In this document: one piece after another, positions 1-64,000 of the stretch
Position numbering within the stretch: the first letter of the stretch is position 1
How the letters are laid out: every line of letters begins with the position of its first letter
Assembly (NCBI GenBank): GCA_964566735.1
Contig: CAZMJB010000001.1
Location: 21,516-85,515 of the forward strand
Reading direction: 5' to 3'
DNA from: an uncultured Candidatus Saccharibacteria bacterium
GTDB taxonomy: Bacteria > Patescibacteriota > Saccharimonadia > Saccharimonadales > Saccharimonadaceae
DNA length: 64,000 nt
Made by a program: the position numbers and the translations under genes
The notes under the pieces: generated by a model
What the model saw: only the letters and a program-made list of their open reading frames with translations
Database searches by the model: none
What the model was told of the DNA's origin: nothing

Positions 1-908
1 AGTTCAAGAGTTTCACCGGCACCAAACCCTACGGCAGCGAGTCGTAGGGTTTTCTGCGTTGAGTGGTGAGCACCGTACAGTTCGGCAGCAAAGCGCATTT
101 GATTGAGCTTTTTAGGGGTAATTGCTTCAATTCCGGCACCTCCATGCGAGGATCGATATTTCACTTCGATGAAATACCTAGTGTCATCCGACTCCGCGAT
201 AATATCTATTTCACAGTATTTGGTTTTCCAATTTCTCTCGAGCACATTGAAGCCGTTTTGCCTTAGCCACTCTGTCACTTCAGTCTCTGCCATGCTACCA
301 CGGGACGCCATTGGAGTTACATTTTTTGCGGTAGGTTCATTGCCTATTAGTTTCGCAATAGGCGCAAATGAGCGTCGATGGAGAGGTGTTACACCGTGCT
401 CTACTAATGCTCGTTGGTGTTTTGCCGTGCCGTATCCAACATGCGATCCAAAGCCATATTCTGGATACATGCTATCTTGCTCTTCCATATAGGTATCGCG
501 AGCCACCTTCGCTACGATTGAAGCTGCGGATACAGCCGGGACAAGAAAGTCTGCCTTTGGCATTGTCGTAACGTACTGGCCCTTGCTCGTTTCTTTGAGG
601 AAATTAATCGTTCCGTCAATCACAATCTCATGATATGGAGTTTGGACAGCCTCTACAGCTCGGATGGTCGCAAGGCGCAGTGCGGCAGATAGGCCAATGG
701 CGTCGAGCTCTTCGGCATGTACCCAGCCGAGCCCCCAACCAAGTGCACCCTCACGAATTTGAATATCAAGTTCCGTTCGGCGCTTTGCTGAGAGTTTTTT
801 ACTATCAGTCAGACCTTCAAGGGTAAAGTTTTCAGGGAACACCACGGCCCCCACTACGAGTGGGCCAGCCCATGGGCCTCGCCCTACTTCATCAATCCCA
901 AGAATCAT
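1..908 (-). CDS. rnhB: Ribonuclease HII fused in frame to a YraN/UPF0102-like endonuclease domain; the 3' end runs off the window start
   Basis: It is absent from the ORF track because it is open to the window edge. Hand translation from the ATG (complement of 908-906) gives MILGIDEVGRGPWAGPLVVGAVVFPENFTLEGLTDSKKLSAKRR...PAVSAASIVAKVARD...GYGTAKHQRALVEHGVTPLHRRSFAPI, which carries RNase HII hallmarks. A short linker follows, then from about 293 MAETEVTEWLRQNGFNVLERNWKTKYCEIDIIAESDDTRYFIEVKYRS (YraN-like). I checked every in-frame triplet from 3 to 908 and found no stop. Confidence 0.8.
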   Translation of the reverse strand, partial: MILGIDEVGRGPWAGPLVVGAVVFPENFTLEGLTDSKKLSAKRRTELDIQIREGALGWGLGWVHAEELDAIGLSAALRLATIRAVEAVQTPYHEIVIDGTINFLKETSKGQYVTTMPKADFLVPAVSAASIVAKVARDTYMEEQDSMYPEYGFGSHVGYGTAKHQRALVEHGVTPLHRRSFAPIAKLIGNEPTAKNVTPMASRGSMAETEVTEWLRQNGFNVLERNWKTKYCEIDIIAESDDTRYFIEVKYRSSHGGAGIEAITPKKLNQMRFAAELYGAHHSTQKTLRLAAVGFGAGETLE

Positions 909-936
909 TCTTTTATTATACTAGCGAATAATGAAC

Positions 937-1629
937 TTATTCTTGATTGTCTTGCGGATTACGTGGAGAAAAGACTCTTGGTATATGGCCGGCTTCCTTT
1001 TCAGAATAGGCATAATTGAGGAAATAATCCGTATGCACATTACTTAGTAGCTCGGATGGCGGCATGGCCTGGAGGGGCGTGTCACCGTGTGCAATCGCCA
1101 AACCAATTTGCGCCTCTTCAATACTCCGTCGACTTGGATACCCCATAGAACCCAATTGAGTAGAACTAAACAATACAGTTGGCTCGAAATCATCCGTAGC
1201 ATATCGAGATTGTACTTTATGTGAAGGATGGTCAATTAATACAAGAACTTCATTTTCAGTGCGCCAGAGTTGCACTTTATCAGGGGTAAGGTCACGAAAC
1301 ACCCGTGTCGTAGCACCTTCGGCTCCATGCACTACCCCTCCCCTAAAGCATCCAGCGCTTGGCGTGTAGTGAATGTTAAACGGATCATAGCGATATACCG
1401 TCGTGTATCGAGGCTTATTATCTTCAAGTTGATCACGGAGTGCCGTAAGCGCTTCGGATTCATACAGTTCGACAAATAAGGCGTCCAGCACCTCGGGTGA
1501 GCTTGTATCCTGGTGGTCGTACTTATTGTAGAAATCTGTGAAGATGTTCTCTTGAAGCGCTCGCCATTTATAATGCTCGATCACTCGTCTGTGCTCTCTA
1601 TCCTGCTGTTCTCGACCATAGTTCACCAT
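937..1629 (-). CDS. Hypothetical protein (230 aa)
   Basis: Long ORF on the same strand as its neighbours. I recognise no motif. Confidence 0.5.
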   Translation of the reverse strand: MVNYGREQQDREHRRVIEHYKWRALQENIFTDFYNKYDHQDTSSPEVLDALFVELYESEALTALRDQLEDNKPRYTTVYRYDPFNIHYTPSAGCFRGGVVHGAEGATTRVFRDLTPDKVQLWRTENEVLVLIDHPSHKVQSRYATDDFEPTVLFSSTQLGSMGYPSRRSIEEAQIGLAIAHGDTPLQAMPPSELLSNVHTDYFLNYAYSEKEAGHIPRVFSPRNPQDNQE

Positions 1630-1714
1630 TATTCGCTCTCCCTCTTAATAGTCCGAGTATAGCATAAAAACACCCCGTCAATTGACAGGGTGTTTAAAAG
1701 ATTATAAGGCAGAA

Positions 1715-2236
1715 CTAAGCGTCAGCATGACGAGCTTCAACTTCAGCTTGCTTTGCAGCAAGTTCAGCGTCTTCAGCAGCCTTTTCAGCAGCCTTCTCTT
1801 CAGCAGCAACCTTTGCTTCTTCCTTAAGACGAGCAGCTTCTTCTTCAGCATGGGTGTCAACAATGCTGTTTACACCTTCGCGGTCAAAGTTAACAGCCTT
1901 AAGGCGAGCACTCTTACCGCTACGGTTACGTAGGAATGAAAGGTAATTACGGCGAACCTTAGAACGACGAGTGATTTCAATCTTTTCTACGAGTGGGCTG
2001 TGAAGAAGGAAGCTCTTCTCAACACCGATACCGCTGGCGATCTTACGAACAGTAATACGCGCGGTGTGCGACTTAGCACGGTCTACACGGATAACAACGC
2101 CTTCAAAAACCTGAATACGCTCTTTGTTACCTTCTTTAATTTTCTGGTGAACACGGACGGTATCACCACTCTTTGCGTCAACAACAGCAGCCTTGCGTTG
2201 CTCGTTGTTCACTTTTTGGATAAGTGCAAAACTCAT
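1715..2236 (-). CDS. rplS: 50S ribosomal protein L19 with an Ala/Glu/Lys-rich C-terminal tail
   Basis: L19 core motifs are present: GDTVRVHQKIKEGNKERIQVFEGVVI, LHSPLVEKIEI and RRSKVRRNYLSFLRNR. The last ~55 aa are low complexity. Confidence 0.9.
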   Translation of the reverse strand: MSFALIQKVNNEQRKAAVVDAKSGDTVRVHQKIKEGNKERIQVFEGVVIRVDRAKSHTARITVRKIASGIGVEKSFLLHSPLVEKIEITRRSKVRRNYLSFLRNRSGKSARLKAVNFDREGVNSIVDTHAEEEAARLKEEAKVAAEEKAAEKAAEDAELAAKQAEVEARHADA

Positions 2237-2367
2237 TAGTTATTCCTCTTTCGTACCATGTTGGCACTTGTTTATGCTCAGGTGGAACTGGGTGCTAGCC
2301 ACGTAGTTGTATCCCTACGGCTCCGGCTCCCGCAACCTAAGCGGTTACTCTATACAATCAGTGATTT

Positions 2368-2396
2368 ATTATAGCACTAATTGGAAGATTTTGGAA
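2368..2396 (-). promoter_or_regulatory. Putative rplS promoter, TTCCAA-17-TATAAT with an extended TGn
   Basis: On the minus strand the -35 TTCCAA is at 2396-2391 and TGC+TATAAT at 2376-2368. This leaves a ~125-nt GC-rich leader before the rplS ATG at 2236. Confidence 0.5.
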
Positions 2397-2415
2397 GACC
2401 CGTTTAGTAGAGTGA

Positions 2416-3363
2416 CTAGAGTCCAGCAGGCCCAAATGATGTCGAAGCATGTTCTGCTGCATTCCACGTCCAACCCGAACTACTTCCGTCTCCATACCCC
2501 ACAGGTATCGAATCAGCGCTCAACATTGCACCATCAAATTCAACAAAATCGCCTGCGACCAAACCCGAACCCATGCCATAGACGGCAAATGTCAACCTGT
2601 CCATATTTGGCGTCACAGGAATCGACAGTGTTAAGCGCGTCCACGTATTCGGCACGAGTGCCACAAGCGACCCCGCCACCGTTCCAATATTCGTACTCGA
2701 CGAATTTCGTCTTTCGGCATGAATCCGGTACGACACTGCTTTGCTCGAACGCACCCAAATAGCAAGTTGGTATTCTGATGTCGAATTTAGCCCTGTTACT
2801 TGAGTATAAGGACCAAAATTACTTAAAGACCCATCAGCAGAAAGTGCGTAACGAAACGTTCGATCACCCACCTGGCCGCCGCTTGTCGGATTCGAAGAAG
2901 AGCCTGCAGCGCCGCCTATAAGTCCAGGCGTATTCCATGTCCAGCCCGACCAACCAGTTTCAAAACTCGGATTTATGACCATGTTGGTCGTACAAACAGC
3001 TCTGGTTGGACTCGCATTTTCTGAAGACGTAGCGAAAGAAATATCAGACTTTGAAGTGTTCGTTGCCGAAACGCAGTAGTCTGCATTGTCTGCCGATACA
3101 AGGTATCGATAGGTCGTGTCGGCGCTACTTACAAGACCGGTCTCGGTCTCAAATGCGGCAATACTTGGGTAAGCCCCGGCCGTCACACGTTTCGTCGCTA
3201 GTATTTTTCCCGCCTGGGATGCGGAAGACTGCGTCGCTGATTCGCGTGCACGATTTTGTATGCCATTATACGCCACGATGGTAATGGCGGCTAGAATTGC
3301 GATCACAACCACAACGATAAGGAGTTCGACAATCGTAAAGGCCTTAGATGTTGCACTGTTCAT
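2416..3363 (-). CDS. Type IV pilin-like protein with a C-terminal jelly-roll/CBM-like module
   Basis: The N-terminus KAFTIVELLIVVVVIAILAAITIVAYNG is a prepilin cleavage/methylation motif followed by a hydrophobic helix. The C-terminal half opens with NPSFETGWSGWTW, a CBM4/9-like signature. Confidence 0.8.
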   Translation of the reverse strand: MNSATSKAFTIVELLIVVVVIAILAAITIVAYNGIQNRARESATQSSASQAGKILATKRVTAGAYPSIAAFETETGLVSSADTTYRYLVSADNADYCVSATNTSKSDISFATSSENASPTRAVCTTNMVINPSFETGWSGWTWNTPGLIGGAAGSSSNPTSGGQVGDRTFRYALSADGSLSNFGPYTQVTGLNSTSEYQLAIWVRSSKAVSYRIHAERRNSSSTNIGTVAGSLVALVPNTWTRLTLSIPVTPNMDRLTFAVYGMGSGLVAGDFVEFDGAMLSADSIPVGYGDGSSSGWTWNAAEHASTSFGPAGL

Positions 3364-3385
3364 AGTACCTCGATCGTATCTGCTA

Positions 3386-5026
3386 TTAAATTACCCTATT
3401 AATCTCTTCGATAGTCGTTTCACCACGAAGTGCTGCGAGTACGCCATTTTGAAGCAATGTCACCATGCCATTTTCTCGAGCTGTCTTTGCAATCACCTCG
3501 GCGTGGACATCACTGATGTCTCCGCGAAGGAACTTTTGGATCTCGTCGCTTACCACGAGTTGTTCCATAATCACTACGCGACCGTTATAGCCAAATGGTG
3601 AACTTTCAGTAGTAACGGGGCGATACAGCTGGAAGTTTTCCAGGTCAGGCTTATCAGCATGCTCGGGAAGATCCTTTAAGACGTCACGAATCCACTGTTT
3701 TGTCGTTTCATCAGGGTCATACGCCTCTTTACTGTCGTCATTGAGCCGTCGAACAAGCCGCTGAGCAATTACGAGGCGAATCGCGCTACTAAAGATTGGA
3801 TTTTGACCAATAAGATCAATCATGCGGCTAAAAGCTGCGGCCGTATCAGTAGCGTGGAAGGTCGAGAGTACAAGGTGGCCAGTAATTGAAGCTTGAATGG
3901 CTGTTTTTGCCGTATCGGCATCGCGAATCTCGCCCACCATCACAACGTCTGGGTCAAGACGAAGCACCGAACGAAGGTGGTCGGCAAAACTCTGACCACC
4001 AGTCGTATCAACCGGAACCTGTGAAATACCAGGCACGCTAAATTCGATTGGGTCTTCAAGGGTGATAATTTTTCGGTCGAGCGTATTAAGCGCGTTAATC
4101 ATACTGTACAATGTTGTTGACTTGCCCGATCCTGTTGGACCAACCATCAACACCATGCCGCGCGGATGGCTAATAATATCATCAATCTCGCGCCGTTCAG
4201 AAGGAGCGATATTCAGCCTATCAATACTGAGCATCGATTCATCGTAATTAAATAAACGAATTACCGCATCTTGGCCGTACATAGTCGGCACCATCTCGAT
4301 ACGCATGTTCAAAATGTGCCGTGCCTCGCCTTCACCAATTTCCTGCTGCATATGCCCTGATTGCGGTTCGTTTGAAGCTGTTGAAAGGTTTGCCCGTGAA
4401 GCAAGCGCGCCTAAAATAACACGGTATCGGTCTTGGTCGAGCGTTGCAACAGGGTGAAGAGCGCCGTCAACACGCATCCTGATACGGATGCCATCACGCT
4501 GGTTTTCGATATGAATGTCGCTCGCCCCAAGCTTGTCTGCCTGCTTAATGATGAAATCGAATACTTCATCGCTTCCCACGCTATTGAGCGTCTGGCTCAC
4601 CTGGTCGATTGTCTCGCTATCACCAGCGTTAGCAATTTTAATATCCTGGTAAGTAACTTGCACTGGCGGGTCAAACCGATCCATCATTGCCCTAAAGGCA
4701 GTCTGGCTAATGAGGTAGTATGAAACGTTTTGTGCCTGTGCGGCGTACTTATCGGCGAGCTCTTTTAGTAATGATTGTGGTGTTTGAGTTGTAATACCAA
4801 ACTCCCACGGCGAAGAATCGCCCCCCGCAATCAGTGGCACAATGCGGTTTTTGTGCATTGTATCAACGTCAAGAACATCTTCGGCAAGCGTTAGGGTCGC
4901 TTCGATAGGACGCATGTCCAAGTACGGGAGCCCTAGAATAGCAGCACGTCGCTGCGTACTCTGCTCATCGGCCTCCCGGGCCTGCTGCTGAACTCGATCT
5001 TCATCCATTGCTTTTAATGGTATCAA
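3386..5026 (-). CDS. pilB: Type IV pilus assembly ATPase (GspE/PilB family)
   Basis: 546 aa with Walker A GPTGSGKSTT and a GspE-type ATPase core (VMVGEIRD, GHLVLSTFH). It is flanked by pilin genes. Confidence 0.9.
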   Translation of the reverse strand: MIPLKAMDEDRVQQQAREADEQSTQRRAAILGLPYLDMRPIEATLTLAEDVLDVDTMHKNRIVPLIAGGDSSPWEFGITTQTPQSLLKELADKYAAQAQNVSYYLISQTAFRAMMDRFDPPVQVTYQDIKIANAGDSETIDQVSQTLNSVGSDEVFDFIIKQADKLGASDIHIENQRDGIRIRMRVDGALHPVATLDQDRYRVILGALASRANLSTASNEPQSGHMQQEIGEGEARHILNMRIEMVPTMYGQDAVIRLFNYDESMLSIDRLNIAPSERREIDDIISHPRGMVLMVGPTGSGKSTTLYSMINALNTLDRKIITLEDPIEFSVPGISQVPVDTTGGQSFADHLRSVLRLDPDVVMVGEIRDADTAKTAIQASITGHLVLSTFHATDTAAAFSRMIDLIGQNPIFSSAIRLVIAQRLVRRLNDDSKEAYDPDETTKQWIRDVLKDLPEHADKPDLENFQLYRPVTTESSPFGYNGRVVIMEQLVVSDEIQKFLRGDISDVHAEVIAKTARENGMVTLLQNGVLAALRGETTIEEINRVI

Positions 5027-5062
5027 AAAACGTAAGCGTTTTACAGTGATATACTACTGAAT

Positions 5063-5548
5063 ATGCCTGAAATCATCGTTATTGTTCACAATATTCGCTC
5101 GACCCACAATGTAGGGGCGATTTTCCGTACCGCCGAGGGCTTTGGCGTGAAGAAAATTATTCTGAGTGGATACACGCCGTACCCCAAGACTACTCCAGAC
5201 TCACGACTGCCGCATATTGCCGAGAAGCTCACCGCACAAATACACAAAACTGCACTGGGCGCCGAAGAAATTGTCCCCTTTGAATATCAGGACGAGCCAG
5301 ACTTTGAGTCTCTGCGAGAAGCTGAGTATCGTATCGTTGCGCTCGAACAGACAGACAATAGTCATAATCTTAGAGACTATGCTGCGCCCGAAAAAGTAGC
5401 GCTTCTCCTTGGCGAGGAAGTACATGGTATCACAGAAGAACTCCTTCAACGGGTCGAGGATATCATTGAGATTCCTATGTATGGTACAAAAGAATCGTTC
5501 AACGTTTCCGTGGCAACGGGCATTGCCCTTTTTGCGCTGACTAAATAA
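5063..5548 (+). CDS. SpoU/TrmH-family RNA 2'-O-methyltransferase
   Basis: HNVGAIFRTAEGFGV and the C-terminal knot motif IPMYG..ESFNVSVATGIALF are present. Confidence 0.8.
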   Translation: MPEIIVIVHNIRSTHNVGAIFRTAEGFGVKKIILSGYTPYPKTTPDSRLPHIAEKLTAQIHKTALGAEEIVPFEYQDEPDFESLREAEYRIVALEQTDNSHNLRDYAAPEKVALLLGEEVHGITEELLQRVEDIIEIPMYGTKESFNVSVATGIALFALTK

Positions 5549-5549
5549 A

Positions 5550-6467
5550 TTACTGGAGCGGCGTAGGACCAATCGAAGCAGAGGCGTTTTGGGTTCCCGC
5601 CCAAGTCCAGGCTGAATTGTTTCCATCGTTATACACCGAAGCCGATGAACCTTCATCAATCATAGCTCCATCTACATAAAACGTATGCGCTACAGCCGTG
5701 CTATTTCTAAGGACAATGTCTGCCGAAGCAGCGGTCGCACCCATGGTGCGCGTCGCGGTGAGTCGCTGCCACGAGCCGTTTGCGGTAATAGTGGCTGAGT
5801 TAGTACGGGCACCTATTAGTGTGTTCGTAGCGTCCATTTCGCCGAGCTCTAGGCGCATTGTTTTTCCGGACTCACCCTTTACCCAAATTGAAGCAGTATA
5901 TGTGAGATTGGGTAGAACAGTCGCACGAGCCGTCGTATACACACCCTGATTAGCCGCAACACCGTTTGATACCGCCTGAAGTGAAGCTGTACCCGAATTA
6001 AACTCTGTTGTTACTCGCGTGAGTGTCGTTCCCGCCGTTCCCGCTGCCGCCCAGCCACTTGTATTCAGTTCAAAACTCGGGTTGAGTACGAGGTTTGCAG
6101 CACACCTACCCGCAACTGTTCCACTTGATTTATTTGTTACCGCCCAGGCTGTCTGGTGTTTTGTTGCTGAAATACAGTGAGCTCGTACGTTGGCCGTAGT
6201 GATAAAACGGTAATCGTAGGTAGTATCGGTATCATTTGTTATTCCTGCGTCATCTAACACGGCTGGGTATCCATCGCTATTGACGGCGGCATAGGCAAGC
6301 ACCTTCTTACTTGCCTGAGAAGCCGCAGATTGAACAGCGGAGTCTTTAGCGCGATTTGAAATACCGTTATAAGCAACGATAGTGATGGCAGCGAGTATCG
6401 CGATAACCACTACGACGATAAGAAGCTCGACAATCGTAAAACCTTGTTTGTTTACCCACCTGTTCAT
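5550..6467 (-). CDS. Type IV pilin-like protein with a C-terminal jelly-roll/CBM-like module (paralog of 2416-3363)
   Basis: The N-terminus is GFTIVELLIVVVVIAILAAITIVAYNG. The C-terminal half starts NPSFELNTSGWAAAG and ends like the first pilin (SAWTWAG...ASIGP). Confidence 0.8.
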   Translation of the reverse strand: MNRWVNKQGFTIVELLIVVVVIAILAAITIVAYNGISNRAKDSAVQSAASQASKKVLAYAAVNSDGYPAVLDDAGITNDTDTTYDYRFITTANVRAHCISATKHQTAWAVTNKSSGTVAGRCAANLVLNPSFELNTSGWAAAGTAGTTLTRVTTEFNSGTASLQAVSNGVAANQGVYTTARATVLPNLTYTASIWVKGESGKTMRLELGEMDATNTLIGARTNSATITANGSWQRLTATRTMGATAASADIVLRNSTAVAHTFYVDGAMIDEGSSASVYNDGNNSAWTWAGTQNASASIGPTPLQ

Positions 6468-6490
6468 TACGTTCGAGTATACCTTCAGTT

Positions 6491-9400
6491 TTACTTAAGC
6501 ACAACCGCGTCTTCACCTAAAATCTTAACGAGACGGCCAATTAACTCATCGCTTCCATCAACGCGAAACGGCATTTTAATTGCCGACTGCTTTTCAGGAC
6601 CAAGCACTAATACCATATCGCTCAGCCCCGGGAAATGTGAGCACTCATTTCGAATACGCATGAGCGCCGTTTGATCATCTGGGTCTTTTACGTGCACAAA
6701 TAGCTTCTTGAGTACCTCAGCGGCCGGTGGAGGCCCAGAAGGCTCACGAGGCGCACTGCTTGCACCAGGCCCGCTTGCGGCAGGCTTCGGGAAACCTCCG
6801 CCACCGTTTCCATTACCCTTATACGGGGTACGTGGCTTACGTGTTGCCACCACCTTCCCCGCTTTTGGCTTCGTCATAATACGGCCGGTCGATTCGTACG
6901 TACGAAGCTCTTCGTCGTCCACAATTTGAATATCATCTGCGATAAGTTTGACGTCACTTGTGAGGTTGCCGTCACGGTCACGTGCCGAAACCTTGCCAGT
7001 CGCACGAATAACAGCATCTTGTACCAACTTCGCTCCCACTTGCTCGTAAAGGTTCGGGAACACGATCACTTCGGACTCACCCGTCTTATCTTCAAGCTTC
7101 ACAAATGCCATCTTCGTACCGCTCTTCGTCACAATTGAGCGCACCGCCGATACAAGCCCTCCGATAGTGAGCGACTTCCCATCGATATCTTGAGTCATCT
7201 CCGTCACGGGTACGGTCTGTTCACTAAAGTAGGCGTCGTAGTTATCGAGTGGGTGGGCACTGATATAGAGTCCGAGGAGTTCTCGCTCCCACGTGAGGCG
7301 CTCCTTGTCGGTATGCTTCACCGGCGCTGGAGTCAAAGATACCGTTGGCTGAATGGCCGCCACATTTGCCATGCCACCAAACAGGTCCGTTTGACCGCTG
7401 AGTGCTTCTTTTTGCAGCTTCGAAGCAAAGCCTTGAATGGTTTCAAGGTTAAAGAGAAGGTCTGAACGGTCGGCCATTTCATCGAAAGCACCCGTTTTAA
7501 TAAGTGAATCCCAGGCTTTTTTGTTTACCTTCTGCGTTGAAACACGTTTTGCAAAGTCTTCGACACTCGTAAACTTGCCGTCTTCACGGGCGCGGAGAAT
7601 TTCTTCAACCACACCGACACCGACACCCTTTACCGCTGCCATACCAAAACGAATTTCATTCTCACCTGGCACAACCGCGAACTCTACATATGACTCATTC
7701 ACATCTGGCGAAAGCACCTTAATGCCCATGTGCTTACATTCGGCAATTTCGATTGCAAGGCGCTCGGTGTCATCGGCGTCGCTTGTCATAAGAGCTGCCA
7801 TAAAGGCGTCTGGGTAGTGCGCTTTAAGGTACGCCGTCCAATACGCAATAAGTCCGTAACATGCGGCGTGTGACTTGTTAAAACAGTAGTTCGCAAACTC
7901 TTCCAGCTGATCCCAAAAGGTCTCGGCATCTTTTTGCTTCGCGCCGCTTACTTTCATAGCCCCTTCTACAAAGTCGACTTTTACCTTACGCATGAGGTCA
8001 ATATTCTTCTTACCTACCGCCTTACGGAGGGTGTCCGCCTGACCACCGGTAAACCCGCACCATTCCTTGGAAATCTGCATGAATTGTTCCTGATAGACAA
8101 GAATTCCATACGTGTTTTTCAATGAGTTTTCGAGACCTTTATCGAGATACGTAATTGGCTCTTCACCATGTTTACGCTTAATAAAACTATCGATAAACTG
8201 CATCGGACCCGGGCGATACAATGCCACCATTGCAATAATGTCGTCGAAGACCGATGGCTTCAATTCGCGCAAATAGCGCTTCATTCCAGCGGATTCAAGC
8301 TGGAAGACACCGGTTGTGTCACCGCGCTGGAAAAGTGCGTAGGTTTTTGCGTCATCAAGAGGAATGGCGTTAAGATCGATGTCGGTCTTATATACTTTTT
8401 TAATAATACGAAGTGCATTATTAATAATGCTAAGGTTTGAAAGACCCAAGAAGTCCATCTTCAAAAGGCCGAGCTCCTCTACCTGTCCCATCGGGAACTG
8501 CGTTGCCGGAACACCCTTTTGCGACATTTCAATTGGTACAAACTTCACAATATCATCTGGTGCAATCACCACACCAGCCGCGTGCACCCCATGGCTGCGA
8601 ATCGTGCCCTCAAGACGCATGGCAAAATCAATCACCTGTTTTGCTGTCGGATTCGTTTCATATTCGTGTTTGAAATCTGCATCTTCTTTTACACTCACTG
8701 AAAGTGGAATATGTCGACCCTGTACTGGTTGCGGCACCAGCTTCGCAATACGGTCACTTTCGCCATATGGAACCTGCAGAACGCGCGCTACGTCACGCAC
8801 CGCTGCACGAGCAGCCATCGTACCAAATGTGACGATGTTCGCTACCTTTTCAGCGCCGTACTTATCGGTACAATACTGAATAACTTCATTGCGGCGAGTA
8901 TCCTGAATGTCGATATCGACGTCGGGCATACTAATACGGTCTGGGTTCAAGAAACGCTCAAAGAGGAGGTCATACTTGAGCGGGTCGAGCTCAGTAATAC
9001 GAATCGCATACGATACAATAGATCCAGCCGCACTACCTCGACCAGGACCAAAGATAATCCCCTGATTCTTTCCCCAGTTAATAAAGTCCTGAACAATCAA
9101 GAAGTATCCATTGTAGCCCATACGGTCCATGACATCGAGCTCATATGCAGTGCGTTCGAGTACCTCATCTGATAGCAATTTCTTTGCATCCTCAATCGAT
9201 AAATTCTCTGACTCTTCCTGCGAGACACCACCATAGCGCCACGCCAAACCCTGAAAGGTAAGCAGGTCGAGGTAACTTTTTTCGTCATGTCCTTCTGGCG
9301 TAGGGAATGTTGGAATTAAAATTTTCCCTAGCTCAATATCCACATTGCAGCGATCAGCAATCACCTTAGTATTCGCCACGGCCTCGGGGTGAGTTTTCGA

Positions 9401-10231
9401 CCATCGTTCAATGATTTCATTCGGGTCGGTAACGTGCAGTTCAAAGTCCTTCAAAGACATGCGCTTTTCATCGCTCAAGTATGCACCCGTACCAACACAA
9501 AGCAAAATTTCGTGGGTATCCTGATCTTCGTGTGAAAGGTAATGTCCATCACTGGTCACAACCATAGGGATGTCGAGGTCTTCAGAAAGACGCTCAAGGT
9601 GGCCGTTAATTTTTACTTGTACATCCCAAGCGGTCTTCGACTCGAGGTGCCCGTGGTCTTGCAGCTCAAGGTAGTACCGATCACCGAAGACACTCTTATA
9701 CCAAGAAGCGATATTCTTTGCCTCTTCGTAGTTATCGACGCGAAGGTTCTCACCCAGCTCGCTACTGGCACACCCAGAAAGAATAATCAGTCCTTCGTTA
9801 TACTTTTCAAGCAGTTCACGGTCGATACGCGGCTTATAATACATGCCTTCAAGGTTGGCAGTAGTACTGAGCTTCATGAGGTTTTGATAGCCCGTATTGT
9901 TCATTGCCAGGATAATAAGGTGATAGCGAGCCTTGTCTTTTTGCGGGTCGCGGTCATGGCGACTTCGCGCAGCCACATACGCTTCCATACCCAAAATTGG
10001 CTTAATGCCCTCAGCATTGGCAGCTTTATAGAAATCGAGGACTCCTGACATTGTGCCATGATCAGTAATCGCCACCGCTTCCATACCCATTTCTTTTACG
10101 GTTTCGATGAGCTTTGGAATTTTGCTCAGACCGTCAAGAAGACTGTGGTGTGTATGGTTATGTAAGTGGACGTACTGGGACGTTTTTAAAGTGGCCCCCT
10201 GTGTTGGTGTAGATGATACTTCAACCCCCAT
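6491..10231 (-). CDS. dnaE: DNA polymerase III alpha subunit
   Basis: 1246 aa with an N-terminal PHP domain (HLHNHTHHSLLDG), a polymerase core and an OB fold. A Gly/Pro-rich linker and an extra C-terminal domain follow. Confidence 0.95.
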   Translation of the reverse strand: MGVEVSSTPTQGATLKTSQYVHLHNHTHHSLLDGLSKIPKLIETVKEMGMEAVAITDHGTMSGVLDFYKAANAEGIKPILGMEAYVAARSRHDRDPQKDKARYHLIILAMNNTGYQNLMKLSTTANLEGMYYKPRIDRELLEKYNEGLIILSGCASSELGENLRVDNYEEAKNIASWYKSVFGDRYYLELQDHGHLESKTAWDVQVKINGHLERLSEDLDIPMVVTSDGHYLSHEDQDTHEILLCVGTGAYLSDEKRMSLKDFELHVTDPNEIIERWSKTHPEAVANTKVIADRCNVDIELGKILIPTFPTPEGHDEKSYLDLLTFQGLAWRYGGVSQEESENLSIEDAKKLLSDEVLERTAYELDVMDRMGYNGYFLIVQDFINWGKNQGIIFGPGRGSAAGSIVSYAIRITELDPLKYDLLFERFLNPDRISMPDVDIDIQDTRRNEVIQYCTDKYGAEKVANIVTFGTMAARAAVRDVARVLQVPYGESDRIAKLVPQPVQGRHIPLSVSVKEDADFKHEYETNPTAKQVIDFAMRLEGTIRSHGVHAAGVVIAPDDIVKFVPIEMSQKGVPATQFPMGQVEELGLLKMDFLGLSNLSIINNALRIIKKVYKTDIDLNAIPLDDAKTYALFQRGDTTGVFQLESAGMKRYLRELKPSVFDDIIAMVALYRPGPMQFIDSFIKRKHGEEPITYLDKGLENSLKNTYGILVYQEQFMQISKEWCGFTGGQADTLRKAVGKKNIDLMRKVKVDFVEGAMKVSGAKQKDAETFWDQLEEFANYCFNKSHAACYGLIAYWTAYLKAHYPDAFMAALMTSDADDTERLAIEIAECKHMGIKVLSPDVNESYVEFAVVPGENEIRFGMAAVKGVGVGVVEEILRAREDGKFTSVEDFAKRVSTQKVNKKAWDSLIKTGAFDEMADRSDLLFNLETIQGFASKLQKEALSGQTDLFGGMANVAAIQPTVSLTPAPVKHTDKERLTWERELLGLYISAHPLDNYDAYFSEQTVPVTEMTQDIDGKSLTIGGLVSAVRSIVTKSGTKMAFVKLEDKTGESEVIVFPNLYEQVGAKLVQDAVIRATGKVSARDRDGNLTSDVKLIADDIQIVDDEELRTYESTGRIMTKPKAGKVVATRKPRTPYKGNGNGGGGFPKPAASGPGASSAPREPSGPPPAAEVLKKLFVHVKDPDDQTALMRIRNECSHFPGLSDMVLVLGPEKQSAIKMPFRVDGSDELIGRLVKILGEDAVVLK

Positions 10232-10249
10232 CGCTAGTACTAGTATAGC

Positions 10250-10277
10250 GAAAACTACAGACTAAGTCTGTAGTTTT
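10250..10277. terminator. Bidirectional intrinsic terminator
   Basis: Stem ACTACAGAC, loop taa, stem GTCTGTAGT, with an A-run upstream and a T-run downstream. Confidence 0.6.
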
Positions 10278-10299
10278 TAATGCATATTTAACTATTTAG

Positions 10300-10578
10300 T
10301 TACTGAGAAGTTTGAACCGTGTCAACGATGTATTGGACAAAGTCACCGACTGCACCTGGAATGTCAGCAAAAAGCGACAAAAACCAGAGGACAACCGCAA
10401 CGACAATCGTTGCACCAATCACCGTGCCAAGGCCGAAGAATACACCTCGGAAAAAGTTTACACCGTAAATTTGAGCTCGAGATTTGTGAAAATCGTAAAA
10501 TAGATCTTCCAATACGGCCCGGCGTGCACCAAGTTCGCTTTCGCGGTCTACTTTGTGCTTAATCTTTTTAACCACCAT
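10300..10578 (-). CDS. Small membrane protein
   Basis: 92 aa with a charged N-terminus and two hydrophobic segments. Confidence 0.5.
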   Translation of the reverse strand: MVVKKIKHKVDRESELGARRAVLEDLFYDFHKSRAQIYGVNFFRGVFFGLGTVIGATIVVAVVLWFLSLFADIPGAVGDFVQYIVDTVQTSQ

Positions 10579-10587
10579 TGTAAAAGG

Positions 10588-10911
10588 CTACTTCTTTTTA
10601 GTGGTTGGCTTCTTAGAAAAGCCCTTTTTAGCGCCAGCAACGGCCTGTTCGGTACGACCCTTGAGCTCATTTGCCTTGTCGGCAGCTTCGCCAATAAACT
10701 CCTCGGCCTTACCCTTTACTTGTCGCGCCTTCTTCTCGGCCAAGTCTTTTACTTCGCCCGCTTTTTCAGCTGCAGTATCTTTCGTTTTCGTAGCAACGTC
10801 CTTGATGTCTTGTCGTGTTTCTTTGCCGCTCTTTGGAGCGATAAGAATTCCGGTTACAAAACCAGCAATAGCACCGAATACTACCCCTGCAGCTGCTTTA
10901 CCCTTTGACAT
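10588..10911 (-). CDS. YtxH-domain protein
   Basis: AGVVFGAIAGFVTGILIAPKSGKETRQDIKD is the typical YtxH N-terminus. The rest is Lys/Ala/Glu-rich helix. Confidence 0.7.
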   Translation of the reverse strand: MSKGKAAAGVVFGAIAGFVTGILIAPKSGKETRQDIKDVATKTKDTAAEKAGEVKDLAEKKARQVKGKAEEFIGEAADKANELKGRTEQAVAGAKKGFSKKPTTKKK

Positions 10912-10912
10912 A

Positions 10913-11176
10913 TTAGTTACTCCCTTTTTTAGATTTAGATGTAAATTTCTTTATGTAACGGTTCACCATTTCAGCGATGAACAGTGGTGATGTAAGGCGA
11001 CTGACGCCAACAACTGCATTATCAATGTGTGATACGGTGCTTTGCGCTGATTTCGCGAGACGACGAATTTCAGAGGTTAGCTTTATGAGGTAAATCCCCA
11101 GAATGATTGCAACCACGAGAAAAACAGAAAGAACACTTGCAACGATAATCACCAATATTTCTGCGGCTTGGTCCAT
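10913..11176 (-). CDS. DUF948-like single-pass membrane protein
   Basis: 87 aa with an N-terminal TM helix followed by a coiled segment. It is immediately upstream of the YtxH gene with a 1-nt gap. Confidence 0.55.
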   Translation of the reverse strand: MDQAAEILVIIVASVLSVFLVVAIILGIYLIKLTSEIRRLAKSAQSTVSHIDNAVVGVSRLTSPLFIAEMVNRYIKKFTSKSKKGSN

Positions 11177-11273
11177 GTATGCTCCTTTTATTGATTACTT
11201 TTTGTGTTTAATTGTAGTATACGCTTCATTTTGCTTTATTGACAAGTTAGTTGTCAAGTCGCTGTTTTGTACT

Positions 11274-12725
11274 CTATCCTAAGCGTTTGCGAATCATCTC
11301 CTGCGCCATAGCAGGATTTGCCTTGCCTTGAGATTTCTTCATTACCTGGCCAACAAGGAAGCCAATAGCTTTATCCTGACCGGCCTTAATATCTTCGATT
11401 GATTTTGCACTTGCTGGGTCGGCGAGGACTTCGTCAACAACAGCGCCAATCGCGCCCTCGTCGCTTACCTGAAGGAGATTTTTAGATTCAGCAATTTGGC
11501 GTGGTTGTACATCGCTTGTGAGGAGCTCTTGGAATATTTCCTTCGCAGCAGTGCTCGATAGCTCATTCTTAGCTACCATTTCAGAAAGTTCGATATACCC
11601 GGCTGGTGAGAAGTTACTCGCAATAGCAGCTTCTTCCTCACTCCCACTTCCCACTGCGCTTGCAAACCAGTGCGCCACACGGCGTGCGGCATCGTCACCA
11701 GCAGCCTGTTGAATTTCAGACACGAGCTTTGCGTAGCTTTGTGTCGCAATCAATGCCTCAACGACTGAGCGGTCGAGGTTCATACTCGCCCAGGCGTCAC
11801 GGTACATGTTTGGCAATGCAGGTACAGTCGCCTGAATCGTTTCGATTTCTTCCTTCGTAAGAACAATTGGTGGAATATCAGCGTCAGGCATGTAGCGGTA
11901 ATCCTGCGCGTCTTCTTTGCTGCGCTGTGAGCTTGTGCGTCCAGTGGCATCGTCCCAACCGCGAGTTTCCTGAACAACCTTTTCACCCTTTTCGAGGATT
12001 TCGATTTGACGCTCAAATTCATGCTGCGCCGCACGCTCTACGCTCTTAAACGAGTTCAGGTTCTTCACTTCAGCACGAGTACCGAGTTCGGCTGCGCCCT
12101 TTTTCGCTACAGAGATATTCACATCAAAACGCATATTACCGTGGAACAAGTTTCCGAGTGTTACACCCGCATACGTCATGAGTCGGTGAAGTTCGGTCGC
12201 ATAGGCTTTTGCACCTGCAGCAGAGTGAATATCCGGTTCAGAAACAATTTCAATTAGTGGTGTACCGGCACGATTAAGGTCCACGAGGCTGTGGGTGCCG
12301 TAATGGGTCAGTTTACCAGCGTCTTCTTCGAGGTGGGCGTGATGAATACGCACGTGAACCATTTCGCCATTTTCGAGGGGTGCGTCAATATAACCATCAA
12401 GAATAATCGGCTGATACATCTGGCTAATCTGGTAGCCCTTAGGAAGGTCAGGGTAAAAATAGTGCTTGCGGTCGAAGCGACTAACTTCAGCAATACCCGC
12501 GTTGAGTGCTTTGCCGGCCTTAACAGCAAGCGTGACCGCCTCACGGTTAAGTACCGGGAGCATACCCGGGAGGCCAAAGTCAATTGGACTCGTTGCGATG
12601 TTTGGATCTTTATCGCGGGCATCGTTGTCAGCACCACTAAAAAGCTTGGTTGCGGTAGCAAGCTGCACGTGGCATTCAATACCGATAGTCATTTCATATT
12701 GATCGAGAACTTCAGGTGAAGGCAT
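11274..12725 (-). CDS. gatB: Asp/Glu-tRNA amidotransferase subunit B
   Basis: 483 aa with GatB N-terminal motifs (IGIECHVQL, HLEEDAGK) and a C-terminal YqeY-like tail. Confidence 0.95.
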   Translation of the reverse strand: MPSPEVLDQYEMTIGIECHVQLATATKLFSGADNDARDKDPNIATSPIDFGLPGMLPVLNREAVTLAVKAGKALNAGIAEVSRFDRKHYFYPDLPKGYQISQMYQPIILDGYIDAPLENGEMVHVRIHHAHLEEDAGKLTHYGTHSLVDLNRAGTPLIEIVSEPDIHSAAGAKAYATELHRLMTYAGVTLGNLFHGNMRFDVNISVAKKGAAELGTRAEVKNLNSFKSVERAAQHEFERQIEILEKGEKVVQETRGWDDATGRTSSQRSKEDAQDYRYMPDADIPPIVLTKEEIETIQATVPALPNMYRDAWASMNLDRSVVEALIATQSYAKLVSEIQQAAGDDAARRVAHWFASAVGSGSEEEAAIASNFSPAGYIELSEMVAKNELSSTAAKEIFQELLTSDVQPRQIAESKNLLQVSDEGAIGAVVDEVLADPASAKSIEDIKAGQDKAIGFLVGQVMKKSQGKANPAMAQEMIRKRLG

Positions 12726-12726
12726 A

Positions 12727-13155
12727 TTAAATTGCTCCCATGTCTTTTAAGCCTTGTTTGTAGGCGATAAGTGCTTGTCGTGCACGGTCGTAATCGACAC
12801 GAGCATCCGTTTCGTGTGCCAAGCGGTTACGGAGCTTGTGGGCGGCCCACACACCGTTACCGTTCGTCCATTTACCCTGGCACTGCTTCATGCGCTCTGC
12901 CATTGTCTTGCCCGAAAGGCCACGGTCGCGCAGTGATTGATCGAGTAGTTTGTCCGCGTCAAAAATACATACCGTATAGCTGTGTTCGTCGTCGCGTTTT
13001 AGCTTTGATTCAATTGCCATCCAACGACTACGATATTTATCTTGGTCGAGCGTACGCGGGCTATTCTTGGCAATAGAAATGAAGACGAATAGAAGGCCGC
13101 CGAAAATAAGAATTGCTGAAAAGAAAAAGATAATTGAAAGTGTTTGATCCATCAT
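12727..13155 (-). CDS. TM-anchored small protein with an RNxxAH (HEPN/Abi-like) motif
   Basis: 142 aa with an N-terminal TM helix and a helical C-domain containing AHKLRNRLAHE. It overlaps gatA by 4 nt and ends 1 nt before gatB. Confidence 0.55.
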   Translation of the reverse strand: MMDQTLSIIFFFSAILIFGGLLFVFISIAKNSPRTLDQDKYRSRWMAIESKLKRDDEHSYTVCIFDADKLLDQSLRDRGLSGKTMAERMKQCQGKWTNGNGVWAAHKLRNRLAHETDARVDYDRARQALIAYKQGLKDMGAI

Positions 13156-14516
13156 GCTTCCACCTCTTTCGCAATTGCAAGCAACACTGCGTCCGATTGG
13201 CGTGGTCCAATAAGCTGAACGCCAACTGGCAGTCCTGCGTCAGTTGTGCCAGCTGGTACTGAAACAGCTGGAAGGCCGGCAAGACTCGCCGGTACCGTCA
13301 TGATGTCAGCGAGGTACATTTTGACTGGGTCGGCTACATTCTCGCCCAGCGCAAACGCTGGGGTCGGTGCAACTGGTCCAACAATAAGGTCAAACGACTC
13401 AAAGAGACTGTTAAACTCGTTAATCAAAAGTGTGCGCGCTTTTTGCGCTTGGAGGTAATACGCATCAAAGAAGCCGCTCGAAAGCACATAGCTTCCAATC
13501 ATTATACGGCGCTTGTTTTCGGGCATAAAGCCATGGTCACGAGAAAGCCCGTATACTTCACCGAGGCTTTGTGCTTCGGCACGATTTCCATAGCGAATAC
13601 CATCGTATCGACCAAGGTTACTGCTAATCTCTGCTGGAACAACAATGTAATAAATAGCGAGCGCGTACTTCACCATCGGAAGACTCACCTCTTCAACAGT
13701 GTGACCCTTCGCCTTCAGCTGCTCAATGTACTCAGTTACCCTTTGACGCACTTCCACGTCAACGTCTTCGGTCATAAACTCTTTAATCACACCAATACGC
13801 TTCGGTGCTTCAATTACCTCTGGTTTAAAGAAGTCAGGAAGTGTCGTCATGTCCTTGCGGTCACGACCACTAAGGATATCCATAACCAGCTCGGCATCTT
13901 CGGCGGTTGCAGACAAAACACCAATCGTGTCGGTACTACTTGCCATCGCTACAACACCATACCGGCTGACTGTCCCGTAGGTTGGCTTTATCCCGACAAC
14001 ACCGTTAAAGCTGGCTGGCTGACGAATTGAACCACCCGTGTCGGTTCCGAGTGTAAATGGCACAATATCGAGCGCCACAGCTACCGCTGAGCCACCGCTA
14101 CTCCCCCCGGCAACGCGGGTTTGATCTACGGCATTCTTCGTTGGGCCAAATGCTGAGTTTTCGGTACTTCCACCGTGCGCAAAAGCGTCAAGGTTAGCCT
14201 TACCAATACAAATCGCACCCTCGGCCTCTAGCTTTTCGATAGCAGTCGCCTGGAGAGGAGCCTCAAAACCTTCGAGAAACTTACTTGCAGCGGTTGTCGT
14301 GCCGCCAAGCGTCAAAAAGTTATCCTTGGCAATGAACGGGACGCCCGCTAAGCGACCCGTGATTTCACCTGCATCAACTTTGCCGGCGCGCTCGAGGGCG
14401 CGGTCCTCACTCAGAGATAGGATGGCGTTAAAAGCTTCGTTTTCGCGAGCCTTCGTAAGAGCTCGTTCGACATTTTCACGTGCACTCACACCAAGATAAT
14501 CAGAAATTTTCACCAT
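13152..14516 (-). CDS. gatA: Glu-tRNA(Gln) amidotransferase subunit A
   Basis: 454 aa with the amidase signature GGSSGGSAVAVA. Confidence 0.95.
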   Translation of the reverse strand: MVKISDYLGVSARENVERALTKARENEAFNAILSLSEDRALERAGKVDAGEITGRLAGVPFIAKDNFLTLGGTTTAASKFLEGFEAPLQATAIEKLEAEGAICIGKANLDAFAHGGSTENSAFGPTKNAVDQTRVAGGSSGGSAVAVALDIVPFTLGTDTGGSIRQPASFNGVVGIKPTYGTVSRYGVVAMASSTDTIGVLSATAEDAELVMDILSGRDRKDMTTLPDFFKPEVIEAPKRIGVIKEFMTEDVDVEVRQRVTEYIEQLKAKGHTVEEVSLPMVKYALAIYYIVVPAEISSNLGRYDGIRYGNRAEAQSLGEVYGLSRDHGFMPENKRRIMIGSYVLSSGFFDAYYLQAQKARTLLINEFNSLFESFDLIVGPVAPTPAFALGENVADPVKMYLADIMTVPASLAGLPAVSVPAGTTDAGLPVGVQLIGPRQSDAVLLAIAKEVEA

Positions 14517-14517
14517 A

Positions 14518-14808
14518 TTACAAAACTTTCGGTACTTTTATTTGTTGCTGTTCAGCTGATGGTGCCATCGCAATGAGCTCATCACGGCCAAGTCCATAAT
14601 TATCAACGACGTCGTCGCGCCATACGTTCTGAAGGTCGGTCACCTGATAGGTTGGCTCCACGCCATCGGTATTGAGTTCGGCCAACTGGTCAATGTAACC
14701 GAGGATATTGCTCAGATCAATGCGAAGCGCCTCTGCTTCTTGATCATCAAGTTGCAAACTACTTAGCTGTGCGAGGCGGTGCACATCATCAGTCGAAATA
14801 TCTGTCAT
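14518..14808 (-). CDS. gatC: Asp/Glu-tRNA amidotransferase subunit C
   Basis: The ORF track entry is 14518-14889. I place the start at the internal M (MTDISTDDVHRLAQLSSLQL...), which gives a GatC-sized protein. Confidence 0.8.
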   Translation of the reverse strand: MTDISTDDVHRLAQLSSLQLDDQEAEALRIDLSNILGYIDQLAELNTDGVEPTYQVTDLQNVWRDDVVDNYGLGRDELIAMAPSAEQQQIKVPKVL

Positions 14809-14895
14809 ATACCTTATTGTATAACAGCGGTCACGAAAGGCCAATGACACATTTTCACACCCTGCATCTATTGCGCTTATGATAAACATGAAGGA

Positions 14896-15545
14896 ATGAG
14901 TTATCGCACAAAATCTGGCTTTACCATTGTCGAGCCGCTTATTGTTGTAGTCGTCATTGCTGTCCTTGCAACGATTACCATCGTCAGCTTTAATGGCATT
15001 TCAACCCGAGCGCAGGAAACTGGGTTTAAAACTGACCTTAGCTCTCAAAACAAGAAGCTTGAAATTGAAAAAGTAAAAGCGGTGCTATGAACACGGACAT
15101 CGTCGAGCAATTTCGCTCTGTTTCACTAAGTAGCAGCACTGTCTCCTATCGATACGGAGATTCTTACGGTCAATGTCTTGAAATTACTACGATTACTACG
15201 CCGACAAAACAATACTATATCAATACAACAGGAGGGGTGAGTGAGACGCTTCCAGGCACTTGCCCTACGCCCTCGAGTACAGTTACAATCCGTTGCATTA
15301 CAGGAGAGGTTTCCCTCACCGTACGCCAGACAAACTATATGAGCGCTGCCGTTTCGCTTGAATATGCAACTCCTTATGGAAATAGTACAAATGCATCCGT
15401 TCTTCCTGGTGCATCTGCGACCGCGGCGTTTTCTGTACGCCAACCTACGATGCAGGCGGGCGTTGCAACGGTAAAAATAACGAACTCAACTAACCCTTCG
15501 GAGTCAACCACCCGGTTTCATCCATATCCAGCAGCAAGCTGTTAA
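14896..15545 (+). pseudogene. Type IV pilin-like gene split into two overlapping frames (14896-15090 and 15087-15545)
   Basis: ORF1 is only the prepilin N-terminus (GFTIVEPLIVVVVIAVLATITIVSFNG...). ORF2 has no signal sequence but contains the pilin-body motif TVSYRYGDSYGQC, which resembles TTYRYLVSADNADYC in the intact pilins. The frames switch within an A-rich tract at 15068-15090. Confidence 0.55.
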
Positions 15546-17512
15546 AGTTTTGATTGAATCTCAGCAATCAAATCGCGAAGTTCTGCTGCCTTTTCAAACT
15601 CAAGATTCGCACTGGCCAAATCCATTTGCGCTGAAAGGTCTTTCACGAGGCTCTTATACTCGTCTTTTGGAATCTTTTTCAGGTCAAGCTTCGGTTTTTC
15701 GTCATCCTTCTTTGGGATGATTGCACGAAGTCCTTCGTCGATTTCCTTTGCGACACTGGTCGGCGTAATACCATGTTCAGTGTTATACGCTTCTTGAATA
15801 CCGCGACGACGATTCGTTTCATCAATAGCTTGCTGCATTGATTTTGTAACGTTATCGGCATACATAAGCACCTTCCCTTCAAGGTGACGAGCGGCACGAC
15901 CGATAATCTGAATCAGCGCACTCGCACTACGCAGGAACCCTTCCTTATCGGCATCAATAATAGCAACGAGGCTTACTTCTGGCAGGTCGAGACCTTCGCG
16001 AAGCAGGTTGATGCCAACTAGTACATCGTAGACGCCCGTACGAAGGTCACGCAAAATATCGCTTCGTTCTAATGTATCGACTTCACTGTGAATATACGCA
16101 GTCTTAATGTCGAGCTCAAGAAGATACGTTGAAAGGTCTTCGGCCATACGCTTAGTGAGCGTTGTCACGAGCACGCGCTGGCCCTTTTCGACGCGTTCAC
16201 GAATTTCGGCTATTAGGTCATCGATTTGGCCTTCTGTTGGGCGAATAATAATTTCTGGGTCAATAAGCCCTGTTGGGCGAATAATCTGCTGGACAGGCTC
16301 TGGACTATGCGACAGTTCATATTCGGCTGGGGTTGCTGATACATACACCGCCTGGTGCAAGTGACGGTTAAATTCGTCAAAGGTCAACGGACGGTTGTCG
16401 AGTGCACTTGGCAAGCGGAAGCCATGCTCAACCAGCACTTCCTTGCGTGCGCGGTCGCCATTATACATACCGCGAACCTGCGGTAAGGTCATGTGGCTTT
16501 CATCAACGAACAGCAAGAAGTCATCGGGGAAATAATCGAGCAGCGTTGCTGGCTGTTCGCCAGGCTCACGATTAGTGAGGTATCGGCTATAATTCTCGAT
16601 TCCCTTCACAAAGCCCGTTTCTTCAAGCATTTCAATATCATACTTTGTGCGCTGACCAAGGCGCTGGGCTTCAAGCAATTTATCGTGCTTTTCAAAGAAG
16701 TCCATGCGGTCTTCAAATTCACGCTTAATGTTTTCAATAGCATGCGCCAGTTTTTGCTTCGGCGTTACGTAGTGGCTACTTGGAAAAATATCAACTTGCG
16801 CAGGCTCGCCTAAAATCTCACCCGTAAGTGGGTCAATGCGAGTAATGCGCTCGACTTCATCACCAAAGAACTCAATACGGTACGCAACATCGCTACCAGC
16901 AGGGAAAACATCGACAATATCACCCTTTACACGAAAGGTTCCGCGGTGAAAATCGATATCATTGCGTTGGTACTGAATATCCGTAAGGAGTCGAATAAAT
17001 TTATCTTGCTGGCGGCGTTCGCCGCGCTTCACGGTAATCGACATCTCGGCATAATCATCTGGCGAACCAATACCGTAAATACAGCTTACGCTGGCAACGA
17101 TAATCGTATCGCGACGTGTAAGAAGCGCAGTGGTTGCAGCGTGACGCAAACGGTCGATCTCATCGTTGATCTTGCTGTCTTTTTCAATGTAGGTGTCGCT
17201 ACTCGCAATGTAGGCTTCTGGCTGGTAGTAATCGAAGTAACTTACAAAGTAGTGAACCTCATTTTCAGGGAAGAACGACTTAAACTCACTGTAAAGTTGA
17301 GCGGCGAGTGTTTTGTTGTGCGCAAGCACAAGTGTCGGCGCTTGGCGCTGGGCAATAATGTTCGCCATCGTGAACGTCTTACCCGAACCGGTCACACCAA
17401 GGAGGGTCTGCTCACGCTCACCCTTGTCGAGCCCTTCAACCAATTGAGCAATAGCCGTCGGCTGGTCACCGGTTGGCTCATACTTCGAAGATAGAACAAA
17501 ACGCTGGTTCAT
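15542..17512 (-). CDS. uvrB: Excinuclease ABC subunit B
   Basis: 656 aa with Walker [11 protein letters not shown], helicase motifs and a C-terminal UVR domain. Confidence 0.95.
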
Positions 17513-17547
17513 CTTTTCTATTATAACTCAAGGGAGCTTCAGGAGTA

Positions 17548-18153
17548 TTAGTCGATGTTCTTCAGCAAACTAAACGCATCACTGAATGACTTTTGATACG
17601 ACTGAAGTTTAGCAGTATCGCTCGTGCAGGTTGCATCAGCAAGTGAAAGTCCGTACGTTGTACCATCTACGGTTGTGGTTTTCGTCAGCGTCCCCCGCTC
17701 GCCCTCTGTCGGACTTGCAAGGATTGAAGCAAAGGTACCAGCGTCATTTGTGCACTTCGTACCGATAAGCTGTGGACTTCGGAACTCTACATACCGCGTA
17801 CCGTTGTTTGCTCGGAGCACTTCATATTCAAAGCCGCCGATTCCCTTGACGTATGACACGGTGATGTCCATCGGTACAATATCGACAGTTGCTACTCTTG
17901 CGAGATCAAGCGCAGGCTCACCCGAGGTGCTTTCACTACTTTGCTGCTGATTGGTTTGGTTTTGACCATTGTCCGGCGTTTCAACCCCCTGATTGGCATC
18001 ATTTTCCTGACTCACCTGCTCCTGTTGAACATACGGGTCCTCTTTGCCTGGCGAGAGGGTTCGTATAAGGGCTACAGTACCGACGGCAACCAATAAGACG
18101 GCTAGTATCGATAGAGTGGTAACGAGCGTGCGCTTCCTCTTCTTGTGTGCCAT
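17548..18153 (-). CDS. Membrane-anchored hypothetical protein
   Basis: 201 aa with an N-terminal TM helix, then a Gln/Asn-rich linker and a Cys-containing domain. Confidence 0.5.
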   Translation of the reverse strand: MAHKKRKRTLVTTLSILAVLLVAVGTVALIRTLSPGKEDPYVQQEQVSQENDANQGVETPDNGQNQTNQQQSSESTSGEPALDLARVATVDIVPMDITVSYVKGIGGFEYEVLRANNGTRYVEFRSPQLIGTKCTNDAGTFASILASPTEGERGTLTKTTTVDGTTYGLSLADATCTSDTAKLQSYQKSFSDAFSLLKNID

Positions 18154-18215
18154 ATTCCCTCGCAGTTAATTACTACTAAGCATAGCCAGTTCAGGCTTTT
18201 AAGTAAAGATGACTT

Positions 18216-20171
18216 TTAACGATTGTCTTTTCGGTATGATTCGTTGATGTACTCTAGGATTTCGTCGTAATTGTCGTAGATGCGGTAAAGCTCGGTATCC
18301 TCATAGCCAATCGTTTGATATTGGTCGAGCATGATTTCACGAATCGCCGCATCAAACGGACGCCAGAAATCGCTTCCTACCAAGATAATCGGCTGTTTTT
18401 CAATCTTACCTGTTTGAACCAGCGCAAGGATTTCAAAGAGTTCGTCGAAGGTACCAAAGCCACCTGGGAAGTAGATGAAGGCGCTCGAGTCGAGGGTCAT
18501 TGCCACTTTGCGACCAAAGAAGTGCTTGAATTGGAAATTTTCAGTCGTGTATTCATTCAAAGCCTGTTCATTAGGAAGCAGGATGTTGAGTCCAATAGAC
18601 GCACCGCCGGCTTCATACGCACCGCGGTTAGCCGCTTCCATAACGCCATTTCCACCACCAGTAATAACCGCAAAACCATCCTGAGCAAGACGACGAGAAA
18701 GGTCGTAGGCACCCATGGTTACGTTATCATCTTGAGGCTTACGCGCAGACCCAAATACGGTGACTGTCTTTTCGTGACGAGCAAGAATTGAGAACACACT
18801 TTCGAATTCATCAACCACTGTGTCAAGGCGATCCTCTGCCGCCGCAATGAGACGTTCACGAATAATGAGGTTCTTCTTGGTGCGGTCTTTACGGATTGCC
18901 GAAGACTTCTTCGTTTTTGGCTTCACAACAGGAAGCTTTTCCGGAGCAATCATGTCGTTATCGAGCTGAGAAAGCACTTGATCTGCCAAGTTCTTGAAGC
19001 CCATGTAGCGTACAAAGATCTCGTTCCAAAGACTCTCACGGAAGTGATACGCGTAGCGCCCACCATATGATTCTTTATTTGAATAGGCGAAGCTGACGTC
19101 AAAGAGGTTAAAAGCAACCGGGAAGCCGTCATAGTTAAGCCCCACGTAGTCGCGATCTTTCCAGAACTCGAGTTCTGGGTCGAGTTGGAAGAGCAAATCT
19201 TCAGCGCGGCGCCAGTGAAGGTCTTCGGGTTGTACGTGTGGCTCAAAGGCGACGCTGTCAATTGAGTCTTCCTTGTGCTTACCAAGGTAGCGTTGAATCA
19301 CACGCCAGTGCACGCGCTTGCCAACCATTTGGCTGCCCGTACCTGGGTCGGCTATAAGGGTCTCCACCACGGTCTTACCAAAGTGTGGCTGCTTGCTTTT
19401 GAGCTTGAAGAAGGTCGAGTAGAGCTTGACTTCATTCATGTAATGGAAGAGTAATGGTAATGTCTTAAGTGCGAGGCCACGCATCTTACGTACGTGCATC
19501 GGAACAACCACAATAATGCCCATTTCTTTGGTGTGGGTAACGTTGTGAAGTTTCTTCTGCACGAAGTGCGCTGCAAGGTCAACATACTTGTCGTGATCCA
19601 TTTGTACGATACGCAGGTCACGTTCTTCGTAGTCAGCTGGAGTAATTTGTTTAAAGAGTTCGTTGTACTGAACAAGCCATTCAGGACCTTCAGAGAAACG
19701 AAGGGCGGTGTAAATTTCGTCGAAGTCCTCGCCTTCAAACATCTTTTCGATGTCATCATAGCCAAGTTTTTTCATGAGTTGCTTTGGTGGCATTTGACGA
19801 AGAAGGTCTTTCGCACGTTCACGCTTCAATACGAAAACTTTACGGTTGAACTTCACCTTATTGGCAGCTTCAACCATAAATGGCACGAGGTATTTTACCT
19901 CTTCTGAACGCGCTTCATCGGCGCCAATAATACGCACAAGTCGCTTAATGTCGGTTTCGACGCGGCCAAGCAAGGCGTGATACACCTCTTCACCAGTAGC
20001 AGCAGCCGGGTTAAGCCCGAGGGTGCGAAGGTTTTCGTGCGCCATTGCGGTAATATCGCCAATAAGTTTGACATCAGCGCCTGTACGACCGCTCACTTCT
20101 TCGAGTTGGTGCAATGCCTGTGTGAAGATTGGCTCTTCTGCATCGAGTAGGTCACTTAAAAATTTTGCCAT
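18216..20171 (-). CDS. Fusion protein with an unknown ~440-aa N-terminal domain and a C-terminal LOG-family (TIGR00730-type) domain
   Basis: The C-terminus VTVFGSARKP...AVITGGGNGVMEAANRGA...FPGGFGTFDELFE carries the LOG motifs GGGxGxM and PGGxGTxxE. I do not recognise the N-terminal domain. Confidence 0.75.
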   Translation of the reverse strand: MAKFLSDLLDAEEPIFTQALHQLEEVSGRTGADVKLIGDITAMAHENLRTLGLNPAAATGEEVYHALLGRVETDIKRLVRIIGADEARSEEVKYLVPFMVEAANKVKFNRKVFVLKRERAKDLLRQMPPKQLMKKLGYDDIEKMFEGEDFDEIYTALRFSEGPEWLVQYNELFKQITPADYEERDLRIVQMDHDKYVDLAAHFVQKKLHNVTHTKEMGIIVVVPMHVRKMRGLALKTLPLLFHYMNEVKLYSTFFKLKSKQPHFGKTVVETLIADPGTGSQMVGKRVHWRVIQRYLGKHKEDSIDSVAFEPHVQPEDLHWRRAEDLLFQLDPELEFWKDRDYVGLNYDGFPVAFNLFDVSFAYSNKESYGGRYAYHFRESLWNEIFVRYMGFKNLADQVLSQLDNDMIAPEKLPVVKPKTKKSSAIRKDRTKKNLIIRERLIAAAEDRLDTVVDEFESVFSILARHEKTVTVFGSARKPQDDNVTMGAYDLSRRLAQDGFAVITGGGNGVMEAANRGAYEAGGASIGLNILLPNEQALNEYTTENFQFKHFFGRKVAMTLDSSAFIYFPGGFGTFDELFEILALVQTGKIEKQPIILVGSDFWRPFDAAIREIMLDQYQTIGYEDTELYRIYDNYDEILEYINESYRKDNR

Positions 20172-21140
20172 TTAATACTCCTTTTCCGTCAGCGGCATAT
20201 CGTGTAGCTCAACACCTTTATGTAAAATTCCTTCTTTCGCACCAATAAACTGCACCACTGAGGTAGAGTTTGCACTTGCAAAAATAATCGAGTCTTTCAG
20301 TGATTTTTCTTGTGCATAGGCACTGAGGAAACCTGAACCAAACGCGTCACCAGCACCAGTACGGTCAATCACTGGAACGTCTTCATACATACCAGCTGAA
20401 ACAATCGTCTTGCTATCAGTTGCGACAACGCCATTTGGACCATCACTCACAATAGCAACAGGTACAAAGTGTGTGAGGTGGCGCACAAGCTCTTCGGATG
20501 TTTCACCGTGTACGATCATCTGAGCTTCTTCCTTATTTACCGCAAGCACGTGAACATCTTCGAGGAGACCCTTGAGCTTATCGGTTTCTTTGAGCTCAAC
20601 CCCAGCTGGGTTGAGCATCACCTTTACATTGTGCTGGGCAGCGCGCGTAATAATGCGCTCAAGTAATTCCATATCACCAAGTGACGAGATGTAAATCCAC
20701 TGCCCCTCGTCGATAATTGAAAGGTCGAGTTCTGGGCTCTTAGCAGTTGGCATCGTTCCCTTGTAGTTAAGGATTGTACGCTCTCCACCCTCCAGCATCA
20801 AAATAACTGAATAGCTGGCTTTAAAGTGTTCGCTCTGGTGCACGTGACTCGTATCAACACCTTCACGGTCGAGGCTTTGAAGTATTGTCTCACTCGGCGC
20901 ATCATCACCGATACACCAGGCGTACTTACTGTGAATACCTTGGCGCGCGAAAGTAACTGCCGCGTTGGTAACGTTGCCCCCAGTTGAAAATACAACTTCA
21001 TCGAGATCGAGCTTCTGCCCAACAGGAAGTTGCTCATACTTTACGCCCTTATGTTCAAATTCGGTGAACGCATCAGCGCTCTTAAGGAACACATCCTGTG
21101 TCGCCTTACCAATAGTAACGATTGTTGGCACTTGCCCCAT
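20172..21140 (-). CDS. PfkB-family carbohydrate/nucleoside kinase
   Basis: 322 aa with the C-terminal motif DRTGAGDAFGSGFL. Its stop abuts the start of the LOG fusion. Confidence 0.8.
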   Translation of the reverse strand: MGQVPTIVTIGKATQDVFLKSADAFTEFEHKGVKYEQLPVGQKLDLDEVVFSTGGNVTNAAVTFARQGIHSKYAWCIGDDAPSETILQSLDREGVDTSHVHQSEHFKASYSVILMLEGGERTILNYKGTMPTAKSPELDLSIIDEGQWIYISSLGDMELLERIITRAAQHNVKVMLNPAGVELKETDKLKGLLEDVHVLAVNKEEAQMIVHGETSEELVRHLTHFVPVAIVSDGPNGVVATDSKTIVSAGMYEDVPVIDRTGAGDAFGSGFLSAYAQEKSLKDSIIFASANSTSVVQFIGAKEGILHKGVELHDMPLTEKEY

Positions 21141-21143
21141 AGT

Positions 21144-22055
21144 TCAGACGACTGCCTTCCCGGCGCATCCAAAGGCTTGGATCTTTTCTTCAACCACTGC
21201 TTGCACAGCGTCTTTTACACGGTCCATGAGCTTCACAACGGCAAATTCGTCTGGATGTGCTTTAAGCTCTTGCTCCATGACAGTGCGGAATGCGTAGCGC
21301 ATGTCGCTGTTGATGTTAATCTTGCTCACGCCAATTCGAGCCGCATCTTCGAAGAAGTGAAGCGGAGTTCCCGAGCCACCGTGGAGGCTAATTTGGCACG
21401 GAATTGCTTCACGAATTCGGCCGAGGAGTTCAAGGTCGAGTTCTTTTGGTACAGGGTACTTACCGTGGAGATTTCCGATTGCAGCAGCAAATGTATCAAT
21501 GCCCGTTGCTTCAACAAATGACTTTGCGCCTTCTGGGGTTGAGAAGGTTTTCTTGATTTCTTCGTAGTTAATTTCTTCGGTGTGCACGTTACTGCTTCCA
21601 CCAAAGTAGTGTGGTTCACTTTCAACGAGAGCGCCGGTGAACTTTGCATATTCAACCACTTCGCGGGTCTTTGCAATGATCTCTTCTTCTGAAGCATCGT
21701 GATTCGCCTGTGAAATGTCGATGTGAATAAATTCATACCCAGCATCGATCGCCTGCTTACATGCTTCGACGGTAGGGCTGTGGTCGAGGTTAAGGTACAT
21801 CTCGATGCCGTATTCTTTTTTGTAGTTGTCGACCATGTCACGGACGTTCTCGAGGCCCATAGCCTCCACTTCACCCTGACTCACTTCAACCAGCACCGGT
21901 GCGTTGGTTTTTTGCGCTGCACGTGCAATCGCAATAAGCGTTTCTTGGTTGTCGATATTAAACGCACCAACCGCAAAGCCCTGCTGACGACTTCGTTGCA
22001 TAAGATGACGAGCGCGCAGTGTATTGTCGCGAATTTCTGCTATTGTTAGCCCCAT
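21144..22055 (-). CDS. fba: Class II fructose/tagatose-bisphosphate aldolase
   Basis: 303 aa with FNIDNQETL, LNLDHS and ISLHGGSG. Confidence 0.85.
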   Translation of the reverse strand: MGLTIAEIRDNTLRARHLMQRSRQQGFAVGAFNIDNQETLIAIARAAQKTNAPVLVEVSQGEVEAMGLENVRDMVDNYKKEYGIEMYLNLDHSPTVEACKQAIDAGYEFIHIDISQANHDASEEEIIAKTREVVEYAKFTGALVESEPHYFGGSSNVHTEEINYEEIKKTFSTPEGAKSFVEATGIDTFAAAIGNLHGKYPVPKELDLELLGRIREAIPCQISLHGGSGTPLHFFEDAARIGVSKININSDMRYAFRTVMEQELKAHPDEFAVVKLMDRVKDAVQAVVEEKIQAFGCAGKAVV

Positions 22056-22105
22056 TGAATAATGCCCCCTAAAGATAATGATTACTCTTGGGACCAGTAT
22101 ACCAC

Positions 22106-23098
22106 TTATGCTTGGTGGTAGCGAGGCATTTCTTCAACAAATTTTTCAACAGCTTCGGCGACTTTATCGCCAGTTAGCTCAAAGTATTCCATCAGTTCAT
22201 TCGGAGCACCCGACTCACCAAAGCGATCATTAATACCGATGCGCTTTACAGGCATAGGCAGCGTTGAGCTCAAGAATTCAGTCACCGCACTTCCAAATCC
22301 ACCCGCAGCCTGTGCTTCTTCTGCTGTTACAACGCGGCCAGTCTTTCGAGCGCTGGCTAGAAGTGTTTTTTCATCAAGCGGCTTGATAGTTGGAACGTGC
22401 ACAACTTCGGCGTTAATGCCTTGTTTTTCAAGGTATTGGGCAGCGAGAAGGAGTTGGTAGGTCATCGTACCAGTACCGAACAGTGAAACGTCTTCACCTT
22501 CTTTCAGTACGTAGGCTTTTCCAATTTCAAATGGTGATTCTTTCGTACTGAAAATAGGAGTTTTTTCACGAGCAAGACGAAGGTATGAGGGCTTGCCATT
22601 TTCGGCAATCGCAAGTGTCGCCTTTTCGGCTTCAATGCTGTCACCAGGTGCAACAACGACCATATTAGGCAGGACGCGCATAATTGCAATGTCTTCGAGC
22701 ATTTGGTGGGTTGCTCCGTCAGGACCAACGCTGACACCGGCGTGTGAGCCAACAACCTTTACTGGCTGGTTATTCAAAGTGGCAGTGGTGCGAATTTGCT
22801 CCCAGTTTCGCCCAGGGCTAAAGGCAGCATAGCTACTGGTAAATGGAATCTTGCCCGCACGAGCAAGACCGCTTGCTACAGTGACAAGATTCTGTTCTGC
22901 AATACCAATTTCAACAAACCGCTTTGGAAACGCCTCCCGGAATAGATGCATTTGGGTACTTTCGGTAAGGTCAGCACAGAGCGCAACAACATTTTCGTTA
23001 TTTTCACCGGCAATTTTAAGGCCACGGCCGAATCCAGCACGGATCGGTTCGAGTTCAACCTCTTTGTTATATACCAATGGATTTAATGGATATGTCAT
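22106..23098 (-). CDS. Transketolase, C-terminal (pyrimidine-binding) subunit
   Basis: 330 aa with EIGIAEQN and GATHQMLEDIA. It overlaps the N-terminal subunit gene by 4 nt. Confidence 0.9.
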   Translation of the reverse strand: MTYPLNPLVYNKEVELEPIRAGFGRGLKIAGENNENVVALCADLTESTQMHLFREAFPKRFVEIGIAEQNLVTVASGLARAGKIPFTSSYAAFSPGRNWEQIRTTATLNNQPVKVVGSHAGVSVGPDGATHQMLEDIAIMRVLPNMVVVAPGDSIEAEKATLAIAENGKPSYLRLAREKTPIFSTKESPFEIGKAYVLKEGEDVSLFGTGTMTYQLLLAAQYLEKQGINAEVVHVPTIKPLDEKTLLASARKTGRVVTAEEAQAAGGFGSAVTEFLSSTLPMPVKRIGINDRFGESGAPNELMEYFELTGDKVAEAVEKFVEEMPRYHQA

Positions 23099-23958
23099 AC
23101 ACCAGCCCCCTCATGCGTAATTTTGCCACCAAGTGTTCGTAGATCTTCAAGCGCCTCTTTGGCCTGCTCAGCGTTTGGTGGAATACCGTGCCACTTGTAG
23201 TTATATTCCATAAAGTCCACACCCTTACCTGGAATCGTGTGCGCAATGACTACCGTTGGACGGTTTGTAATGGCGCGCGCCTCACTCGCTGCATTAATGA
23301 TACTTTCAATATTGTGGCCATCGATTTCCAGAACGTGCCAGCCAAATGACTCCCACTTACCCTTTAGGTCTTCGAGTGGCATGACGTCTTCAGTTGTCCC
23401 GTCAATTTGAATATTGTTGCGATCAACGAAAGCAATGAGCTGAGACAACTTGTACTTACCGGCAAACATGGCAGCCTCCCAGATGTTACCTTCGTTCAGC
23501 TCACCATCACCCATGACGGTATACACGAAGCGGTGTGGGTTTTCATCGAGATAGCGAAGGCTATAGGCATAGCCGGCAGCTTGTGAGAGGCCACTCCCAA
23601 GAGGGCCACTTGTGTTTTCGAGGCCCGGAAGCTTTTCACGCTCCGGGTGACCTTGAAGGCGGCTACCGAACTTGCGAAGGGTGGTGAGTTCGGTTTTATC
23701 AAAGAAACCAGCCTCAGCCATAGCTGCATACTGCACAGGTACACAGTGGCCGTTACTTAAGAAGAATACATCGCGCTCTTTCCACTCAGGCTCATTTGCC
23801 TTGAAATTCATAATGTCGAAATACAGCGCCGCAAAAATATCAGCGAGCCCTAACGGACCGGCGCTATGGCCGCTTCCGGCCGCTTCGAGCATTGTAATGA
23901 TATCGCGACGAATGTCGTTCGCCTTCTGTTCAAGTTGTGCAATTGTTAACTGACCCAC
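23095..23958 (-). CDS. Transketolase, N-terminal (TPP-binding) subunit
   Basis: 287 aa with GHSAGPLG and GDGELNEGNIWEA. Confidence 0.9.
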   Translation of the reverse strand: MGQLTIAQLEQKANDIRRDIITMLEAAGSGHSAGPLGLADIFAALYFDIMNFKANEPEWKERDVFFLSNGHCVPVQYAAMAEAGFFDKTELTTLRKFGSRLQGHPEREKLPGLENTSGPLGSGLSQAAGYAYSLRYLDENPHRFVYTVMGDGELNEGNIWEAAMFAGKYKLSQLIAFVDRNNIQIDGTTEDVMPLEDLKGKWESFGWHVLEIDGHNIESIINAASEARAITNRPTVVIAHTIPGKGVDFMEYNYKWHGIPPNAEQAKEALEDLRTLGGKITHEGAGV

Positions 23959-23959
23959 C

Positions 23960-24604
23960 CTAAATTACTCCGTGCTTATTAATTTCTTTAACTAGTTCGT
24001 TGTATGTATCCGCCGGACTGGTTGCGTTGGCGATTTCTCCACCAACATTCAGTACTTCTACTCCACCCTGCGTGAGTGTGTAGGCATTCTCCATTTTCAC
24101 ACCACCATCCCAACCAATCTCAACGTCGGCTTTGATCTTCTTGATGAGACGAATCTTTTCAAGCTGCATCATACTTGCCGTGCCGCCAAACTTTCCAAGG
24201 TCACCCGAGAAAATCATCACGTGGTCAGATGCTTGAATGGCCGCTTGAACAGATGAAGGTACCGTTGTCTTAAGGAGCGCGACGCCGGCCTTAATGCCCG
24301 CCTGCTTCAGTGCCGCAAGGTGCGGTACAACATCTTCCTGCGCCTCAGCGTGAAGAATCACCATACTTGGCTTCAGCTTGATGAGCTGCGCGATATGTTC
24401 AGAGGGACGCGCCACCATTGCGTGAATATCGACCTCCCAGCCTTCTGGCCAGAATAGCTGGCTTTCACTAAGAAGGAACGTTGGTGCAAACTCGCCATCA
24501 CTAATATCAATGTGCACACGACGAGCAAAAGGTTGGATTTTAGCGGTAGACTCGCGGAGCTGATCGATTGTCTCGGCCATCACAGTAGGAACAATAATAC
24601 TCAT
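23960..24604 (-). CDS. rpe: Ribulose-phosphate 3-epimerase family protein (divergent)
   Basis: The order of HIDISDGEFAP, DIHAMV, GIKAGVAL and EIGWDGGV follows the RPE barrel motifs. Confidence 0.65.
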   Translation of the reverse strand: MSIIVPTVMAETIDQLRESTAKIQPFARRVHIDISDGEFAPTFLLSESQLFWPEGWEVDIHAMVARPSEHIAQLIKLKPSMVILHAEAQEDVVPHLAALKQAGIKAGVALLKTTVPSSVQAAIQASDHVMIFSGDLGKFGGTASMMQLEKIRLIKKIKADVEIGWDGGVKMENAYTLTQGGVEVLNVGGEIANATSPADTYNELVKEINKHGVI

Positions 24605-25056
24605 TACCCAAGCTCATCCAATTCTGCGTTACGACGCTTAAAACGCACTGCGTTAGCGAACTCGGTATTGAGCCAGGTTTCAAGAATACCCTGCCACGCC
24701 GACTCTTCTTCACCCACAATACGCGCAGGTAAACAAAGGACGTTGCTGTCATTATCGTAGCGTGTCATCTTTGCTTCAAAAGCATCCCAAATAACACTCG
24801 CACGAATGCCACGGAATCGGTTGGCTGCCATTGCGACGCCCTGACCACCCCCACATACAAGAATACCGCGCGGGTCTTTCTCGGTACTTCCTAGCACCTT
24901 CAAGGCGACTCGTTGTGCAAATACCGGAAAATCATCAGACGGGTCGAGTACGGCGTCGCCGACGTCCTCCACTTCATACCCATGCTTTGCAAGATACGCA
25001 AAAATCTCCTCTTTCAAGTGAAATCCTTGATGATCCGCACCCAAGTAAATTTTCAT
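24604..25056 (-). CDS. rpiB: Ribose-5-phosphate isomerase B
   Basis: MKIYLGADHQGFHLKEEI and GILVCGGGQGVAMAANRFRGIRA are present. Confidence 0.9.
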   Translation of the reverse strand: MKIYLGADHQGFHLKEEIFAYLAKHGYEVEDVGDAVLDPSDDFPVFAQRVALKVLGSTEKDPRGILVCGGGQGVAMAANRFRGIRASVIWDAFEAKMTRYDNDSNVLCLPARIVGEEESAWQGILETWLNTEFANAVRFKRRNAELDELG

Positions 25057-25084
25057 AAATTTAAGTATAAGCTATATGGCCGTA

Positions 25085-25117
25085 AGAAAAAAGGCCGAGA
25101 GCGCCATGCTTTCGACC
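25085..25117 (-). terminator. Intrinsic terminator after gap
   Basis: The minus strand reads GGTCGAAAGC-atggc-GCTCTCGGCC followed by TTTTTTCTT. Confidence 0.55.
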
Positions 25118-25139
25118 TTTTATCATTTTCGCTTCAGAA

Positions 25140-26153
25140 TTACTTGATTGTCTTCGCAATATCAGCAACAAGTTCAACCAAACGGTTTGAGTAGCCCCAT
25201 TCGTTGTCGTACCAAACCATAACCTTTGCAAGGTTACCGCCAACCACCTTCGTAAGAAGCAGGTCAACAACACCTGAGTGGCTGTTTCCGATGTAGTCGC
25301 GGCTTACAAGTGGCTCTTCACTGACGCCAAGAATACCTTGGTAGTAAGGCTCGGCAGCAGCCTTCTTGAATGCAGCGTTGATTTCTTCAACAGTAACATC
25401 ACGCTCAAGAAGCACGGTTACGTCGCTGATTGAAACTACTGGAGTTGGAACGCGGATACTGAGTCCGTCGAACTTACCTTCAAGTTGAGGCAAGGTCTTG
25501 GTAACAGCAATCGCCGCACCGGTCGTGGTAGGAACAATGTTTTCAGCAGCGTTACGACCTTCACGAAGGTCCTTTGCAGGAGCGTCCTGAATCGCCTGGC
25601 TTGCAGTGTAGCTGTGTACGGTCGTAAGAAGTGACTTCTCTACACCGAACTCAGCATCAAGAACTGCCATAACCGCACCAAGTGAGTTCGTGGTACAGCT
25701 TGCGTTACTAATAACGTGGCTAGCGCCCTCTACCTTGTCTTCGTTTGCACCAAGAACAATCGTGTCGACACCATCGCTCTTTGTTGGACCACTAATGACG
25801 ACGCGCTTAGCGCCGGCTGCAATGTGAAGCTCAGCAGATTCCTTGTCGGTGAAGCGACCGGTTGATTCGATCACGAGCTCAACACCAAGGGTTCCCCATG
25901 GAAGCGCCGCTGGGTCTTTTTCGGCGGTCACCTTAATGTGCTGACCGTTCACGATGATTCCTGCGTCGTCGTAAGACACGTCGTACTTGTAGGTACCGTA
26001 GTTGCTGTCGTGCTTCAAAAGGTACGCCAGTGTTTTTGTATCGGTAAGGTCGTTGACGGCGACTACTTCAAGATCACTACGATCAAACGCCAGCTTGAAT
26101 GCATTTCGCCCAATACGGCCAAATCCGTTAATACCAATTTTAGTTTTTGCCAT
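25140..26153 (-). CDS. gap: Glyceraldehyde-3-phosphate dehydrogenase
   Basis: 337 aa with INGFGRIGR and the active site SNASCTTN. Confidence 0.95.
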   Translation of the reverse strand: MAKTKIGINGFGRIGRNAFKLAFDRSDLEVVAVNDLTDTKTLAYLLKHDSNYGTYKYDVSYDDAGIIVNGQHIKVTAEKDPAALPWGTLGVELVIESTGRFTDKESAELHIAAGAKRVVISGPTKSDGVDTIVLGANEDKVEGASHVISNASCTTNSLGAVMAVLDAEFGVEKSLLTTVHSYTASQAIQDAPAKDLREGRNAAENIVPTTTGAAIAVTKTLPQLEGKFDGLSIRVPTPVVSISDVTVLLERDVTVEEINAAFKKAAAEPYYQGILGVSEEPLVSRDYIGNSHSGVVDLLLTKVVGGNLAKVMVWYDNEWGYSNRLVELVADIAKTIK

Positions 26154-26191
26154 ATGCCCCCATTTCTTAGTAGTTATGCATGACTAATTTA

Positions 26192-26219
26192 AGTATAAGC
26201 ATTTTGAATATCAAGTCAA
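26192..26219 (-). promoter_or_regulatory. Putative gap promoter, TTGACT-16-TATACT
   Basis: On the minus strand TTGACT is at 26219-26214 and TATACT at 26197-26192. It lies directly downstream of the terminator of the upstream RNA locus. Confidence 0.55.
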
Positions 26220-26545
26220 AAAATTAATGGGGGTCGACGCTACAGTGAGCGCCGACCCCCCGTGTGACGAGCCGATTTCTCAGACGCCCATAGGCAATAC
26301 CTCCAGGGTTGGGTGGTGCCCTCGGAGCCGAAAAGTGTTCACAGTTCGACCCCGAGGGGGCATTGCGCGCGGTGTCGCGCCCGTTATCTCAGTCTGGTGC
26401 AGTCTGAAACCCTCGTTGTTGCGAGCGCCCTTAGGCGCTGCGGTCGTTCAAGGGGACCGCTCTCTACTCAGAGAACGAGCGCGATGTGAATCGTCAATCG
26501 TTCAACTCTATACTGCAGAGTTGCTGGTGACTTTATCCGCTTAAA
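26218..26545 (-). ncRNA. Unassigned ~320-nt GC-rich structured RNA candidate with its own promoter and terminator
   Basis: There is no credible ORF on either strand. The promoter is at 26550-26578. Local helices are at 26503-26523, 26461-26474, 26424-26439, 26365-26380 and 26301-26327. A 12-bp-stem terminator at 26229-26260 is followed on the minus strand by ATTAATTTTTT. Confidence 0.5.
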
Positions 26546-26549
26546 AGCT

Positions 26550-26578
26550 ACTCTACTCGCCCTCGAAAATCATGTCAA
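26550..26578 (-). promoter_or_regulatory. Putative promoter of the RNA locus, TTGACA-17-TAGAGT
   Basis: On the minus strand the -35 TTGACA is at 26578-26573, followed by an exactly 17-nt spacer and the -10 TAGAGT at 26555-26550. Confidence 0.55.
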
Positions 26579-26597
26579 CAAACTGTATACTAAACAC

Positions 26598-28142
26598 ATG
26601 AAAAAGGCGGATATTTTATCGTACGCACAGCCCTTTTATGACGAGGATCAGCTCCTTGAGCTTGGTCACGCCATTGATGTTGCCACAAAAGCCCACAAAG
26701 GCCAAAAACGTAAAAGCGGCGAACCCTACATTATTCACCCTCTTAATGTTGCCTCAATTCTGATTGAGTGGGGCATGGATGTCGACAGTGTCATCGCCGG
26801 CATTCTTCATGACACCGTCGAAGATACCAGTATATCTTTAGAGGAATTAGAATCGCAGTTCGGCAAAGACGTCGCCTTCTTAGTAGATGGCGTAACCAAA
26901 GTCTCGCAGGCACGTGCCGGCATGCAGGACCTTACCGAATATCTTCCACAAACCAAAGATAACCTCTCAAAGCTTCTTATTGCCATTGGGCAAGATGTAC
27001 GTGTGATTATTATTAAGCTCGCCGACCGTCTTCACAACCTCCAAACCCTCCAGCACATGCCTCGTGAGAAACAAATCAAAATCGCTCGTGAAAGCCTTGA
27101 GGTGTTTGGGCCAATGGCCGATCGTCTGGGTATGGGTCGGGTGCGCATGCAAATAGAAGAGCTCGCCTTCAGTTTTCTTGACCCTGAAGAATTCAAAAAG
27201 CTGCAAATCCTTATGAAAAAGCGCCTTGGCAAAAGTACGCGTAAGCTGGGTATTGTGCGCGAAGAAGTTGACCGCGCCCTGAAAGCACAAAACGTTCCAC
27301 ACGAAATTAACGGTCGCGTAAAAAGTATTTACAGCCTTCACAAAAAACTGCTTAAAGTCGAAAACAACATCGATGACATTTACGACCTGATGGCGCTTCG
27401 TATTATTGTTGAAACAAAAGAAGATTGTTACCGCGTACTTGGTATCCTACACGCACTTTACCAACCAATGATTGCCCGCATTAAAGACTACATTGCGGTA
27501 CCAAAACCAAACGGCTACCAAAGTCTTCACACCACCGTTCTCACGCCGGCGAAACAAATCGTTGAATTCCAAATTCGTACCTACGAGATGCACGAATTCG
27601 CTGAGCGTGGACTTGCAGCGAGCTTCCACTACCACGAGCAAAAGAGCTCAAAAGATTACATGCGTGGCGGCAAAAAAGGCGCAGTCCTGCCTTCTCATAT
27701 GCAGTGGATCACTCAGCTTCAAGAAATTGCCACCAAACTTCGTAGCGGTGAAGAAATCCCCGAGTCACAACTTTCAATCGACCTGTTTGGTGACCGCATT
27801 TTCGTCTACTCACCACGTGGCGATATCTATAACCTGCCAGAAGGTGCCTACCCACTCGACTTTGCCTACCTCGTACACAGTGACATCGGCAAACACAGCT
27901 ATGGCTTCCGTGTGAATGGTTCAATTCACCCCTTCGATAAGCCGCTTCAAAACGGTGATGTCGTCGAAGTTATTACACGAAAAACCTCGCTGCCAAAAGC
28001 GACCTGGCAAGACCTCGTCACGACCACCCATGCTCGTGCCAAGCTCCGCGCTCAACTCCGTAAGGTTGGAGCCATTGAAAGCATTAGTCACGCAGCCGGT
28101 ATTATTCGCGAAAAGACGCGTCTTAAAAAAGATGCCGCATAA
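26598..28142 (+). CDS. rel: RelA/SpoT-homolog (p)ppGpp synthetase/hydrolase
   Basis: 514 aa with an HD domain (HPLNVA, HDTVEDT), a RelA_SpoT synthetase domain and a TGS domain. Confidence 0.9.
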   Translation: MKKADILSYAQPFYDEDQLLELGHAIDVATKAHKGQKRKSGEPYIIHPLNVASILIEWGMDVDSVIAGILHDTVEDTSISLEELESQFGKDVAFLVDGVTKVSQARAGMQDLTEYLPQTKDNLSKLLIAIGQDVRVIIIKLADRLHNLQTLQHMPREKQIKIARESLEVFGPMADRLGMGRVRMQIEELAFSFLDPEEFKKLQILMKKRLGKSTRKLGIVREEVDRALKAQNVPHEINGRVKSIYSLHKKLLKVENNIDDIYDLMALRIIVETKEDCYRVLGILHALYQPMIARIKDYIAVPKPNGYQSLHTTVLTPAKQIVEFQIRTYEMHEFAERGLAASFHYHEQKSSKDYMRGGKKGAVLPSHMQWITQLQEIATKLRSGEEIPESQLSIDLFGDRIFVYSPRGDIYNLPEGAYPLDFAYLVHSDIGKHSYGFRVNGSIHPFDKPLQNGDVVEVITRKTSLPKATWQDLVTTTHARAKLRAQLRKVGAIESISHAAGIIREKTRLKKDAA

Positions 28143-28145
28143 CAC

Positions 28146-28835
28146 ATGGCTGAATTAAACGTTGCACTATCGACGGTTGCTGATGGGAGTATGCTGAATC
28201 GTCATGATGATAACGACAAGTCAGTCATTTCAAATCGTCAAAGGTTCCTTGAATCACACGGAATATCTTTTGAAGATACGCTGCGCCTCAATACAGACCT
28301 CACTCGCCGCGCGGCCAATACAAACTCGAATTTCTGTACATACGAATACGTCGATGAAACGAATGCTGGTGACGGAATAAAAGGCGCGAGTCTCATCGTC
28401 GCCGATGCAATTGTTACGGACAAAAAGAACCTCCCCTTAATGCTCCCTGTGGCCGATTGCATTGGGGCTGTATTGTTCGACCCCTCAAATGAAGTCTTAA
28501 TGATGAGCCACCTGGGCCGACATAGCCTCGAACAACAAGGCGCTCTTCGCTCTGTTGAACATCTCGTCGAGCACTTTAAGAGTAACCCTGCCGACATTAA
28601 GGTGTGGCTCACGCCTGCTGCAGGAAAAGAAGAATATCCAATCTGGGCACTCCATAATAAGGGCATGAAAGAAGCTGCCTTAGAGCAACTCGAAACAGCT
28701 GGTATCCGCCAAGAAAACCTACATGATGACTCTCGAAGCACAACGGCCGACACTGACTTTTACTCCTACAGCGAGTTCCTTAAAGGAAATAGAAAAGAAG
28801 ACGGCGACCATATGATCGCCGCCGTCATGCTGTAA
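28146..28835 (+). CDS. YfiH/PgeF (DUF152) family protein
   Basis: ADAIVT, LPVADCIGAVLFD and MSHLGRHSL match the conserved Cys/His pattern of the family. Confidence 0.7.
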   Translation: MAELNVALSTVADGSMLNRHDDNDKSVISNRQRFLESHGISFEDTLRLNTDLTRRAANTNSNFCTYEYVDETNAGDGIKGASLIVADAIVTDKKNLPLMLPVADCIGAVLFDPSNEVLMMSHLGRHSLEQQGALRSVEHLVEHFKSNPADIKVWLTPAAGKEEYPIWALHNKGMKEAALEQLETAGIRQENLHDDSRSTTADTDFYSYSEFLKGNRKEDGDHMIAAVML

Positions 28836-28848
28836 TACTTTCCGCTCT

Positions 28849-29379
28849 TTAGCGGTTGTTCCAGCGTTCCACAGATTCGTGAATAATCGCCTTCGCTTCT
28901 TCCGCGTCGCCGAATCCCTTCACAATAGTGCTACCAGGCTTTTTAAGGTCTTTGTAGTGGGTGAAGTGGTGCTCGATTTGTGCAAGCAGTTGCTTTGGAA
29001 GATCCTCAAGGCTCTTGATAGCATTGCCGGTGTTGCGGTCGTCGGCTGGGACAACAATTACCTTGTCGTCAATTTCGCCGTCGTCTTCAAACTTCATAAC
29101 ACCAATTACATTTGCTTCAAGGAAGATACCGGTCGTCAGTGGAGTGTCGGTAATAATCAGTGCGTCGAGTTCGTCACCGTCTTCGTCGAGTGTTTGTGGA
29201 ATAAATCCATAGTTGGTTGGTTTTGCAAAAATTGCAGGTTCAACACGGTCGAGTTGGAACACCGCAAGCTCACGGTTCCATTCAATTTTGTGTGAACTGC
29301 CGGTTGGAATTTCAACGACAACGTTAATCACGCCGCCATCAATATCACCAGGGCCAAGAATCTTGTTAAAGTCTGCCAC
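28849..29379 (-). CDS. ppa: Inorganic pyrophosphatase
   Basis: EIPTGSSHKIEW, YGFIPQTLDEDGDELDALI and a size of 176 aa. Confidence 0.9.
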   Translation of the reverse strand: MADFNKILGPGDIDGGVINVVVEIPTGSSHKIEWNRELAVFQLDRVEPAIFAKPTNYGFIPQTLDEDGDELDALIITDTPLTTGIFLEANVIGVMKFEDDGEIDDKVIVVPADDRNTGNAIKSLEDLPKQLLAQIEHHFTHYKDLKKPGSTIVKGFGDAEEAKAIIHESVERWNNR

Positions 29380-29450
29380 GCTTGTTCTCCTTTGTTTTCT
29401 ACTCCTGTTATTTTAGCAGTTTTTGCCCCGAGCGTATATAATGTACCTCA

Positions 29451-30425
29451 GTGAAACTGATTTCTCCAACGCAATATGTGCGAGAAGCTGCAGACGCCGT
29501 CGCTAAGGCAAAGACGCGCGTCTATTTGATGTCGATGGTCATCGCAGACCACGAAGCAACGCACCCGCTTATTCTGGCGCTTGAAGAAGCTGCGCAGCGC
29601 GGTGTTGAAGTCGTAGTTGCAGCAGATATCTTTACCTACGGTGAAGTAAGTGGCGGCTTCCTTCCGCTTCGCTATTACAGCCACGGCGCCCGAAGCACAA
29701 ATCGTATGGTTAAAACCCTCAAAAAAGCTGGGGTAAAATTCCACTGGCTTGGCCGTGGTCGCATTACACTCTACCATGGACGAACCCACAGTAAATGGTG
29801 TGTGGTTGATGACACCCTCTTCACCTTCGGGGGTGTAAACCTCTACGAAGAAGGGATCCAAAATATCGACTACATGTTCCGCCTGACCGACGCAAAACTT
29901 GCCGATCGTATTGTCGAAGAACAAAAACGCGTTCAAAAAGCCGAAAGTCGATCGGGGAACTTCCCGAGTGTCGCGCATGAACATGGCGAAATGACCGTTC
30001 TCATTGACGGCGGTTTTATTGGTCAGTCGGTTATTTACCGCCGCGCCATCGAGCTTGCCGAAAAGGCGACGCACATTACTTTTGTTTCGCAGTACTGTCC
30101 AACGGGAAAGCTCTCGCGAATCCTGGCTAAAAAATCGACGACGCTTTACTATAATCGCCCCCTCCAAGCAGAAGGGCTAAACCGCATTGCCATCCGCATT
30201 GGGCAAATCGCTACTGGGCTCAAAACAAGCTACACCAAGGCCCGCTACCTCCACGCAAAGTGTATCATTTTCACGTTTGAAGATGGCTCAAAGGCAGCAA
30301 TTACCGGCTCACATAACTTTGCCTACGCTGGTGTCCTACTTGGCACTCGTGAAGTGGCTCTGCTAACCCGGGATTCTCAAATTATCGATCAGCTCGAAAC
30401 CTTCATTGAAAAAGAAGTGAAATAA
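29451..30425 (+). CDS. Phospholipase D-family protein with two HKD motifs
   Basis: HGRTHSKWCVVDD and YLHAKCIIF...GSHNF are present. No TM segment is evident. The start is a GTG and is uncertain. Confidence 0.7.
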   Translation: MKLISPTQYVREAADAVAKAKTRVYLMSMVIADHEATHPLILALEEAAQRGVEVVVAADIFTYGEVSGGFLPLRYYSHGARSTNRMVKTLKKAGVKFHWLGRGRITLYHGRTHSKWCVVDDTLFTFGGVNLYEEGIQNIDYMFRLTDAKLADRIVEEQKRVQKAESRSGNFPSVAHEHGEMTVLIDGGFIGQSVIYRRAIELAEKATHITFVSQYCPTGKLSRILAKKSTTLYYNRPLQAEGLNRIAIRIGQIATGLKTSYTKARYLHAKCIIFTFEDGSKAAITGSHNFAYAGVLLGTREVALLTRDSQIIDQLETFIEKEVK

Positions 30426-30454
30426 AAACCGCCGGAACGCCCGACGGTTTTTTA
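30425..30454. terminator. Bidirectional intrinsic terminator
   Basis: AAACCGCCGG, loop aacgc, CCGACGGTTT followed by TTT. It lies between the convergent PLD gene and trxB. Confidence 0.6.
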
Positions 30455-30464
30455 TAGCAATGAA

Positions 30465-31406
30465 TTAACGATCAAAGTTATCGAGATATTCGCGAATCGA
30501 CAGCGCAGCTGCAGCGCCCTCGCCCACCGCACTGGCAATTTGCATTGTTGCGCCACTTCGAACGTCGCCACTCGCAAATACACCCTCTACAGCAGTTTCG
30601 AGATGGTAATTCGTCTTTACGAGCCCTACTTCATCGAGCTCAACACCACTTCCTTCCAGGAACTGAGTGTTTGGCTTCAAACCAACGAACACAAAGACGC
30701 CATCAACTGCGAGCTCTTTGGCTTCACCCTTTTCGGTCATCTTGACGCCCGTCACTCGTCCGTCATCTGCCAAGACAATCTCATCAGTTGCGGTTTCGAG
30801 ATGAATTGTCACCTTGCCTTCGTCAACATATTTTTGAAGGTCTTGCTGCAAAATGTCGCTTGCCTTAATAGTGCTACGAACAAGCAGGTCAATATGACTT
30901 GCGTAACGTGTCAGGAAGATGGTTTCTTGGAGTGCAGAATTTCCGCCGCCAACAACCGCAAGTGTGCGGTCACGGTAAAATGCCCCGTCACAGGTTGCAC
31001 AGTAGTGAACACCGCGACCATATGACTCAGCTTCACCTGGAACGCCAATTTTCTTGTAGTCGCTTCCCGTTGCAATAAGGACAGCCTTTGCCTTAATGTC
31101 TTGTCCGTCGATGGTAACAATTTTATATTTACCGTCAACACGAATCGCCGACGCCTCACCAAAATCAACTTGGGCACCAAAGCGAGTCGCCTGAGCCTCA
31201 AGTTCGCCGGCCAGCTTCATACCTTCAATACCATCGGGAAATCCAGGGTAGTTATCGACGCGGTCCGTTATCGCCGCCATGCCTCCGATGGTTGCTTTTT
31301 CGTAAAGGACGGTATCGATATCCTCACGGGTTGTATAAATAGCCGCGGCGAGTGCGCTTGGACCCGCCCCAATCATGATAACGTCGCGGATGCTATTGGT
31401 TTCCAT
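30465..31406 (-). CDS. trxB: Thioredoxin reductase
   Basis: The start is moved to the internal M (METNSIRDVIMIGAGPSALAAAIY). CATCDG is the redox-active site, and GGGNSA is present. Confidence 0.9.
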   Translation of the reverse strand: METNSIRDVIMIGAGPSALAAAIYTTREDIDTVLYEKATIGGMAAITDRVDNYPGFPDGIEGMKLAGELEAQATRFGAQVDFGEASAIRVDGKYKIVTIDGQDIKAKAVLIATGSDYKKIGVPGEAESYGRGVHYCATCDGAFYRDRTLAVVGGGNSALQETIFLTRYASHIDLLVRSTIKASDILQQDLQKYVDEGKVTIHLETATDEIVLADDGRVTGVKMTEKGEAKELAVDGVFVFVGLKPNTQFLEGSGVELDEVGLVKTNYHLETAVEGVFASGDVRSGATMQIASAVGEGAAAALSIREYLDNFDR

Positions 31407-32034
31407 AGAGCCTCGCTTGGAGGTTAATGAGTTCTTGTGGAACTTCAACTGTTTCGGGGGTTGGAATAGTAACAATCACAAACTTAATTGGAGTGTTTGG
31501 TGGAATGTTTTCGCCACTTCCGGTTTCACCGTAGGCAAGCTCACTTGGGATGCTGAGTTCACGAACACCACCAACTTTCATGCCCACTACGCCGTCGGTC
31601 CAACCTTTAATAACTTGACCAGGACTTGCAGTAAATGGTGCTTTAAGGCTGCCGTCATCGTTAATTGAACTGTCAAAAATAGTGCCTTCTGGGTTCCAGC
31701 CAATGTAGTAGGCAGTAAATGTCGATTCAGCCGTTAACTCTTCGCCCGTCCCAACTTCAAGGTCTTCGGTTTTGAGCTCTGTCACACTAGCTGCATCAAA
31801 TGCACTGACGCGAGATGTATACTGGTTTACTTTTTCAGAATACTGCGCCGAAAGCTCTTGTTCTTGTTTCTTGGCGGCGTTTTGATACTCAGCTAAGAGT
31901 TCGTTGTAGCGCGATTGATCGCTCTGGCTGTTTTGGTTCGCGAGCACGATGATCGCAAATGATCCAATCGTACCCACCGCCATAAATACTGCGATGATCC
32001 AAATTCCAATTCGTTGTGCTTTTGTTGTAGCCAT
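31393..32034 (-). CDS. FKBP-type peptidyl-prolyl isomerase, membrane anchored
   Basis: It has an N-terminal TM helix. The C-terminus reads FDSS...GQVIKGWTDGVVGMKVGGVRELSIPSELAYG. Confidence 0.8.
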   Translation of the reverse strand: MATTKAQRIGIWIIAVFMAVGTIGSFAIIVLANQNSQSDQSRYNELLAEYQNAAKKQEQELSAQYSEKVNQYTSRVSAFDAASVTELKTEDLEVGTGEELTAESTFTAYYIGWNPEGTIFDSSINDDGSLKAPFTASPGQVIKGWTDGVVGMKVGGVRELSIPSELAYGETGSGENIPPNTPIKFVIVTIPTPETVEVPQELINLQARLYGNQ

Positions 32035-32038
32035 ATCT

Positions 32039-34516
32039 CTAAATTACCTTTCCGTCAGTGGCCTGATTCACTCGTTCAATTACTGCATTAATTACTTTTG
32101 CTACATCATCATTTGTCATAGTTTTGTCGTACGAAGCAAGGGCAATACGAATCGTAATGTTCTTCGTATCACCTTCTGCCGGTTGGTACATGTCGAGTGG
32201 ACTCACCGTTGTAATGAGGCCTGTTTCGGCGAGTGCTTGCTCGGCAGTCGTCACAATGGCGTCATAAGGTACAGCTTGTGCCACCTGGAAGCAGATGTCT
32301 CGTTCGGTGCCAGGGTAACGGCTGAGTGGACGGTACTGAATACCGACCGCTTGCGCGCTTCTAAGAAGTTCGCGTGGGTCAATTTCAAACCCTGCGGTGT
32401 ATTCTGGTGTTTTAAATGCCTTTTGAACAGACTTCTTGTATTCACCAATCACACCAAGTACCGCATTCGTGTTTCGATCAACAACAACCGCACTTCGTTT
32501 TGGCTCAAATGGCGCAATAAGCGCGCTTTCGCCATCGATTGCACGGTATGAAACTTCAACACCCACTGCAGCGAGTGCATATTCAAGCATGTGCTTAGCG
32601 TCGTAATACGCAGCACCCTTTTTCTTTGAATCAGTCAACACGAGTGCGATGCGGTCTTTTTCAACGGGAACATTCTCGTCAGTCAAACCATCCTGCTTCT
32701 CGTGTACCTTGTTTGCTTCGAAAAGTGCAAATGAACCATAGCCCGCCTTGACGTTAGCAAATACGTTTGAGAGCAAGCTTGGAGTCAGTGTTTGTCGGTA
32801 GTGCTGAAGCTCAGGGCTAATACTGTTCACGATGCGGTAGGCGTTAGCTGGGTCTTGGCCAGCTTTTTTTAATGTATCGCCGTGCACGAAGCTGTATGTC
32901 AGTACTTCATTCGCACCCGCACGAACAAGTCGCTTGCGAATAATTGTACGGAGCTCATCAAAGTCACCAGGGCGAACTGCCACAAAATCACGACGAGGGA
33001 GTGTCAGGTTAATGGTGTCGAACCCAGCAAGACGTCCCACTTCTTCGATCAAATCTTCAGAAATACGAATATCTTGGCGCCAGTACGGTACGGTCACGGT
33101 CGCTTCGAGGCCATCAAAGGTTACTTCAAACCCGACATTTCGAAGGAGCTCGGCAATATCTTCAGAGGCAAACTGCGTACCAAGGGTTTTATTCACCTGT
33201 GGTTCACTCACCTTTACGATAATTGGCTCACGGGTTCCTGGGTAATCTTCAACAATCCCACTCGTTACGCGTGCGCCGGTGTGTTCTTGGAGCATGCGTA
33301 CCGCTTCAACGAGTACTGGGGTGCTGAGTGGCGCTGGAATTCCCTTCGTAAATCGGGTGACCGCTTCGGAGAATACGCCATGACGCATTTGGCTTGAACG
33401 CATGTGGTACAAGTCAAAAGTTGCAACTTCAAGCAGAACGTTTTTGGTTGTTTCATCAACAAGAGTGCTTTGGCCGCCCATAATACCGGCAAGGCCAATA
33501 GCTGTGTCGCCAGCTGCAATCACAATATCGGCTGTGTCGAGCTCGACTTCTTTACCATCGAGCAGGACGAGCTTTTCGCCCGCGCGGGCAGTACGAACGC
33601 GTACGGTGAAATCATCACCGGCTATAGCACGAACCTTGTCGTAGTCGTAGGTGTGAGATGGCTGACCGGTAAGGATCATGAGGTAGTTTGAAACGTCAAC
33701 CGAAGCATTAATTGGGCGGACACCACTGCGCGCCAGGTAGGTTTGGAGCTGAATTGGTGATTTCGCGGTCTCATCAACGCCGCTCAGCACAATAGCCTGG
33801 AAACGGTCTGAAAGCTCGGCGTCTTCAATGGCAATACGTGGCGCTTCAAGTGAACCGTCGTTTTGAAGATCTGCTTGCAGGACATTCAACCAATCAGGTG
33901 TTTGGAATGGCAGGCCTTGAATACCGGCAATTTCACGCGCAAAGCCAATCACCCCAAACGCGTCTGGGCGGTGCGTCAGTGACTTGTTTTCAATATCAAG
34001 CAGGTAGTCGTTGAGTTCATACAGCTCAGCAAATGAGGAACCTGGGGCCGCTTCTTTATCGAGCTCGAGAATCCCTGAGTGGTCATCGTAGAGGTCAAGT
34101 TCGCGAGCACTGGCGAGCATACCGTTGCTCATGACGCCACGGAGGGGCTTTGCACCGAGTACAAATGGCTCAGCGTCGGCATAGGTTTCAGGCACGACAC
34201 TGCGCGGTGGCAACCATGCTACCAAAAGGCCAGCGCGAACATTTGGCGCGCCGCACACAACCTGAACCAGGCCGTTCTCATCGCGTTCAACATCTTGCAC
34301 GACACCGCCATCGTCAATTTTGGTGACATTTAGGTGGTCAGAGCCTTCAAGCGGACCACATTCAACTACGCGCGCTACAACAACACCACTGTACTTTTCA
34401 CCGATGTTTTCGACACTTTCAATCTCAACAAGACGCGCACCAATAAGGGTCGCGAGTTCATCAACGGTTCCGTCGATTTGAGTGAATTTCTTTAACCAGT
34501 TTACAGAGATAATCAT
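32039..34516 (-). CDS. pheT: Phenylalanine-tRNA ligase beta subunit
   Basis: 825 aa with tRNA-binding, B3/4, B5 and FDX-ACB domain order. It overlaps pheS by 4 nt. Confidence 0.95.
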   Translation of the reverse strand: MIISVNWLKKFTQIDGTVDELATLIGARLVEIESVENIGEKYSGVVVARVVECGPLEGSDHLNVTKIDDGGVVQDVERDENGLVQVVCGAPNVRAGLLVAWLPPRSVVPETYADAEPFVLGAKPLRGVMSNGMLASARELDLYDDHSGILELDKEAAPGSSFAELYELNDYLLDIENKSLTHRPDAFGVIGFAREIAGIQGLPFQTPDWLNVLQADLQNDGSLEAPRIAIEDAELSDRFQAIVLSGVDETAKSPIQLQTYLARSGVRPINASVDVSNYLMILTGQPSHTYDYDKVRAIAGDDFTVRVRTARAGEKLVLLDGKEVELDTADIVIAAGDTAIGLAGIMGGQSTLVDETTKNVLLEVATFDLYHMRSSQMRHGVFSEAVTRFTKGIPAPLSTPVLVEAVRMLQEHTGARVTSGIVEDYPGTREPIIVKVSEPQVNKTLGTQFASEDIAELLRNVGFEVTFDGLEATVTVPYWRQDIRISEDLIEEVGRLAGFDTINLTLPRRDFVAVRPGDFDELRTIIRKRLVRAGANEVLTYSFVHGDTLKKAGQDPANAYRIVNSISPELQHYRQTLTPSLLSNVFANVKAGYGSFALFEANKVHEKQDGLTDENVPVEKDRIALVLTDSKKKGAAYYDAKHMLEYALAAVGVEVSYRAIDGESALIAPFEPKRSAVVVDRNTNAVLGVIGEYKKSVQKAFKTPEYTAGFEIDPRELLRSAQAVGIQYRPLSRYPGTERDICFQVAQAVPYDAIVTTAEQALAETGLITTVSPLDMYQPAEGDTKNITIRIALASYDKTMTNDDVAKVINAVIERVNQATDGKVI

Positions 34517-35529
34517 GATGCAAATTTCCTTAAGAACGCGAGTTTAGCCGATTCGAAGTGGCGAAGATCTTCAATGCCGTATTTGAGCATGACGAGCCGT
34601 TCGACTCCCCCGCCCCATGCGAATCCGCGATACTGGGTTGGGTCGATGCCAGCTTCCTTGAGGACGTTCGGGTGAATCATGCCACAACCAAGCATTTCGA
34701 GCCACTCGCCCGGCTTACCACCAATAGCAGCAGGCTTTTCAATGGCAAATTCAAGGCCAGGTTCGACAAATGGGAAGTAGGCTGGTTGGGTTTTGACGCG
34801 AAGTGCCTGCCCGTAATAGGTTTCGAAGAAACTACGGAGGGTTCCGAGCATGTCGCCAAGTGTCGCATCTTTACTGACAAACACGCCTTCACATTGGTAG
34901 AAGGTGTGTTCGTGGGTAGCATCGACGTCTTCGTTACGGAAGACACGGCCGTAACTAATTGCGGCAATTTGCCCGCCAGCTTCGAGTTTTGCTTTACCGT
35001 CCTTCAAAATACGGTGCTGCATGGTAGAGGTGTGCGCAGGTGGAATATAGCCTTCTTCGGTACGGAAGGTGTCGTAACCGTCACGCGCTGGGTGATCTTC
35101 TGGGAAGTTGAGGGCGCCAAACATATGGTGGTCGTCATCAATTTGGCGTGACTCAACCGCTTCGAAGCCCATACGGGTAAAGACGTCGACGACGTTTTCG
35201 AGCTCTTTGGTGAGCGGGTGCTGGGTACCATTTTCGGTTGGAAGCAGCGACGGTGCCTTACTGTTCACATCCCAAGGGGCGGTGATATCAATCGGCTGCA
35301 CATCAGCAGATTCAAGCTCGTTTTCACGCGCTTCAATCGCCGCTTCAACCGCGAGCTTCACTTCGTTTACTTGTTTACCAAATGCGCCACGCTCTTCGGC
35401 TGGAAGCGAACCGATTGCGCCGTATAACTCTCGAATTTCTGGGGCTTTTAAGACATCGCGAGGAGAATCGCTTGACGCGACCTTCCCAAGCAAGGACTGC
35501 TTCACACCCTCAACATCATATGTGGACAT
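34513..35529 (-). CDS. pheS: Phenylalanine-tRNA ligase alpha subunit
   Basis: 338 aa with class II motifs (FPEDHPARD, GFAWGGGVERL). Confidence 0.95.
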   Translation of the reverse strand: MSTYDVEGVKQSLLGKVASSDSPRDVLKAPEIRELYGAIGSLPAEERGAFGKQVNEVKLAVEAAIEARENELESADVQPIDITAPWDVNSKAPSLLPTENGTQHPLTKELENVVDVFTRMGFEAVESRQIDDDHHMFGALNFPEDHPARDGYDTFRTEEGYIPPAHTSTMQHRILKDGKAKLEAGGQIAAISYGRVFRNEDVDATHEHTFYQCEGVFVSKDATLGDMLGTLRSFFETYYGQALRVKTQPAYFPFVEPGLEFAIEKPAAIGGKPGEWLEMLGCGMIHPNVLKEAGIDPTQYRGFAWGGGVERLVMLKYGIEDLRHFESAKLAFLRKFAS

Positions 35530-35582
35530 AACTAGTACCTAGTATACGCTAGAACTAGCGTCTGTGCGAGAGAAAAATCACC

Positions 35583-35816
35583 CTACATTGTGGCGACAAT
35601 AAGCCAAATCGCAATCCCGATAATAGCGATGGCAATAAGCACCCAAACCCACGCAAGACTGGTGGTTGATTTGGTGTCTTTCAAAAATGCCGCGTCATCG
35701 ACACCGTCAGGCCGTTCTGTTTCGAGCGCTTTCTTTTTTGCCTTGTCTTGAAGTTCGGCGGCAACGCGCTTTTGCAGGTCGGTTCGGGTCTCGTTTTGCT
35801 TCATATATAAACTCAT
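35583..35816 (-). CDS. Small membrane protein
   Basis: 77 aa with a charged N-terminus and a C-terminal TM helix. Confidence 0.45.
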   Translation of the reverse strand: MSLYMKQNETRTDLQKRVAAELQDKAKKKALETERPDGVDDAAFLKDTKSTTSLAWVWVLIAIAIIGIAIWLIVATM

Positions 35817-35976
35817 ACTATCTACTATAGCACTTCAGTGTGGCTCCTTCTTGTTTATGGTATCTCGCCTCACGGCGACATTGCACTGTGTCACCTCGGA
35901 AAAGCATATGTGATATGCTTTTCACTCGCCTCCTTGTGCTATACTTGAGGCATGTTCACTATAAGGAGGGAAACAT

Positions 35977-36828
35977 ATGGCTACTAAGAAGGCCACTACT
36001 ACAAAAAAGAAAGCTCCTGTAACTAAGAAGACGACCGTAAAGGCAGCTTCAGTTGCAGCGACTAAAACGACCGTCAAGACCGTTCCTGCTACTGCAAAGA
36101 AGCAAAGTCTTGGCCAGCACATTGAAACATCACTCCTGTCAGGGTCACTCTGGCGTGCGCTTGGTGCCGAATTCCTCGGTACATTCTTGCTTGCTGCCGT
36201 GGTGATTGCAGGACAAGGTCAACCGATCTTCGTTCTCTTTGGACTCGTGGGTATCGTACTACTCATCGGTGCAATCTCTGGCGCACACGTTAACCCAGCG
36301 ATCACCCTTGGTGCCTGGGCAACACGTCGTATCGGATGGCTCCGTGCTATCGGATACATCTTTGTACAATTCCTTGGTGCTGCTGTTGCGTACTTCGTAC
36401 TTTCAGCATTCCTCGGTGGTGCAACACAGCCTACTGCTGAACAACAATCATACGGCCAAACTGCAGCAAGCCTCTTCAAGGCTGTTGACATCGCTCAGCT
36501 TACTGGTAAGGAATGGTACGTGTTCTTCGCTGAAGTACTCGGTACCGCAATCCTTGGTTTCGGTGTAGCCGCAGCAACTCGCGCAAAGGACAACCTCAGC
36601 GCAGCATTCTCAGTTGGTCTTGGTATCTTCATCGCTCTCATGATCGGTGTTACCGTTACCGGCTTCGTATCAGCAAGCAGTATCCTCAACCCTGCCGTTG
36701 CACTTTCACTCCAAGCTTACGTTGGTGGCGTTTGGGCCTTCCTCGTATACGGTCTTGGTGCGATCATCGGTGGTGTTCTTGGGTTCCTTATCCACGACTT
36801 GCTTCGTGGTAAGAACCGCGCCGCTTAG
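35977..36828 (+). CDS. MIP/aquaporin-family channel with a Lys/Thr-rich N-terminal extension
   Basis: Two NPA boxes (HVNPAITLG and ILNPAVALS). An AAGGAGGG RBS sits upstream. Confidence 0.85.
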   Translation: MATKKATTTKKKAPVTKKTTVKAASVAATKTTVKTVPATAKKQSLGQHIETSLLSGSLWRALGAEFLGTFLLAAVVIAGQGQPIFVLFGLVGIVLLIGAISGAHVNPAITLGAWATRRIGWLRAIGYIFVQFLGAAVAYFVLSAFLGGATQPTAEQQSYGQTAASLFKAVDIAQLTGKEWYVFFAEVLGTAILGFGVAAATRAKDNLSAAFSVGLGIFIALMIGVTVTGFVSASSILNPAVALSLQAYVGGVWAFLVYGLGAIIGGVLGFLIHDLLRGKNRAA

Positions 36829-36843
36829 TTCACTAAGCACAAT

Positions 36844-36877
36844 AAAAAATCCGCTCGTACGAGAGCGGATTTTTTTA
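36844..36877. terminator. Bidirectional intrinsic terminator
   Basis: AAAAAATCCGCTC, loop gtacga, GAGCGGATTTTTT. Confidence 0.65.
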
Positions 36878-36886
36878 TGGCGGTCG

Positions 36887-37237
36887 TTACTTTGAAGCTG
36901 CAGCGCGACGAGTATCAGCAGCGGTTTGCTGCACCTCTCCCGAAATAATCTTAGCGCGGCTTGATACTTCTTCCTTCACACGACCCGCGGTGCGCTTTAC
37001 GCCACCAGCGGCATCGTTTGCAATATCTTTCAAGTGGTCAGCGCTATCGGCAAGTTCATCTTTAACGACCGTGGCACCTTTCTTCACTTCTTCCATACCA
37101 GCCGAAGCCTTCCCCTTATATTCTTTCGCCTTGTCAGCGATGTCCCGTCGGGTTTCTTTACCACTCTTTGGTGCAAGTAGAATACCTGCGACAAAAGCTC
37201 CGACGGCAACTGCTGCAATTGTTAGTGCTTTACCCAT
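36887..37237 (-). CDS. YtxH-domain protein (second copy)
   Basis: AVGAFVAGILLAPKSGKETRRDIADKAKE has the same N-terminal signature as 10588-10911. Confidence 0.7.
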   Translation of the reverse strand: MGKALTIAAVAVGAFVAGILLAPKSGKETRRDIADKAKEYKGKASAGMEEVKKGATVVKDELADSADHLKDIANDAAGGVKRTAGRVKEEVSSRAKIISGEVQQTAADTRRAAASK

Positions 37238-37246
37238 ATATCCTCC

Positions 37247-37474
37247 TTATCTTTTTTTAATCGTACGGATTGCATTGGCGATCTCGGCAAATACTTTCAC
37301 CGGTGAGAACCAGTTGGTAATGCTCGCCATATTCTCGGTTGTTTGTTGAACATTGCTCGCAATCTTGTTCAACTTCACTGCCAGCACAATTGCGACAATT
37401 ATCAATGTGATAATAACCACCGATAGTACTATAAGGTTTACTGTAAGCAGCGTGATGACCGTTGCTATGTCCAT
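37247..37474 (-). CDS. DUF948-like single-pass membrane protein (second copy)
   Basis: 75 aa with an N-terminal TM helix. It has the same position relative to YtxH as 10913-11176. Confidence 0.5.
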   Translation of the reverse strand: MDIATVITLLTVNLIVLSVVIITLIIVAIVLAVKLNKIASNVQQTTENMASITNWFSPVKVFAEIANAIRTIKKR

Positions 37475-37562
37475 GGGACCTCCTGTCTTTTAGTGCTATC
37501 TTGAGCGCTTTAAGCTCTATCTAATATTATTCTCCACGAAACTGAGAATTTCCTGTATACAC

Positions 37563-38180
37563 TTAGGAGTTCTGAACTAAGTCCCAAACATAATAATTTG
37601 TTTTGTCGGGTTGGTCTTCGATATATCCCTCAGGGTTAAAAGCCGATTCGGGTATAACGGTTTCGAATTTATAAAAGATGTAGGAACTTTCAAGACCTGG
37701 GTACGTATCGGGTGTGAGCACTTTCGCTGTAGAGCCATGTGATTGTACGGAGATTATTTCTTTAATGCCCAGCTCCTCTTCAAGCGCTCGCATAACGGCA
37801 ACTTCCGGTGCTTCATCCGCCTTTAACTTTTCACCTAAGGATGAATCAAGCGTGCGACGCTTTATGTTGTCTTCGCGTCCGTCTTTGAATTCTTGACGAT
37901 CTTCTCTGAGGCGATACACGTCGCCATTCGATAGTTCGCAAAACACATCCACCCATACAACGCGGAGTTCTCGAAGGATTTCACCATTCGACTTTACTGT
38001 AATAGTTGATTCACCCTCGTGAATTTCGTCGAGAAGGTTCTCAATGGTCTTTGCGGGCCCCATACCAAAGCGGTCAACATGGACGCCGCCACGGCGTAAA
38101 GCCGTTTTGAGCTGTTGAACCGTTGTACGCTCGTCGAAAACCACCCCTTGTTCTAATTGTGAGAACTCGGGGTTTGTCAT
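37563..38180 (-). CDS. NUDIX-like hydrolase
   Basis: The start is moved to MTNPEF, directly after the rmuC stop. The Nudix-box-like stretch is GEKLKADEAPEVAVMRALEEELGI. Confidence 0.5.
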   Translation of the reverse strand: MTNPEFSQLEQGVVFDERTTVQQLKTALRRGGVHVDRFGMGPAKTIENLLDEIHEGESTITVKSNGEILRELRVVWVDVFCELSNGDVYRLREDRQEFKDGREDNIKRRTLDSSLGEKLKADEAPEVAVMRALEEELGIKEIISVQSHGSTAKVLTPDTYPGLESSYIFYKFETVIPESAFNPEGYIEDQPDKTNYYVWDLVQNS

Positions 38181-38181
38181 G

Positions 38182-39255
38182 CTACAGCTCGTCCTGCTGT
38201 GGTTTATCAATAAGCAGCGGCTCTATACTTTTGTTGGTGCCGGCGATCTTGGTAACGTCGGTATCGACCTTCGCGAGTTCCTTATGGGCATTGTTGTAGT
38301 GCCCCACGGTTGTCCCAAGTGACTTTCCGAGTTTTTCCATGAAGCTATCAAACGCTGCAATGTGTCGGCCGAGCTTTCCAACTTGGACCTGGATGTCTTT
38401 GGCTTGCTCTTCAATTTGAAGACTACGAAGTCCTTGGAGGACGGTTTGTAGGTAGGCCATAAAGCTGGTTGGACTCACGATAACCACCTTTTTTTCGCGG
38501 AAGGCGTATTCAATAAGGTCGCGGGCGCTCGAGCCAGTTCCAACGTCGCCGATAAGTAGGTCGTAATACAGTGATTCGCTTGGAATAAACATGAAGGCAA
38601 AGTCCATAGTACCTTCGGCTGGGCGGATGTATTTACTGGTTTCGTCGATACGACCCTTAAGGTCGTTACGGACTTTTTTGAGCCATTCTTCACGCTCGCT
38701 TTTGGTTTGTGAAGCAACCATACGGTTATAGTTTTCAAGGCTAAACTTGCTGTCAACTGGGAGGATCTGGCCTTTATCGAGGAACACCACCGCATCGGCA
38801 ATGACACCGTCGCGGAAGCTATACTGCATTTTGAAGTTCTTGACCGGCAAAATATTGGCAAGGACAGATTCAAGGTAGTATTCACCAAAGACACCGCGTT
38901 GCTTTGGATTCTGCAGCACGTTTTGAAGGGTCTTAAGTTCATCCGCTACATCAACGACTCGGCGGTTAGTTTCGTCGAGCTTGGTGAGACGCTGCGATAC
39001 ATCGCCCACCAGCTTCATACTTTCGGTGAGCTGTTTTTGCATTGAACTCTGCATATTGGTTGCGTTGCGTTCAAGCTTGTCGCCAAGGTTTGTCTGAAGC
39101 GCCGCAATGGTGCGGTTAAGTTCAGTAACGTCCGCTTTCAAAAGCTCGACGCCGCCCGTTTGCTTTAAATCACGAAGACGCTGCGTAATAACAAAGAGCG
39201 CAGCGCCCATGCCGGCAATAGCCAGCACTAAAAGAATTATGACCACCATTTCCAT
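38182..39255 (-). CDS. rmuC: DNA recombination protein RmuC
   Basis: 357 aa with an N-terminal TM helix, a coiled coil and a C-terminal RmuC nuclease-like region (DFAFMFIPSESLYYDL). Confidence 0.85.
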   Translation of the reverse strand: MEMVVIILLVLAIAGMGAALFVITQRLRDLKQTGGVELLKADVTELNRTIAALQTNLGDKLERNATNMQSSMQKQLTESMKLVGDVSQRLTKLDETNRRVVDVADELKTLQNVLQNPKQRGVFGEYYLESVLANILPVKNFKMQYSFRDGVIADAVVFLDKGQILPVDSKFSLENYNRMVASQTKSEREEWLKKVRNDLKGRIDETSKYIRPAEGTMDFAFMFIPSESLYYDLLIGDVGTGSSARDLIEYAFREKKVVIVSPTSFMAYLQTVLQGLRSLQIEEQAKDIQVQVGKLGRHIAAFDSFMEKLGKSLGTTVGHYNNAHKELAKVDTDVTKIAGTNKSIEPLLIDKPQQDEL

Positions 39256-39259
39256 GGTA

Positions 39260-39745
39260 TTAGTATAGCACCAGGATGAGCCGGATGACCACTACAAGCA
39301 CCGCGGCGAGTGCCAATGATAGTGCGAACCATCGAAGGCGCGCCACCATCGAGAACAACCCATAGCTCGCTGCGTAGAAGAAGAGTCCCCAAAGCAGTGT
39401 TGCCCACCATGGAAGGCCGTTCAGAATTGCACCAAGGTCCCATAAAAGGAACAATGAGGCGACTGAAATAATGATTGGGCGTGGTTGTAAGTAACGCACG
39501 AGAAGCCATGTACCAGCCACGGCAACCAAAATAGCTGCAATACTCCCGCTAATACCGACCGAATTTACACATGCCGCAGCGGTCGCAATATCACGACACG
39601 CGATTGGCTCAACAATATACTGCCGCAGAATGGCGGTAAGAATCCACCATAACAGGCCTATTCCAAGACCAATGTATACACTTTGCCCCTTTGCCCACCA
39701 CGGTTCAACGACGACTTGCTGCTCGTTCTGAATGACTTTTGCCAT
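39260..39745 (-). CDS. Polytopic membrane protein
   Basis: The start is moved to MAKVIQNEQQ. Four or five hydrophobic segments are present. Confidence 0.5.
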   Translation of the reverse strand: MAKVIQNEQQVVVEPWWAKGQSVYIGLGIGLLWWILTAILRQYIVEPIACRDIATAAACVNSVGISGSIAAILVAVAGTWLLVRYLQPRPIIISVASLFLLWDLGAILNGLPWWATLLWGLFFYAASYGLFSMVARLRWFALSLALAAVLVVVIRLILVLY

Positions 39746-40226
39746 GACCGCGCTCCTCCTGCTTTCTTGGTACGTTACTGTACCATAAAGCACCGACAAG
39801 CGCAATTCCGACCCCTCCAATGACGTCGAGTGGCGTGTGGACGAGTGCGAGGACGCGGCCGATACATACAAGAATGGTAAGACCGGCAAGAACGATGGTG
39901 ACTTTTTTCATCCGAGTTTCGAACCAAACGGCTAATGTAATGGCGGTGACGAACAGCGCGTGATCTGATGGGAAGCCTGGGTTATTTAGATACAGAGCAC
40001 CCGGGTCGACGCCGAGGAGTTCGAATGGACGAAGTGCTTCGGGTTGGTAAACGGTTCCTATGAATTTTGCCAGCATGTACGAAGTAAGCCCCGCCATAAG
40101 GACACGACTATAGGCTTCGAAGCGCTTCCCCTTTGGCACCTTGAATAGCAGTGCCCAGGCACCAATAAGGATTACAGGAATGACGGCTGCGTCAGCGATA
40201 ATGCGAATGAATAATTCGATATGCAT
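39705..40226 (-). CDS. PAP2-family phosphatase
   Basis: The PAP2 motifs PGFPSDHALF and HTPLDVIGG are present. Confidence 0.75.
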   Translation of the reverse strand: MHIELFIRIIADAAVIPVILIGAWALLFKVPKGKRFEAYSRVLMAGLTSYMLAKFIGTVYQPEALRPFELLGVDPGALYLNNPGFPSDHALFVTAITLAVWFETRMKKVTIVLAGLTILVCIGRVLALVHTPLDVIGGVGIALVGALWYSNVPRKQEERGHGKSHSERAASRR

Positions 40227-40360
40227 ATAGGGTTAAGTATACGCTTGTGGGGGGATTTTTAACATGAGAGGTTTGGGGATTTTATTTATTTTGGTTTTGT
40301 GTAAAAATTTAATAATTATTTAACAAATCGAGCGTAAATTGAGTTACATATATCAATAAA

Positions 40361-41062
40361 ATGGGAGGCACCATGAAACTGCTCGTTATCGAGGATAATC
40401 CTCGTCTTTCTGCGCGCATGAAACAGCAACTACAGAAATGGTATATTGTTGAGGTTGCAAATACTGGCGACGAAGGACTGAAATTAGTATCGAACGACAC
40501 ATTCGATACAATACTGCTCGACTTAGGCCTACCTGACGCCCCTGGACTAGAGGTATGCCGGCAGATCCGTTTAATTACTCCAGATACACCCATTCTTATA
40601 GTTACGGGAATCGACACTATTTCAAGCAAGGTGGATCTCCTCGACAATGGTGCCGACGACTACATCACCAAGCCCTTTGAACTAACAGAACTTCGTGCAC
40701 GCATTAACGCCCTCGCGCGACGACGAGAAAGAAGTGCATATATGCCCTCGTTATCACTGGGTGACTTAATTATCGAACCCGCGAGTCGTAAAGTTACGAG
40801 AGACGGGCAAGAGATCTCGTTGCGAAGAAAAGAATTCGACATACTAGAGTACCTAGTAAGTAATACTGGTCGCGTTTTATCAAGAGAAATGATAATAAAT
40901 CATGCATGGCCAATAGCGAATCGAGGATGGACAGGTTCCGTAGATGTGCATATTAAGCAACTCCGAGACAAGGTGGACAGGCCATTTTCATACCCACTTA
41001 TAAAAACATCGTACGGCGTAGGGTACATGGCCGTTATGCCGAAAGACAAAGTGACAGAATAG
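40361..41062 (+). CDS. OmpR-family response regulator
   Basis: A receiver domain (LLVIEDN, ILLDLGLPD) plus a winged-helix domain (LRRKEFDILEYL, YGVGY). Confidence 0.9.
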   Translation: MGGTMKLLVIEDNPRLSARMKQQLQKWYIVEVANTGDEGLKLVSNDTFDTILLDLGLPDAPGLEVCRQIRLITPDTPILIVTGIDTISSKVDLLDNGADDYITKPFELTELRARINALARRRERSAYMPSLSLGDLIIEPASRKVTRDGQEISLRRKEFDILEYLVSNTGRVLSREMIINHAWPIANRGWTGSVDVHIKQLRDKVDRPFSYPLIKTSYGVGYMAVMPKDKVTE

Positions 41063-41070
41063 CGGTTCTT

Positions 41071-42423
41071 ATGCCAATTTCGAACCTTGAACTCAGTGGT
41101 GCAGCGCGAATTACGCGGCTCGTAGCATATGGTACATTTGGCGTCGCCGTTACATTAACCGCACTCATACTTGTTTATGATATTTTCAATGCCTCTCCTC
41201 CAAGAACAAGATTTTGGATTGGCTGTGGTGTTATTGCATACACAGTTCTAGTAATCTATCTTTCCCTTCATCAACGGATAAAGACGGCAAACTGGCTCCT
41301 CATCCTATTATTCGAACTCCTCGCGAGTGTAGTGCTTATTAATTGGGGGCTTAGCTCCACTGTTGGCATACTGACAGCAAGTTTCGCCATTCTCTTGCCG
41401 GGAATATTTATGACACCTCGCAGCATTCTTCCCGTCACGGTTATTACGCTTGCAGTTATGTTACTCGCTCACATGATACATGTGCTCGGAATTGTCACTC
41501 CGATAGCGTACATACCACCCAATCCATCAAGCGCCTTAGATGTTATAGCCTACGCGACAATTCTATCTGTTTTTGCACTTGTATCATGGGTTTCCGCAAG
41601 GCAGTCAACACTTAGTCTCGAAAGGGCTTTGGATGCAGAAGAAGAAGTGAGAAAACAGAAAAATTCTTTAGCTCGCGAGTTAGAGAAGGAGTCTAACCGA
41701 CTAAGACAAGCACAGCTTCAGCAAATACAACAGCTGTATAAATTCGCTGTTATTGGACAGTCTACGGCGGCAACTCTCCATGAACTATCTAACCATCTGA
41801 GTGTCCTTAACTTAGACATCGACGACATGAAGCAACAGCACCGCCATTCTAAGGCAATTGAAAACGCGGAAGATGGTATAAAGTACATCAACCGCATGAT
41901 AAGAAAAGCCAGAGCCCAGCTCAACAATACTAATTCCAATGATCTAAGTTTTAATGTCCATACCGCCCTGAATCAGTGCACTAAGGATCTACGGCAAAAA
42001 TTACATTCTCACCATATTGAACTTCTTATATCAGGAGTGCGTAACAAGAAGCCCGTTATTATCAACGGAGACCCAATAAATTTGATTCAAGCCCTTTCCA
42101 TTCTTATCAACAATGCTATCGATGCATGCACGGCAACATCCCAACCGCAAATCAAAATATCTGTTACTGACTTAAAACGGATAATAAAAATTCGAGTATC
42201 TGACAATGGAAGCGGGATTGATGAATCTATTAGAAACAAGATATTCCAGCCGCTTGAAAGCACCAAGCCATCCGGACTTGGTGTTGGACTATACATTGCA
42301 AAGCATCTTATTGAATCGCAATTTAACGGAACCCTGGAATGTATTGACTCAAAACATGGCGCAACATTCCAGGTTTCAATTAGTAAAAAATGGAATCAGA
42401 GGGAAATTAAGGTCGCTCGGTAA
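41071..42423 (+). CDS. Sensor histidine kinase
   Basis: A polytopic N-terminus, an H-box (ATLHELSNHL), an N box (ILINNAIDA) and G boxes (DNGSGI, GLGVGL). Confidence 0.85.
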   Translation: MPISNLELSGAARITRLVAYGTFGVAVTLTALILVYDIFNASPPRTRFWIGCGVIAYTVLVIYLSLHQRIKTANWLLILLFELLASVVLINWGLSSTVGILTASFAILLPGIFMTPRSILPVTVITLAVMLLAHMIHVLGIVTPIAYIPPNPSSALDVIAYATILSVFALVSWVSARQSTLSLERALDAEEEVRKQKNSLARELEKESNRLRQAQLQQIQQLYKFAVIGQSTAATLHELSNHLSVLNLDIDDMKQQHRHSKAIENAEDGIKYINRMIRKARAQLNNTNSNDLSFNVHTALNQCTKDLRQKLHSHHIELLISGVRNKKPVIINGDPINLIQALSILINNAIDACTATSQPQIKISVTDLKRIIKIRVSDNGSGIDESIRNKIFQPLESTKPSGLGVGLYIAKHLIESQFNGTLECIDSKHGATFQVSISKKWNQREIKVAR

Positions 42424-43249
42424 TACCGACTATATTCTTCAGATATTCAGCCAAACTCTTCACATACCCACCCACAACCTCGTGCCCAGCTATAAGTCGC
42501 TTCGCCGTTACATTTTCCTTCGTCTTAGCCAGCGTGGTTATATGTTTTTTAATAACCACTGGGTCAAAAGTTCCGTAAAAAATATCAATCGGTATTTTTA
42601 ACGTAGCCACATCCGCAAGCGCAGTCTGGTTAATAATACTTGCTTCGAGTGCGCCCAAATACGAGCCCACATTATCTTGTGTTATATTCAGCGTCTTATT
42701 CGCTAGCCCAAGCTTCACTGCGAGTGGCGACAATGCCTCGAGCTGCTCGGGGTGTTTCTTTGCTACGCGGTAAAGCTCGCGGAGCATGTCGTCGCCCGTC
42801 GGGATGCGCTTTCCTTCTGCAGTTGGGCTGTAAAATGGTGGGCTACACAGTACAAGGCGCTTTGGTAAAAGGGTGTATCGCTTCGCCACTTCAACAGCCA
42901 CGAGTGCCCCAAGCGAGTGTCCAACCAAAATCGGTTGGTGTGCCATGCGGAGCCCGAGCAATGTAATTCCAAGTGAGCGTGCCTGTGTCTTGGCATTGTA
43001 GATCGCCCAGTCTGGCTTTGGTGATCCGCCAAACCCAAGTAAGTCTACGCCAATAATGCGAACGTCTTTTGGCATTAGCGCCACCACGTCATCCCACGAA
43101 TGAAGCGTATTGCCAATACCGTGAATAAATACAAAAGTTGCGCGCGGCTTCTTTGGCGATTGGAATTCCTTCACATTCAATGTATATGGAATGCGCAGGT
43201 AGTGGTGCACAAAATTTGAAACGGACGCACGAAACGAAGCCTTAGTCAT
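42407..43249 (-). CDS. Alpha/beta hydrolase
   Basis: The nucleophile elbow GHSLGA is present. Size is 280 aa. Confidence 0.75.
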   Translation of the reverse strand: MTKASFRASVSNFVHHYLRIPYTLNVKEFQSPKKPRATFVFIHGIGNTLHSWDDVVALMPKDVRIIGVDLLGFGGSPKPDWAIYNAKTQARSLGITLLGLRMAHQPILVGHSLGALVAVEVAKRYTLLPKRLVLCSPPFYSPTAEGKRIPTGDDMLRELYRVAKKHPEQLEALSPLAVKLGLANKTLNITQDNVGSYLGALEASIINQTALADVATLKIPIDIFYGTFDPVVIKKHITTLAKTKENVTAKRLIAGHEVVGGYVKSLAEYLKNIVGITERP

Positions 43250-43269
43250 AGGTTTATAGTAGCAAACCT

Positions 43270-43587
43270 TTAGCCATGAAGAAATTTAAGTCCCACCACA
43301 CAGGCAATAATGCCAAGAATCAGTAATATCTTCGCCAGTGAAATAGGCTCCATTCCTGTAAGCATGGCATAAATAGCCGTTAACGATGCACCGATACCCA
43401 CCCACACCGCATAGGCGGTTCCAATAGGGAGGGTGCGCGTTGCATAGGCGAGGCCGAGCATACTCAACACCAATGCTACAACAAAGATAGCCGAAGGCCA
43501 CAGCTTTGTAAGGCCTTCTGATTTGCCAAGGGCGGTCGCCCAGACTGCTTCTAATATTCCCGAGACGATAAGTACAAACCAAGCCAT
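43270..43587 (-). CDS. sugE: SMR-family exporter, SugE/Gdx type
   Basis: The start is moved to MAWFVLIVSGILEAVWATALGKSEGLTKLWPS...LPIGTAYAVWVGIGA, which is close to SugE over its whole length. The longer ORF-track N-terminus is translated riboswitch sequence. Confidence 0.85.
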   Translation of the reverse strand: MAWFVLIVSGILEAVWATALGKSEGLTKLWPSAIFVVALVLSMLGLAYATRTLPIGTAYAVWVGIGASLTAIYAMLTGMEPISLAKILLILGIIACVVGLKFLHG

Positions 43588-43600
43588 AAAAACATTCCTT

Positions 43601-43641
43601 CTGCGTCGTCTTTGCCTACCTGGTACGTCGCGATCGTCAGG
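43601..43641 (-). promoter_or_regulatory. Guanidine-III (ykkC-III)-like riboswitch
   Basis: The minus strand reads CCUGACGAUCGCGACGUACCAGGUAGGCAAAGACGACGCAG. P1 is CCUG/CAGG. A loop GCGACGU can pair with the 3' ACGACGC as a pseudoknot in 6 of 7 positions. The ACG, GUACC and AAGACG blocks fall in the same order as the ykkC-III consensus as I recall it. The SD GAAGGAA follows 3 nt later, then sugE. Confidence 0.6.
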
Positions 43642-43674
43642 ATAATTAAAATTTATCAGCAAAAGCTCAAAGCT

Positions 43675-44250
43675 TTAAGTAGAGTCGTCCTCTCCCGCCT
43701 CAGCAGGAAATTCATAATTAAACTTGAGCAACATTTCTACAAGCTTAATAATACTAGTGGCCCGTTCCTCATCCATAATGACAATCTCATGATTTGCTTC
43801 ATTTCCCGCTTTTCGAATTTGATCAATCCATGATTTACTTTTCGGAGGGGTGTAGTGGTTGTCTGCAAGGTAAGTTACGTATTCCGCAAATGTTTTACCC
43901 TTATCGGCTCCGAGCTCAACTGCAATATGCATCAACAGCTTGCGAGCAGCTAAAACCGCAGAAGTATAACTCCCAACTGCCGTAGAATTGCGAATTTCAT
44001 TATACAAATCCGCGATGTCATTAGGTAAGTGTCCTACTGTGCTACCTAGCAAAGACCCGGGAGTTTGTTTATCATCGAAAGAAAAATAGGTAGGCTTATT
44101 ACACGCATGACACACATAAACCTCCCCCCTCTTTTCATAACCATCGTGTGAATAATAGCCGACGTTTGAGCTAACGCGCTCTCCACAGTGTCCGCAAGAG
44201 AAACTTATACTTTCTAGCTTTGATAGCTGTTGCCATGTCCCAGGTTCCAT
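43675..44250 (-). CDS. DUF4145/HEPN-like protein with an N-terminal Cys4 zinc ribbon
   Basis: CGHCGERV...CHACNKP forms the zinc ribbon. The C-terminal helical domain carries the family motif IDQIRKAGNEANHE. Confidence 0.6.
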   Translation of the reverse strand: MEPGTWQQLSKLESISFSCGHCGERVSSNVGYYSHDGYEKRGEVYVCHACNKPTYFSFDDKQTPGSLLGSTVGHLPNDIADLYNEIRNSTAVGSYTSAVLAARKLLMHIAVELGADKGKTFAEYVTYLADNHYTPPKSKSWIDQIRKAGNEANHEIVIMDEERATSIIKLVEMLLKFNYEFPAEAGEDDST

Positions 44251-44290
44251 AGTGTAATTCTACGTCATTTATACAAATACTCAAATAAGG

Positions 44291-44436
44291 ATTGAGTGGA
44301 GGGATTCGGTCACCTCCGGCGACCCCGCGAGTTCACGATTGGAGCTCAAGCTCCATCGGAACGTCGCCCTCAAACAGCCACTGGCTGTTTTCGCCCCCTC
44401 ATGCCACTCGGGGGTTCTCGTGTCGTTCACAGAGCC
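44291..44436. other. GC-rich multi-hairpin segment of unknown class; strand unresolved
   Basis: Helices: 44298-44302/44313-44317, 44318-44323/44363-44368, 44340-44345/44350-44355, 44372-44379/44383-44390 and 44394-44398/44410-44414. The ORF-track entries here are implausible as proteins. Confidence 0.4.
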
Positions 44437-44473
44437 AAAGAAAAAGCAGGCATAAAACCTGCTTTTTCTTTGG
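44435..44473. terminator. Bidirectional intrinsic terminator directly after tRNA-Gln
   Basis: A perfect 16-bp stem, CCAAAGAAAAAGCAGG, loop cataaaa, CCTGCTTTTTCTTTGG. It overlaps the encoded CCA of the tRNA. Confidence 0.7.
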
Positions 44474-44545
44474 CTAGGGTGGAGGGATTCGAACCCCCGA
44501 ATGCCAGGACCAAAACCTGGTGCCTTACCACTTGGCGACACCCTA
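44471..44545 (-). tRNA. tRNA-Gln (anticodon UUG), CCA encoded
   Basis: Manual cloverleaf: acceptor TAGGGTG/CACCCTA, anticodon arm CCAGG-TTTTGGT-CCTGG, T arm GGGGG-TTCGAAT-CCCTC, discriminator G, CCA. Confidence 0.9.
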
Positions 44546-44609
44546 TTAGCGTACCGACATATTATACAGTAATAGGGGTAAATGCTCAAGCCTTATAAGG
44601 CGGCGGTAA

Positions 44610-45149
44610 TTATGAAGTCTTCTTGCCTTTTACGCCGTTTGAGCGCTCAACATGGGCGAATTCGCCGTGGATTTCAAACAAGAAGTACGCAGTAACGGCA
44701 ATCCAGAGGGTACCGAAGATAAGGTTTCCTACGAAGCCGAGTGGATTGAGGGTCAAGACCGCACCGACGACCATCGCAATAATCGCAACCAGCCATGATG
44801 CAAATAGCAGCACCCAGCCCTTTTTCTGCTTTGCCTTGAGTGGTGAGATGGCGAATGCCATGAGCAGGAATTCAATTGCCGTAAAGAACAGTCCCACTGC
44901 AGCGTTCACAATTAACCAGCCTACAAAAGTTGTAGAGGCGTAGTATGAAACCACCGGACTCCCCAGTGACGTAAGGTGCGTAATAAGTGCACCAAGCAGG
45001 CCAAGTGCGCCAATACCGGTAAGCACCGTTCCAATCACTACAATCCACCAAACATTATCGCCAAGCCAAGTACGCACACCCGCAGGTAAGTGCGGAACAT
45101 CTTTTAGCCATCCTTTAATGGTTCGCTCGAGTTTTGATAACGCGTCCAT
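44610..45149 (-). CDS. Polytopic membrane protein
   Basis: The start is moved to MDALSKLERT, which is preceded by a GAGGAG RBS. Four hydrophobic segments are present. Confidence 0.5.
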   Translation of the reverse strand: MDALSKLERTIKGWLKDVPHLPAGVRTWLGDNVWWIVVIGTVLTGIGALGLLGALITHLTSLGSPVVSYYASTTFVGWLIVNAAVGLFFTAIEFLLMAFAISPLKAKQKKGWVLLFASWLVAIIAMVVGAVLTLNPLGFVGNLIFGTLWIAVTAYFLFEIHGEFAHVERSNGVKGKKTS

Positions 45150-45203
45150 ATGCAAAATCTCCTCTTTTACCTTCATCATACCCCTGTGCTGGGTATTTCT
45201 CAA

Positions 45204-45773
45204 CTAGTTTTTTGTGCGACTTCCTGGCCACAGCCCCCAAGTGGCCCAAGCGACTAAAATACAGAGTGCCAGCGATACGGACACTACCCACCAGCCTGGC
45301 ACTAACGGCACGAGGGTACCAAGGTACCCAACGGTCTCGACTGCGGGACGGGTCAGCGCCACCCAGAAGCTTATAAACGTCCACAGGCCAGCAACCAGCC
45401 AGCCGAGCACCATACTGAGCCAACGAAACGCCGGGCTCACGGCCATGCCAAGTAAAAATGGCAGCGCAAAGATCTCGGCCACAATAATAAGCGGCGCGAG
45501 CATATGGGTAATGACATCACCAAACGGCAATGCCATAGCTGGAATAAGCTCAAGGAATTCCTCGAGCGTAAAGAGTTGCGTCAATGCAAAAACAACAAAA
45601 ATACCCGTGAGCAGTATCGCCATTTGGCGTGATTCTTTTGTTCGAGGCTTTGGTGCGGGCGTTGCTTTTACAAGGATACTCATGCCATTCAGTATACGTC
45701 CGTGCTTATGGTTTTGCCAAACTGTTGTCATTTTTAACTTTTTTGTAAAATACGCTTGCGCTTTTAATTGCAT
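45204..45773 (-). CDS. Polytopic membrane protein (start uncertain)
   Basis: 189-aa ORF with four hydrophobic segments and several candidate internal starts. Confidence 0.45.
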   Translation of the reverse strand: MQLKAQAYFTKKLKMTTVWQNHKHGRILNGMSILVKATPAPKPRTKESRQMAILLTGIFVVFALTQLFTLEEFLELIPAMALPFGDVITHMLAPLIIVAEIFALPFLLGMAVSPAFRWLSMVLGWLVAGLWTFISFWVALTRPAVETVGYLGTLVPLVPGWWVVSVSLALCILVAWATWGLWPGSRTKN

Positions 45774-45938
45774 TTCAGTACAGTAGTGAACAAGCGAAAG
45801 TTACAAAAACAAACAAACTCCAAAAAAATTCCAAAAAAGATTTTTTTACTTGTTGTAGCTAACGCTATACGATATCCACCACAACACGAGAATTCCCGCT
45901 TCGGCGGGTTTTTTCGTGGCTTCAATTTCGGCGCTCAC

Positions 45939-46592
45939 CTATTCGGCTTTAAAAGAATTCTCTTCGCGCCACTTCGCGATTGCCGCGTGGTTACCACTTA
46001 AAAGTACCTCAGGTACCTTCATGTCGCGGAACTCAGCTGGCTTTGTGTACTGCGGGAACTCTAAAGTCTCACCATCAGAAAAGCTTTCAATTTCAGCGCT
46101 TGCCGCGCCGCCAAGTACACCCGGGATAAGCCGGACAATGCTATCAATAATCGTCATAGCCGGAAGCTCTCCGCCCGTAAGGACATAATCGCCCACACTT
46201 ACCTGCTCATCAACCAATGTCACGATGCGCTCATCGTAGCCTTCATAGCGGCCACAAATAAAAATGTAGCCATGATCTGCGTCTGCATAGCTTTGCGCGG
46301 TCGCCTGCTTCCAGCGCTGGCCTCGTGGCGTCATGAGGAGCACCTTTGCTGTTGGGTCATTTGCTTTTGCAGCTTCGACGGCAGCAAATAGCGGCTCGGG
46401 CTTCAGAAGCATGCCATCACCACCACCATACGGCGTGTCGTCTACTTGCTGGCGCGGGCCAATACCATAATCGCGTAAATTAATAAGTCCAAACTCAACA
46501 GCGCCCTGGTTCTGGGCTTTCCACATCATTGAGCTATTCAGCACGCCTTCAAACATTTCCGGAAATAGCGTGACTACTTGGATTTTCTTCAT
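45939..46592 (-). CDS. trmD: tRNA (guanine37-N1)-methyltransferase
   Basis: 217 aa with DDTPYGGGDGMLL and FICGRYEGYDERI. Confidence 0.95.
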   Translation of the reverse strand: MKKIQVVTLFPEMFEGVLNSSMMWKAQNQGAVEFGLINLRDYGIGPRQQVDDTPYGGGDGMLLKPEPLFAAVEAAKANDPTAKVLLMTPRGQRWKQATAQSYADADHGYIFICGRYEGYDERIVTLVDEQVSVGDYVLTGGELPAMTIIDSIVRLIPGVLGGAASAEIESFSDGETLEFPQYTKPAEFRDMKVPEVLLSGNHAAIAKWREENSFKAE

Positions 46593-46599
46593 CTGTACT

Positions 46600-46628
46600 A
46601 GTGTACGCTACATTGATATTTTTGTAAA
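46600..46628 (-). promoter_or_regulatory. Putative leaderless-type trmD promoter, TTTACA-17-TACACT, with the -10 ending 7 nt before the ATG
   Basis: On the minus strand TTTACA is at 46628-46623 and TACACT at 46605-46600, with the ATG at 46592. It overlaps the divergent promoter at 46613-46641. Confidence 0.5.
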
Positions 46629-46641
46629 TATGTGCTATAAT
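46613..46641 (+). promoter_or_regulatory. Near-consensus promoter, TTGATA-17-TGc-TATAAT
   Basis: TTGATA is at 46613-46618, followed by an exactly 17-nt spacer ending in TGC, and TATAAT at 46636-46641. Confidence 0.6.
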
Positions 46642-46673
46642 ATATGTATCAGTCCCCTACGACAGGAGTTGTC

Positions 46674-46931
46674 ATGAGTTCTGCAAGCACCGTGCTGATC
46701 GGTTTCTACACCGTTTCGGCCGAGTACATCGAGGCGAGCGACATCGTCCACACCGAGGCCGTCGAGGACAGCACCCCCGACATGCCGCCCACCTACAAGA
46801 TCATCTACACCCTCGAGGGATCCGACGAGGAGAGGATCGCATGGGTGGACCTGACGTGGTTCAACACCCTGAAGCCGTACGTGCTGCGCTACAGGGCTCG
46901 CCTCAACGCCGAAGCTGACGCCCTCGGCTGA
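46674..46931 (+). CDS. High-GC3 acidic hypothetical protein (85 aa), apparently xenologous
   Basis: An AGGAG RBS lies 5 nt before the ATG at 46674. The ORF-track start at 46644 falls at the predicted TSS. By my hand count about 75 of 85 codons end in G/C, unlike the neighbours. I recognise no family. Confidence 0.6.
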   Translation: MSSASTVLIGFYTVSAEYIEASDIVHTEAVEDSTPDMPPTYKIIYTLEGSDEERIAWVDLTWFNTLKPYVLRYRARLNAEADALG

Positions 46932-47097
46932 CCACCATCGCCGATACCGTCGGCAACGCCCCCAACGAAGAAAGTCTGCTGTTGAGCTGCAATACGCACT
47001 CCGGCTTGTCGCTCTTCAGGGGGCTTTCTTTATTGGGTCAAAAATTGCATTTATGATTTAAAGTATCCGCGCCCCGGGCTTTTCTATTCATAACGAT

Positions 47098-47135
47098 GTA
47101 TATAAACAAATAGACACCCTGAACGGGGTGTCTAT
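47098..47135 (-). terminator. Intrinsic terminator after the KH-domain gene
   Basis: The minus strand reads TAGACACCC, loop cgttca, GGGTGTCTA followed by TTTGTTTATAT. Confidence 0.6.
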
Positions 47136-47222
47136 TATACACATAAGCTCTCAACAAAATGTGGTTTTGTCGCTCGCATGAGCTGTTCTCGCAGTTCAAA
47201 GTGTGTTCTGAACTGCTTGTGA

Positions 47223-47624
47223 TTATATATCAAGATCGTCGAGGTCTGCAAGCTCTTGGCGAGTCTTTTTTGTGTATTCAGAACTATTGTCCACAGCTTC
47301 ATCTGTTGGACTTTCCACAGCTTCTGGATCTGTGGAAACTTGAGCATCTTCACTACTAAGGGTAGCGCCGGTTTGGCCATCGTTGTTTACAATCTTCAAG
47401 TTGTAGCGTGCATCATTCTTGGTACCAAGTGCGCGAAGAAGTGTACGGAGGCTCTGCGCGGTTACCCCGCGCTTACCAATGACACGTCCAAGGTCGTCTG
47501 GATTCACCGTAAGAGTAAGCAACACTCCCTTTTCGTCGATAACGCGGTCGACGACAACGTCGTCTGGATTTCCAACGACTGATTTTACGATATATTCTAT
47601 GAACTGCTGGTCTATGGTCGACAT
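47223..47624 (-). CDS. KH-domain RNA-binding protein (YlqC-like) with an acidic C-terminal tail
   Basis: The start is moved to MSTIDQQ, preceded by GAGGAGGGG. The KH motif VIGKRGVTAQSLRTLL is present. The gene occupies the usual position after rpsP. Confidence 0.85.
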   Translation of the reverse strand: MSTIDQQFIEYIVKSVVGNPDDVVVDRVIDEKGVLLTLTVNPDDLGRVIGKRGVTAQSLRTLLRALGTKNDARYNLKIVNNDGQTGATLSSEDAQVSTDPEAVESPTDEAVDNSSEYTKKTRQELADLDDLDI

Positions 47625-47729
47625 GTGGCCCCTCCTCGTGTCTCTGTCAAAGTATCGTACCTTTATTGTAGCATAGCGCTCTTTTTTGCCTACAATAAGC
47701 GTAAGCATTATTTTACCCCTTAGAGAGTA

Positions 47730-47758
47730 TTGACTTTTAAGCTATAAAGTGATATAAT
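47730..47758 (+). promoter_or_regulatory. Consensus-like promoter, TTGACT-17-TATAAT
   Basis: TTGACT is at 47730-47735, followed by an exactly 17-nt spacer, and TATAAT at 47753-47758. Confidence 0.6.
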
Positions 47759-47838
47759 TCAGCTCAACACTTTCTCTACTGGTAACAGTATGAGGTCGTG
47801 GAAGCAGTACCTGTCGGAAAAACTACGAAGGGACCATC

Positions 47839-48408
47839 TTGTCCAACAAGAACGACCGCACGCAGCGGCCGACCCAGAAGTACAGCGCCGCCGAGCTCAA
47901 GGAGCTGGCGGTGGAGGCGATCAAGATCATCGGCGATGCCACGGAGCCGGACGAGACCATCTCGTTCATCTCCCGGGAGACCCTGAAGATCTACATCGCG
48001 CTCCTCGGAGACGGGCGTCGGGCGAACGCCCGCAAGCACGCCGGCGTCGCCATGCAACAGATGCAGCAGAAGCTCAAGGCCGAGCGCTACCCGCACGCGA
48101 CCTGGCAGCGAGGCTGCGCCAAGGCGACCATCAACAGCGCGCTGGGCTACGCCCGCCGCGTGCTGAAGGGCAAGCTGCGTCACGAGGACGCGGTCGGCCT
48201 GATGAACCGCACCATCGAAGACCGCATCGCCAACCGCAAGGCCTTCGAGGAGAGCGGCGCCGGCTACGACGCGCGACGCCGTGCCAAGAGCGGCATCAAG
48301 ACGGAGCGCCCCTCCGCCCTCCAGGGTGGCCAGCGCTCGCGCAACACCCGCATGGAGCCGCACAAGCGCAACAAGCGGCACGCCGCGGCGTGGAGCGACG
48401 CCGCCTAG
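47839..48408 (+). CDS. High-GC3 basic hypothetical protein (189 aa, TTG start), apparently xenologous
   Basis: Among the overlapping ORFs in this GC-rich block, this is the frame I examined codon by codon and the only one whose translation is not Arg/Gly/Pro-dominated. The first 30 codons after the start all end in G or C (hand count). The C-terminal third is Arg/Lys-rich. I recognise no family. Confidence 0.6.
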   Translation: MSNKNDRTQRPTQKYSAAELKELAVEAIKIIGDATEPDETISFISRETLKIYIALLGDGRRANARKHAGVAMQQMQQKLKAERYPHATWQRGCAKATINSALGYARRVLKGKLRHEDAVGLMNRTIEDRIANRKAFEESGAGYDARRRAKSGIKTERPSALQGGQRSRNTRMEPHKRNKRHAAAWSDAA

Positions 48409-48455
48409 GCGACCACCGACAGGGAATCTCGATTCACCCCCCCGAGTCGAGCTAC

Positions 48456-48498
48456 AGCCCCCGGGACCCACGAGGTCCTGGGGGCTTCCCTCTTTTTA
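48456..48498 (+). terminator. Intrinsic terminator of the high-GC ORF
   Basis: AGCCCCCGGGACC, loop cacga, GGTCCTGGGGGCT followed by TCCCTCTTTTTA. Confidence 0.65.
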
Positions 48499-48510
48499 TA
48501 GACTTTTTAC

Positions 48511-48542
48511 TAATAAAAAAATCCCGCCGAGATGGCGGGATT
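48511..48542 (-). terminator. Intrinsic terminator after rpsP
   Basis: The minus strand reads AATCCCGCC, loop atctc, GGCGGGATT followed by TTTTTTATTA. Confidence 0.65.
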
Positions 48543-48560
48543 CATAACACGTGAAATAGA

Positions 48561-48941
48561 CTATTCAGCGCTTTCAGCAGGTGCTTCGGCTTCTTCTACA
48601 GGAGCTTCTTCAACTACTTCTTCCTTTGGTTGGTTCTTGCGGAGCTTTTCAGCGTTACGGATAGCTTTTTGCTTGTCGCTTGAAGCTTCTTTTACCCACT
48701 TAGGGAGTTTCACACCAGCTTCCTTGAGGAGCTTGGCAACACGAGGTGTTGGTTGCGCACCGTTGTCGAGGTACTTTTGCGCTACTTCAACTTGAACGTT
48801 AGCATCTTTAGTGTGTGGGTTGTAGCTTCCTACGTACGCAACAACACGACCGCTTGATGGGTGGCGTTGTGACTCTTGTACAGCGAGGCGGTAGGTTGGG
48901 TAACCGGCGCGTCCTACGCGTTGCAAACGAATTGCGAGCAT
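48561..48941 (-). CDS. rpsP: 30S ribosomal protein S16 with a C-terminal extension
   Basis: MLAIRLQRVGRAGYPTYRLAVQESQRHPSSGRVVAYVGSYNPH is the S16 core. A Lys/Glu/Ala-rich tail follows. Confidence 0.95.
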   Translation of the reverse strand: MLAIRLQRVGRAGYPTYRLAVQESQRHPSSGRVVAYVGSYNPHTKDANVQVEVAQKYLDNGAQPTPRVAKLLKEAGVKLPKWVKEASSDKQKAIRNAEKLRKNQPKEEVVEEAPVEEAEAPAESAE

Positions 48942-49045
48942 ATTTTAAACTTTTCCTTTAACTCTTTAGTCTATTGTGTAATAGCATTGATTTGAATTCT
49001 CTGGCTATTTTACACGTTTTATCTCTGTAAGTCAAGCCTGGAGAG

Positions 49046-49750
49046 CTAGGCCTGGTAGGTTTTCAGTGCAGCTTTCGCAGCTTCTTGCTGAGCAGCCTGC
49101 TTGCTTGGGCCAACACCTTGGCTTACGAGGCGATCACCGGCATAAACGCCGAGGGTGAATACCTTGTCATGATCTGGGCCAACTTCTTCAATAACAATGT
49201 AGCGAGGAGTAACCCCATCTACCTTTTGCATCACTTCCTGGAGGTGTGACTTAGGGTCGCGCCATGAACCTTCCTTCAAAATGTTGTCGAGCTTTGAAGT
49301 AATGTGCTTCGTAATAAATACTTCGGCGTCCGCGTAGCCACGCTCGAGGTAAATCGCACCAATCAGTGCCTCAAAGGCATTAGCAAGAATCTGTAGACGT
49401 GCACGCTCACTCCCCTGCTTCTCCCCACGGCTCATGCGAACAAGTGGTTCGTAGCCCAGCAGCTGCCCAGCAGCACCAATACTTTCGGTGCGCACAAGCG
49501 CCGCCCGCCAGCTTGTCAAAATACCTTCGGCTTCTTCATAATTGCGGAACAAAAAATCGGTTACAACAAGCTCAAGCACGGCGTCACCAAGGAACTCAAG
49601 TCGCTCGTTGTGCGCCGATACGCTTTTACGGTGTTCGTTTACATAACTACGATGTGTAAGCGCCGTGACAAGAAGGTCAATATTTTGAAACTCAAACCCA
49701 AGCTTCTCTCGAGCAAAATCTTGGTACGGAGCTGTTTGCATCCCACTCAT
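49046..49750 (-). CDS. rnc: Ribonuclease III
   Basis: The signature NERLEFLGDAVLE is present, with a C-terminal dsRBD. Confidence 0.95.
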   Translation of the reverse strand: MSGMQTAPYQDFAREKLGFEFQNIDLLVTALTHRSYVNEHRKSVSAHNERLEFLGDAVLELVVTDFLFRNYEEAEGILTSWRAALVRTESIGAAGQLLGYEPLVRMSRGEKQGSERARLQILANAFEALIGAIYLERGYADAEVFITKHITSKLDNILKEGSWRDPKSHLQEVMQKVDGVTPRYIVIEEVGPDHDKVFTLGVYAGDRLVSQGVGPSKQAAQQEAAKAALKTYQA

Positions 49751-50241
49751 TACAAGTTCTCCTGCCGAATGCGCTTCATCGCAAGCAGCATTAATTTACC
49801 GATGTCTTCATATTCAATTGCATCCAAAGCATCGTGGAATGGGAACCATTGAATACCATTCATCCATTCTTCTTTTTGAATCGCGTTGGTATCACCCTTT
49901 GCGCGTACAAGGTAAATTTGGGTAGTCATAAGCACCAGCTTATCGACTCGGCGGTAACGGAAATGAATTTTACCGAGCCAGCCAAGAAGATCAACTTCTT
50001 TTAGGCCAGCCTCTTCGCCAATCTCGCGGCGAGCGGTTTGTTGCGCAGTTTCACCTTCTTCAATGTGCCCCTTAGGTATCGTCCAGCGGTCTTTTGCGTC
50101 CTGAATCAGCAGGATCTCTACGCCTTTTGCGCCATGGCGAAAGACAATCCCACCTGCGGTCGGTTCACGGACAATTTCTTGAATAGATGGTTTTTTGCGC
50201 GAAAAGTATTTCTTAAACTTATCGAACTGTGGTGTCGCCAT
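49750..50241 (-). CDS. NUDIX hydrolase
   Basis: The Nudix box is GHIEEGETAQQTARREIGEEAGL. Confidence 0.85.
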   Translation of the reverse strand: MATPQFDKFKKYFSRKKPSIQEIVREPTAGGIVFRHGAKGVEILLIQDAKDRWTIPKGHIEEGETAQQTARREIGEEAGLKEVDLLGWLGKIHFRYRRVDKLVLMTTQIYLVRAKGDTNAIQKEEWMNGIQWFPFHDALDAIEYEDIGKLMLLAMKRIRQENL

Positions 50242-50680
50242 TCTCGGCTCCCTCTACAAGTGTGCGGTACGCGGTACCAAGTACCCCGTTTACAAACTTG
50301 CTCGAGTTATCGGAACCAAACGCTTTTGCGAGCTCGACGGCTTCGTTAATTGCTACCTTTGGTGGAACAATGTCTGCCTGGTGCAGAAGTTCATAGACAC
50401 CAATACGAAGGATGTTACGGTCGACACGAGCGATCTGCTCGATAGGCCAGTCTGGTGCAATTGGCTGAATCTTGCCATCAATAGCTTGTTGTTCTTTTAG
50501 AACACCAGCTACGAGGGAATCGACAAACTCTGTGTCATCAATCGCGGTTTCGTATCGCTCGAGATTGCGCGATAGAATTTCTTTAACATCAGCGGAATCG
50601 TCAGAAGACTCTTTACGGAATTCATATTCGTAAAGTGTTTGAAGTGCGACGATGCGGCCGAGATGACGATTAGATGCCAT
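50219..50680 (-). CDS. nusB: Transcription antitermination factor NusB
   Basis: 153 aa with RIVALQTLYEYEF and AINEAVELAKAFG. Confidence 0.9.
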   Translation of the reverse strand: MASNRHLGRIVALQTLYEYEFRKESSDDSADVKEILSRNLERYETAIDDTEFVDSLVAGVLKEQQAIDGKIQPIAPDWPIEQIARVDRNILRIGVYELLHQADIVPPKVAINEAVELAKAFGSDNSSKFVNGVLGTAYRTLVEGAENGDTTVR

Positions 50681-50749
50681 AATGCGTTGGTTCTCTTTGT
50701 TATTGTAAATGTAGCTTTATGTAAGTATACGCTTAAATGAGCGTAAGTG

Positions 50750-50774
50750 AAAAACGCCTGCTACTTAGCAAGCG
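50750..50774 (-). terminator. Intrinsic terminator overlapping the rpmF stop
   Basis: The minus strand reads CGCTTGCT, loop aagt, AGCAGGCG followed by TTTTT. Confidence 0.5.
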
Positions 50775-50910
50775 CCTTACCGGTTTCTTTGCGAGTTGTC
50801 TTAACCTTTACAGGTGACTTTCCGTTCACACGACGAGCAAGCGTCAGACGCAGGTGGCTGCGGCGGAGACCCGTCTTTCGTGGGCTACTCTGCTTCTTTG
50901 GTTGTGCCAT
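50761..50910 (-). CDS. rpmF: 50S ribosomal protein L32
   Basis: It is below the ORF-track size cut-off. Hand translation gives MAQPKKQSSPRKTGLRRSHLRLTLARRVNGKSPVKVKTTRKETGKALAK. The L32 N-terminal pattern MA.PK.K.S...RR.H is present, and an AAGGAG RBS sits upstream. Confidence 0.85.
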   Translation of the reverse strand: MAQPKKQSSPRKTGLRRSHLRLTLARRVNGKSPVKVKTTRKETGKALAK

Positions 50911-51066
50911 TCAAAGTGCTCCTTTTCCTAGGTGTTATTAAATCTTAGGGTTCATTATACTATTTTTACTACAGTTACTCAAGGGGGGTGACCACATAAG
51001 ATAACGATTGTGCTTACTATCGCTTATATGGTATTGTAATGAAAATACTTAAAACACAAACATATC

Positions 51067-51615
51067 ATGCCAATAGAAGACGAATTTGACCCAAGTGAAG
51101 GAAGCCCCTTTATCAAAGGTGCCTCAACACTTGACCCAGAGATGGCGGCCAGGGCTCGGAGCCTCGTGCCCCCTGCGGCCGAAACGACGCAACCGACAAG
51201 AGAGCGCGTAAGCCTCACACCCCCTCCTCCACCTGTGGTCGAGCGTAATTCTGAACCCGAGAATATGCGCCTCAGGCTCACTCCTCGTGGACGACGCCTT
51301 GGCGCAGCGGTACTGGCGGGCGGCGTTACGGCCGCGGTTGCCGTAGGAGTTACGGCGGGAGCAAACGCTATCAATGCAGCGGAGACAGAAGCGCTTTTAT
51401 CATCACCGACTATTGAAGCGCACGTACAGCAAGGTGACGGACTGCAGAAACTTATTGAAGAGAATGTTCCAAGCGTCGCCTCTGGAGAGAGGGACTGGCG
51501 AGACGTTGCTGACGATATCAGTCAACTACCGCAGAATAGCGAGATTACCGAGCCGGGCTACGTCCTTATGCCAGGCGACACGGTCTCCATTCCTATTTAC
51601 GAATCAAATAAATAA
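51067..51615 (+). CDS. Membrane-anchored hypothetical protein
   Basis: 182 aa with a Pro-rich N-terminus and one TM helix (AAVLAGGVTAAVAVGVTAGA). The C-terminal domain ends YVLMPGDTVSIP. Confidence 0.55.
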   Translation: MPIEDEFDPSEGSPFIKGASTLDPEMAARARSLVPPAAETTQPTRERVSLTPPPPPVVERNSEPENMRLRLTPRGRRLGAAVLAGGVTAAVAVGVTAGANAINAAETEALLSSPTIEAHVQQGDGLQKLIEENVPSVASGERDWRDVADDISQLPQNSEITEPGYVLMPGDTVSIPIYESNK

Positions 51616-51616
51616 C

Positions 51617-51644
51617 AAAAAACGGCCACCGAGGCCGTTTTTTA
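51617..51644. terminator. Bidirectional intrinsic terminator
   Basis: AAAAAACGGCC, loop accga, GGCCGTTTTTT. It lies between convergent genes. Confidence 0.65.
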
Positions 51645-51655
51645 TACAAGTAATT

Positions 51656-54544
51656 CTAAACTACCACACTTACAAGGCGCCCAGGTACGTAAATCACTTT
51701 CTTCGGTTCACCTTCGACAAAGCGCACAACATTTTCGTGTGCTAATGCCTGCTTTTTGATCTCTTCAGGGTCAGTATCTTTCGCTACCTGAATCTCACCA
51801 CGAAGCTTTCCGTTCACCTGAACAGCAATCGTAATGACGTCTTCAACAATCAGCGCCTCATCCCATACTGGCCAGCTACCATTTTGTACGAGCCCTTCGC
51901 CGCCAAGTTGCTCCCAAAGTTCGTTTGCCATGTGAGGCGCAAATGGCTCGACGAGTTGCACTAATGTCTTCAGCGCTTCTGGCCATGCATCTTCTGAATA
52001 GCCGTCAATCTTAAACTTATAGAGGTCGTTTACAAATTCCATCAACGCTGCGATTGCCGTGTTGAAGCTAAGGCGACGAATGTCATCGGTTACCTTGCGG
52101 ATCGTCTTGTGCTGCGCAACTCGAATCGCATCATCGTTTTTAGTGACATTCTTTTCAGCCGTCCCGTCGTATTGCTGGACGAGCGTCCAAATACGATTAA
52201 GGAATCGGTAAATACCCGCAATACCGCGTGAATCCCAGTTTGCATCAAGCTCAATAGGACCCATGAAGAGCAAGTAGGTGCGGAGTGCGTCGGCGCCGTA
52301 GCCCTGGTCAATAACAACCAGTGGGTCGATCACGTTACCCTTACTCTTACTCATCTTCGTACCATCTTCGGCATTAATGTAGCCGTGGTAGACGAGCTTC
52401 TTTACGGGTTCAGCAACATCAAGGAGCCCCATGTCTTTGAAGACATGTGACCAGAATCGTACGTACAGAAGGTGTGCAACCGCGTGGTCACCACCAACAT
52501 AGAAATCAACCGGGTTCCAGTAGTTTGCTTTCGCAGGCTCCCACGCCTGAGCGCTATTGTTCGGGTCGCTATAGCGAAGTAGGTACCAGCTTGAACATGC
52601 ATAACCGTCCATGGTGTCGGTTTCGCGCTTTGCAGGTTTGCCACACTCAGGACAGGTCGTATTTACCCATTCCGATGCATGTGCAAGCGTCGATTGGCCA
52701 TCACCCTTAGGCGCAAAGTCTTCAACCTCAGGAAGTACCACTGGTAGTTGGTCTTCGGGGACAGCAACTGCACCATGTTCTTCACAATGGATAATTGGAA
52801 TCGGCGCACCCCAGTAGCGCTGACGGCTAATGAGCCAGTCGCGCATTTTGAAGGTAGTTTTTGCAGCACCAAGGTTGTTTTCTTCGAGCCAGGTGACGAT
52901 TGCTTCGCGGGCTTCTGCGGTTTCTGTCCCACTAAAGTCACCCGAGTTTACCAAGATACCCTCACGTACTTCAGTGTCGATCGTCTTCCCCTCTAGGTAC
53001 GCTCGCCACATCCTTTCGTGATCGCTCCAGGTAAGCCGTGCTTCGACGTCTTCCTTCGCTACCCATTCAATACGGTGGAGCCCTTGCTCAATTTCACTTT
53101 CAACTTGAACGGTTGGGTCAATAACGACCTCATACGCCGCGCCATATGAAAGCTGGTTGCGATTCTTTCCAATGCGGTACGCGTAGGTTGCAGACTCTGG
53201 GCTCACCTTGTTAATGCTAACAATCGTCGTGTAGCCGGTTTCTTCCATAATTTCACGTCGAATAGCCGCTTCGGTTGATTCGTCTTCGGCATCAACACCG
53301 CCACCAGGGAAGTGGACTTGCAATACATTTTCTTTTTCTTCAATTTGAAGCAAGTATTTACCTTCTCCGTCGGTGATAATTGCATCAATAACAGGACGCT
53401 TCAAGGTTTCGACATCATCACGAAGCGCACCTTCGCCTGAAGTATGCACTTCGTAGTTTGCAACCACTTGGACGACTGGAAGCTTGTACTTTTCAGCAAA
53501 CGCAAGGTCGCGTTCGTCATGCGCCGGAACAGCCATAACCGCACCGGTGCCGTAGCCGCCAAGAACATAATCGGCTACCCAAATAGGCACCTTTTCACCA
53601 TTCAATGGGTTGATTGCGTATGACCCAGTAAAGACACCCGTCTTTTCCTTCGTGTCGTTCGTTCGCTCAATTTCAGACTTCTTAACAGCTTCTTTAATGT
53701 ACGCCTCGGTCGCTTCTTTAAAGTCACCTGTCGCAAGCTTCAATGACAAAGCGTGTTCAGGCGCAAGCACCACAAACGTCGCACCAAAAATGGTGTCTGG
53801 GCGGGTTGAAAATACCGTAATAACGTCATCGGAATCAGCAACCTTAAACTGAATTTCGGCGCCAACAGAGCGGCCGATCCAGTTGGTTTGTGCGGTCTTA
53901 ATTTTTTGCGGCCAATCAAGGCCATCAATGTCATCGAGCAGTTCATCTGCGTAGTCGGTAATCTTGAAGAACCATTGCTTCATTGATTTCTTTTCAACCA
54001 ATGAGCCACAGCGCCAACAGTGACCGCCTTCTACTTGCTCGTTGGCAAGCACAGTTTTATCAACCGGGCACCACCACTGCAAAGCCTCTTTTTGGTAAGC
54101 AAGGCCGCGCCTATAAAATTCAGTGAAGATCCACTGGGTCCATTTGTAATACTCAGGGTCACTGGTGTTAATTTCACGTGCCCAATCGATACTCGAGCCA
54201 ATTCGTTTAATCTGGTTTTTGAAGTTAGCGATAAACGTTTCAGTTGCGACAACCGGAGATGTATTGGTTTTAATCGCATAGTTTTCGGTCGGGAGGCCAA
54301 AAGCATCCCACCCCATTGGGTTTAATACATTATGACCGTGTTGGCGGTAAAAACGAGCAATCGCGTCAACAATTGAGTGCTCAAAAGCATGTCCTGTGTG
54401 CATACCAGCGCCGCTTGGATACGGGAACATTGGCGACACATACGTTTTTACGCGGGTGTCATTATCAAGTGCAGCAAAGGCTTGCTGCTCCTCCCAAATG
54501 TGTTGCCATTTGGGTTCTATTTCTGCCGGGTTGTATCGCCTCAT
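51656..54544 (-). CDS. leuS: Leucine-tRNA ligase carrying an inserted NUDIX domain
   Basis: The start is moved to MRRYNPAEIEPKWQ. HTGH and KMSKSKGN class I motifs are present. A ~165-aa insert lies between AHDERDLAFAEKYKLPVVQVV and GILVNSGDFSG and contains a perfect Nudix box, GVDAEDESTEAAIRREIMEETGY. Confidence 0.95.
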   Translation of the reverse strand: MRRYNPAEIEPKWQHIWEEQQAFAALDNDTRVKTYVSPMFPYPSGAGMHTGHAFEHSIVDAIARFYRQHGHNVLNPMGWDAFGLPTENYAIKTNTSPVVATETFIANFKNQIKRIGSSIDWAREINTSDPEYYKWTQWIFTEFYRRGLAYQKEALQWWCPVDKTVLANEQVEGGHCWRCGSLVEKKSMKQWFFKITDYADELLDDIDGLDWPQKIKTAQTNWIGRSVGAEIQFKVADSDDVITVFSTRPDTIFGATFVVLAPEHALSLKLATGDFKEATEAYIKEAVKKSEIERTNDTKEKTGVFTGSYAINPLNGEKVPIWVADYVLGGYGTGAVMAVPAHDERDLAFAEKYKLPVVQVVANYEVHTSGEGALRDDVETLKRPVIDAIITDGEGKYLLQIEEKENVLQVHFPGGGVDAEDESTEAAIRREIMEETGYTTIVSINKVSPESATYAYRIGKNRNQLSYGAAYEVVIDPTVQVESEIEQGLHRIEWVAKEDVEARLTWSDHERMWRAYLEGKTIDTEVREGILVNSGDFSGTETAEAREAIVTWLEENNLGAAKTTFKMRDWLISRQRYWGAPIPIIHCEEHGAVAVPEDQLPVVLPEVEDFAPKGDGQSTLAHASEWVNTTCPECGKPAKRETDTMDGYACSSWYLLRYSDPNNSAQAWEPAKANYWNPVDFYVGGDHAVAHLLYVRFWSHVFKDMGLLDVAEPVKKLVYHGYINAEDGTKMSKSKGNVIDPLVVIDQGYGADALRTYLLFMGPIELDANWDSRGIAGIYRFLNRIWTLVQQYDGTAEKNVTKNDDAIRVAQHKTIRKVTDDIRRLSFNTAIAALMEFVNDLYKFKIDGYSEDAWPEALKTLVQLVEPFAPHMANELWEQLGGEGLVQNGSWPVWDEALIVEDVITIAVQVNGKLRGEIQVAKDTDPEEIKKQALAHENVVRFVEGEPKKVIYVPGRLVSVVV

Positions 54545-54573
54545 AACAGAGTAAGTGTAGCACAAGAGGCGAC

Positions 54574-56025
54574 TTAGTTAAACTCGGTCATCATTTCCGC
54601 TTCGTCTGAAGATAGCTCGCTGCTTGTTTCAGAGAATGAGCCGAAATATTCTTCGTAGGCTTTTTCGATATCGGCTTGAAGCTCAGAGAGTGGAATCGCG
54701 TCGGTTGGAATTTCAACAGTTTGGTCTTGGTTGAAGACTGGGTTAACAACAATATTGCCCTTGGTTCCGTCTTCGTCCGCCTTCAAGTTCACCTCTGTTA
54801 TATAGTGTCCAAAACGGCTCACCCAAATTTCAGCTTCAGTTTCAGTGCCATCATCCTTCTTCGCGTCGTCGCTTACGATATCTTCAAACTTAATCGATTC
54901 ATCACATTCTGCAAAGCGTTGGCCAAGTTCGGTTGCCCCAAAGCCCGTAAAGAACGCGTCGGCAACTTCAGGGTCTGCACTGAGCTTGTACCCCAAGCTT
55001 CCTTGCCCATTAATGGTGCGCGAGCCAAGCTTATCACCAACAATAATGAACTGGTTATTCTTATAGAGGGCTTTGGTTTCGTCTTCAACTTTTCGAAGGA
55101 AGGCCGCGTCTTCATCGAGCTGCTTTGAAATGTCCGCCACGCATTGCTGTGACTTTTGGTAGTCTTCGCTAAAGTCGCCAAGATCTTCTTTGCCAATCTT
55201 GATCCAACGGCTATCGATTTTCTCAATCACACCCCCAAAGACTTCAAGACTGAGCTGCCCGTTTGATTGCTCTTCAATAGAAGCGGCTAACTTTTTCGCT
55301 TCATTGAGCTTAATGTAAATGTCACCATCGGCGCCGTAAATTCCTTCGCCATCAACAGTAAAGCTCGTACCATCAGCTGCGAACGTCAACTTTACGGCCA
55401 TCTGTGCATTTGCTTCGATGCTATTTTTTGCAGATGCTTCGAGCTTCAATGTGTATTCATCGCTTTCAAGTTCAAGTGTACCCGTCGCACTGACCGTCTT
55501 TGCGGTAATGGCATTTACGACAGCATCGGTAACGACTTTTTCTGGATTTTGGTACCAAAAATTATACGCAAACGCACTTCCGCCAATAAGGAGTGCTGCA
55601 ACCCCGGCGACAATAAGGCCAATAATAAGTGGTTTCTTCGTTTTCTTAGGGGTCGCAGTTGAGTACTGAGCGGGTTGCGCAGCAACAGGAGCGGCGGCAA
55701 CAGGAGCTTCTTCTGTCGTTGAAACCGGTTCACCGTCCGCTGAAGTTGCGGTGTCCACAGGTACCGATTCTTCTGGCGCTATTGGCTGCTCAAGAGGAGC
55801 CGCCTCAGATACAGGTGCTGCATTTTCCGTTAAGATAGGCTCTTCAGTTGGAGCTGGCTCTACGGCACTATCTTGCTCAACAGGTATCTCGGCTTGATCG
55901 GTGGATTCTTCCGTCAGCAAACTCGAGGTATCGTCAGGTGAAGGTAAGGTCGACGGTTCGTCCTGAGGCCCGGTTAGTGGTTCGTTTTCTGGTGACACTA
56001 TTTCGTCTTTTGGTTCGTCTCGCAT
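54574..56025 (-). CDS. Membrane-anchored hypothetical protein
   Basis: 483 aa with an acidic/Pro-rich N-terminus, one TM helix (LIIGLIVAGVAALLIGGSAFA) and a large extracytoplasmic domain. Confidence 0.55.
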   Translation of the reverse strand: MRDEPKDEIVSPENEPLTGPQDEPSTLPSPDDTSSLLTEESTDQAEIPVEQDSAVEPAPTEEPILTENAAPVSEAAPLEQPIAPEESVPVDTATSADGEPVSTTEEAPVAAAPVAAQPAQYSTATPKKTKKPLIIGLIVAGVAALLIGGSAFAYNFWYQNPEKVVTDAVVNAITAKTVSATGTLELESDEYTLKLEASAKNSIEANAQMAVKLTFAADGTSFTVDGEGIYGADGDIYIKLNEAKKLAASIEEQSNGQLSLEVFGGVIEKIDSRWIKIGKEDLGDFSEDYQKSQQCVADISKQLDEDAAFLRKVEDETKALYKNNQFIIVGDKLGSRTINGQGSLGYKLSADPEVADAFFTGFGATELGQRFAECDESIKFEDIVSDDAKKDDGTETEAEIWVSRFGHYITEVNLKADEDGTKGNIVVNPVFNQDQTVEIPTDAIPLSELQADIEKAYEEYFGSFSETSSELSSDEAEMMTEFN

Positions 56026-56071
56026 ACTATACTCTCACTTATTAGCTTCTGCCTTAAGCATACCATAAGCA

Positions 56072-57355
56072 TTACGAGAGATTAGAGAAAAAATCACGCT
56101 TCTTCTTAAGCCAAGCCGGAGACTGACGCACAAGCTGCTCCTCGTCTTCTGTCGAGTGAAGCACGACCTTCACACCCTCTTCAAGATAAATACCACCTTG
56201 TGAGCCTTTAAAGAGGAGTGCAGCGCCACGCTCAAGGAATTTATGCGCATAGGCACCAGCATCAATAGCACTTTTGAAACTTACGACGTGGCAGCCATTT
56301 GCGCGCGCAACCGGCGCAAGGTATTTCTCTGCGTCCTCTCCTACGGTAATAATGTGGGCGAGCTCGACTGGGTCACATAACTTACCGACAGCTGCGTGCT
56401 CGGCTTCAGACATATCACCAAGCTCGTTCATACTTCCGAGCACCGCAATGCGCTGCGGAACATTCATCTGATACAGCGCGCGCAGTGCCGAAGCGACCGC
56501 AAGTGGGCTCGAGTTATATGTATCGTCAATAATAATCGAGCTATTCACTCCACGCAGCAGATTCATGCGCCCTTGTACCGCTCGAATCTTACTCATCCCA
56601 ACAGCAACTTCTTCTGGTGTCATGCCAAGCTTCGCCGCTACTGCTCCAGCCGCTACTGCTGCACGGGTACTGTGCTCACCAATCAGCTGCAGTGTTGTGG
56701 GGACGGCCTGTTGATATTCCGGCGCAACAAACACGCCCGTAAAGCCATCTTCAAACGCATAGTCGCTGCTGTCGAATCGGTATTCAGCCGCATCGGTTGT
56801 GCCATAAGTATTCAGGTTTGGGTTTGTAATGTCTTGTGCATACACACCAGGCACATCATCCCTGTTAATAAGCGCCCATTTACTATAGTTTGCTGCCGAC
56901 AACTCTTCTGCCGCCACTGCATCCATTGTTTTGAAAAATTCCATGTGCTCCGGAGCAACGGACGTCACCACGGCAAGATCTGGCTTGAGATAGGTACCGA
57001 AGTGTGGAATTTGGCCAATGCCATCGGTGCCAAGCTCCTGAACAATCACATCCACGTCAGCAGGCTGTTTAATGCGCAGCTTTACGGCTTTAAATACCGT
57101 CATCCACTGGCCAAGGTTTCGAATATCATCCGGAAACTCAACACCTAAAATTGCGAGTGGCGCACTGAGTTCAGAGTTATGATTCCCTTCATGAAGACGA
57201 ACACGGAATTTCTCGTTGAGCACCGTACCGATCGCGATTTTTGTACTGGTCTTGCCAACGCTTCCAACAACCGCAACAAGTTTTACTTCCGGATGCTTTT
57301 GAAAATATTTCTTAACGGCGCGTTCAAGTTTTGATCGAATGAAGGTTTTAAACAT
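56072..57355 (-). CDS. murF: Mur ligase, MurF-like (UDP-MurNAc-tripeptide--D-Ala-D-Ala ligase)
   Basis: VVGSVGKTSTK is the P-loop. GNHNSELSAPL matches the MurF-type GN.NN.iG.P pattern, and APEHMEFF is present. Confidence 0.75.
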   Translation of the reverse strand: MFKTFIRSKLERAVKKYFQKHPEVKLVAVVGSVGKTSTKIAIGTVLNEKFRVRLHEGNHNSELSAPLAILGVEFPDDIRNLGQWMTVFKAVKLRIKQPADVDVIVQELGTDGIGQIPHFGTYLKPDLAVVTSVAPEHMEFFKTMDAVAAEELSAANYSKWALINRDDVPGVYAQDITNPNLNTYGTTDAAEYRFDSSDYAFEDGFTGVFVAPEYQQAVPTTLQLIGEHSTRAAVAAGAVAAKLGMTPEEVAVGMSKIRAVQGRMNLLRGVNSSIIIDDTYNSSPLAVASALRALYQMNVPQRIAVLGSMNELGDMSEAEHAAVGKLCDPVELAHIITVGEDAEKYLAPVARANGCHVVSFKSAIDAGAYAHKFLERGAALLFKGSQGGIYLEEGVKVVLHSTEDEEQLVRQSPAWLKKKRDFFSNLS

Positions 57356-57406
57356 TAGGTCTATTATAGGACAGCTCGAGAAAATACACGAATAGCTAAT
57401 TTACTA

Positions 57407-57637
57407 CTAATGGGTTGGGTGCCATTTGTCATCCTCCCCCTTCTCGTATTTCTTCTTCACCGCAGACCATGCCACTTTATGCGCCGTTTCTTCACGATCT
57501 GCATCTCCATGCCTATCTTCAGGGTCTTTATATTCTTCATAAGCACTATTAAATGCTTCCTTATAAATATCTTGGGCGTGATCGGGCAATACAGATTTCA
57601 CGTTATCGGGTAATTCGCTCGTTGATTTGTAGGGCAT
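57407..57637 (-). CDS. ChaB-family protein
   Basis: 76 aa. LPDNVKSVLPDHAQDIYKEAFNSAYEEY...AHKVAWSAVKKKYEK matches the ChaB pattern. Confidence 0.7.
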   Translation of the reverse strand: MPYKSTSELPDNVKSVLPDHAQDIYKEAFNSAYEEYKDPEDRHGDADREETAHKVAWSAVKKKYEKGEDDKWHPTH

Positions 57638-57675
57638 ACATCCTCCTCACTTATTACCTTCTTAGTATACGCCGA

Positions 57676-57708
57676 CCAACAGAAAACCACCTCCTTTTAC
57701 AGAGGTGG
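57676..57708 (-). terminator. Intrinsic terminator with no upstream CDS on its strand
   Basis: The minus strand reads CCACCTC, loop tgtaaaag, GAGGTGG followed by TTTTCTGTT. Confidence 0.5.
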
Positions 57709-58026
57709 CTCTTTGCTGCTGCGCGCCCACCCGGGGCGGCTTGCTGTTCAGATATGTTTGTTTTAGCACGGGTCACCCCATGCGCATCAGCATATGTAAA
57801 GTATGCAACGACTCAGCAAAAAACGCAAGCGGTTTACACCCCCTTTTCACAAAAAGTGCCTGCTATAGTATTTTTCCTGAAAATATGATTAGATAAGCTT
57901 GTTCAGAAACGCACTCGTGCCCAAGCACCTAGAGCGCATCTCTTACAGAGGTACACTCTCTCGTTCGCCGAAGCGCTTGCCAGCAGGTCGATCTGACAGC
58001 AACTAAATAGAACAGAGAGTATATCT

Positions 58027-58356
58027 ATGTCACAAGTAAACTTGTTTATCGGAAGCCTCGCATACGCGACTACTGACGACAGCCTCAAGGCATTCTTCGA
58101 GACTATCGGTGAAGTTACCAGCGCACGCGTTGTAACTGATCGCGACACTGGCCGTTCAAAGGGCTTTGGTTTTGTGGAATTTGCTGATGAAGCAAACAAC
58201 CAAAAAGCTATCGACGAATTGAACGGTAAGGAACTTGATGGTCGTGCCATCAACGTTAACCTTGCTCGTCCAAAAGAAGATCGTCCTCGCCGTGACTTCG
58301 GCGGTAACGACCGCGGTGGCAACGGTGGTGGTGCATTCCGCCAACGTAGCTGGTAA
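58027..58356 (+). CDS. RRM-type glycine-rich RNA-binding protein
   Basis: RNP2 is LFIGSL and RNP1 is KGFGFVEF. The tail is Arg/Gly-rich. Confidence 0.85.
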   Translation: MSQVNLFIGSLAYATTDDSLKAFFETIGEVTSARVVTDRDTGRSKGFGFVEFADEANNQKAIDELNGKELDGRAINVNLARPKEDRPRRDFGGNDRGGNGGGAFRQRSW

Positions 58357-58368
58357 TTCCAACCGCTT

Positions 58369-58402
58369 TAAAATAACCTCCCGCTTGGGAGGTTATTTTT
58401 TG
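58369..58402. terminator. Bidirectional intrinsic terminator
   Basis: AAATAACCTCCC, loop gctt, GGGAGGTTATTT followed by TTT. Confidence 0.65.
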
Positions 58403-58405
58403 TCT

Positions 58406-58765
58406 TTATCGAAAGAGAGGCGAGACGAGTTGATCGTACGGGAGGTTAAACAAGGTAACAATAAGTCCAAAAGCGTTCAATAGCCATAATGTTGCTACAA
58501 CGACCGCACCGGTAAGTCCCAGCACGAGCACCTTCACAAACCAGTTTTGTCGCTTTAGCCATGCAACCCATCGGTCGTAGGTGCCTTTGGCGAATTCAAG
58601 CACACGGGCGGCAAATACAAATTCTGTTGCAAGAATAGCAAGCCCCCCAAATACAATCAACCAACCCGGACCCGGATACGGCACTAAGATAAGTCCAATT
58701 AAAACAACCAGTCCACCGACAATCCCAATCAAGAATTTCTTTGTGTGTCGGCTAAAGGCTTTCAT
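58406..58765 (-). CDS. PGPGW-motif membrane protein
   Basis: LVPYPGPGWLIVFGGLAILATEF is present. Confidence 0.65.
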   Translation of the reverse strand: MKAFSRHTKKFLIGIVGGLVVLIGLILVPYPGPGWLIVFGGLAILATEFVFAARVLEFAKGTYDRWVAWLKRQNWFVKVLVLGLTGAVVVATLWLLNAFGLIVTLFNLPYDQLVSPLFR

Positions 58766-59156
58766 TATTCTGGCAGCTCCTTAAATACTTCCGGAGACTT
58801 TCGGTAGTACTCATTCCATTCGTCATCATCCTTTAATGCAAGTGTTTCAACGAAGAGCCCTTTCGAAAATCCACCTTTCTTTTTACGTTTCTCTGCCTTT
58901 ATCGTATCGATTTCAGTTGAAGAAATGGTGTACGCAGCAGCTAAATCTTCGACAACCTGAAGCACATCAGCAAGTTCACCAGCTACCGAGGCTTTGTCAC
59001 TCAGATCAATCTCATTTGCTTCTTCGATGAGCTTATTTTTCAGCGCCTGAACAAGTTCTTCTTTAGACAACTCGCGGTAGGTAGCTTCTTGATCCAGTTC
59101 AACATATATTTCTTCGAGTCCATCACGCACGAGTTTATTAAATACAAATGTTGCCA

Positions 59157-59157
<1 letters not shown>
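58765..59157 (-). CDS. MazG-like/PRA-PH-like nucleotide pyrophosphohydrolase
   Basis: The N-terminus is FNKLVRDGLEEIY, followed by a helical EExxE-type region (LIEEANEI, ELADVLQVVEDL). Its start overlaps the ligA stop by 1 nt. Confidence 0.55.
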
Positions 59158-62164
<3,007 letters not shown>

Positions 62165-62181
<17 letters not shown>

Positions 62182-63040
62182 TTTCGTTAAGCCTCTTTAT
62201 ACGTTCTTCGAGTGGCGGGTGTGAACTGAAAAGCTTTGCGAAAAAACCTGGTTGGAGTGGATTACTAATAAAAAGCTGAGCGGTCGCAGAGTTCTGCTTT
62301 TTCATTGGCTGACCATATTGCAGGAGTTTGCCGAGCGCACTGGCCATACCAGCTGAATCGCGGGTTGTCATTGCTCCGGTTGCATCAGCGAGGTATTCGC
62401 GCTGTCGGCTAATCGCCATCTGTACAATTGCAGCAATGATTGGCGCGAGAATAATCACAATCAACCCAATAATAATGATTGCTGGGTTTGAACCTTCGCG
62501 GCGCTCACCCCCAAAGAACAACATGCGAAGCACAATGTCAGACAAAATACCGATAGCGCTTACAAGTCCGAAGGCAATCATACTGACGCGAATGTCGTAG
62601 TTTTGGACGTGGCCCATTTCGTGCGCCATAACAGCATTAAGTTCACGATCATCCATGATATCGAGTAGTCCGGTAGTTGCTGCAACAATAGCGTGCTTCG
62701 GGTCGCGGCCAGTGGCGAAGGCGTTCGGCGCTGCATCGTTAATGATGTACACCTTCGGCATCGGCATACCTAATGTAATTGAAAGGTTTTCGACGGTCCT
62801 ATATAGGCGCGGGTTGTCTTTTTTCTCGATTTGCTGAGCACCGGTCATTGCTACGGCAAGAGAGCCAGCAGCAAAATACTGAATGAGTGCATAAATAAGC
62901 ACCCCACCAAGTACCCACCAGGTAATCGAGGTGTCGCCAAAGAAAACACTGACGATATACCCAAGACCGGTAATAAGGCCAACAAACACCGCCATAATGA
63001 GGACGGTGTTGCGTTTGTTGGCCGCAATTGCGTTATACAT
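62165..63040 (-). CDS. htpX: Zinc metalloprotease HtpX (M48)
   Basis: HEMGHVQN is present, together with TM helices. Confidence 0.9.
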
Positions 63041-63060
63041 GAGCTTTTATATGTCCTTTA

Positions 63061-63624
63061 CTAGAACTTAACTTCAACCGGCTTGTTCGCAGCAGCTTGC
63101 TCAGCAATGTCAACTTCGAAGAAGTCGCGGTTTTTGAACCTAAACATACCGGCCACAACGTTCGCTGGGAATGTTTGGATTTTGGTGTTGAGTGATGTAA
63201 CACCTGAGTTGTAGAAACGACGTGCGCCTTGAATCTTGTCTTCAGTATCAACAAGCTCACGCTGCAGTTCTACGAAGTTTTCGTTTGCCTTAAGGTCTGG
63301 GTAGCTTTCAGCAACCGCAAACAGACTCTTCAATGCACCTTCGAACTGGTTTTCTGCAGCAGCAGTTTCTTTTACGCCATTCGCGTTAATAACGTTGGCA
63401 CGAGCTTCGGTTACAGCTTGGAAAACACCAGATTCGTGCTTTGCGTAGCCCTTTACGGTCTCGATGAGGTTTGGAATGAGGTCGAGACGACGCTTCAATT
63501 GAACATCAATGTCACTCCACGCTTCTTCAACACGCACACGTAACGTAACAAGACTGTTGTACGTCGCCCACACGAAAATACCGATCAGTACTACGACACC
63601 AAGAACTATCCAAAATGCAATCAT
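63061..63624 (-). CDS. lemA: LemA-family protein
   Basis: It has an N-terminal TM helix and typical LemA repeats (YNSLV...RRLDLIPNL...RRFYN). Confidence 0.9.
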   Translation of the reverse strand: MIAFWIVLGVVVLIGIFVWATYNSLVTLRVRVEEAWSDIDVQLKRRLDLIPNLIETVKGYAKHESGVFQAVTEARANVINANGVKETAAAENQFEGALKSLFAVAESYPDLKANENFVELQRELVDTEDKIQGARRFYNSGVTSLNTKIQTFPANVVAGMFRFKNRDFFEVDIAEQAAANKPVEVKF

Positions 63625-63739
63625 CTTTTCTCCTTATTTCTATACTCTTAATTATAGCAAAATAGCACGTGCTTTCCGAGTTTTTGCTGAGAAATTAAAT
63701 AAAATACACCCCCTTAAATATAAGAGGGTATATAAGTTC

Positions 63740-63826
63740 TGGTGCGCAGAGCGGGACTTGAACCCGCACGGCCGTGAAGCCAAGAGATTTTAAGTCTCTC
63801 GTGTCTACCAATTCCACCATCCGCGC
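63740..63826 (-). tRNA. tRNA-Leu (anticodon UAA), CCA encoded
   Basis: Manual cloverleaf: acceptor GCGCGGA/TCTGCGC, anticodon arm AGAGA-CTTAAAA-TCTCT, a long variable arm, T arm GCGGG-TTCAAGT-CCCGC, ACCA. Confidence 0.9.
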
Positions 63827-63947
63827 TTATTGCTGTATCTAGATACAAAATATACATAGTGGACGTTATGCGTATCGTAACCGACACGCGTGTCTACTAT
63901 ATATTTACGTTTCACGCAGCCACCATCCGGGCTACTATCAACGTGGT

Positions 63948-64000
63948 TGGAGGCACCTACGGGTAACGCTCCCGTCTACACGGTTTTGCAGACCGTTGCC
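63948..64000 (-). tRNA. tRNA-Cys (anticodon GCA), 3' two-thirds only; the 5' part lies beyond the window
   Basis: The minus strand reads ...ACGGT-CTGCAAA-ACCGT, GTAG, ACGGG-AGCGTTA-CCCGT, AGGTGCC, U, CCA. The discriminator U73 fits Cys. The T-loop is non-canonical. Confidence 0.5.

Follow-up and report, generated by a model that had tools for sequence, protein, structure and literature searches.

The 444-bp spacer between the divergent genes gap and rel of a Microsaccharimonas-like Saccharibacterium probably holds a stand-alone, accessory gene whose product would be a structured, non-coding RNA about 320 nt long, of an undescribed family, that would act by binding a partner in trans. The element is non-coding, under structural constraint, single-copy in the window (the whole stretch of 64,000 nt that was analysed) and dispensable. 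Read from its sequence, it is a lineage-restricted, strain-variable cassette composed of a predicted promoter, an RNA body and a terminal hairpin, located in the gap/rel spacer of some Microsaccharimonas-like Saccharibacteria. The genomes of Saccharibacteria and other CPR bacteria measure about 0.9 Mb; to our knowledge almost nothing is known of the regulatory RNAs of these organisms. A constrained non-coding gene of 320 nt is a cost in a genome of about 0.9 Mb, which implies that it is of use. Its position, at overlapping promoters between the stringent-response gene rel and the main glycolysis/pentose-phosphate operon, makes it a concrete and testable candidate for RNA-based regulation; being narrowly distributed and dispensable, it is of limited general importance.

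Locus and transcription signals

The spacer (26154-26597) is bounded by gap (25140-26153, minus strand), identified by Pfam scan as glyceraldehyde-3-phosphate dehydrogenase, and by rel (26598-28142, plus strand), a short RelA/SpoT homologue with HD, RelA_SpoT and TGS domains in the same type of scan. The minus-strand run headed by gap continues with rpiB, rpe and a split transketolase gene (tkt), again from Pfam scans, and the neighbourhood also includes a Cu-oxidase_4 family gene, ppa and a PLD-like gene. Homologous loci have the same neighbour genes as the window. The GC content is 57.0% for 26218-26545 and 59.6% for 26229-26542, compared with 48.5% for the window, 49.9% for gap and 47.8% for rel. 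The initial annotation had held that this was not a normal spacer and that it contained a GC-rich stretch, and both statements stand: the 444 bp contain a structured minus-strand unit at 57-60% GC.

A promoter on the minus strand, TTGACA-17-TAGAGT at 26578-26550 (-35 at 26573-26578, -10 at 26550-26555), had also been proposed in that annotation and was recovered by the consensus scan with a near-consensus score of 10/12. The scan covered 1.2 kb and reported 7 promoter-like sites, where shuffled sequence gave 1.3 +/- 1.1. The -35 box is TTGACA in the window and in the homologous loci L005 and L006, and TTGTAT, TTGAAT or TTGTGG in copies of the L024 type; the -10 box is TARAGT in all copies, at a constant distance of 7 nt from a conserved AAGCGG. 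Conservation begins in every copy at this AAGCGG, the predicted start site 7 nt past the -10 box. The 5' end of the RNA was placed at A26542, where both AAGCGG and conservation start, and the 3' end probably lies within the U-run at 26218-26223. The predicted RNA thus spans 26218-26542 on the minus strand (about 320 nt), with ends taken from promoter and terminator geometry and with further evidence from fold z-scores and a covariance model (CM) match.

Two other promoters adjoin the element. The gap operon has a predicted promoter of its own, TTGACT-16-TATACT (26192-26219, minus strand, score 10/12), directly after the terminal hairpin, where the initial annotation had put it; it lies outside the RNA and marks its boundary, and in the form TTGACT-16/17-TATACT it is kept between hairpin and gap in every locus, with the element present or absent. 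The candidate rel promoter is TCGAAA-17-TATACT (26563-26591, plus strand, score 9/12), and all relatives inspected have kept its -10 region, GTATACTA, ahead of rel. The -35 box of the RNA promoter sits inside the 17-nt spacer of this divergent promoter, so that the two overlap by 16 bp, and firing of the RNA promoter may compete with initiation at rel.

Predicted structure of the RNA

The minimum free energy (MFE) of the minus strand was -147.8 kcal/mol (z = -6.9; none of 100 dinucleotide shuffles equalled it), against z = -2.9 for the plus strand, which bears out the earlier description of the locus as strongly structured. The corresponding minus- and plus-strand values were -9.8 and -7.9 for L005 and -4.5 and -1.7 for L024. 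When mononucleotide shuffles were used, the element scored -6.4, and the window's five other non-coding gaps used as controls (280-470 nt long) scored from -1.7 to +0.95; a sixth control gap, which bears convergent terminators, scored -5.6.

The conserved 5' core (26369-26540, minus strand) was defined from MFE helices, the consensus fold and pair counts. Within it, helix P1 (GCGG 26540-26537 / CCGC 26372-26369) is predicted to close a junction of two arms. The first arm is P2 (GUCR/UGAC, 26531-26528 / 26496-26493), which carries the hairpin P2a (ACUC/GAGU, 26523-26503) found in both the MFE and the consensus fold. The second is the long helix P3 (26484-26466 / 26393-26375), with inner helices at 26460-26399 and 26442-26422. 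The base of P3, UCGCG/CGCGA, is constant and its interior depends on the type, being different in the L024 type; L091, also of the L024 type, is without the entire arm. The loss of P3 in L091 and the replacement of its interior in the L024 type indicate that much of the core is not essential. The core is followed by P4, a predicted GC-rich hairpin of 14 pairs plus 2 apical ones (26319-26358, minus strand), which is conserved in all seven copies.

The 3' part begins with a linker (26261-26318, minus strand) that alignments of the copies showed to be variable. It is about 60 nt long in the window, shrinks to about 9-13 nt in both L005 and L083, and grows to about 95 nt in copies of the L024 type and to about 130 nt in L006; its sequence has no relation between types. 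In the window it holds GGAGG (26304-26300), followed after 8 nt by AUG GGC GUC UGA (26291-26280). The terminal hairpin (26229-26260, minus strand), predicted to be the intrinsic terminator and 3'-end hairpin, has 13 pairs, 10 of them G-C, and a 6-nt loop. The sequence GGGGUCGGCGC is conserved across all types, and the hairpin has compensatory changes in L091. Downstream of the hairpin lies AUUAAUUUUU, and the stretch AUUAAUUUUUU after the hairpin extends into the gap -35 box. The presence of AUUAA between stem and U-run makes the terminator less than ideal, and given the weak U-tract of the L005, L006 and L024 types, termination may leak and some read-through into gap is possible.

These results refine the initial annotation at several points. 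The local helices CAACTCT/AGAGTTG, TCTCT/AGAGA, AGCGCC/GGCGCT and GCGCG/CGCGC were each found. The helix given as CTCC.GGG/CCC.GGAG was inexact, the true partners being the strands of a 14-bp hairpin, CCCUCGGGGUCGAA/UUCGGCUCCGAGGG. A hairpin at 26229-26260 with a 12-bp stem had been reported as a terminator; the hairpin and the U-run are present, and the stem has 13 pairs and is separated from the U-run by AUUAA. The claim of an independent transcription unit agrees with the RNA's own promoter, its hairpin and the gap promoter downstream, and the weak U-tract of the homologues makes it only partly secure.

Tests for known RNA families and for coding potential

The window was scanned with cmscan against all 4227 models of Rfam 15, as the initial annotation had proposed, and at the gathering score only two tRNAs were reported. 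At E ≤ 10 the sole match on the element was to Ms_AS-4 (16.2 bits with a gathering score of 50, E = 5.2), which is attributed to chance, and five homologous loci gave no match on the element at the same threshold. ARAGORN found two tRNAs and no tmRNA in the window, and no Rfam tmRNA model matched at E ≤ 10. Across the window and the five homologous loci, RNase P RNA of types A and B gave no match at gathering or at E ≤ 10, the small and large bacterial SRP RNAs gave no covariance-model match, and 6S and Ms1 gave no Rfam match; the predicted fold is a multi-branch junction and not a rod. No match at E ≤ 10 was obtained to raiA, ROOL, GOLLD, OLE, HEARO or other large non-coding RNAs in Rfam. The absence of tmRNA, RNase P, SRP and 6S blocks noted on first reading was thus upheld by the Rfam scans and ARAGORN. 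A search of the literature on structured and small RNAs in Saccharibacteria, TM7 and Patescibacteria returned only the lysM-TM7 motif and TIGR arrays, neither of which is relevant here.

Several more specific identities were considered and dropped. Guide or partner RNAs (TnpB/IscB omega RNA, IS110 bridge RNA, retron msr-msd, type III antitoxin, CRISPR/TIGR) were rejected because no cognate gene is adjacent and there are no direct repeats. An internal GCACCA, considered as a mimic of a tRNA end, is missing from the L024 type. Pairing of the terminator (CCCCCAUU) with the gap ribosome-binding site (AAUGGGGG) is found only in the window and L005 and not in the L006 type, and is regarded as coincidence.

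The long plus-strand open reading frame (26227-26544, 105 aa) has a flat GC content by codon position (0.60/0.58/0.58), in keeping with the lack of third-position bias already remarked on, against 0.60/0.41/0.49 for gap and 0.61/0.34/0.49 for rel. Its product has no relative among 5.8 billion proteins. A search of both strands across the copies for a conserved frame found none, and frames break even in the closest pair. The peptide of the mini-ORF in the linker changes completely between copies, and the local RNA hairpins covary. Gene callers translate across homologues of the element, giving an 82-aa 'hypothetical protein' in L083 and a 630-aa 'Rel' protein, P0121; Rel proteins from such calls bear false N-terminal extensions of 120 residues.

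Covariation and conservation

A CM was built from the 5' 225 nt of the window, L005 and L006 copies. It found 26318-26542 in the window at 244 bits as the sole copy, and it recovered the L024 type (40.5 bits, E = 2.5e-10) and L091 (32.6 bits), on which it had not been trained. When it was run on 620 kb of loci, nothing beyond the recovered copies was detected.

In the alignment of all seven sequences (A7), 90.2% of cells pair and 20 of the 56 pairs change on both sides; since the alignment is model-fitted and its sequences represent three or four types from one genus, these covariation statistics are weak and not independent of phylogeny. Controls in which the partners were slid by 1-3 columns gave 36-46% paired cells and 3-5 pairs changed on both sides, and none of 500 shuffles reached the observed values. 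P4 (helix 7 of A7) was 97% paired, with changes on both sides in 7 of 16 pairs. Beyond the model, the terminal hairpin also has compensatory changes, as do two small 3' hairpins found in the L024 type. A six-sequence alignment (A5) contained 33 G.U cells, and the same columns were 89.9% compatible with pairing on the minus strand versus 80.8% on the plus strand; this excess fixes the strand predicted for the RNA. The homologous loci to which the initial annotation had pointed for evidence of compensatory change therefore contain it (the 20 of 56 pairs in A7), and neither of the computational outcomes it had listed as contrary, a match to a known family or a lack of such changes, was observed.

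Copies of the element resemble each other much more closely than do the fourfold-degenerate sites of rel. Of these sites, 63% differ between L024 and L091, for which the element is 80% identical, and 59% between the window and L005, for which it is 67-69% identical. Between L006 and L083, 55% differ, and the 5' domain is 94-95% identical, with flanking coding DNA at about 84%. For L024 and L088 the values are 38% and 93%, and here the similarity may partly reflect recent recombination and not selection, as a block (2457-2850) that is 95-99% identical includes the adjacent first codons of gap.

Occurrence among relatives

A query with the Rel protein returned 80 loci in species-representative genomes at 70-89% identity, labelled nearly all as Saccharibacteria, Saccharimonadales or Microsaccharimonas. 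The divergent gap/rel arrangement was kept in 70 of them. The spacer was shorter than 300 nt, typically 92-180 nt and too short for the element, in 51 of the 70; a further 16 had long spacers filled with unrelated material, including small ORFs and, in L009, a pilin-like gene. The element was detected by blastn, nhmmer and the covariance model in the remaining three, L005, L006 and L024. The long spacers of L012, L016, L031, L039, L046 and L077 were considered as divergent homologues and set aside, having no CM match and folds and ORFs that look unrelated.

After look-ups of close Rel relatives, the total came to seven distinct copies. L083-85 are of the L006 type without its 108-nt 3' insert, and L088 and L092/93 are of the L024 type, as is L091, the copy without the P3 arm, which these look-ups also added. 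The element is absent from the loci retrieved with the Rel proteins P0063, P0034, P0021 and P0024, and from L010, the flanks of which are almost identical to those of the window. L089 differs from the carrier L006 at 3 of 239 fourfold sites in rel (1.3%) and the Rel protein of L090 is 99% identical to that of L006; both retain only the promoter and a short degenerate hairpin, with the RNA body missing. Since near-identical strains are without the RNA body, the element is dispensable.

Other copies were sought more widely. None was found in the 64-kb window with the CM run with filters off, and none elsewhere in 82 loci. A metagenome scan for the pattern of -10 box, AAGCGG and TCRC, which would miss more divergent or differently promoted copies, returned only two copies, both identical to L006. 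Two pattern scans of viral contigs gave zero matches, and blastn against phage and plasmid records gave none. No terminal inverted or direct repeats or target duplications were found flanking the element, and a MITE, IS or REP-type repeat was rejected on this ground and on copy number, with one copy in 64 kb and no second site in any of 82 loci. The known distribution is four lineages of one genus at a single locus. The element is accessory; recombination has added, removed or exchanged it within a very short time, and in this slot every time. The initial annotation had offered a divergent housekeeping RNA as one option, and this is rejected for the locus: the element is absent there from 67 of the 70 syntenic relatives and, among near-identical strains, from L089 and L090.

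Proposed function and alternatives

In the favoured explanation, transcription would begin at A26542 from TTGACA-17-TAGAGT, and the RNA would fold into the P1-closed junction, with P2/P2a and P3 as its arms, followed by the stable hairpin P4. The 13-bp hairpin just ahead of the gap -35 box would end most transcripts, and the product, a stable folded RNA, would act in trans. A protein or other cellular partner would most likely bind to it at the conserved junction and P4. Partner binding is favoured over antisense seed pairing, since conservation falls on helices, on junction nucleotides and on P4, and the loops vary freely.

An unlikely alternative, though the best placed of those considered, is a cis-acting leader of gap-rpiB-rpe-tkt, with a junction-type sensor that is riboswitch-like or protein-bound, a hairpin that sets read-through and possible interference with the rel promoter. 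The element has the same strand and orientation as gap, its hairpin abuts the gap -35 box, and its P1-closed multi-helix junction has conserved nucleotides; the weak U-tract of most homologues makes read-through plausible, and the 16-bp promoter overlap would allow for interference. However, gap has a near-consensus promoter of its own between hairpin and gene in all loci, whether they carry the element or not, and a linker that ranges from about 9 to about 130 nt, unrelated between types, is hard to fit to an expression platform. Inspection of the sequences found no conserved anti-terminator pairing, and in 67 of 70 relatives this operon is regulated in the absence of the element.

Slightly further down the scale, and doubtful, is a non-functional or selfish insertion, either a decaying foreign remnant or a palindrome-rich insert in a recombination hot spot. 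It would account for the patchy occurrence, including presence and absence between near-identical strains, for the unrelated inserts in the same spacer of other lineages, for the domains lost or swapped in L091, the L024 type and the L006 insert, and for a GC content unlike that of the surrounding DNA. It would not be expected to give a single copy in the window that is free of terminal inverted or direct repeats and found nowhere else in the 82 loci or in viral contigs, phage or plasmid records. Nor does it agree with conservation well above that of fourfold sites, with preferentially compensatory substitutions and strand-biased G.U pairs, or with a fixed promoter spacing and conservation that starts at the start site.

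It is very unlikely that the P1-closed junction and P4 form a small-molecule or protein sensor that couples gap-rpiB-rpe-tkt to rel. In such an arrangement the RNA promoter would compete with the overlapping rel promoter, and regulated read-through of the leaky hairpin would boost the gap operon. If this were true, the element would represent a new class of riboswitch-like or RNP regulator, present as an optional module in ultra-small episymbiotic bacteria.

An element acting as DNA and not as RNA, for example a palindromic operator or protein-binding site by the gap and rel promoters, is highly improbable: all types conserve the sequence of the terminal inverted repeat, GGGGTCGGCGC/GCGCCGACCCC, and the repeat sits just upstream of the gap -35 box, but it accounts for about 32 bp and not 320, the helices covary and tolerate G.U as is the signature of RNA, and the same promoters are kept in relatives without the repeat. 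A small protein gene, whether the 105-aa ORF or the 3' mini-ORF, is effectively refuted, since the open frame at 26227-26544, the SD-like GGAGG with AUG in the 3' region and the calls placed over homologues (82 aa in L083; 630-aa P0121) stand against a product without homologue among 5.8 billion proteins, frames that are not conserved between copies, flat codon-position GC and a mini-ORF peptide that changes completely where RNA hairpins covary.

The natural variants (no P3, a swapped P3 interior, linkers of 0-130 nt and, in near-identical strains, empty sites) are a ready deletion series. Annotation of the element would remove the false call of an 82-aa protein and the 120-residue extension from Rel.

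Comparison with known systems

On sequence grounds the element would be a new and narrowly distributed family among the stand-alone structured small RNAs of bacteria, a familiar kind. Like raiA, ROOL, GOLLD and OLE, it is GC-rich relative to its genome, has helices arranged round a junction with conserved junction nucleotides and has its own predicted promoter and terminator; no dedicated protein gene is adjacent, and context gives no function. It differs from them in having no CM match to them at E ≤ 10 and a shorter conserved core of about 120-180 nt, and in being restricted to one locus in four lineages of one genus and dispensable between near-identical strains.

6S/SsrS, the actinobacterial Ms1 and CsrB-type sponges share with the element, as predicted, a sigma-70-type unit, a stable end hairpin and a highly structured body, and their binding of protein in trans is plausible for the element too. 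Unlike 6S and Ms1, it is not predicted to form a rod with a central bubble; unlike CsrB, it is without repeated GGA loops. It also gave no CM match and is not universal in its clade, as 6S would be.

Three-way-junction riboswitches and leaders resemble the element in that P1 encloses two arms with conserved junction nucleotides and a metabolic operon on the same strand is preceded by a terminator hairpin. In contrast to these, gap has its own promoter past the terminator, the linker varies and has no common sequence across types, inspection showed no conserved anti-terminator in the element, and most relatives are without it.

Phage-style 'morons' are likewise units of promoter, cargo and terminator between conserved genes with presence/absence polymorphism, and the same slot bears different cargo in other lineages, as is the case here. 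The element departs from them in that no link to a phage or mobile element was found and in that its cargo is an RNA and not a protein gene.

Comparison of the sequences identifies the spacer between gap and rel as a variable hot spot across Saccharibacteria, with apparently unrelated inserts. Among loci L001-L080, which were retrieved with the window Rel from species-representative genomes, the spacer was 92-1663 nt long (locus coordinates about 2250-3000). The insert of L009 carries a 321-aa type IV pilin-like ORF, small related ORFs occupy the spacers of L016/L031 and likewise those of L021/L022, and L012, L046, and L077 have other GC-rich segments with hairpins and terminators. Saccharibacteria-type gap and rel, the latter with 76-85% identity to the window rel, were also found on L005 (DATMTU010000164.1), L035 (DATJIC010000007.1), and L016/L020, contigs from metagenome assembled genomes (MAGs) labelled as Dongiaceae, Verrucomicrobiia, or Parcubacteria; MAG mis-binning or mislabelling is likely.

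The body of the predicted ~320-nt structured RNA (window 26218-26542, minus strand) is missing from L089 and L090 (1400-1576 in each), two "empty" alleles from strains with rel nearly identical to that of the RNA carrier L006 (3 of 239 fourfold sites differ between L089 and L006). In both alleles, TTGACA-17-TAAAGG is still present, as is the terminal hairpin's 3' arm, and the 5' arm has a different, degenerate sequence; on this pattern, the alleles look like products of recombination-driven allele replacement rather than of clean deletion. Divergence between the RNA-carrying lineages L024 (2457-2850) and L088 is mosaic, which suggests recent recombination across the gap/rel slot. Identity is 95-99% in a single block that takes in the beginning of gap, the spacer, and all of the RNA except its 5' third. 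It is 81-92% in the flanking coding DNA, and the two rel genes differ at 38% of fourfold sites.

The RNA promoter (window 26550-26578, minus strand) and a candidate rel promoter (window 26563-26591, plus strand) point in opposite directions and share 16 bp. Mutual interference between them is possible because the -35 element of the RNA promoter sits within the spacer of the rel candidate. The same overlapping block is retained in L010 and L089, both without the RNA body.

The RNA copy in L091 (GCA_028286445.1, JAQBRO010000002.1, positions 1117-1500) is a natural variant that lacks the whole P3 arm; helices P1, P2/P2a, and P4 are kept, as are the 3' hairpins and terminator, and compensatory changes occur in the retained parts. 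In the 3' region of the RNA in the window (26280-26304, minus strand), L024, and L091, an SD-like GGAGG is followed after 6-8 nt by AUG and a mini-ORF. The mini-ORF reads MGV* in the window; that of the L024 type is 12 codons long. The corresponding peptide shows no conservation (LEGVEN versus LGESDF), and the hairpins beneath it covary; the role of this segment is probably structural.

A second strongly folding non-coding gap lies between convergent ORFs at window 46932-47222 (folding z against mononucleotide shuffles of -5.6 for the plus and -4.0 for the minus strand). Its hairpins include ATAGACACCCTGAACGGGGTGTCTAT, and a search of this segment against Rfam gave no match better than E = 0.3. 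The simplest explanation for the segment is that it consists of terminators, either convergent or bidirectional. Elsewhere in the window, an ORF with PLD-like and NgoFVII-type restriction-endonuclease N-terminal domains (29451-30425, plus strand) adjoins ppa, an arrangement also conserved in related loci.

Gene callers read through the RNA gene in L083 (1272-1520) and in the protein records P0121/P0204 (630 aa), P0030 (543 aa), P0202, and P0205. The products, a "hypothetical protein" of 82 aa and Rel proteins whose N-termini are falsely extended by as many as ~120 residues, are annotation artefacts in public databases.

Follow-up and report, generated by a model that had tools for sequence, protein, structure and literature searches.

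Two independent antisense genes with extreme GC3 between rpsP, khpA and trmD in Saccharibacteria, and a predicted RNA frame around one of them

Gene organization and predicted signals of the cluster

The window analyzed here is a stretch of 64,000 nt from an uncultured Candidatus Saccharibacteria bacterium (TM7; GCA_964566735.1, contig CAZMJB010000001.1). Three core genes are located on its minus strand: rpsP, encoding ribosomal protein S16 (48561–48941; Pfam Ribosomal_S16 PF00886, E = 5.6e-12; GC3 0.41), the KH gene khpA of 133 aa (47223–47624, with the true start at 47624; Pfam KH_KhpA-B PF13083, E = 1e-21) and trmD, encoding the tRNA m1G37 methyltransferase (45939–46592; Pfam tRNA_m1G_MT PF01746, E = 1.5e-53). 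Other core chromosome genes nearby include dnaE, uvrB, pheT, ligA and leuS, and those neighboring genes that match Pfam have housekeeping functions. No recombinase was identified in the gaps of the cluster or adjoining them. All elements listed in an earlier note on this DNA were recovered, at the same positions or within a few bases. An assembly artefact was ruled out, as seven independent Logan contigs show the same arrangement, as do many MAG and JGI contigs.

A consensus scan of the region identified 8 promoter-like sites (3.1 ± 1.9 in shuffled sequences) and 9 terminator-like sites (3.8 ± 1.9 in shuffles). On the minus strand, an intrinsic terminator is predicted downstream of rpsP (48519–48543, terminator scan), convergent with that of orfB, described below. 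For khpA, the scan predicts a promoter (47665–47692; TAGGCA-16-TACAAT with an upstream TG, extended -10 TGCTACAAT) that stands back to back with the orfB promoter, and a terminator (47109–47136) that is present in every relative of a 12-sequence alignment; the intervening 3′ element (47137–47222) shows strong sequence conservation in the same alignment. The predicted trmD promoter (46600–46628, TTTACA-17-TACACT) ends 7 nt before the ATG, and a leaderless trmD transcript is therefore probable. The recovered signals agree with the earlier proposal that rpsP, khpA and trmD each have a promoter or terminator of their own.

Each of the two gaps contains one high-GC3 ORF on the opposite, plus strand, one acidic and the other strongly basic, as had been noted before. 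The gap between khpA and trmD holds orfA (46674–46931; 85 aa, ATG behind an AGGAG SD, pI 4.3, GC3 0.87, overall GC 0.61), and the gap between rpsP and khpA holds orfB (47839–48408; 189 aa, TTG start, pI 10.4, GC3 0.947, overall GC 0.69). The top two promoter sites of the region (11/12 matches plus TG) are located immediately 5′ of these ORFs: TTGATA-17-TATAAT with TG for orfA (46613–46641), identical in the related locus L001, and TTGACT-17-TATAAT with an upstream TG for orfB (47730–47758), conserved in the orfB-family loci examined. A structured terminator is predicted 3′ of orfA by consensus scan and RNA folding (46967–47034, GAAGAAAGTCTGCTG ... CAGGGGGCTTTCTTTATT); 72 nt of it align with L001 at 92% identity, while the ORF itself is not alignable. 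Each gene would thus form a complete monocistronic unit, with transcription from a strong sigma-70 promoter, a structured UTR and a terminator of its own. The orfA promoter overlaps the trmD promoter on the opposite strand, with the -35 boxes 5 bp apart. Of the two routes by which the earlier note suggested that expression of the ORFs could be tied to that of the ribosomal genes, promoter overlap is present in the sequence; antisense interference is not indicated, because the predicted terminator of each unit precedes the convergent gene.

Both orfA and orfB are real protein-coding genes, judging from codon-level signals and family conservation. The period-3 GC signal is confined to a single frame, with a GC content of 0.90–0.97 at one codon position only. 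The dN/dS of orfB is 0.40 versus L001, and 0.44 in an orthologous pair of the family (L020/L157). Family members whose nucleotide sequences are unalignable keep the SD, the TTG or GTG start, an N-terminus beginning MSN and a basic C-terminal tail. For orfA, dN/dS versus L001 is approximately 1 at 35% identity, and constraint is therefore evident from family conservation only. The AF2 model of the orfB protein (pLDDT 72) predicts a helical bundle (residues 17–140) followed by a disordered Arg/Lys-rich tail. The protein has no match in Pfam, PHROGs or NCBIfam, and Foldseek gave no match to the model at E below 1e-3. As a guess, orfB might encode a nucleic-acid-binding or exported basic protein, and it and the small acidic orfA protein might both act as conflict or host-interaction factors.

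Distribution, composition and allele turnover in related genomes

We compared 80 genome loci and 62 metagenome loci, and found gap sizes to be bimodal. Relatives with compact gaps (54–160 bp) retain the rpsP terminator, the invariant TGCTACAAT khpA promoter, the khpA terminator and a leaderless trmD -10-like element 7–8 nt before the ATG. The terminator hairpin downstream of rpsP is also found in relatives that lack orfB, and the khpA -10 element is invariant across relatives with and without it. The earlier note held that the two cassettes had cut an rpsP-KH-trmD operon. As the empty-gap relatives already show the predicted terminators and promoters, this claim does not stand, and the cassettes would instead fill pre-existing terminator-promoter gaps.

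The canonical bacterial operon is rpsP-(KH)-rimM-trmD-rplS. The window retains the order rpsP, KH, trmD and their common orientation, but differs in lacking rimM and in the location of rplS (1715–2236, minus strand), approximately 44 kb from the cluster, as the earlier note had it. Its observation that no RimM-like ORF lies between khpA and trmD also stands; orfA is the sole ORF wholly inside this gap, and it gave no match in Pfam. The 80 genome loci likewise showed no RimM-like gene at this position, a count in which ORFs of larger gaps were not screened one by one, and the compact khpA-trmD gaps are too short for such a gene. A further difference from the canonical operon is that, clade-wide, a promoter and a terminator are predicted for every single gene, with or without an insert. 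On these sequence comparisons, the cluster in this clade appears to have consisted already of three separately promoted and terminated genes, without rimM and with rplS elsewhere.

In the families recovered from the two gaps, rpsP-khpA and khpA-trmD, all members are antisense. The orfA family occurs in the khpA-trmD gap only, and the orfB family in the rpsP-khpA gap only, together with a sister subfamily connected to it by hhalign (87.6% probability, E = 3.5e-6). Both families were found in Saccharibacteria only, each restricted to its own gap, probably within a single Saccharimonadaceae/Microsaccharimonas-like clade. Protein searches of 5.8 billion proteins returned 1 and 5 matches. Among 1.84 billion proteins 12 representatives matched, all of 160–190 aa, and those with identifiable flanking genes were all located between khpA and rpsP; no homologue in any other context was found among these 1.84 billion representatives or in 50,697 phage genomes. 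In different lineages, these gaps are taken by several unrelated families, again with a raised GC3.

The two families occur without each other. Four loci carry the orfB family without the orfA family (L010, L020, L141 and L017), four carry the orfA family without the orfB family (L008, L014, L015 and L027), and both are present only in the window and L001. The earlier note had suggested a two-gene module, against which the occurrence of either ORF alone would count; with eight loci carrying just one family, presence and absence do not co-vary and the module idea therefore fails. Family members at 22–28% identity are found at one and the same position in genomes that share 83–88% khpA identity. 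Both families appear to be long-standing residents of these gaps in related genomes, and not a recent foreign pair.

The base composition of both ORFs is set apart from that of their surroundings. The 27 minus-strand genes of the window have a GC3 of 0.468 ± 0.042 (maximum 0.553) and the nine other plus-strand genes of 0.39–0.50; the window gene average is 0.47 and genome GC is 48%, versus a GC3 of 0.87–0.95 for orfA and orfB. No other ORF of 50 aa or more in the 64 kb combines a GC3 above 0.8 with a raised overall GC. A 53-aa ORF at 1702–1863, most of which lies within the rplS ORF in a different frame of the same strand, has a GC3 of 0.81 and an ordinary GC of 0.48. Of the 26 ORFs with a GC3 of at least 0.8 in 592 kb of relatives' loci, 24 lie within the rnc/rpsP/khpA/trmD gaps. 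The placement of compositionally matched ORFs in adjacent gaps is thus no coincidence, as the earlier note had suspected.

The high GC3 persists. It is 0.947 in orfB of both the window and L001 despite a flank dS of 0.43–2.4, and synonymous changes between the two are balanced (7 weak-to-strong, 5 strong-to-weak and 11 strong-to-strong); across deep family splits it stays at 0.83–0.97. As GC3 is unchanged between orthologues and synonymous changes are balanced, the actinobacteria-like codon usage is most likely a maintained equilibrium rather than the fading trace of a recent transfer. Candidate causes for a GC3 near 0.95 are selection on RNA, biased gene conversion and repeated import.

Alleles are unrecognizably different between genomes whose flanks are approximately 90% identical and whose UTRs are conserved. 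At L088 the flanks have 85% nucleotide and 90–94% amino-acid identity, and the ORF is detectable by profile only; the conserved parts are the promoter, part of the 5′UTR, the start and the 3′UTR. Between L020 and L157, khpA has a dS of 0.04 and the ORF a dS of 0.18 and a dN of 0.08. Coding regions thus turn over extremely fast, with promoter, UTRs and terminator conserved throughout. Saccharibacteria are reported to be naturally competent, and the most likely route would be homologous recombination in the conserved flanks and UTRs, by which very old and divergent alleles are exchanged.

Predicted structure of the orfB mRNA

The 5′UTR of orfB (47765–47838, plus strand) has an architecture that is conserved in 14 family members. 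It comprises a predicted terminal hairpin P1 (47768–47800), a box CCTGTCGG (47810–47817), likewise conserved in the 14 members, and the SD GAAGGGA (47827–47833). The 3′UTR (48416–48498) starts with a box CCGACAGG (48416–48423), reverse-complementary to the 5′ box, followed by a predicted hairpin P3 (48428–48451) and by the GC-rich terminator and tail GGGGGCTTCCCTCTTTT (48456–48498), identified by consensus scan and RNA folding.

Complementary boxes are conserved in all 14 orfB-family mRNAs examined, with an exact 8-mer complement in 11. The box helix is part of the minimum-energy fold of all 14 full-length mRNAs, and 12 of them give it a pair probability of 0.93 or more, the others being L088 (0.65) and the window (0.33, the lowest). 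In the window the closing helix is 8 bp only and is located 9 nt 5′ of the SD, not on it. Both boxes are nearly invariant, and the covariation found by RNAalifold over the 8 bp in the orfB family therefore amounts to a single compensatory change (AU to GC) and a single U-G wobble; compensatory changes are numerous in P3 and the terminator. The double change is carried by the window and L001, and probably reflects a single event. The sister subfamily has an unrelated helix of 13–16 bp that joins the SD/start region to the first bases past the stop (probability 0.4–0.98). Folding of the 732-nt orfB mRNA is predicted at -340 kcal/mol. Compared with synonymous-codon shuffles, two of five members show extra mRNA stability (z = -3.3 and -4.1; the others -0.55 to -1.3). 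The 3′UTR has a weak, sub-threshold match to 6C RNA (28.7 bits versus a gathering score of 47). RNA fold prediction for the orfA mRNA revealed no convincing 5′-3′ pairing.

These predictions newly suggest that orfB-family mRNAs share a 5′ hairpin and a 5′UTR box complementary to a 3′UTR box, and that the sister subfamily has a different helix, which would lie directly over the SD and start codon and cover the ribosome-binding site. The orfB mRNA would be framed by its 5′-terminal hairpin and by a long-range 5′UTR-3′UTR helix that encloses the SD together with the entire ORF. Such a frame may, in analogy to the icaR, hbs and hok mRNAs, stabilize the transcript and gate its translation.

Origin of the two genes and comparison with known systems

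We consider it fairly probable that orfA and orfB are two independent, position-locked accessory genes, lying antisense in pre-existing gaps, with fast allele turnover and an RNA frame on orfB. The earlier note read them as two independent foreign insertions that split the operon and may supply a nucleic-acid binder with its antagonist, or an effector pair; in this rival reading they would be recent high-GC arrivals from an actinobacterial host or its phage. Cultured relatives live as epibionts on high-GC Actinobacteria, and this reading would fit the codon usage typical of that group (CTG/CTC, CGC, AAG, GAG, ATC, GCC), a GC3 9–11 standard deviations above the window genes and the opposite charges of the two proteins. 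However, the searches of 1.84 billion representatives and 50,697 phage genomes gave no donor and no homologue outside Saccharibacteria gaps, and GC3 is equal between orthologues, with no amelioration. With the age of the family in the clade, the separation of the core genes in empty-gap relatives and the independence of the two families also against it, a recent foreign pair is very unlikely. An ancient capture of actinobacterial DNA by natural transformation, leaving domesticated and diverged fragments that inherited their GC-richness, would explain the host-like codon usage and, through a shared kind of donor, the unrelated families with raised GC3 in different lineages. Inherited GC should, however, have decayed at the synonymous rate of the flanks (dS 0.4–2.4), and a search of the six reading frames gave no remnant domain; as donor homologues are likewise absent from the 1.84 billion representatives, we regard this origin as unlikely.

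The inverted 8-bp boxes could alternatively be recombinase or invertase sites, between which a GC-rich segment is swapped or inverted while its expression socket stays fixed. The boxes are copies of a single site in inverted orientation and bracket the variable segment, conservation returns outside them, the double change shared by the window and L001 preserves their match, and whole alleles are replaced between flanks that are closely related. Yet one member keeps a base pair of the boxes as a U-G wobble only, which matters to RNA and not to DNA sites, and the different, longer complementarity of the sister subfamily includes the SD and start codon, fitting translation control rather than recombination. 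The uniform antisense orientation, the lack of a recombinase in or beside the gaps, where Pfam-matched neighbors are housekeeping genes, and a length of 8 bp, short for such a site, further make DNA-level exchange distinctly unlikely. That the GC-rich segments are structured RNAs or DNA elements, with ORFs as a by-product of scarce stop codons, is hardly credible: the very stable predicted fold, the long open ORFs in two other frames of the orfB region and the 6C RNA match are outweighed by the GC enrichment at one codon position, the dN/dS of 0.40–0.44, the conserved translation signals and protein termini, and the confident helical core in AF2.

The position-locked genes resemble the minimal mobile elements, or replacement islets, known from naturally competent bacteria (Neisseria), in which fixed sites between conserved genes hold alternative, unrelated cassettes by lineage, without mobility genes and with exchange presumably via homologous recombination in the flanks. 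They differ in that promoter, UTRs and terminator are conserved while the ORF is replaced, and in that the cassettes are always antisense and have a persistent, extreme GC3. Like phage morons, they form autonomous units of promoter, one gene and terminator, of differing base composition, between genes of a conserved cluster; unlike morons, they lie in the core chromosome and not in a prophage, and are inherited at one position across a clade, with no match in the 50,697 phage genomes.

For the RNA frame, the hok mRNA, with its fold-back (fbi) pairing, is one precedent. Base pairing between 5′UTR and 3′UTR is also found in the icaR mRNA of Staphylococcus aureus and the hbs mRNA of Bacillus subtilis (PMC3868564, PMC5737220). 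As in these three, sequence just past the orfB stop is complementary to the 5′UTR, and the mRNA is predicted to close on itself. The proteins are unrelated to orfB, and the orfB frame surrounds a hypervariable, compositionally aberrant ORF, a feature not described for icaR, hbs or hok. A further difference is that the predicted helix in the orfB mRNA of the window is 8 bp long and located 9 nt upstream of the SD. The 3′ element of the sister subfamily, as in icaR, is predicted to pair with the SD and start codon, and the orfB mRNA, like other stabilized Gram-positive mRNAs, would also carry a 5′-terminal hairpin.

Setting of the gap genes in the rpsP-khpA-trmD cluster

The chromosomal setting of the window is that of a Saccharibacteria (TM7) core region with a GC content of ~48%, in which dnaE, uvrB, pheT, ligA, relA, a gene for a pilB-type ATPase, leuS, nusB, a NUDIX gene and rnc are the housekeeping neighbours. 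With the khpA product as query, the nearest genome records were MAGs of Candidatus Microsaccharimonas / Saccharimonadaceae (82-93% identity), and an Rfam scan at gathering threshold returned two tRNAs and nothing else. The genes rpsP (48561-48941) and trmD (45939-46592) and the KH gene khpA (47223-47624, with its real start at MSTIDQQ) are contiguous and share one direction on the minus strand. As described in the earlier note, each of the two gaps holds one plus-strand ORF of high GC3, one acidic and the other basic: orfA, in the khpA-trmD gap (46674-46931; 85 aa from an ATG behind an AGGAG SD, pI 4.3, GC3 0.87), and orfB, in the rpsP-khpA gap (47839-48408; TTG start, 189 aa, pI 10.4, GC 0.69, GC3 0.947). 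This observation is confirmed and clearly non-random.

The G+C excess of orfB is confined to one codon position (0.90-0.97 along the ORF), and the ORFs in the other frames are shadows; Pfam searches found nothing in the shadow frames tested (5/5 for orfB and 3/5 for orfA). GC3 is 0.468 ± 0.042 in 27 minus-strand genes of the window. Orientation as a source of the high GC3 could be ruled out, because nine other plus-strand genes have normal values (0.39-0.50). The top two promoter matches of the region in a consensus scan (11/12 positions plus TG) lie directly 5' of orfA and orfB.

Elsewhere in the window, a plus-strand gene amid minus-strand genes (51067-51615, between rpmF at 50761-50910 and leuS) encodes a Pro/Ala-rich product of 182 aa with one hydrophobic segment and no Pfam match. 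Codon positions 1 and 2 account for its local GC peak (0.62-0.67), whereas GC3 is 0.50; the gene is thus of another kind than orfA and orfB. A 128-nt direct repeat (73% identity; 3212-3339 and 6313-6440, 3.1 kb apart) lies in or beside a pilin-like gene (N_methyl and CBM_4_9 domains, 2416-3363) and the ORF at 5550-6467, and its copies are therefore probably paralogous gene segments.

For comparison, 80 genome loci and 62 metagenome loci of relatives were examined; locus scans used a DNA pattern from the conserved 5' end of khpA. Wherever a contig extends to trmD, the 80 genome loci keep the order and direction of rpsP, khpA and trmD. The gaps are either compact or expanded, measuring 54-160 bp or about 450-1900 bp between rpsP and khpA, and about 130-230 bp (130-160 bp in many) or about 480-1900 bp between khpA and trmD; the rnc-rpsP gap varies in size too. 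In compact-gap relatives, the rpsP terminator hairpin is followed by an invariant predicted khpA promoter, TGCTACAAT, and the khpA terminator by a predicted -10 element 7-8 nt ahead of the trmD ATG. The window likewise has predicted terminators 3' of rpsP and khpA and predicted promoters 5' of khpA and trmD, and our consensus scan recovered all of those signals listed in the earlier note.

These signals bear on the proposal that two cassettes have cut an operon into pieces. The window shares the contiguity and direction of rpsP, KH and trmD with the canonical rpsP-KH-rimM-trmD-rplS operon. However, that operon is a single transcription unit, whereas the cluster of the window has predicted internal terminators and promoters, and it holds neither rimM nor rplS: as noted before, its khpA-trmD gap has no RimM-like ORF and rplS (1715-2236) lies 44 kb away. 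Nor was a RimM-like gene seen between khpA and trmD in the relatives' loci examined. Relatives with empty gaps keep the same predicted terminators and promoters, which argues against the cutting of an operon and for an ancestral cluster, in this clade, of three separately promoted and terminated genes. Judging from these predicted signals, the extra genes occupy the space from one terminator to the following promoter.

Further features of the cluster were observed. A -10-like hexamer lies 7-8 nt 5' of the trmD ATG in the window (46590-46628) as in compact-gap relatives; throughout the clade, trmD thus has the appearance of a leaderless gene. On opposite strands, 5 bp separate the -35 box of the orfA promoter from that of the trmD promoter (46613-46628), and 38 bp separate those of orfB and khpA, a spacing at which the divergent promoters could compete or come under joint regulation. 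An element of ~85 nt directly 3' of the khpA stop and upstream of its terminator (47137-47222 on the minus strand, AGCAGUUCA...UGAACUGCGAGA...GCUCAUGCGAGCGAC...UUGUUGAGAGCUUAUGUGUAUAA) is strongly conserved in 12/12 aligned relatives, including some of 40% GC and some with compact gaps. Its predicted hairpins show next to no covariation, Rfam gave no match, and the element may act as a 3'UTR element or as a small RNA.

Distribution and divergence of the gap families

Iterative searches and clustering of gap ORFs confined the orfB family to the rpsP-khpA gap and the orfA family to the khpA-trmD gap, with all members antisense. In other lineages the same gaps hold different families. The rpsP-khpA gap contains a sister subfamily, related to the orfB family by profile (87.6% probability, E = 3.5e-6, with enlarged alignments; a first comparison with small sets was negative, and the link appeared with the larger ones), and a third family (relatives' loci L015, L100, L071 and others) without profile similarity to either. 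The khpA-trmD gap contains at least three further families without profile similarity to the orfA or orfB families. Of the 26 ORFs with a GC3 of at least 0.8 in 592 kb from relatives, 24 lie in the three gaps between rnc, rpsP, khpA and trmD. Variability extends to the rnc-rpsP gap as a third site, with lengths of 55 bp to 1.5 kb. In L010 it holds an antisense ORF of 275 aa with a GC3 of 0.88 (L010:1738-2565, minus strand), and it also varies in L020, L032, L037, L059, L060, L067, L068, L080 and L086; the ORFs there in genomes other than L010 have either orientation and ordinary GC3.

The earlier note proposed that orfA and orfB form a two-gene module, and the comparison of presence and absence, set beforehand as the refuting test, came out against it. 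The two families occur together in the window and L001 only. The orfB family is found without the orfA family in L010, L020 and L141, where the khpA-trmD gap is compact, and in L017, where it holds an unrelated ORF; the orfA family is found without the orfB family in L008 and L014 (compact rpsP-khpA gap), L015 (third family) and L027. A toxin-antitoxin or effector-immunity pair would be expected to show joint presence and absence, adjacency, and co-transcription or co-regulation. The orfA and orfB families do not show the first; the two genes are separated by khpA, and each has its own predicted promoter and terminator.

Searches with the orfB protein among 5.8 billion proteins gave one match and then five, and the orfA protein returned the query itself alone. 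The orfB-family profile gave 12 matches among 1.84 billion protein representatives, all of 160-190 aa and mostly with an MSN(T/K)(E/D) N-terminus and a basic tail, usually ending in ...RRKAA. Every match with identifiable flanking genes lies between khpA and rpsP in Saccharibacteria, and no homologue from a donor lineage was found among these representatives. One orfB-family member is annotated as a hypothetical protein in one source; in an exact look-up, the orfB and orfA products of the window were not on record as encoded genes. A tblastn search against 50,697 phage genomes gave no match.

Protein divergence is high within conserved surroundings. The dN/dS of orfB is 0.40 (window vs L001) and 0.44 (L020 vs L157), compared with 0.02-0.09 in the flanks. 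The flanks of L088 and the window share 85% of their nucleotides and 90-94% of their amino acids, and the ORF of L088 (GC3 0.91) has no DNA-level alignment to orfB and is detected by profile only. Between L020 and L157, khpA is 100% identical (dS 0.04) and the ORF has a dS of 0.18 and a dN of 0.08. For orfA, the promoter is identical to that of L001 and the 3'UTR 92% identical, with a protein identity of 35%. Judged by their sequences, orfA and orfB are real genes, and the simplest reading of their variation is that old, divergent alleles would have been exchanged via recombination in the conserved flanks and UTRs. A diversity-generating retroelement, which combines a reverse transcriptase with a template repeat matching a variable repeat, was considered as the source of variation and rejected: the locus has no template or variable repeats and no reverse transcriptase among the neighbours examined, no repeat of at least 28 nt involves orfA or orfB (bar one chance-level inverted match at 75%), and the variation covers the entire orfB-family ORF.

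A recent foreign origin accords with the deviant composition, but neither donor homologues, among the 1.84 billion representatives, nor amelioration were found. The GC3 of orfB is 0.947 in the window and L001 alike, at a flank dS of 0.43-2.4; third positions differ in 15% of the codons with identical residues, and the synonymous changes comprise 7 weak-to-strong, 5 strong-to-weak and 11 strong-to-strong. The changes are balanced and GC3 is equal in both orthologues: the composition of orfB is at equilibrium, not decaying. The G+C-rich synonymous sites may be kept by RNA structure, by gene conversion bias at a recombination hot spot, or by a link to the host.

The AF2 model of orfB (overall pLDDT 72) shows a helical bundle (residues 17-140, where pLDDT is mostly 75-95) and a disordered tail rich in Arg and Lys. 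A Foldseek search against PDB and BFVD gave no match with E < 1e-3; TetR, Bcl-2 and Avd-like helical bundles, at E about 1-2 (about 2 for the Avd-like ones), were dismissed as insignificant. The single-sequence model of orfA (pLDDT 52.7) was too poor for a structure search, and neither protein had a significant match in Pfam, PHROGs or NCBIfam. The basic segment is C-terminal in the orfB family, and N-terminal and disordered in the sister subfamily. Hypervariability, strong promoters and charge suggest roles of orfA and orfB in conflict or host interaction. Most orfB-family proteins end in ...RR(K/R)AA, that of the window in ...WSDAA (48370-48405), and those of the sister subfamily mostly in ...(E/Q)L(V/T/A)xA; the ...RRKAA and ...ELVxA termini resemble C-terminal ClpX degrons.

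The predicted transcript frame of the orfB family

The 14 orfB-family transcripts examined have a common layout (14/14). A predicted TTGACT-17-TATAAT promoter comes first, followed by a 5'-terminal hairpin whose stem is kept while its sequence varies. Some 30 nt ahead of the start lies the 5' box (G)UACCUGUCAG; a GGAAGG-type SD follows, and the start is UUG or GUG. A 3' box, CUGACAGGGAA, about 10 nt past the stop, matches the 5' box as its reverse complement and is followed by a small hairpin and a GC-rich terminator with a GGGGGCUUCCCUCUUUU end. Most members have CCTGTCAG / CTGACAGG; the boxes of the window, CCTGTCGG (47810-47817, plus strand) and CCGACAGG (48416-48423, plus strand), differ from these by a double change that keeps them matched.

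Complementarity of the boxes is kept in 14/14 mRNAs, as an exact 8-mer complement in 11/14, and when the full mRNAs of 630-730 nt were folded the long-range helix was present in every minimum-energy structure (14/14). Its pair probability is at least 0.93 in 12/14, 0.65 in L088 and 0.33 in the window. Covariation comprises one compensatory AU-to-GC change (two sequences) and one U-G wobble (in one member), the remaining pairs being invariant; it is scant, since both boxes hardly vary. Upon shuffling of synonymous codons, excess mRNA stability was seen in 2/5 orfB-family members only. The sister subfamily has the same topology in unrelated sequences, in which 13-16 bp join the SD/start region to the bases directly after the stop (predicted helix probability 0.4-0.98). 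This helix covers the SD/start region, whereas that of orfB in the window is short: its 5' box ends 9 nt 5' of the SD (47827-47833), which is not covered. For orfA, no convincing case of comparable 5'-3' pairing was found in the mRNA. A conserved RNA frame around a hypervariable ORF, as predicted here, is new.

A permissive Rfam scan yielded sub-threshold hits alone, among them one to the actinobacterial 6C RNA at 48423-48490 (plus strand; 28.7 bits vs a gathering threshold of 47, E = 0.31). It is probably due to chance, since the C-rich loop of the 3' hairpin behind it differs in other family members.

Interpretation and known parallels

No support was found for the view that a recent, foreign and cooperating pair split an operon; orfA and orfB are independent, position-locked, hypervariable accessory genes with an extreme codon bias that is maintained. 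We consider it very improbable that the conserved frame of promoter, 5' hairpin, closing helix and terminator is a dedicated Saccharibacteria 'socket' for hypervariable genes that are aimed at the high-GC actinobacterial host and for that reason kept in its codon dialect, with the ORF renewed between the boxes. In one version, the effector would be exported via its basic, disordered C-terminal tail; in a more radical one, the unusually stable, closed mRNA would itself be transferred. A specific exchange or diversification mechanism between the two boxes would renew the ORF. If this were true, the socket would be a novel type of locus through which an episymbiont interacts with its host.

For the independent accessory genes, the implications are several. 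Saccharibacteria have very small genomes with a highly conserved gene order, and sites of changing gene content are therefore likely to reflect dealings with hosts or phages. The three gaps around rpsP, khpA and trmD are hot spots for lineage-specific genes, which in the two gaps beside khpA are antisense. As the GC3 of 0.95 in a genome of 48% GC shows, an extreme compositional island can be stable and inherited without a detectable donor, which warns against taking such islands as recent horizontal transfer. To our knowledge, almost no regulation has been described in this phylum, and a 5'-3' UTR helix around a hypervariable ORF, in two independent sequence solutions, offers a testable design of post-transcriptional control. 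A literature search for earlier accounts of such hypervariable, GC-rich genes in Saccharibacteria returned nothing of relevance.

With a recently transferred high-GC islet, orfA and orfB share the deviant composition (GC3 0.87 and 0.95 vs 0.468 ± 0.042); such an islet ameliorates, however, whereas the GC3 of orfB is stable in both orthologues. Like a phage moron, each is an autonomous promoter-gene-terminator unit of deviant composition between the genes of a cluster, but morons reside in phages or prophages, and the neighbours here are core housekeeping genes; searches of PHROGs and of the 50,697 phage genomes gave no match. The hok mRNA is known for its fold-back pairing. Near parallels to the orfB frame are the 5'-3' UTR pairings of S. 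aureus icaR (PMC3868564) and B. subtilis hbs (PMC5737220). The orfB family shares with all three a conserved 5'UTR-3'UTR complementarity; pairing of this type hides the SD or start, as it is predicted to do in the sister subfamily, but not in orfB of the window. Because these are the nearest known parallels, we propose that the orfB frame may stabilize the transcript and gate its translation. Both genes are variants on known themes, namely replacement islets, moron-like units and 5'-3' UTR pairing, with orfB set in a self-closing frame.

Follow-up and report, generated by a model that had tools for sequence, protein, structure and literature searches.

The genes trmD, KH, rpsP and rnc flank the insertion region described here in the window, i.e., the whole stretch of 64,000 nt of a Saccharibacteria contig that was analysed. 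Between the KH gene and rpsP lies a 189-aa ORF which, as the original prediction stated, runs antiparallel to the ribosomal genes within a complete promoter-ORF-terminator unit (Table 1). The consensus-like promoter described for it, TTGACT and TATAAT separated by 17 nt, is present and matched the sigma-70 consensus at 11 of 12 positions in a consensus scan. The surrounding 3.5 kb contain eight promoter-like sites against 2.3±1.5 in shuffled sequences, both sites with 11 of 12 matches being the promoters of the two high-GC units of the region, and the -35 and -10 elements are unchanged in the alignment of the four homologues that have upstream sequence. The leader of about 75 nt and the TTG start were also found, together with a Shine-Dalgarno (SD) sequence, and the strong terminator consists of a stem of 13 pairs, 10 of them G-C (48456-48486), and the following TCCCTCTTTTT. 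The terminator motif GGGGCTTCCCTCTTT is kept in the homologues, while the first 3'UTR hairpin holds a position common to all of them and differs in sequence in each. The exact leader box AGTACCTGTC was found only in family members among 90 Saccharibacteria sequences, and conservation across the family is stronger in the UTR motifs than in the coding sequence. On the other side of the slot, the motif T(G)nTACAAT upstream of KH is kept in relatives with and without an insert. The predicted elements, i.e., promoter, leader, TTG start with a good SD, two 3' hairpins and terminator, show a transcriptionally self-contained unit that is monocistronic at the sequence level, with one ORF between its own promoter and its own terminator.

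Table 1. Predicted features of the 189-aa unit, of the edges of its insertion slot and of the overlapping alternative ORFs (positions in the window)
Feature	Position	Strand	Details
KH (khpA-like) gene promoter TGCTACAAT	47660..47695	-	Extended -10; other slot edge; scan site 47692-47665
Promoter	47730..47758	+	-35 TTGACT (47730-47735), 17-nt spacer, -10 TATAAT (47753-47758), TG-extended -10
5' leader	47759..47838	+	~75-80 nt; small hairpin, conserved box, SD
Leader hairpin TACTG-GTAA-CAGTA	47777-47790	+	Read from sequence
Leader conserved box AGTACCTGTCGG	47806-47817	+	Homologue alignment
SD GAAGGGA	47827-47833	+	5 nt before TTG start at 47839
CDS, 189 aa, TTG start	47839..48408	+	GC3 0.95; dN/dS 0.40
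Alternative ORF, 254 aa	47790-48554	+	No purifying selection
Alternative ORF, 231 aa	47776-48471	-	No purifying selection
3' box CCGACAGG	48416..48423	+	Complementary to 5' box CCTGTCGG (47810-47817); kept in 5/5 family members
First 3'UTR hairpin CTCGA...TCGAG, C7 loop	48427..48451	+	Read from sequence
Intrinsic terminator	48456..48498	+	13-bp stem, 5-nt loop, then TCCCTCTTTTT
rpsP terminator	48519..48543	-	One edge of insertion slot

The dN/dS ratio of 0.40 in the 189-aa frame, against 0.76-1.67 in the other five frames, shows this frame to be the one under purifying selection, and TTG-TCC stands at the aligned start position in every homologue (GTG-TCT in L089). The frame and TTG start originally proposed are thus correct, a check for selection on another frame revealed none, and the dismissal of the other long ORFs as spurious by-products of the GC content agrees with their dN/dS. 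It is highly improbable that the functional product is not this protein but a structured RNA, or a protein of another frame or strand such as the 231-aa antisense or the 254-aa +2 ORF. Long ORFs do occur in other frames, the mRNA is somewhat more stable than its codon-shuffled controls in all five homologues (z -0.2 to -2.3), and the UTR motifs outlast the coding sequence; however, besides the ratios of the five alternative frames, the GC1/GC2/GC3 pattern fits the claimed frame only, the upstream ATG of the +2 ORF is unconserved and followed by a stop after three codons in L088, and Rfam gave no family at the gathering score.

The 5' and 3' boxes are complementary over 8 bp with one compensatory G:C<->A:U pair. 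They pair in the minimum-energy fold of the full mRNA in three of four homologues and do not in that of L014, and their complementarity was equalled by 41 of 500 shuffles, so that CCUGUCGG/CCGACAGG is a candidate pairing of the two UTR boxes that is suggestive only. The 3'UTR of the window aligns to the full model of 6C RNA (RF01066) with 28.7 bits, where the gathering threshold is 47 (E = 0.3 when 2 kb were searched). It resembles this actinobacterial sRNA, which has two hairpins with C-rich loops, in having two GC-rich hairpins, the first of them C7-looped, but it stays below the gathering score, and the homologous 3'UTRs of L001, L088, L089 and L014 had no match at E<=1. Identity with 6C RNA was therefore rejected as sub-threshold and unconserved, the likeness being most likely due to chance.

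The gene family rests on five known sequences, two of them close relatives, all from Saccharibacteria contigs (the window, L001, L088, L089 and L014); L014 is a GTDB-representative member recovered through rpsP, and rpsP is 76-92% identical to that of Saccharibacteria MAGs. All five members adjoin rpsP in antiparallel, convergent orientation, and the four with enough contig all lie between rpsP and KH. They share the leader box, SD, start and 3' boxes, and the UTR boxes are family-specific. A 142-aa cargo of L017, which also ends in RRSRRRAA, was tried as a sixth member and rejected (hhalign probability 0.3%). The same unit with the same junctions occurs in seven independent Logan assemblies (L001-L007), and more distant homologous units stand at the same place in three other assemblies from other projects. 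The check for a chimeric assembly was thus negative, and despite the sharp change of composition at the borders of the block, the probability that it is a chimera or a contaminating island of high-GC reads is negligible in the face of these junctions and of an AT-rich promoter and leader that are contiguous with the ORF and conserved alongside it. The encoded proteins are only 22-28% identical, compared with 85-96% for the neighbouring core proteins (85-92% for rpsP, KH and trmD), dN is 0.115 for the 189-aa ORF versus 0.027-0.054 for the neighbours, and the alignments show the protein to evolve at an estimated rate roughly ten times that of its neighbours. W89 and C93 are invariant in the five members.

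The gap between rpsP and KH measures 163-233 nt in 19 of 32 related loci and 399-2259 nt in the other 13, and the site is a cargo hotspot with inserts at these 13 loci; between KH and trmD it is 145-1658 nt long. Where relatives lack an insert, the KH promoter comes directly after the rpsP terminator. The inserts contain ORFs in antiparallel orientation, each with a TTGAC(A/T)...TAnAAT promoter and a hairpin terminator of its own; GC3 is 0.73-0.99 in many of them and normal in some. An ORF-based scan of 781 kb of Saccharibacteria DNA, which replaced a sliding-window GC3 scan that was too noisy, gave 12 ORFs with GC3 of at least 0.8, nine of them in the rpsP-KH or the KH-trmD slot. The original prediction had raised the question whether the two high-GC ORFs of the region co-occur; they do not strictly do so, since in L088 the 189-aa family is present and the 85-aa family of the other slot is absent, and L015 has the reverse. 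A toxin-antitoxin pair with the acidic 85-aa ORF was rejected on this basis and on that of the monocistronic unit. An integron-type or other site-specific cassette was rejected as well, because the 5' and 3' boxes accompany only this family and not the other slot cargo, and no integrase-like ORF was found in the neighbourhood of the unit.

The original prediction of a helical protein with an Arg/Lys-rich tail is borne out by the AF2 model, in which the helices are followed by a disordered basic tail. The model built from five sequences reached a pLDDT of 76 with a core above 90, while one built from two sequences (pLDDT 58) was too poor for use. The predicted helices span residues 17-33, 39-56, 64-81, 88-109 and 115-152, and pLDDT falls below 50 from residue 156 onwards, from which we infer a five-helix bundle (approximately residues 17-152) and a polybasic disordered tail. 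The C-terminal 45-50 residues carry a net charge of +9 to +11 in all five members, while the charge of the helix bundle drifts from 0 to +9 between them. The tail contains short conserved motifs and an invariant C-terminal Ala, and all five members end in Ala-Ala (SDAA, RKAA, SKAA, RRAA, ANAA). A tail of this kind could equally be read as a secretion signal.

As in the original prediction, no family was recognised. Searches with the 189-aa protein and seven other slot cargo proteins gave no match in Pfam, PHROGs, PADLOC and the PDB sequence profile, and none by tblastn against phages and plasmids; for the pLDDT-76 model, the best Foldseek matches (E 0.18 in PDB and 0.008 in BFVD, TM <0.45) are generic helical-bundle noise. 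For H-NS, HU, Lsr2, TetR and other DNA-binding families there was no Pfam match above threshold, the PDB profile search was empty and Foldseek matches were insignificant. Being small, basic and all-helical, the product is reminiscent of the H-NS N-domain and of the four-helix bundle Avd of diversity-generating retroelements (DGRs), with a sub-threshold match of the L088 member to Histone_HNS_N (16.9 bits) and structural matches to Avd with TM 0.24-0.35 in Foldseek; it differs from both in the lack of a significant match, of a recognisable DNA-binding domain and of DGR components nearby. As no fold or family matched and the genomic context offered no clue either, the function of the protein can only be inferred, and nucleic-acid binding is what the modelled basic tail would suggest.

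With GC1/2/3 of 0.63/0.48/0.95, the 189-aa ORF contrasts with trmD, KH, rpsP and rnc (GC3 0.41-0.52) and with the 63 other window ORFs of at least 100 aa (0.468±0.049, maximum 0.585; z≈9.8 for the 189-aa ORF). The run of G/C-ending codons, described for the first 30 codons, extends to the first 32. GC3 in the five members is 0.95, 0.95, 0.74, 0.93 and 0.86, and the contigs that carry them have a GC content of 0.46-0.51 where the flanking sequence suffices. Of the strictly synonymous differences, 11/24 are C<->G, where the neighbours predict 17% (binomial p≈1e-3, Fisher p=6e-5). KH and rpsP have a lower dS than trmD, a hint of recent recombination of the whole segment that complicates the neutral baseline of this test; dS of the 189-aa ORF is 0.29, below the 0.43-2.4 of its neighbours. 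Because synonymous changes are enriched in C<->G, the comparison shows G/C-ending codons to be apparently actively maintained over long evolutionary time. The deviant composition is not decaying towards that of the recipient, and high GC3 in members with 22-28% identity, together with the C<->G excess, points to a maintained property rather than an un-ameliorated relic. Repeated re-import from an unsampled high-GC pool could also give the appearance of such maintenance.

Several possible causes of the bias were considered and rejected. GC-biased gene conversion does not fit a bias that is bounded by the start and stop codons; KH and rpsP in the same putative recombination tract have GC3 of 0.44 and 0.41. 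Native translational optimisation is contradicted by the highly expressed rpsP with GC3 of 0.41 and by the absence of any other window ORF above 0.585. Selection on mRNA structure leaves only the mild stability signal given above, which is insufficient. None of the causes considered explains the GC3 bias, and a literature search for genes of Saccharibacteria that are GC3-rich or resemble those of a host gave no relevant result.

The unit invites comparison with phage morons (the Juhala/Hendrix concept), which are autonomous promoter-ORF-terminator units located between adjacent genes and often deviant in composition. It consists of one ORF between a strong promoter and a terminator that belong to it alone, it lies between genes that are adjacent in relatives (19 loci, gap 163-233 nt), its composition differs sharply from that of its neighbours, and its presence is patchy. 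Unlike a moron, it resides in the reduced genome of an epibiont, within a core cluster of ribosome-biogenesis genes on the chromosome and not in a prophage, and selection, not descent from a donor, appears to maintain its composition bias; no PHROG match, phage tblastn match or IMG/VR relative was found for it. Hotspots of accessory integration flanked by core genes are a general concept of horizontal gene transfer. The rpsP-KH and KH-trmD sites correspond to it in holding different cargo in each lineage, with mosaic divergence around the site and in naturally transformable Saccharibacteria. They differ in that the cargo consists of single tiny orphan genes and not of islands, with no integrase or mobile-element genes, and in that many of these genes have extreme GC3 and an orientation opposite to the operon.

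The block was originally regarded as alien, which is taken here to mean that it was imported recently, the source being an actinobacterial host or a phage. This claim found no support: no donor homologue was found, the members share the slot and UTR motifs, and GC3 is maintained. Searches of 1.8 billion representative proteins and 5.8 billion clusters, of the phages in INPHARED, the plasmids in PLSDB and IMG/VR, and of GTDB genomes, the last scanned with two peptide patterns without a match, gave no homologue outside Saccharibacteria contexts. In metagenome contigs and IMG/VR, none of the 240 fetched loci with the leader pattern AGTACCTGTCN{9,16}GAAGG encodes a family member, rpsP or KH, the pattern being too unspecific for metagenome scanning. 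Small genes of actinophages are enormously diverse, and we consider it unlikely, though worth weighing, that the codon usage is that of an unsampled high-GC donor (actinobacterial host or phage) and has not yet ameliorated. The actinobacterium-like composition (GC3 0.95, GC2 0.48) and the patchy presence among relatives would fit such a transfer, as would the fact that other slot cargo ORFs are also singletons and that the window and L001 differ less in the KH-cassette-rpsP segment than in trmD; moreover, Actinobacteria are the hosts of cultivated Saccharibacteria, which are naturally competent (Wang et al. 2023, PMC10633639). Against it stand the empty searches of all the collections, the members that have a common slot, AT-rich promoter, leader and 3'UTR motifs at 22-28% identity, and the C<->G synonymous excess, which speaks for a force acting within Saccharibacteria. 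The shared slot and UTR motifs at this identity imply either long residence or the import of whole units including Saccharibacteria-type promoters. On balance we lean towards the block being a resident autonomous accessory gene of the Saccharibacteria (TM7) lineage and not a fresh foreign insertion.

A different reading starts from the basic tail. VirB/D4-type effectors carry positively charged, unstructured C-terminal signals, and the tail of the 189-aa protein is similarly disordered, charged at +9 to +11 and conserved while the folded domain drifts. The protein might thus be a host-directed factor exported to the actinobacterial host, e.g., by a type IV secretion system (T4SS), with the polybasic C-terminus as its signal, or, in a radical version, the mRNA or DNA would be exported instead; host-like codon usage and the speed of evolution would then stem from activity inside a high-GC host or from an arms race with it. 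The very fast divergence beside slowly evolving neighbours and the strong promoter are compatible with this, as are the diverse orphan cargo proteins of the hotspot, several of them with strongly basic C-termini (L010 ...ARKRKK, L022 ...KAKKSVR, L017 ...RRSRRRAA), and a cultivated Saccharibacterium cannot grow epibiotically without its T4SS genes, the substrates of which are unknown (PMC12102498). However, the coupling protein, the usual reader of such signals, is reported to be non-essential for epibiotic growth of S. epibionticum, and the T4SS of Patescibacteria is of the monoderm conjugation type with unknown protein signals (PMC12102498). The 189-aa protein has no signal peptide, part of the cargo in the slots is normal in GC3 or acidic at the C-terminus, and protein export alone would not select G/C-ending codons. 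We therefore regard a host-directed factor as doubtful. It is a very long shot that what keeps GC3 high is use of the unit in the high-GC actinobacterial host and not in the epibiont alone, i.e., that the gene or mRNA is transferred and translated there or the product acts there, and that the slots are an arsenal of fast-evolving host-directed orphan effectors with a polybasic export signal and strong promoters.

As a resident accessory gene, the unit would occupy a permissive slot reaching from the rpsP terminator to the promoter of the downstream KH gene, and the rpsP-KH and KH-trmD slots repeatedly hold orphan genes across Saccharibacteria, each with its own promoter and terminator. With its strong promoter, weak start codon and possible mRNA closure by pairing of the 5' and 3' UTRs, the protein is probably made in bursts. 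It may also be short-lived, because its Ala-Ala C-terminus resembles an ssrA-type degron, which ends in ..LAA-COOH and is recognised by ClpXP; all five members end in Ala-Ala-COOH, but unlike in the degron the preceding residues are polar or basic and not Leu. Inside the epibiont, the protein would most likely dock its tail on a polyanionic partner, RNA or DNA. The fast evolution and the hotspot location point away from housekeeping and suggest a role in some conflict, be it with the host, phages or other elements.

As obligate epibionts, Saccharibacteria have tiny genomes, and little is known of the genes by which they interact with their hosts. The two intergenic slots in the conserved rpsP-KH-trmD cluster appear as landing pads for strongly promoted orphan genes, which evolve about ten times as fast as the genes beside them and have conserved UTRs. 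A GC3 bias that is maintained against the mutational and compositional background of the genome, with no identifiable donor, is hard to square with slowly ameliorating foreign DNA. Should the bias be due to selection on the mRNA or to the unit's use in a high-GC host, it would offer a testable route to effector or regulatory biology of Patescibacteria, and natural transformation makes recoding and tagging feasible in cultivated strains. Even on a conservative reading, the GC3-rich, antiparallel, monocistronic unit in a slot may serve as a simple genomic marker for lineage-specific accessory genes.

The cassette foreseen by the original prediction between the KH (khpA-like) gene and rpsP, with a promoter, leader, TTG-initiated ORF and terminator at 47730-48498, was found with all its elements in place. 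Eight promoter-like sites occur in the scanned 3.5 kb vs 2.3±1.5 in shuffles; just two of them reach 11/12 matches, and each is the promoter of a high-GC block. The 189-aa ORF has GC1/GC2/GC3 of 0.63/0.48/0.95, while trmD, KH, rpsP and rnc have GC3 (GC at third codon positions) of 0.41-0.52; it lies ~9.8 SD from the remaining 63 non-overlapping ORFs of 100 aa or more within the window (0.468±0.049, maximum 0.585). In an ORF-independent scan of the window, GC3 of at least 0.85 was sustained only here and in a smaller block at 46668-46931, with three further stretches of 120-147 nt barely at the cut-off.

Elements of the 189-aa unit, flanking signals, and GC3-rich cargo ORFs of other loci
Feature	Position	Strand	Description
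Promoter	-35 TTGACT at 47730	+	17-nt spacer, TATAAT ending 47758, TG before -10; 11/12 matches
Leader	upstream of 47839	+	~75-80 nt; GAAGGGA at 3' end, 5 bases before TTG
ORF	47839-48408	+	189 codons, TTG start at 47839
Terminator hairpin	48456-48486	+	13 pairs, 10 G-C; then TCCCTCTTTTT
rpsP terminator	48519-48543		back to back with unit terminator
KH promoter	near 47665-47692		back to back with unit promoter
L010 cargo			68 aa; GC3 0.93
L018 cargo			185 aa; GC3 0.94
L022 cargo			74 aa, 207 aa, 206 aa; GC3 0.99, 0.87, 0.81
L017 cargo			142 aa; GC3 0.83
L014 cargo			180 aa; GC3 0.86
L012 cargo			146 aa; GC3 0.73

The window, at 48.5% GC, is Saccharibacterium DNA; its S16 protein is 76-92% identical to those of Saccharibacteria (TM7) MAGs, and a Pfam PF18352 match on S16 (E 0.06) is noise. 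Among 32 related loci containing rpsP, KH and trmD, the rpsP-KH gap spans 163-233 nt in 19, where the rpsP terminator is followed at once by the extended -10 promoter of KH (TGnTACAAT) and its leader, and 399-2259 nt in 13; between KH and trmD, gap lengths run from 145 to 1658 nt. The window's unit fits exactly between the rpsP terminator and the KH promoter, oriented towards rpsP. At 47627-47708 (minus strand), the mechanical 161-aa KH ORF begins at an upstream ATG; the start that is conserved is another ATG, at 47627 (MSTIDQQF...), preceded by GAGGAGGGG, and the KH promoter falls inside the apparent 5' extension. Elsewhere in the window, a ~290-nt intergenic element of 63% GC between divergent genes (26227-26520, plus strand) folds somewhat more stably than shuffles (z=-2.35) and matches nothing in Rfam, even at E<=1; a structured RNA that lacks annotation may lie here.

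The extra DNA in these two slots contains orphan ORFs, here called cargo, which run antiparallel to the operon, each equipped with its own hairpin terminator and its own promoter, TTGAC(A/T)-17-TAnAAT, in most cases with TG; locus L022 carries three such units in tandem. Cargo is often GC3-rich although the genomes have 0.46-0.52 GC, and that of L020, L076 and L083 has ordinary GC3. Across 781 kb of Saccharibacteria DNA, 12 ORFs of 60 aa or more combine GC3 of at least 0.8 with a coding-like GC pattern, nine of them in the two slots. GC3-rich ORFs beyond both slots, in L011 (2539-2844, minus strand, 0.89) and L018 (8325-8537, plus strand, 0.85), may mark additional cargo sites. None of the tested cargo proteins matched Pfam or PADLOC, and the L018 cargo protein found only itself in 5.8 billion clusters. 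The companion high-GC unit in the KH-trmD slot (46613-47030; L001 2130-2640) is 76-92% identical to that of L001 in its promoter and last 72 nt; its coding part is unalignable as DNA, with proteins 36% identical and dN/dS of about 0.8. In L001 a second small ORF overlaps the stop codon of the first, and a third homologue is present in L015. Co-occurrence of the two high-GC units, raised as a check by the original prediction, was not strict.

HMMER, run exhaustively against 1.8 billion representatives, and a profile search of 5.8 billion clusters each returned three proteins related to the 189-aa product, and no relatives were found in INPHARED phages, PLSDB plasmids, IMG/VR or a GTDB pattern scan. 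With the window, the family comprises five members, the others being P0001 (L001), P0002 (L088), P0003 (L089) and P0004 (L014); P0002 truly begins at a TTG, 21 codons ahead of the ATG that had been called. Each of the five converges with rpsP, and in the four whose contigs extend far enough the gene is flanked by KH and rpsP. Identity to the window's protein is 80, 28, 27 and 22%, vs 85-96% for core proteins. Invariant residues include W89 and C93 in H-x-[TS]-W-[QE]-[RH]-x-C and, in the tail, P158, S167 and P174, and every member ends in Ala-Ala. The L014 contig (DATMTU010000052.1), deposited as a Dongiaceae (Alphaproteobacteria) MAG, has KH and rpsP genes of Saccharibacteria type, rpsP being at 92% identity to that of the window, and is very likely mis-binned Saccharibacteria.

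One relative, recovered in seven independent assemblies (L001-L007; Logan runs SRR247914xx-6xx), has a 188-aa ORF at the same place. In a codon-by-codon comparison with L001, dN/dS was 0.40 for the claimed frame, whereas the five alternative frames gave 0.76-1.67, with 24/16/39 differences at codon positions 1/2/3. Since dN/dS is low in the claimed frame only, the long ORFs on the opposite strand and in frame +2 are by-products of GC-richness, and their dismissal as spurious in the original prediction holds. The 254-aa +2 ORF has an upstream ATG that is not conserved, and it meets a stop after three codons in L088. The start TTG-TCC (GTG-TCT in L089) is at the aligned position in all five members, 5-8 nt past the Shine-Dalgarno (SD) sequence; L014 has an in-frame ATG three codons upstream.

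The untranslated shell of the unit is better conserved than the protein. Common to all members are the -35 and -10, a leader box AGTACCTGTC(R)(R) and the SD ACG(R)A(R)GGA, with a small leader hairpin that keeps its position and differs in sequence. The stop codon is followed by C(Y)GACAGG(G)AA, then by a hairpin whose sequence varies, then by CACAGCCC and the terminator GGGGCTTCCCTCTTT. In a set of 90 Saccharibacteria sequences, exact copies of the boxes accompany the 189-aa family only and are absent from other cargo; they are therefore part of the gene rather than a recombination site of general use. The 5' CCTGTCRG is complementary to the 3' CYGACAGG, with G:C in the window and L001 and A:U in L088, L014 and L089. 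Paired cells amount to 97%, with one covarying pair only, a result equalled by 41/500 shuffles, and minimum-energy folds of the whole ~720-nt transcript pair the boxes mutually in three of four homologues. A 5'-3' closing helix of the mRNA is thus plausible but unproven. The 3'UTR at 48423-48490 (plus strand) aligns to the full-length actinobacterial 6C RNA model, with a C7 loop; it scores 28.7 bits vs a gathering score of 47 and homologous 3'UTRs have no match, so a 6C-like 3'UTR was rejected as probably a chance resemblance.

GC3 in the five members is 0.95, 0.95, 0.74, 0.93 and 0.86, across synonymous sites that must be saturated. Between the window and L001, the ORF has a dS of 0.29, lower than rpsP (0.43), KH (0.61) and trmD (2.4), and a dN of 0.115, 2-4 times that of its neighbours. 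C<->G changes make up 11/24 strictly synonymous third-position differences, where the neighbours predict a share of 17% among changes away from a G/C site (binomial p≈1e-3; by Fisher's test, p=6e-5), and 19/36 third-position differences in the companion ORF follow the same pattern. The C<->G excess, the low dS and the retained GC3 together mean that some force removes silent-site GC->AT changes. The codon bias thus appears to be maintained, not inherited. GC-biased gene conversion in its simple form was rejected because the bias spans start codon to stop codon between KH (0.44) and rpsP (0.41), and native translational optimisation because rpsP itself has GC3 of 0.41. Compared with codon-shuffled controls, mRNA stability is mildly raised (z = -1.25, -2.12, -2.29, -0.19, -1.21). 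Over 45939-48941, divergence from L001 is a mosaic: dS reaches 2.4 in trmD and 1.9-2.9 in the two membrane-protein genes that lie past it, but 0.61 in KH and 0.43 in rpsP. This suggests that either the KH-cassette-rpsP segment recombined recently or KH and rpsP are under strong codon constraint.

A recent import of the unit from an actinobacterial host or phage is unlikely. Such a transfer needs an unsampled donor pool and the movement of the whole unit, including its Saccharibacteria-type promoter; the slot and the shell that the members have in common, together with the excess of C<->G changes, speak against it. The architecture of the unit resembles that of a phage moron, yet it is not in a phage. 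The label of alien given in the original prediction should be dropped: the unit is probably a fast-evolving orphan gene, resident in a cargo hotspot of Saccharibacteria, with a codon bias that is selectively maintained.

AlphaFold2 with the five sequences gave a mean pLDDT of 76, with blocks of residues 21-140 mostly at 88-97 and down to 76-78 at 51-70; helices were modelled at 17-33, 39-56, 64-81, 88-109 and 115-152, the remainder being disordered. Net charge is +9 to +11 in the tail (residue 141 on) of every member and 0 to +9 in the bundle. Foldseek gave no significant match: its best E was 0.18 against PDB, with TM at most 0.47, and 0.008 against BFVD, with TM 0.23-0.30, and all that came up were generic helical bundles. 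The PDB sequence profile search was empty; the protein family is new, with five members and no fold match. The composition of the polybasic tail suggests that it docks on RNA or DNA, and the conserved Ala-Ala end is a putative degron by analogy with ssrA-type tags.

The fast evolution of the 189-aa protein, the hotspot and the basic C-termini seen in several cargo proteins would agree with a host-directed role. In Saccharimonadia, the T4SS is essential for growth as an epibiont and has no known substrates, but its coupling protein was reported dispensable (PMC12102498). Our best guess, held with low confidence, is that the product of this resident gene is a short-lived factor binding nucleic acid through its tail in some conflict.
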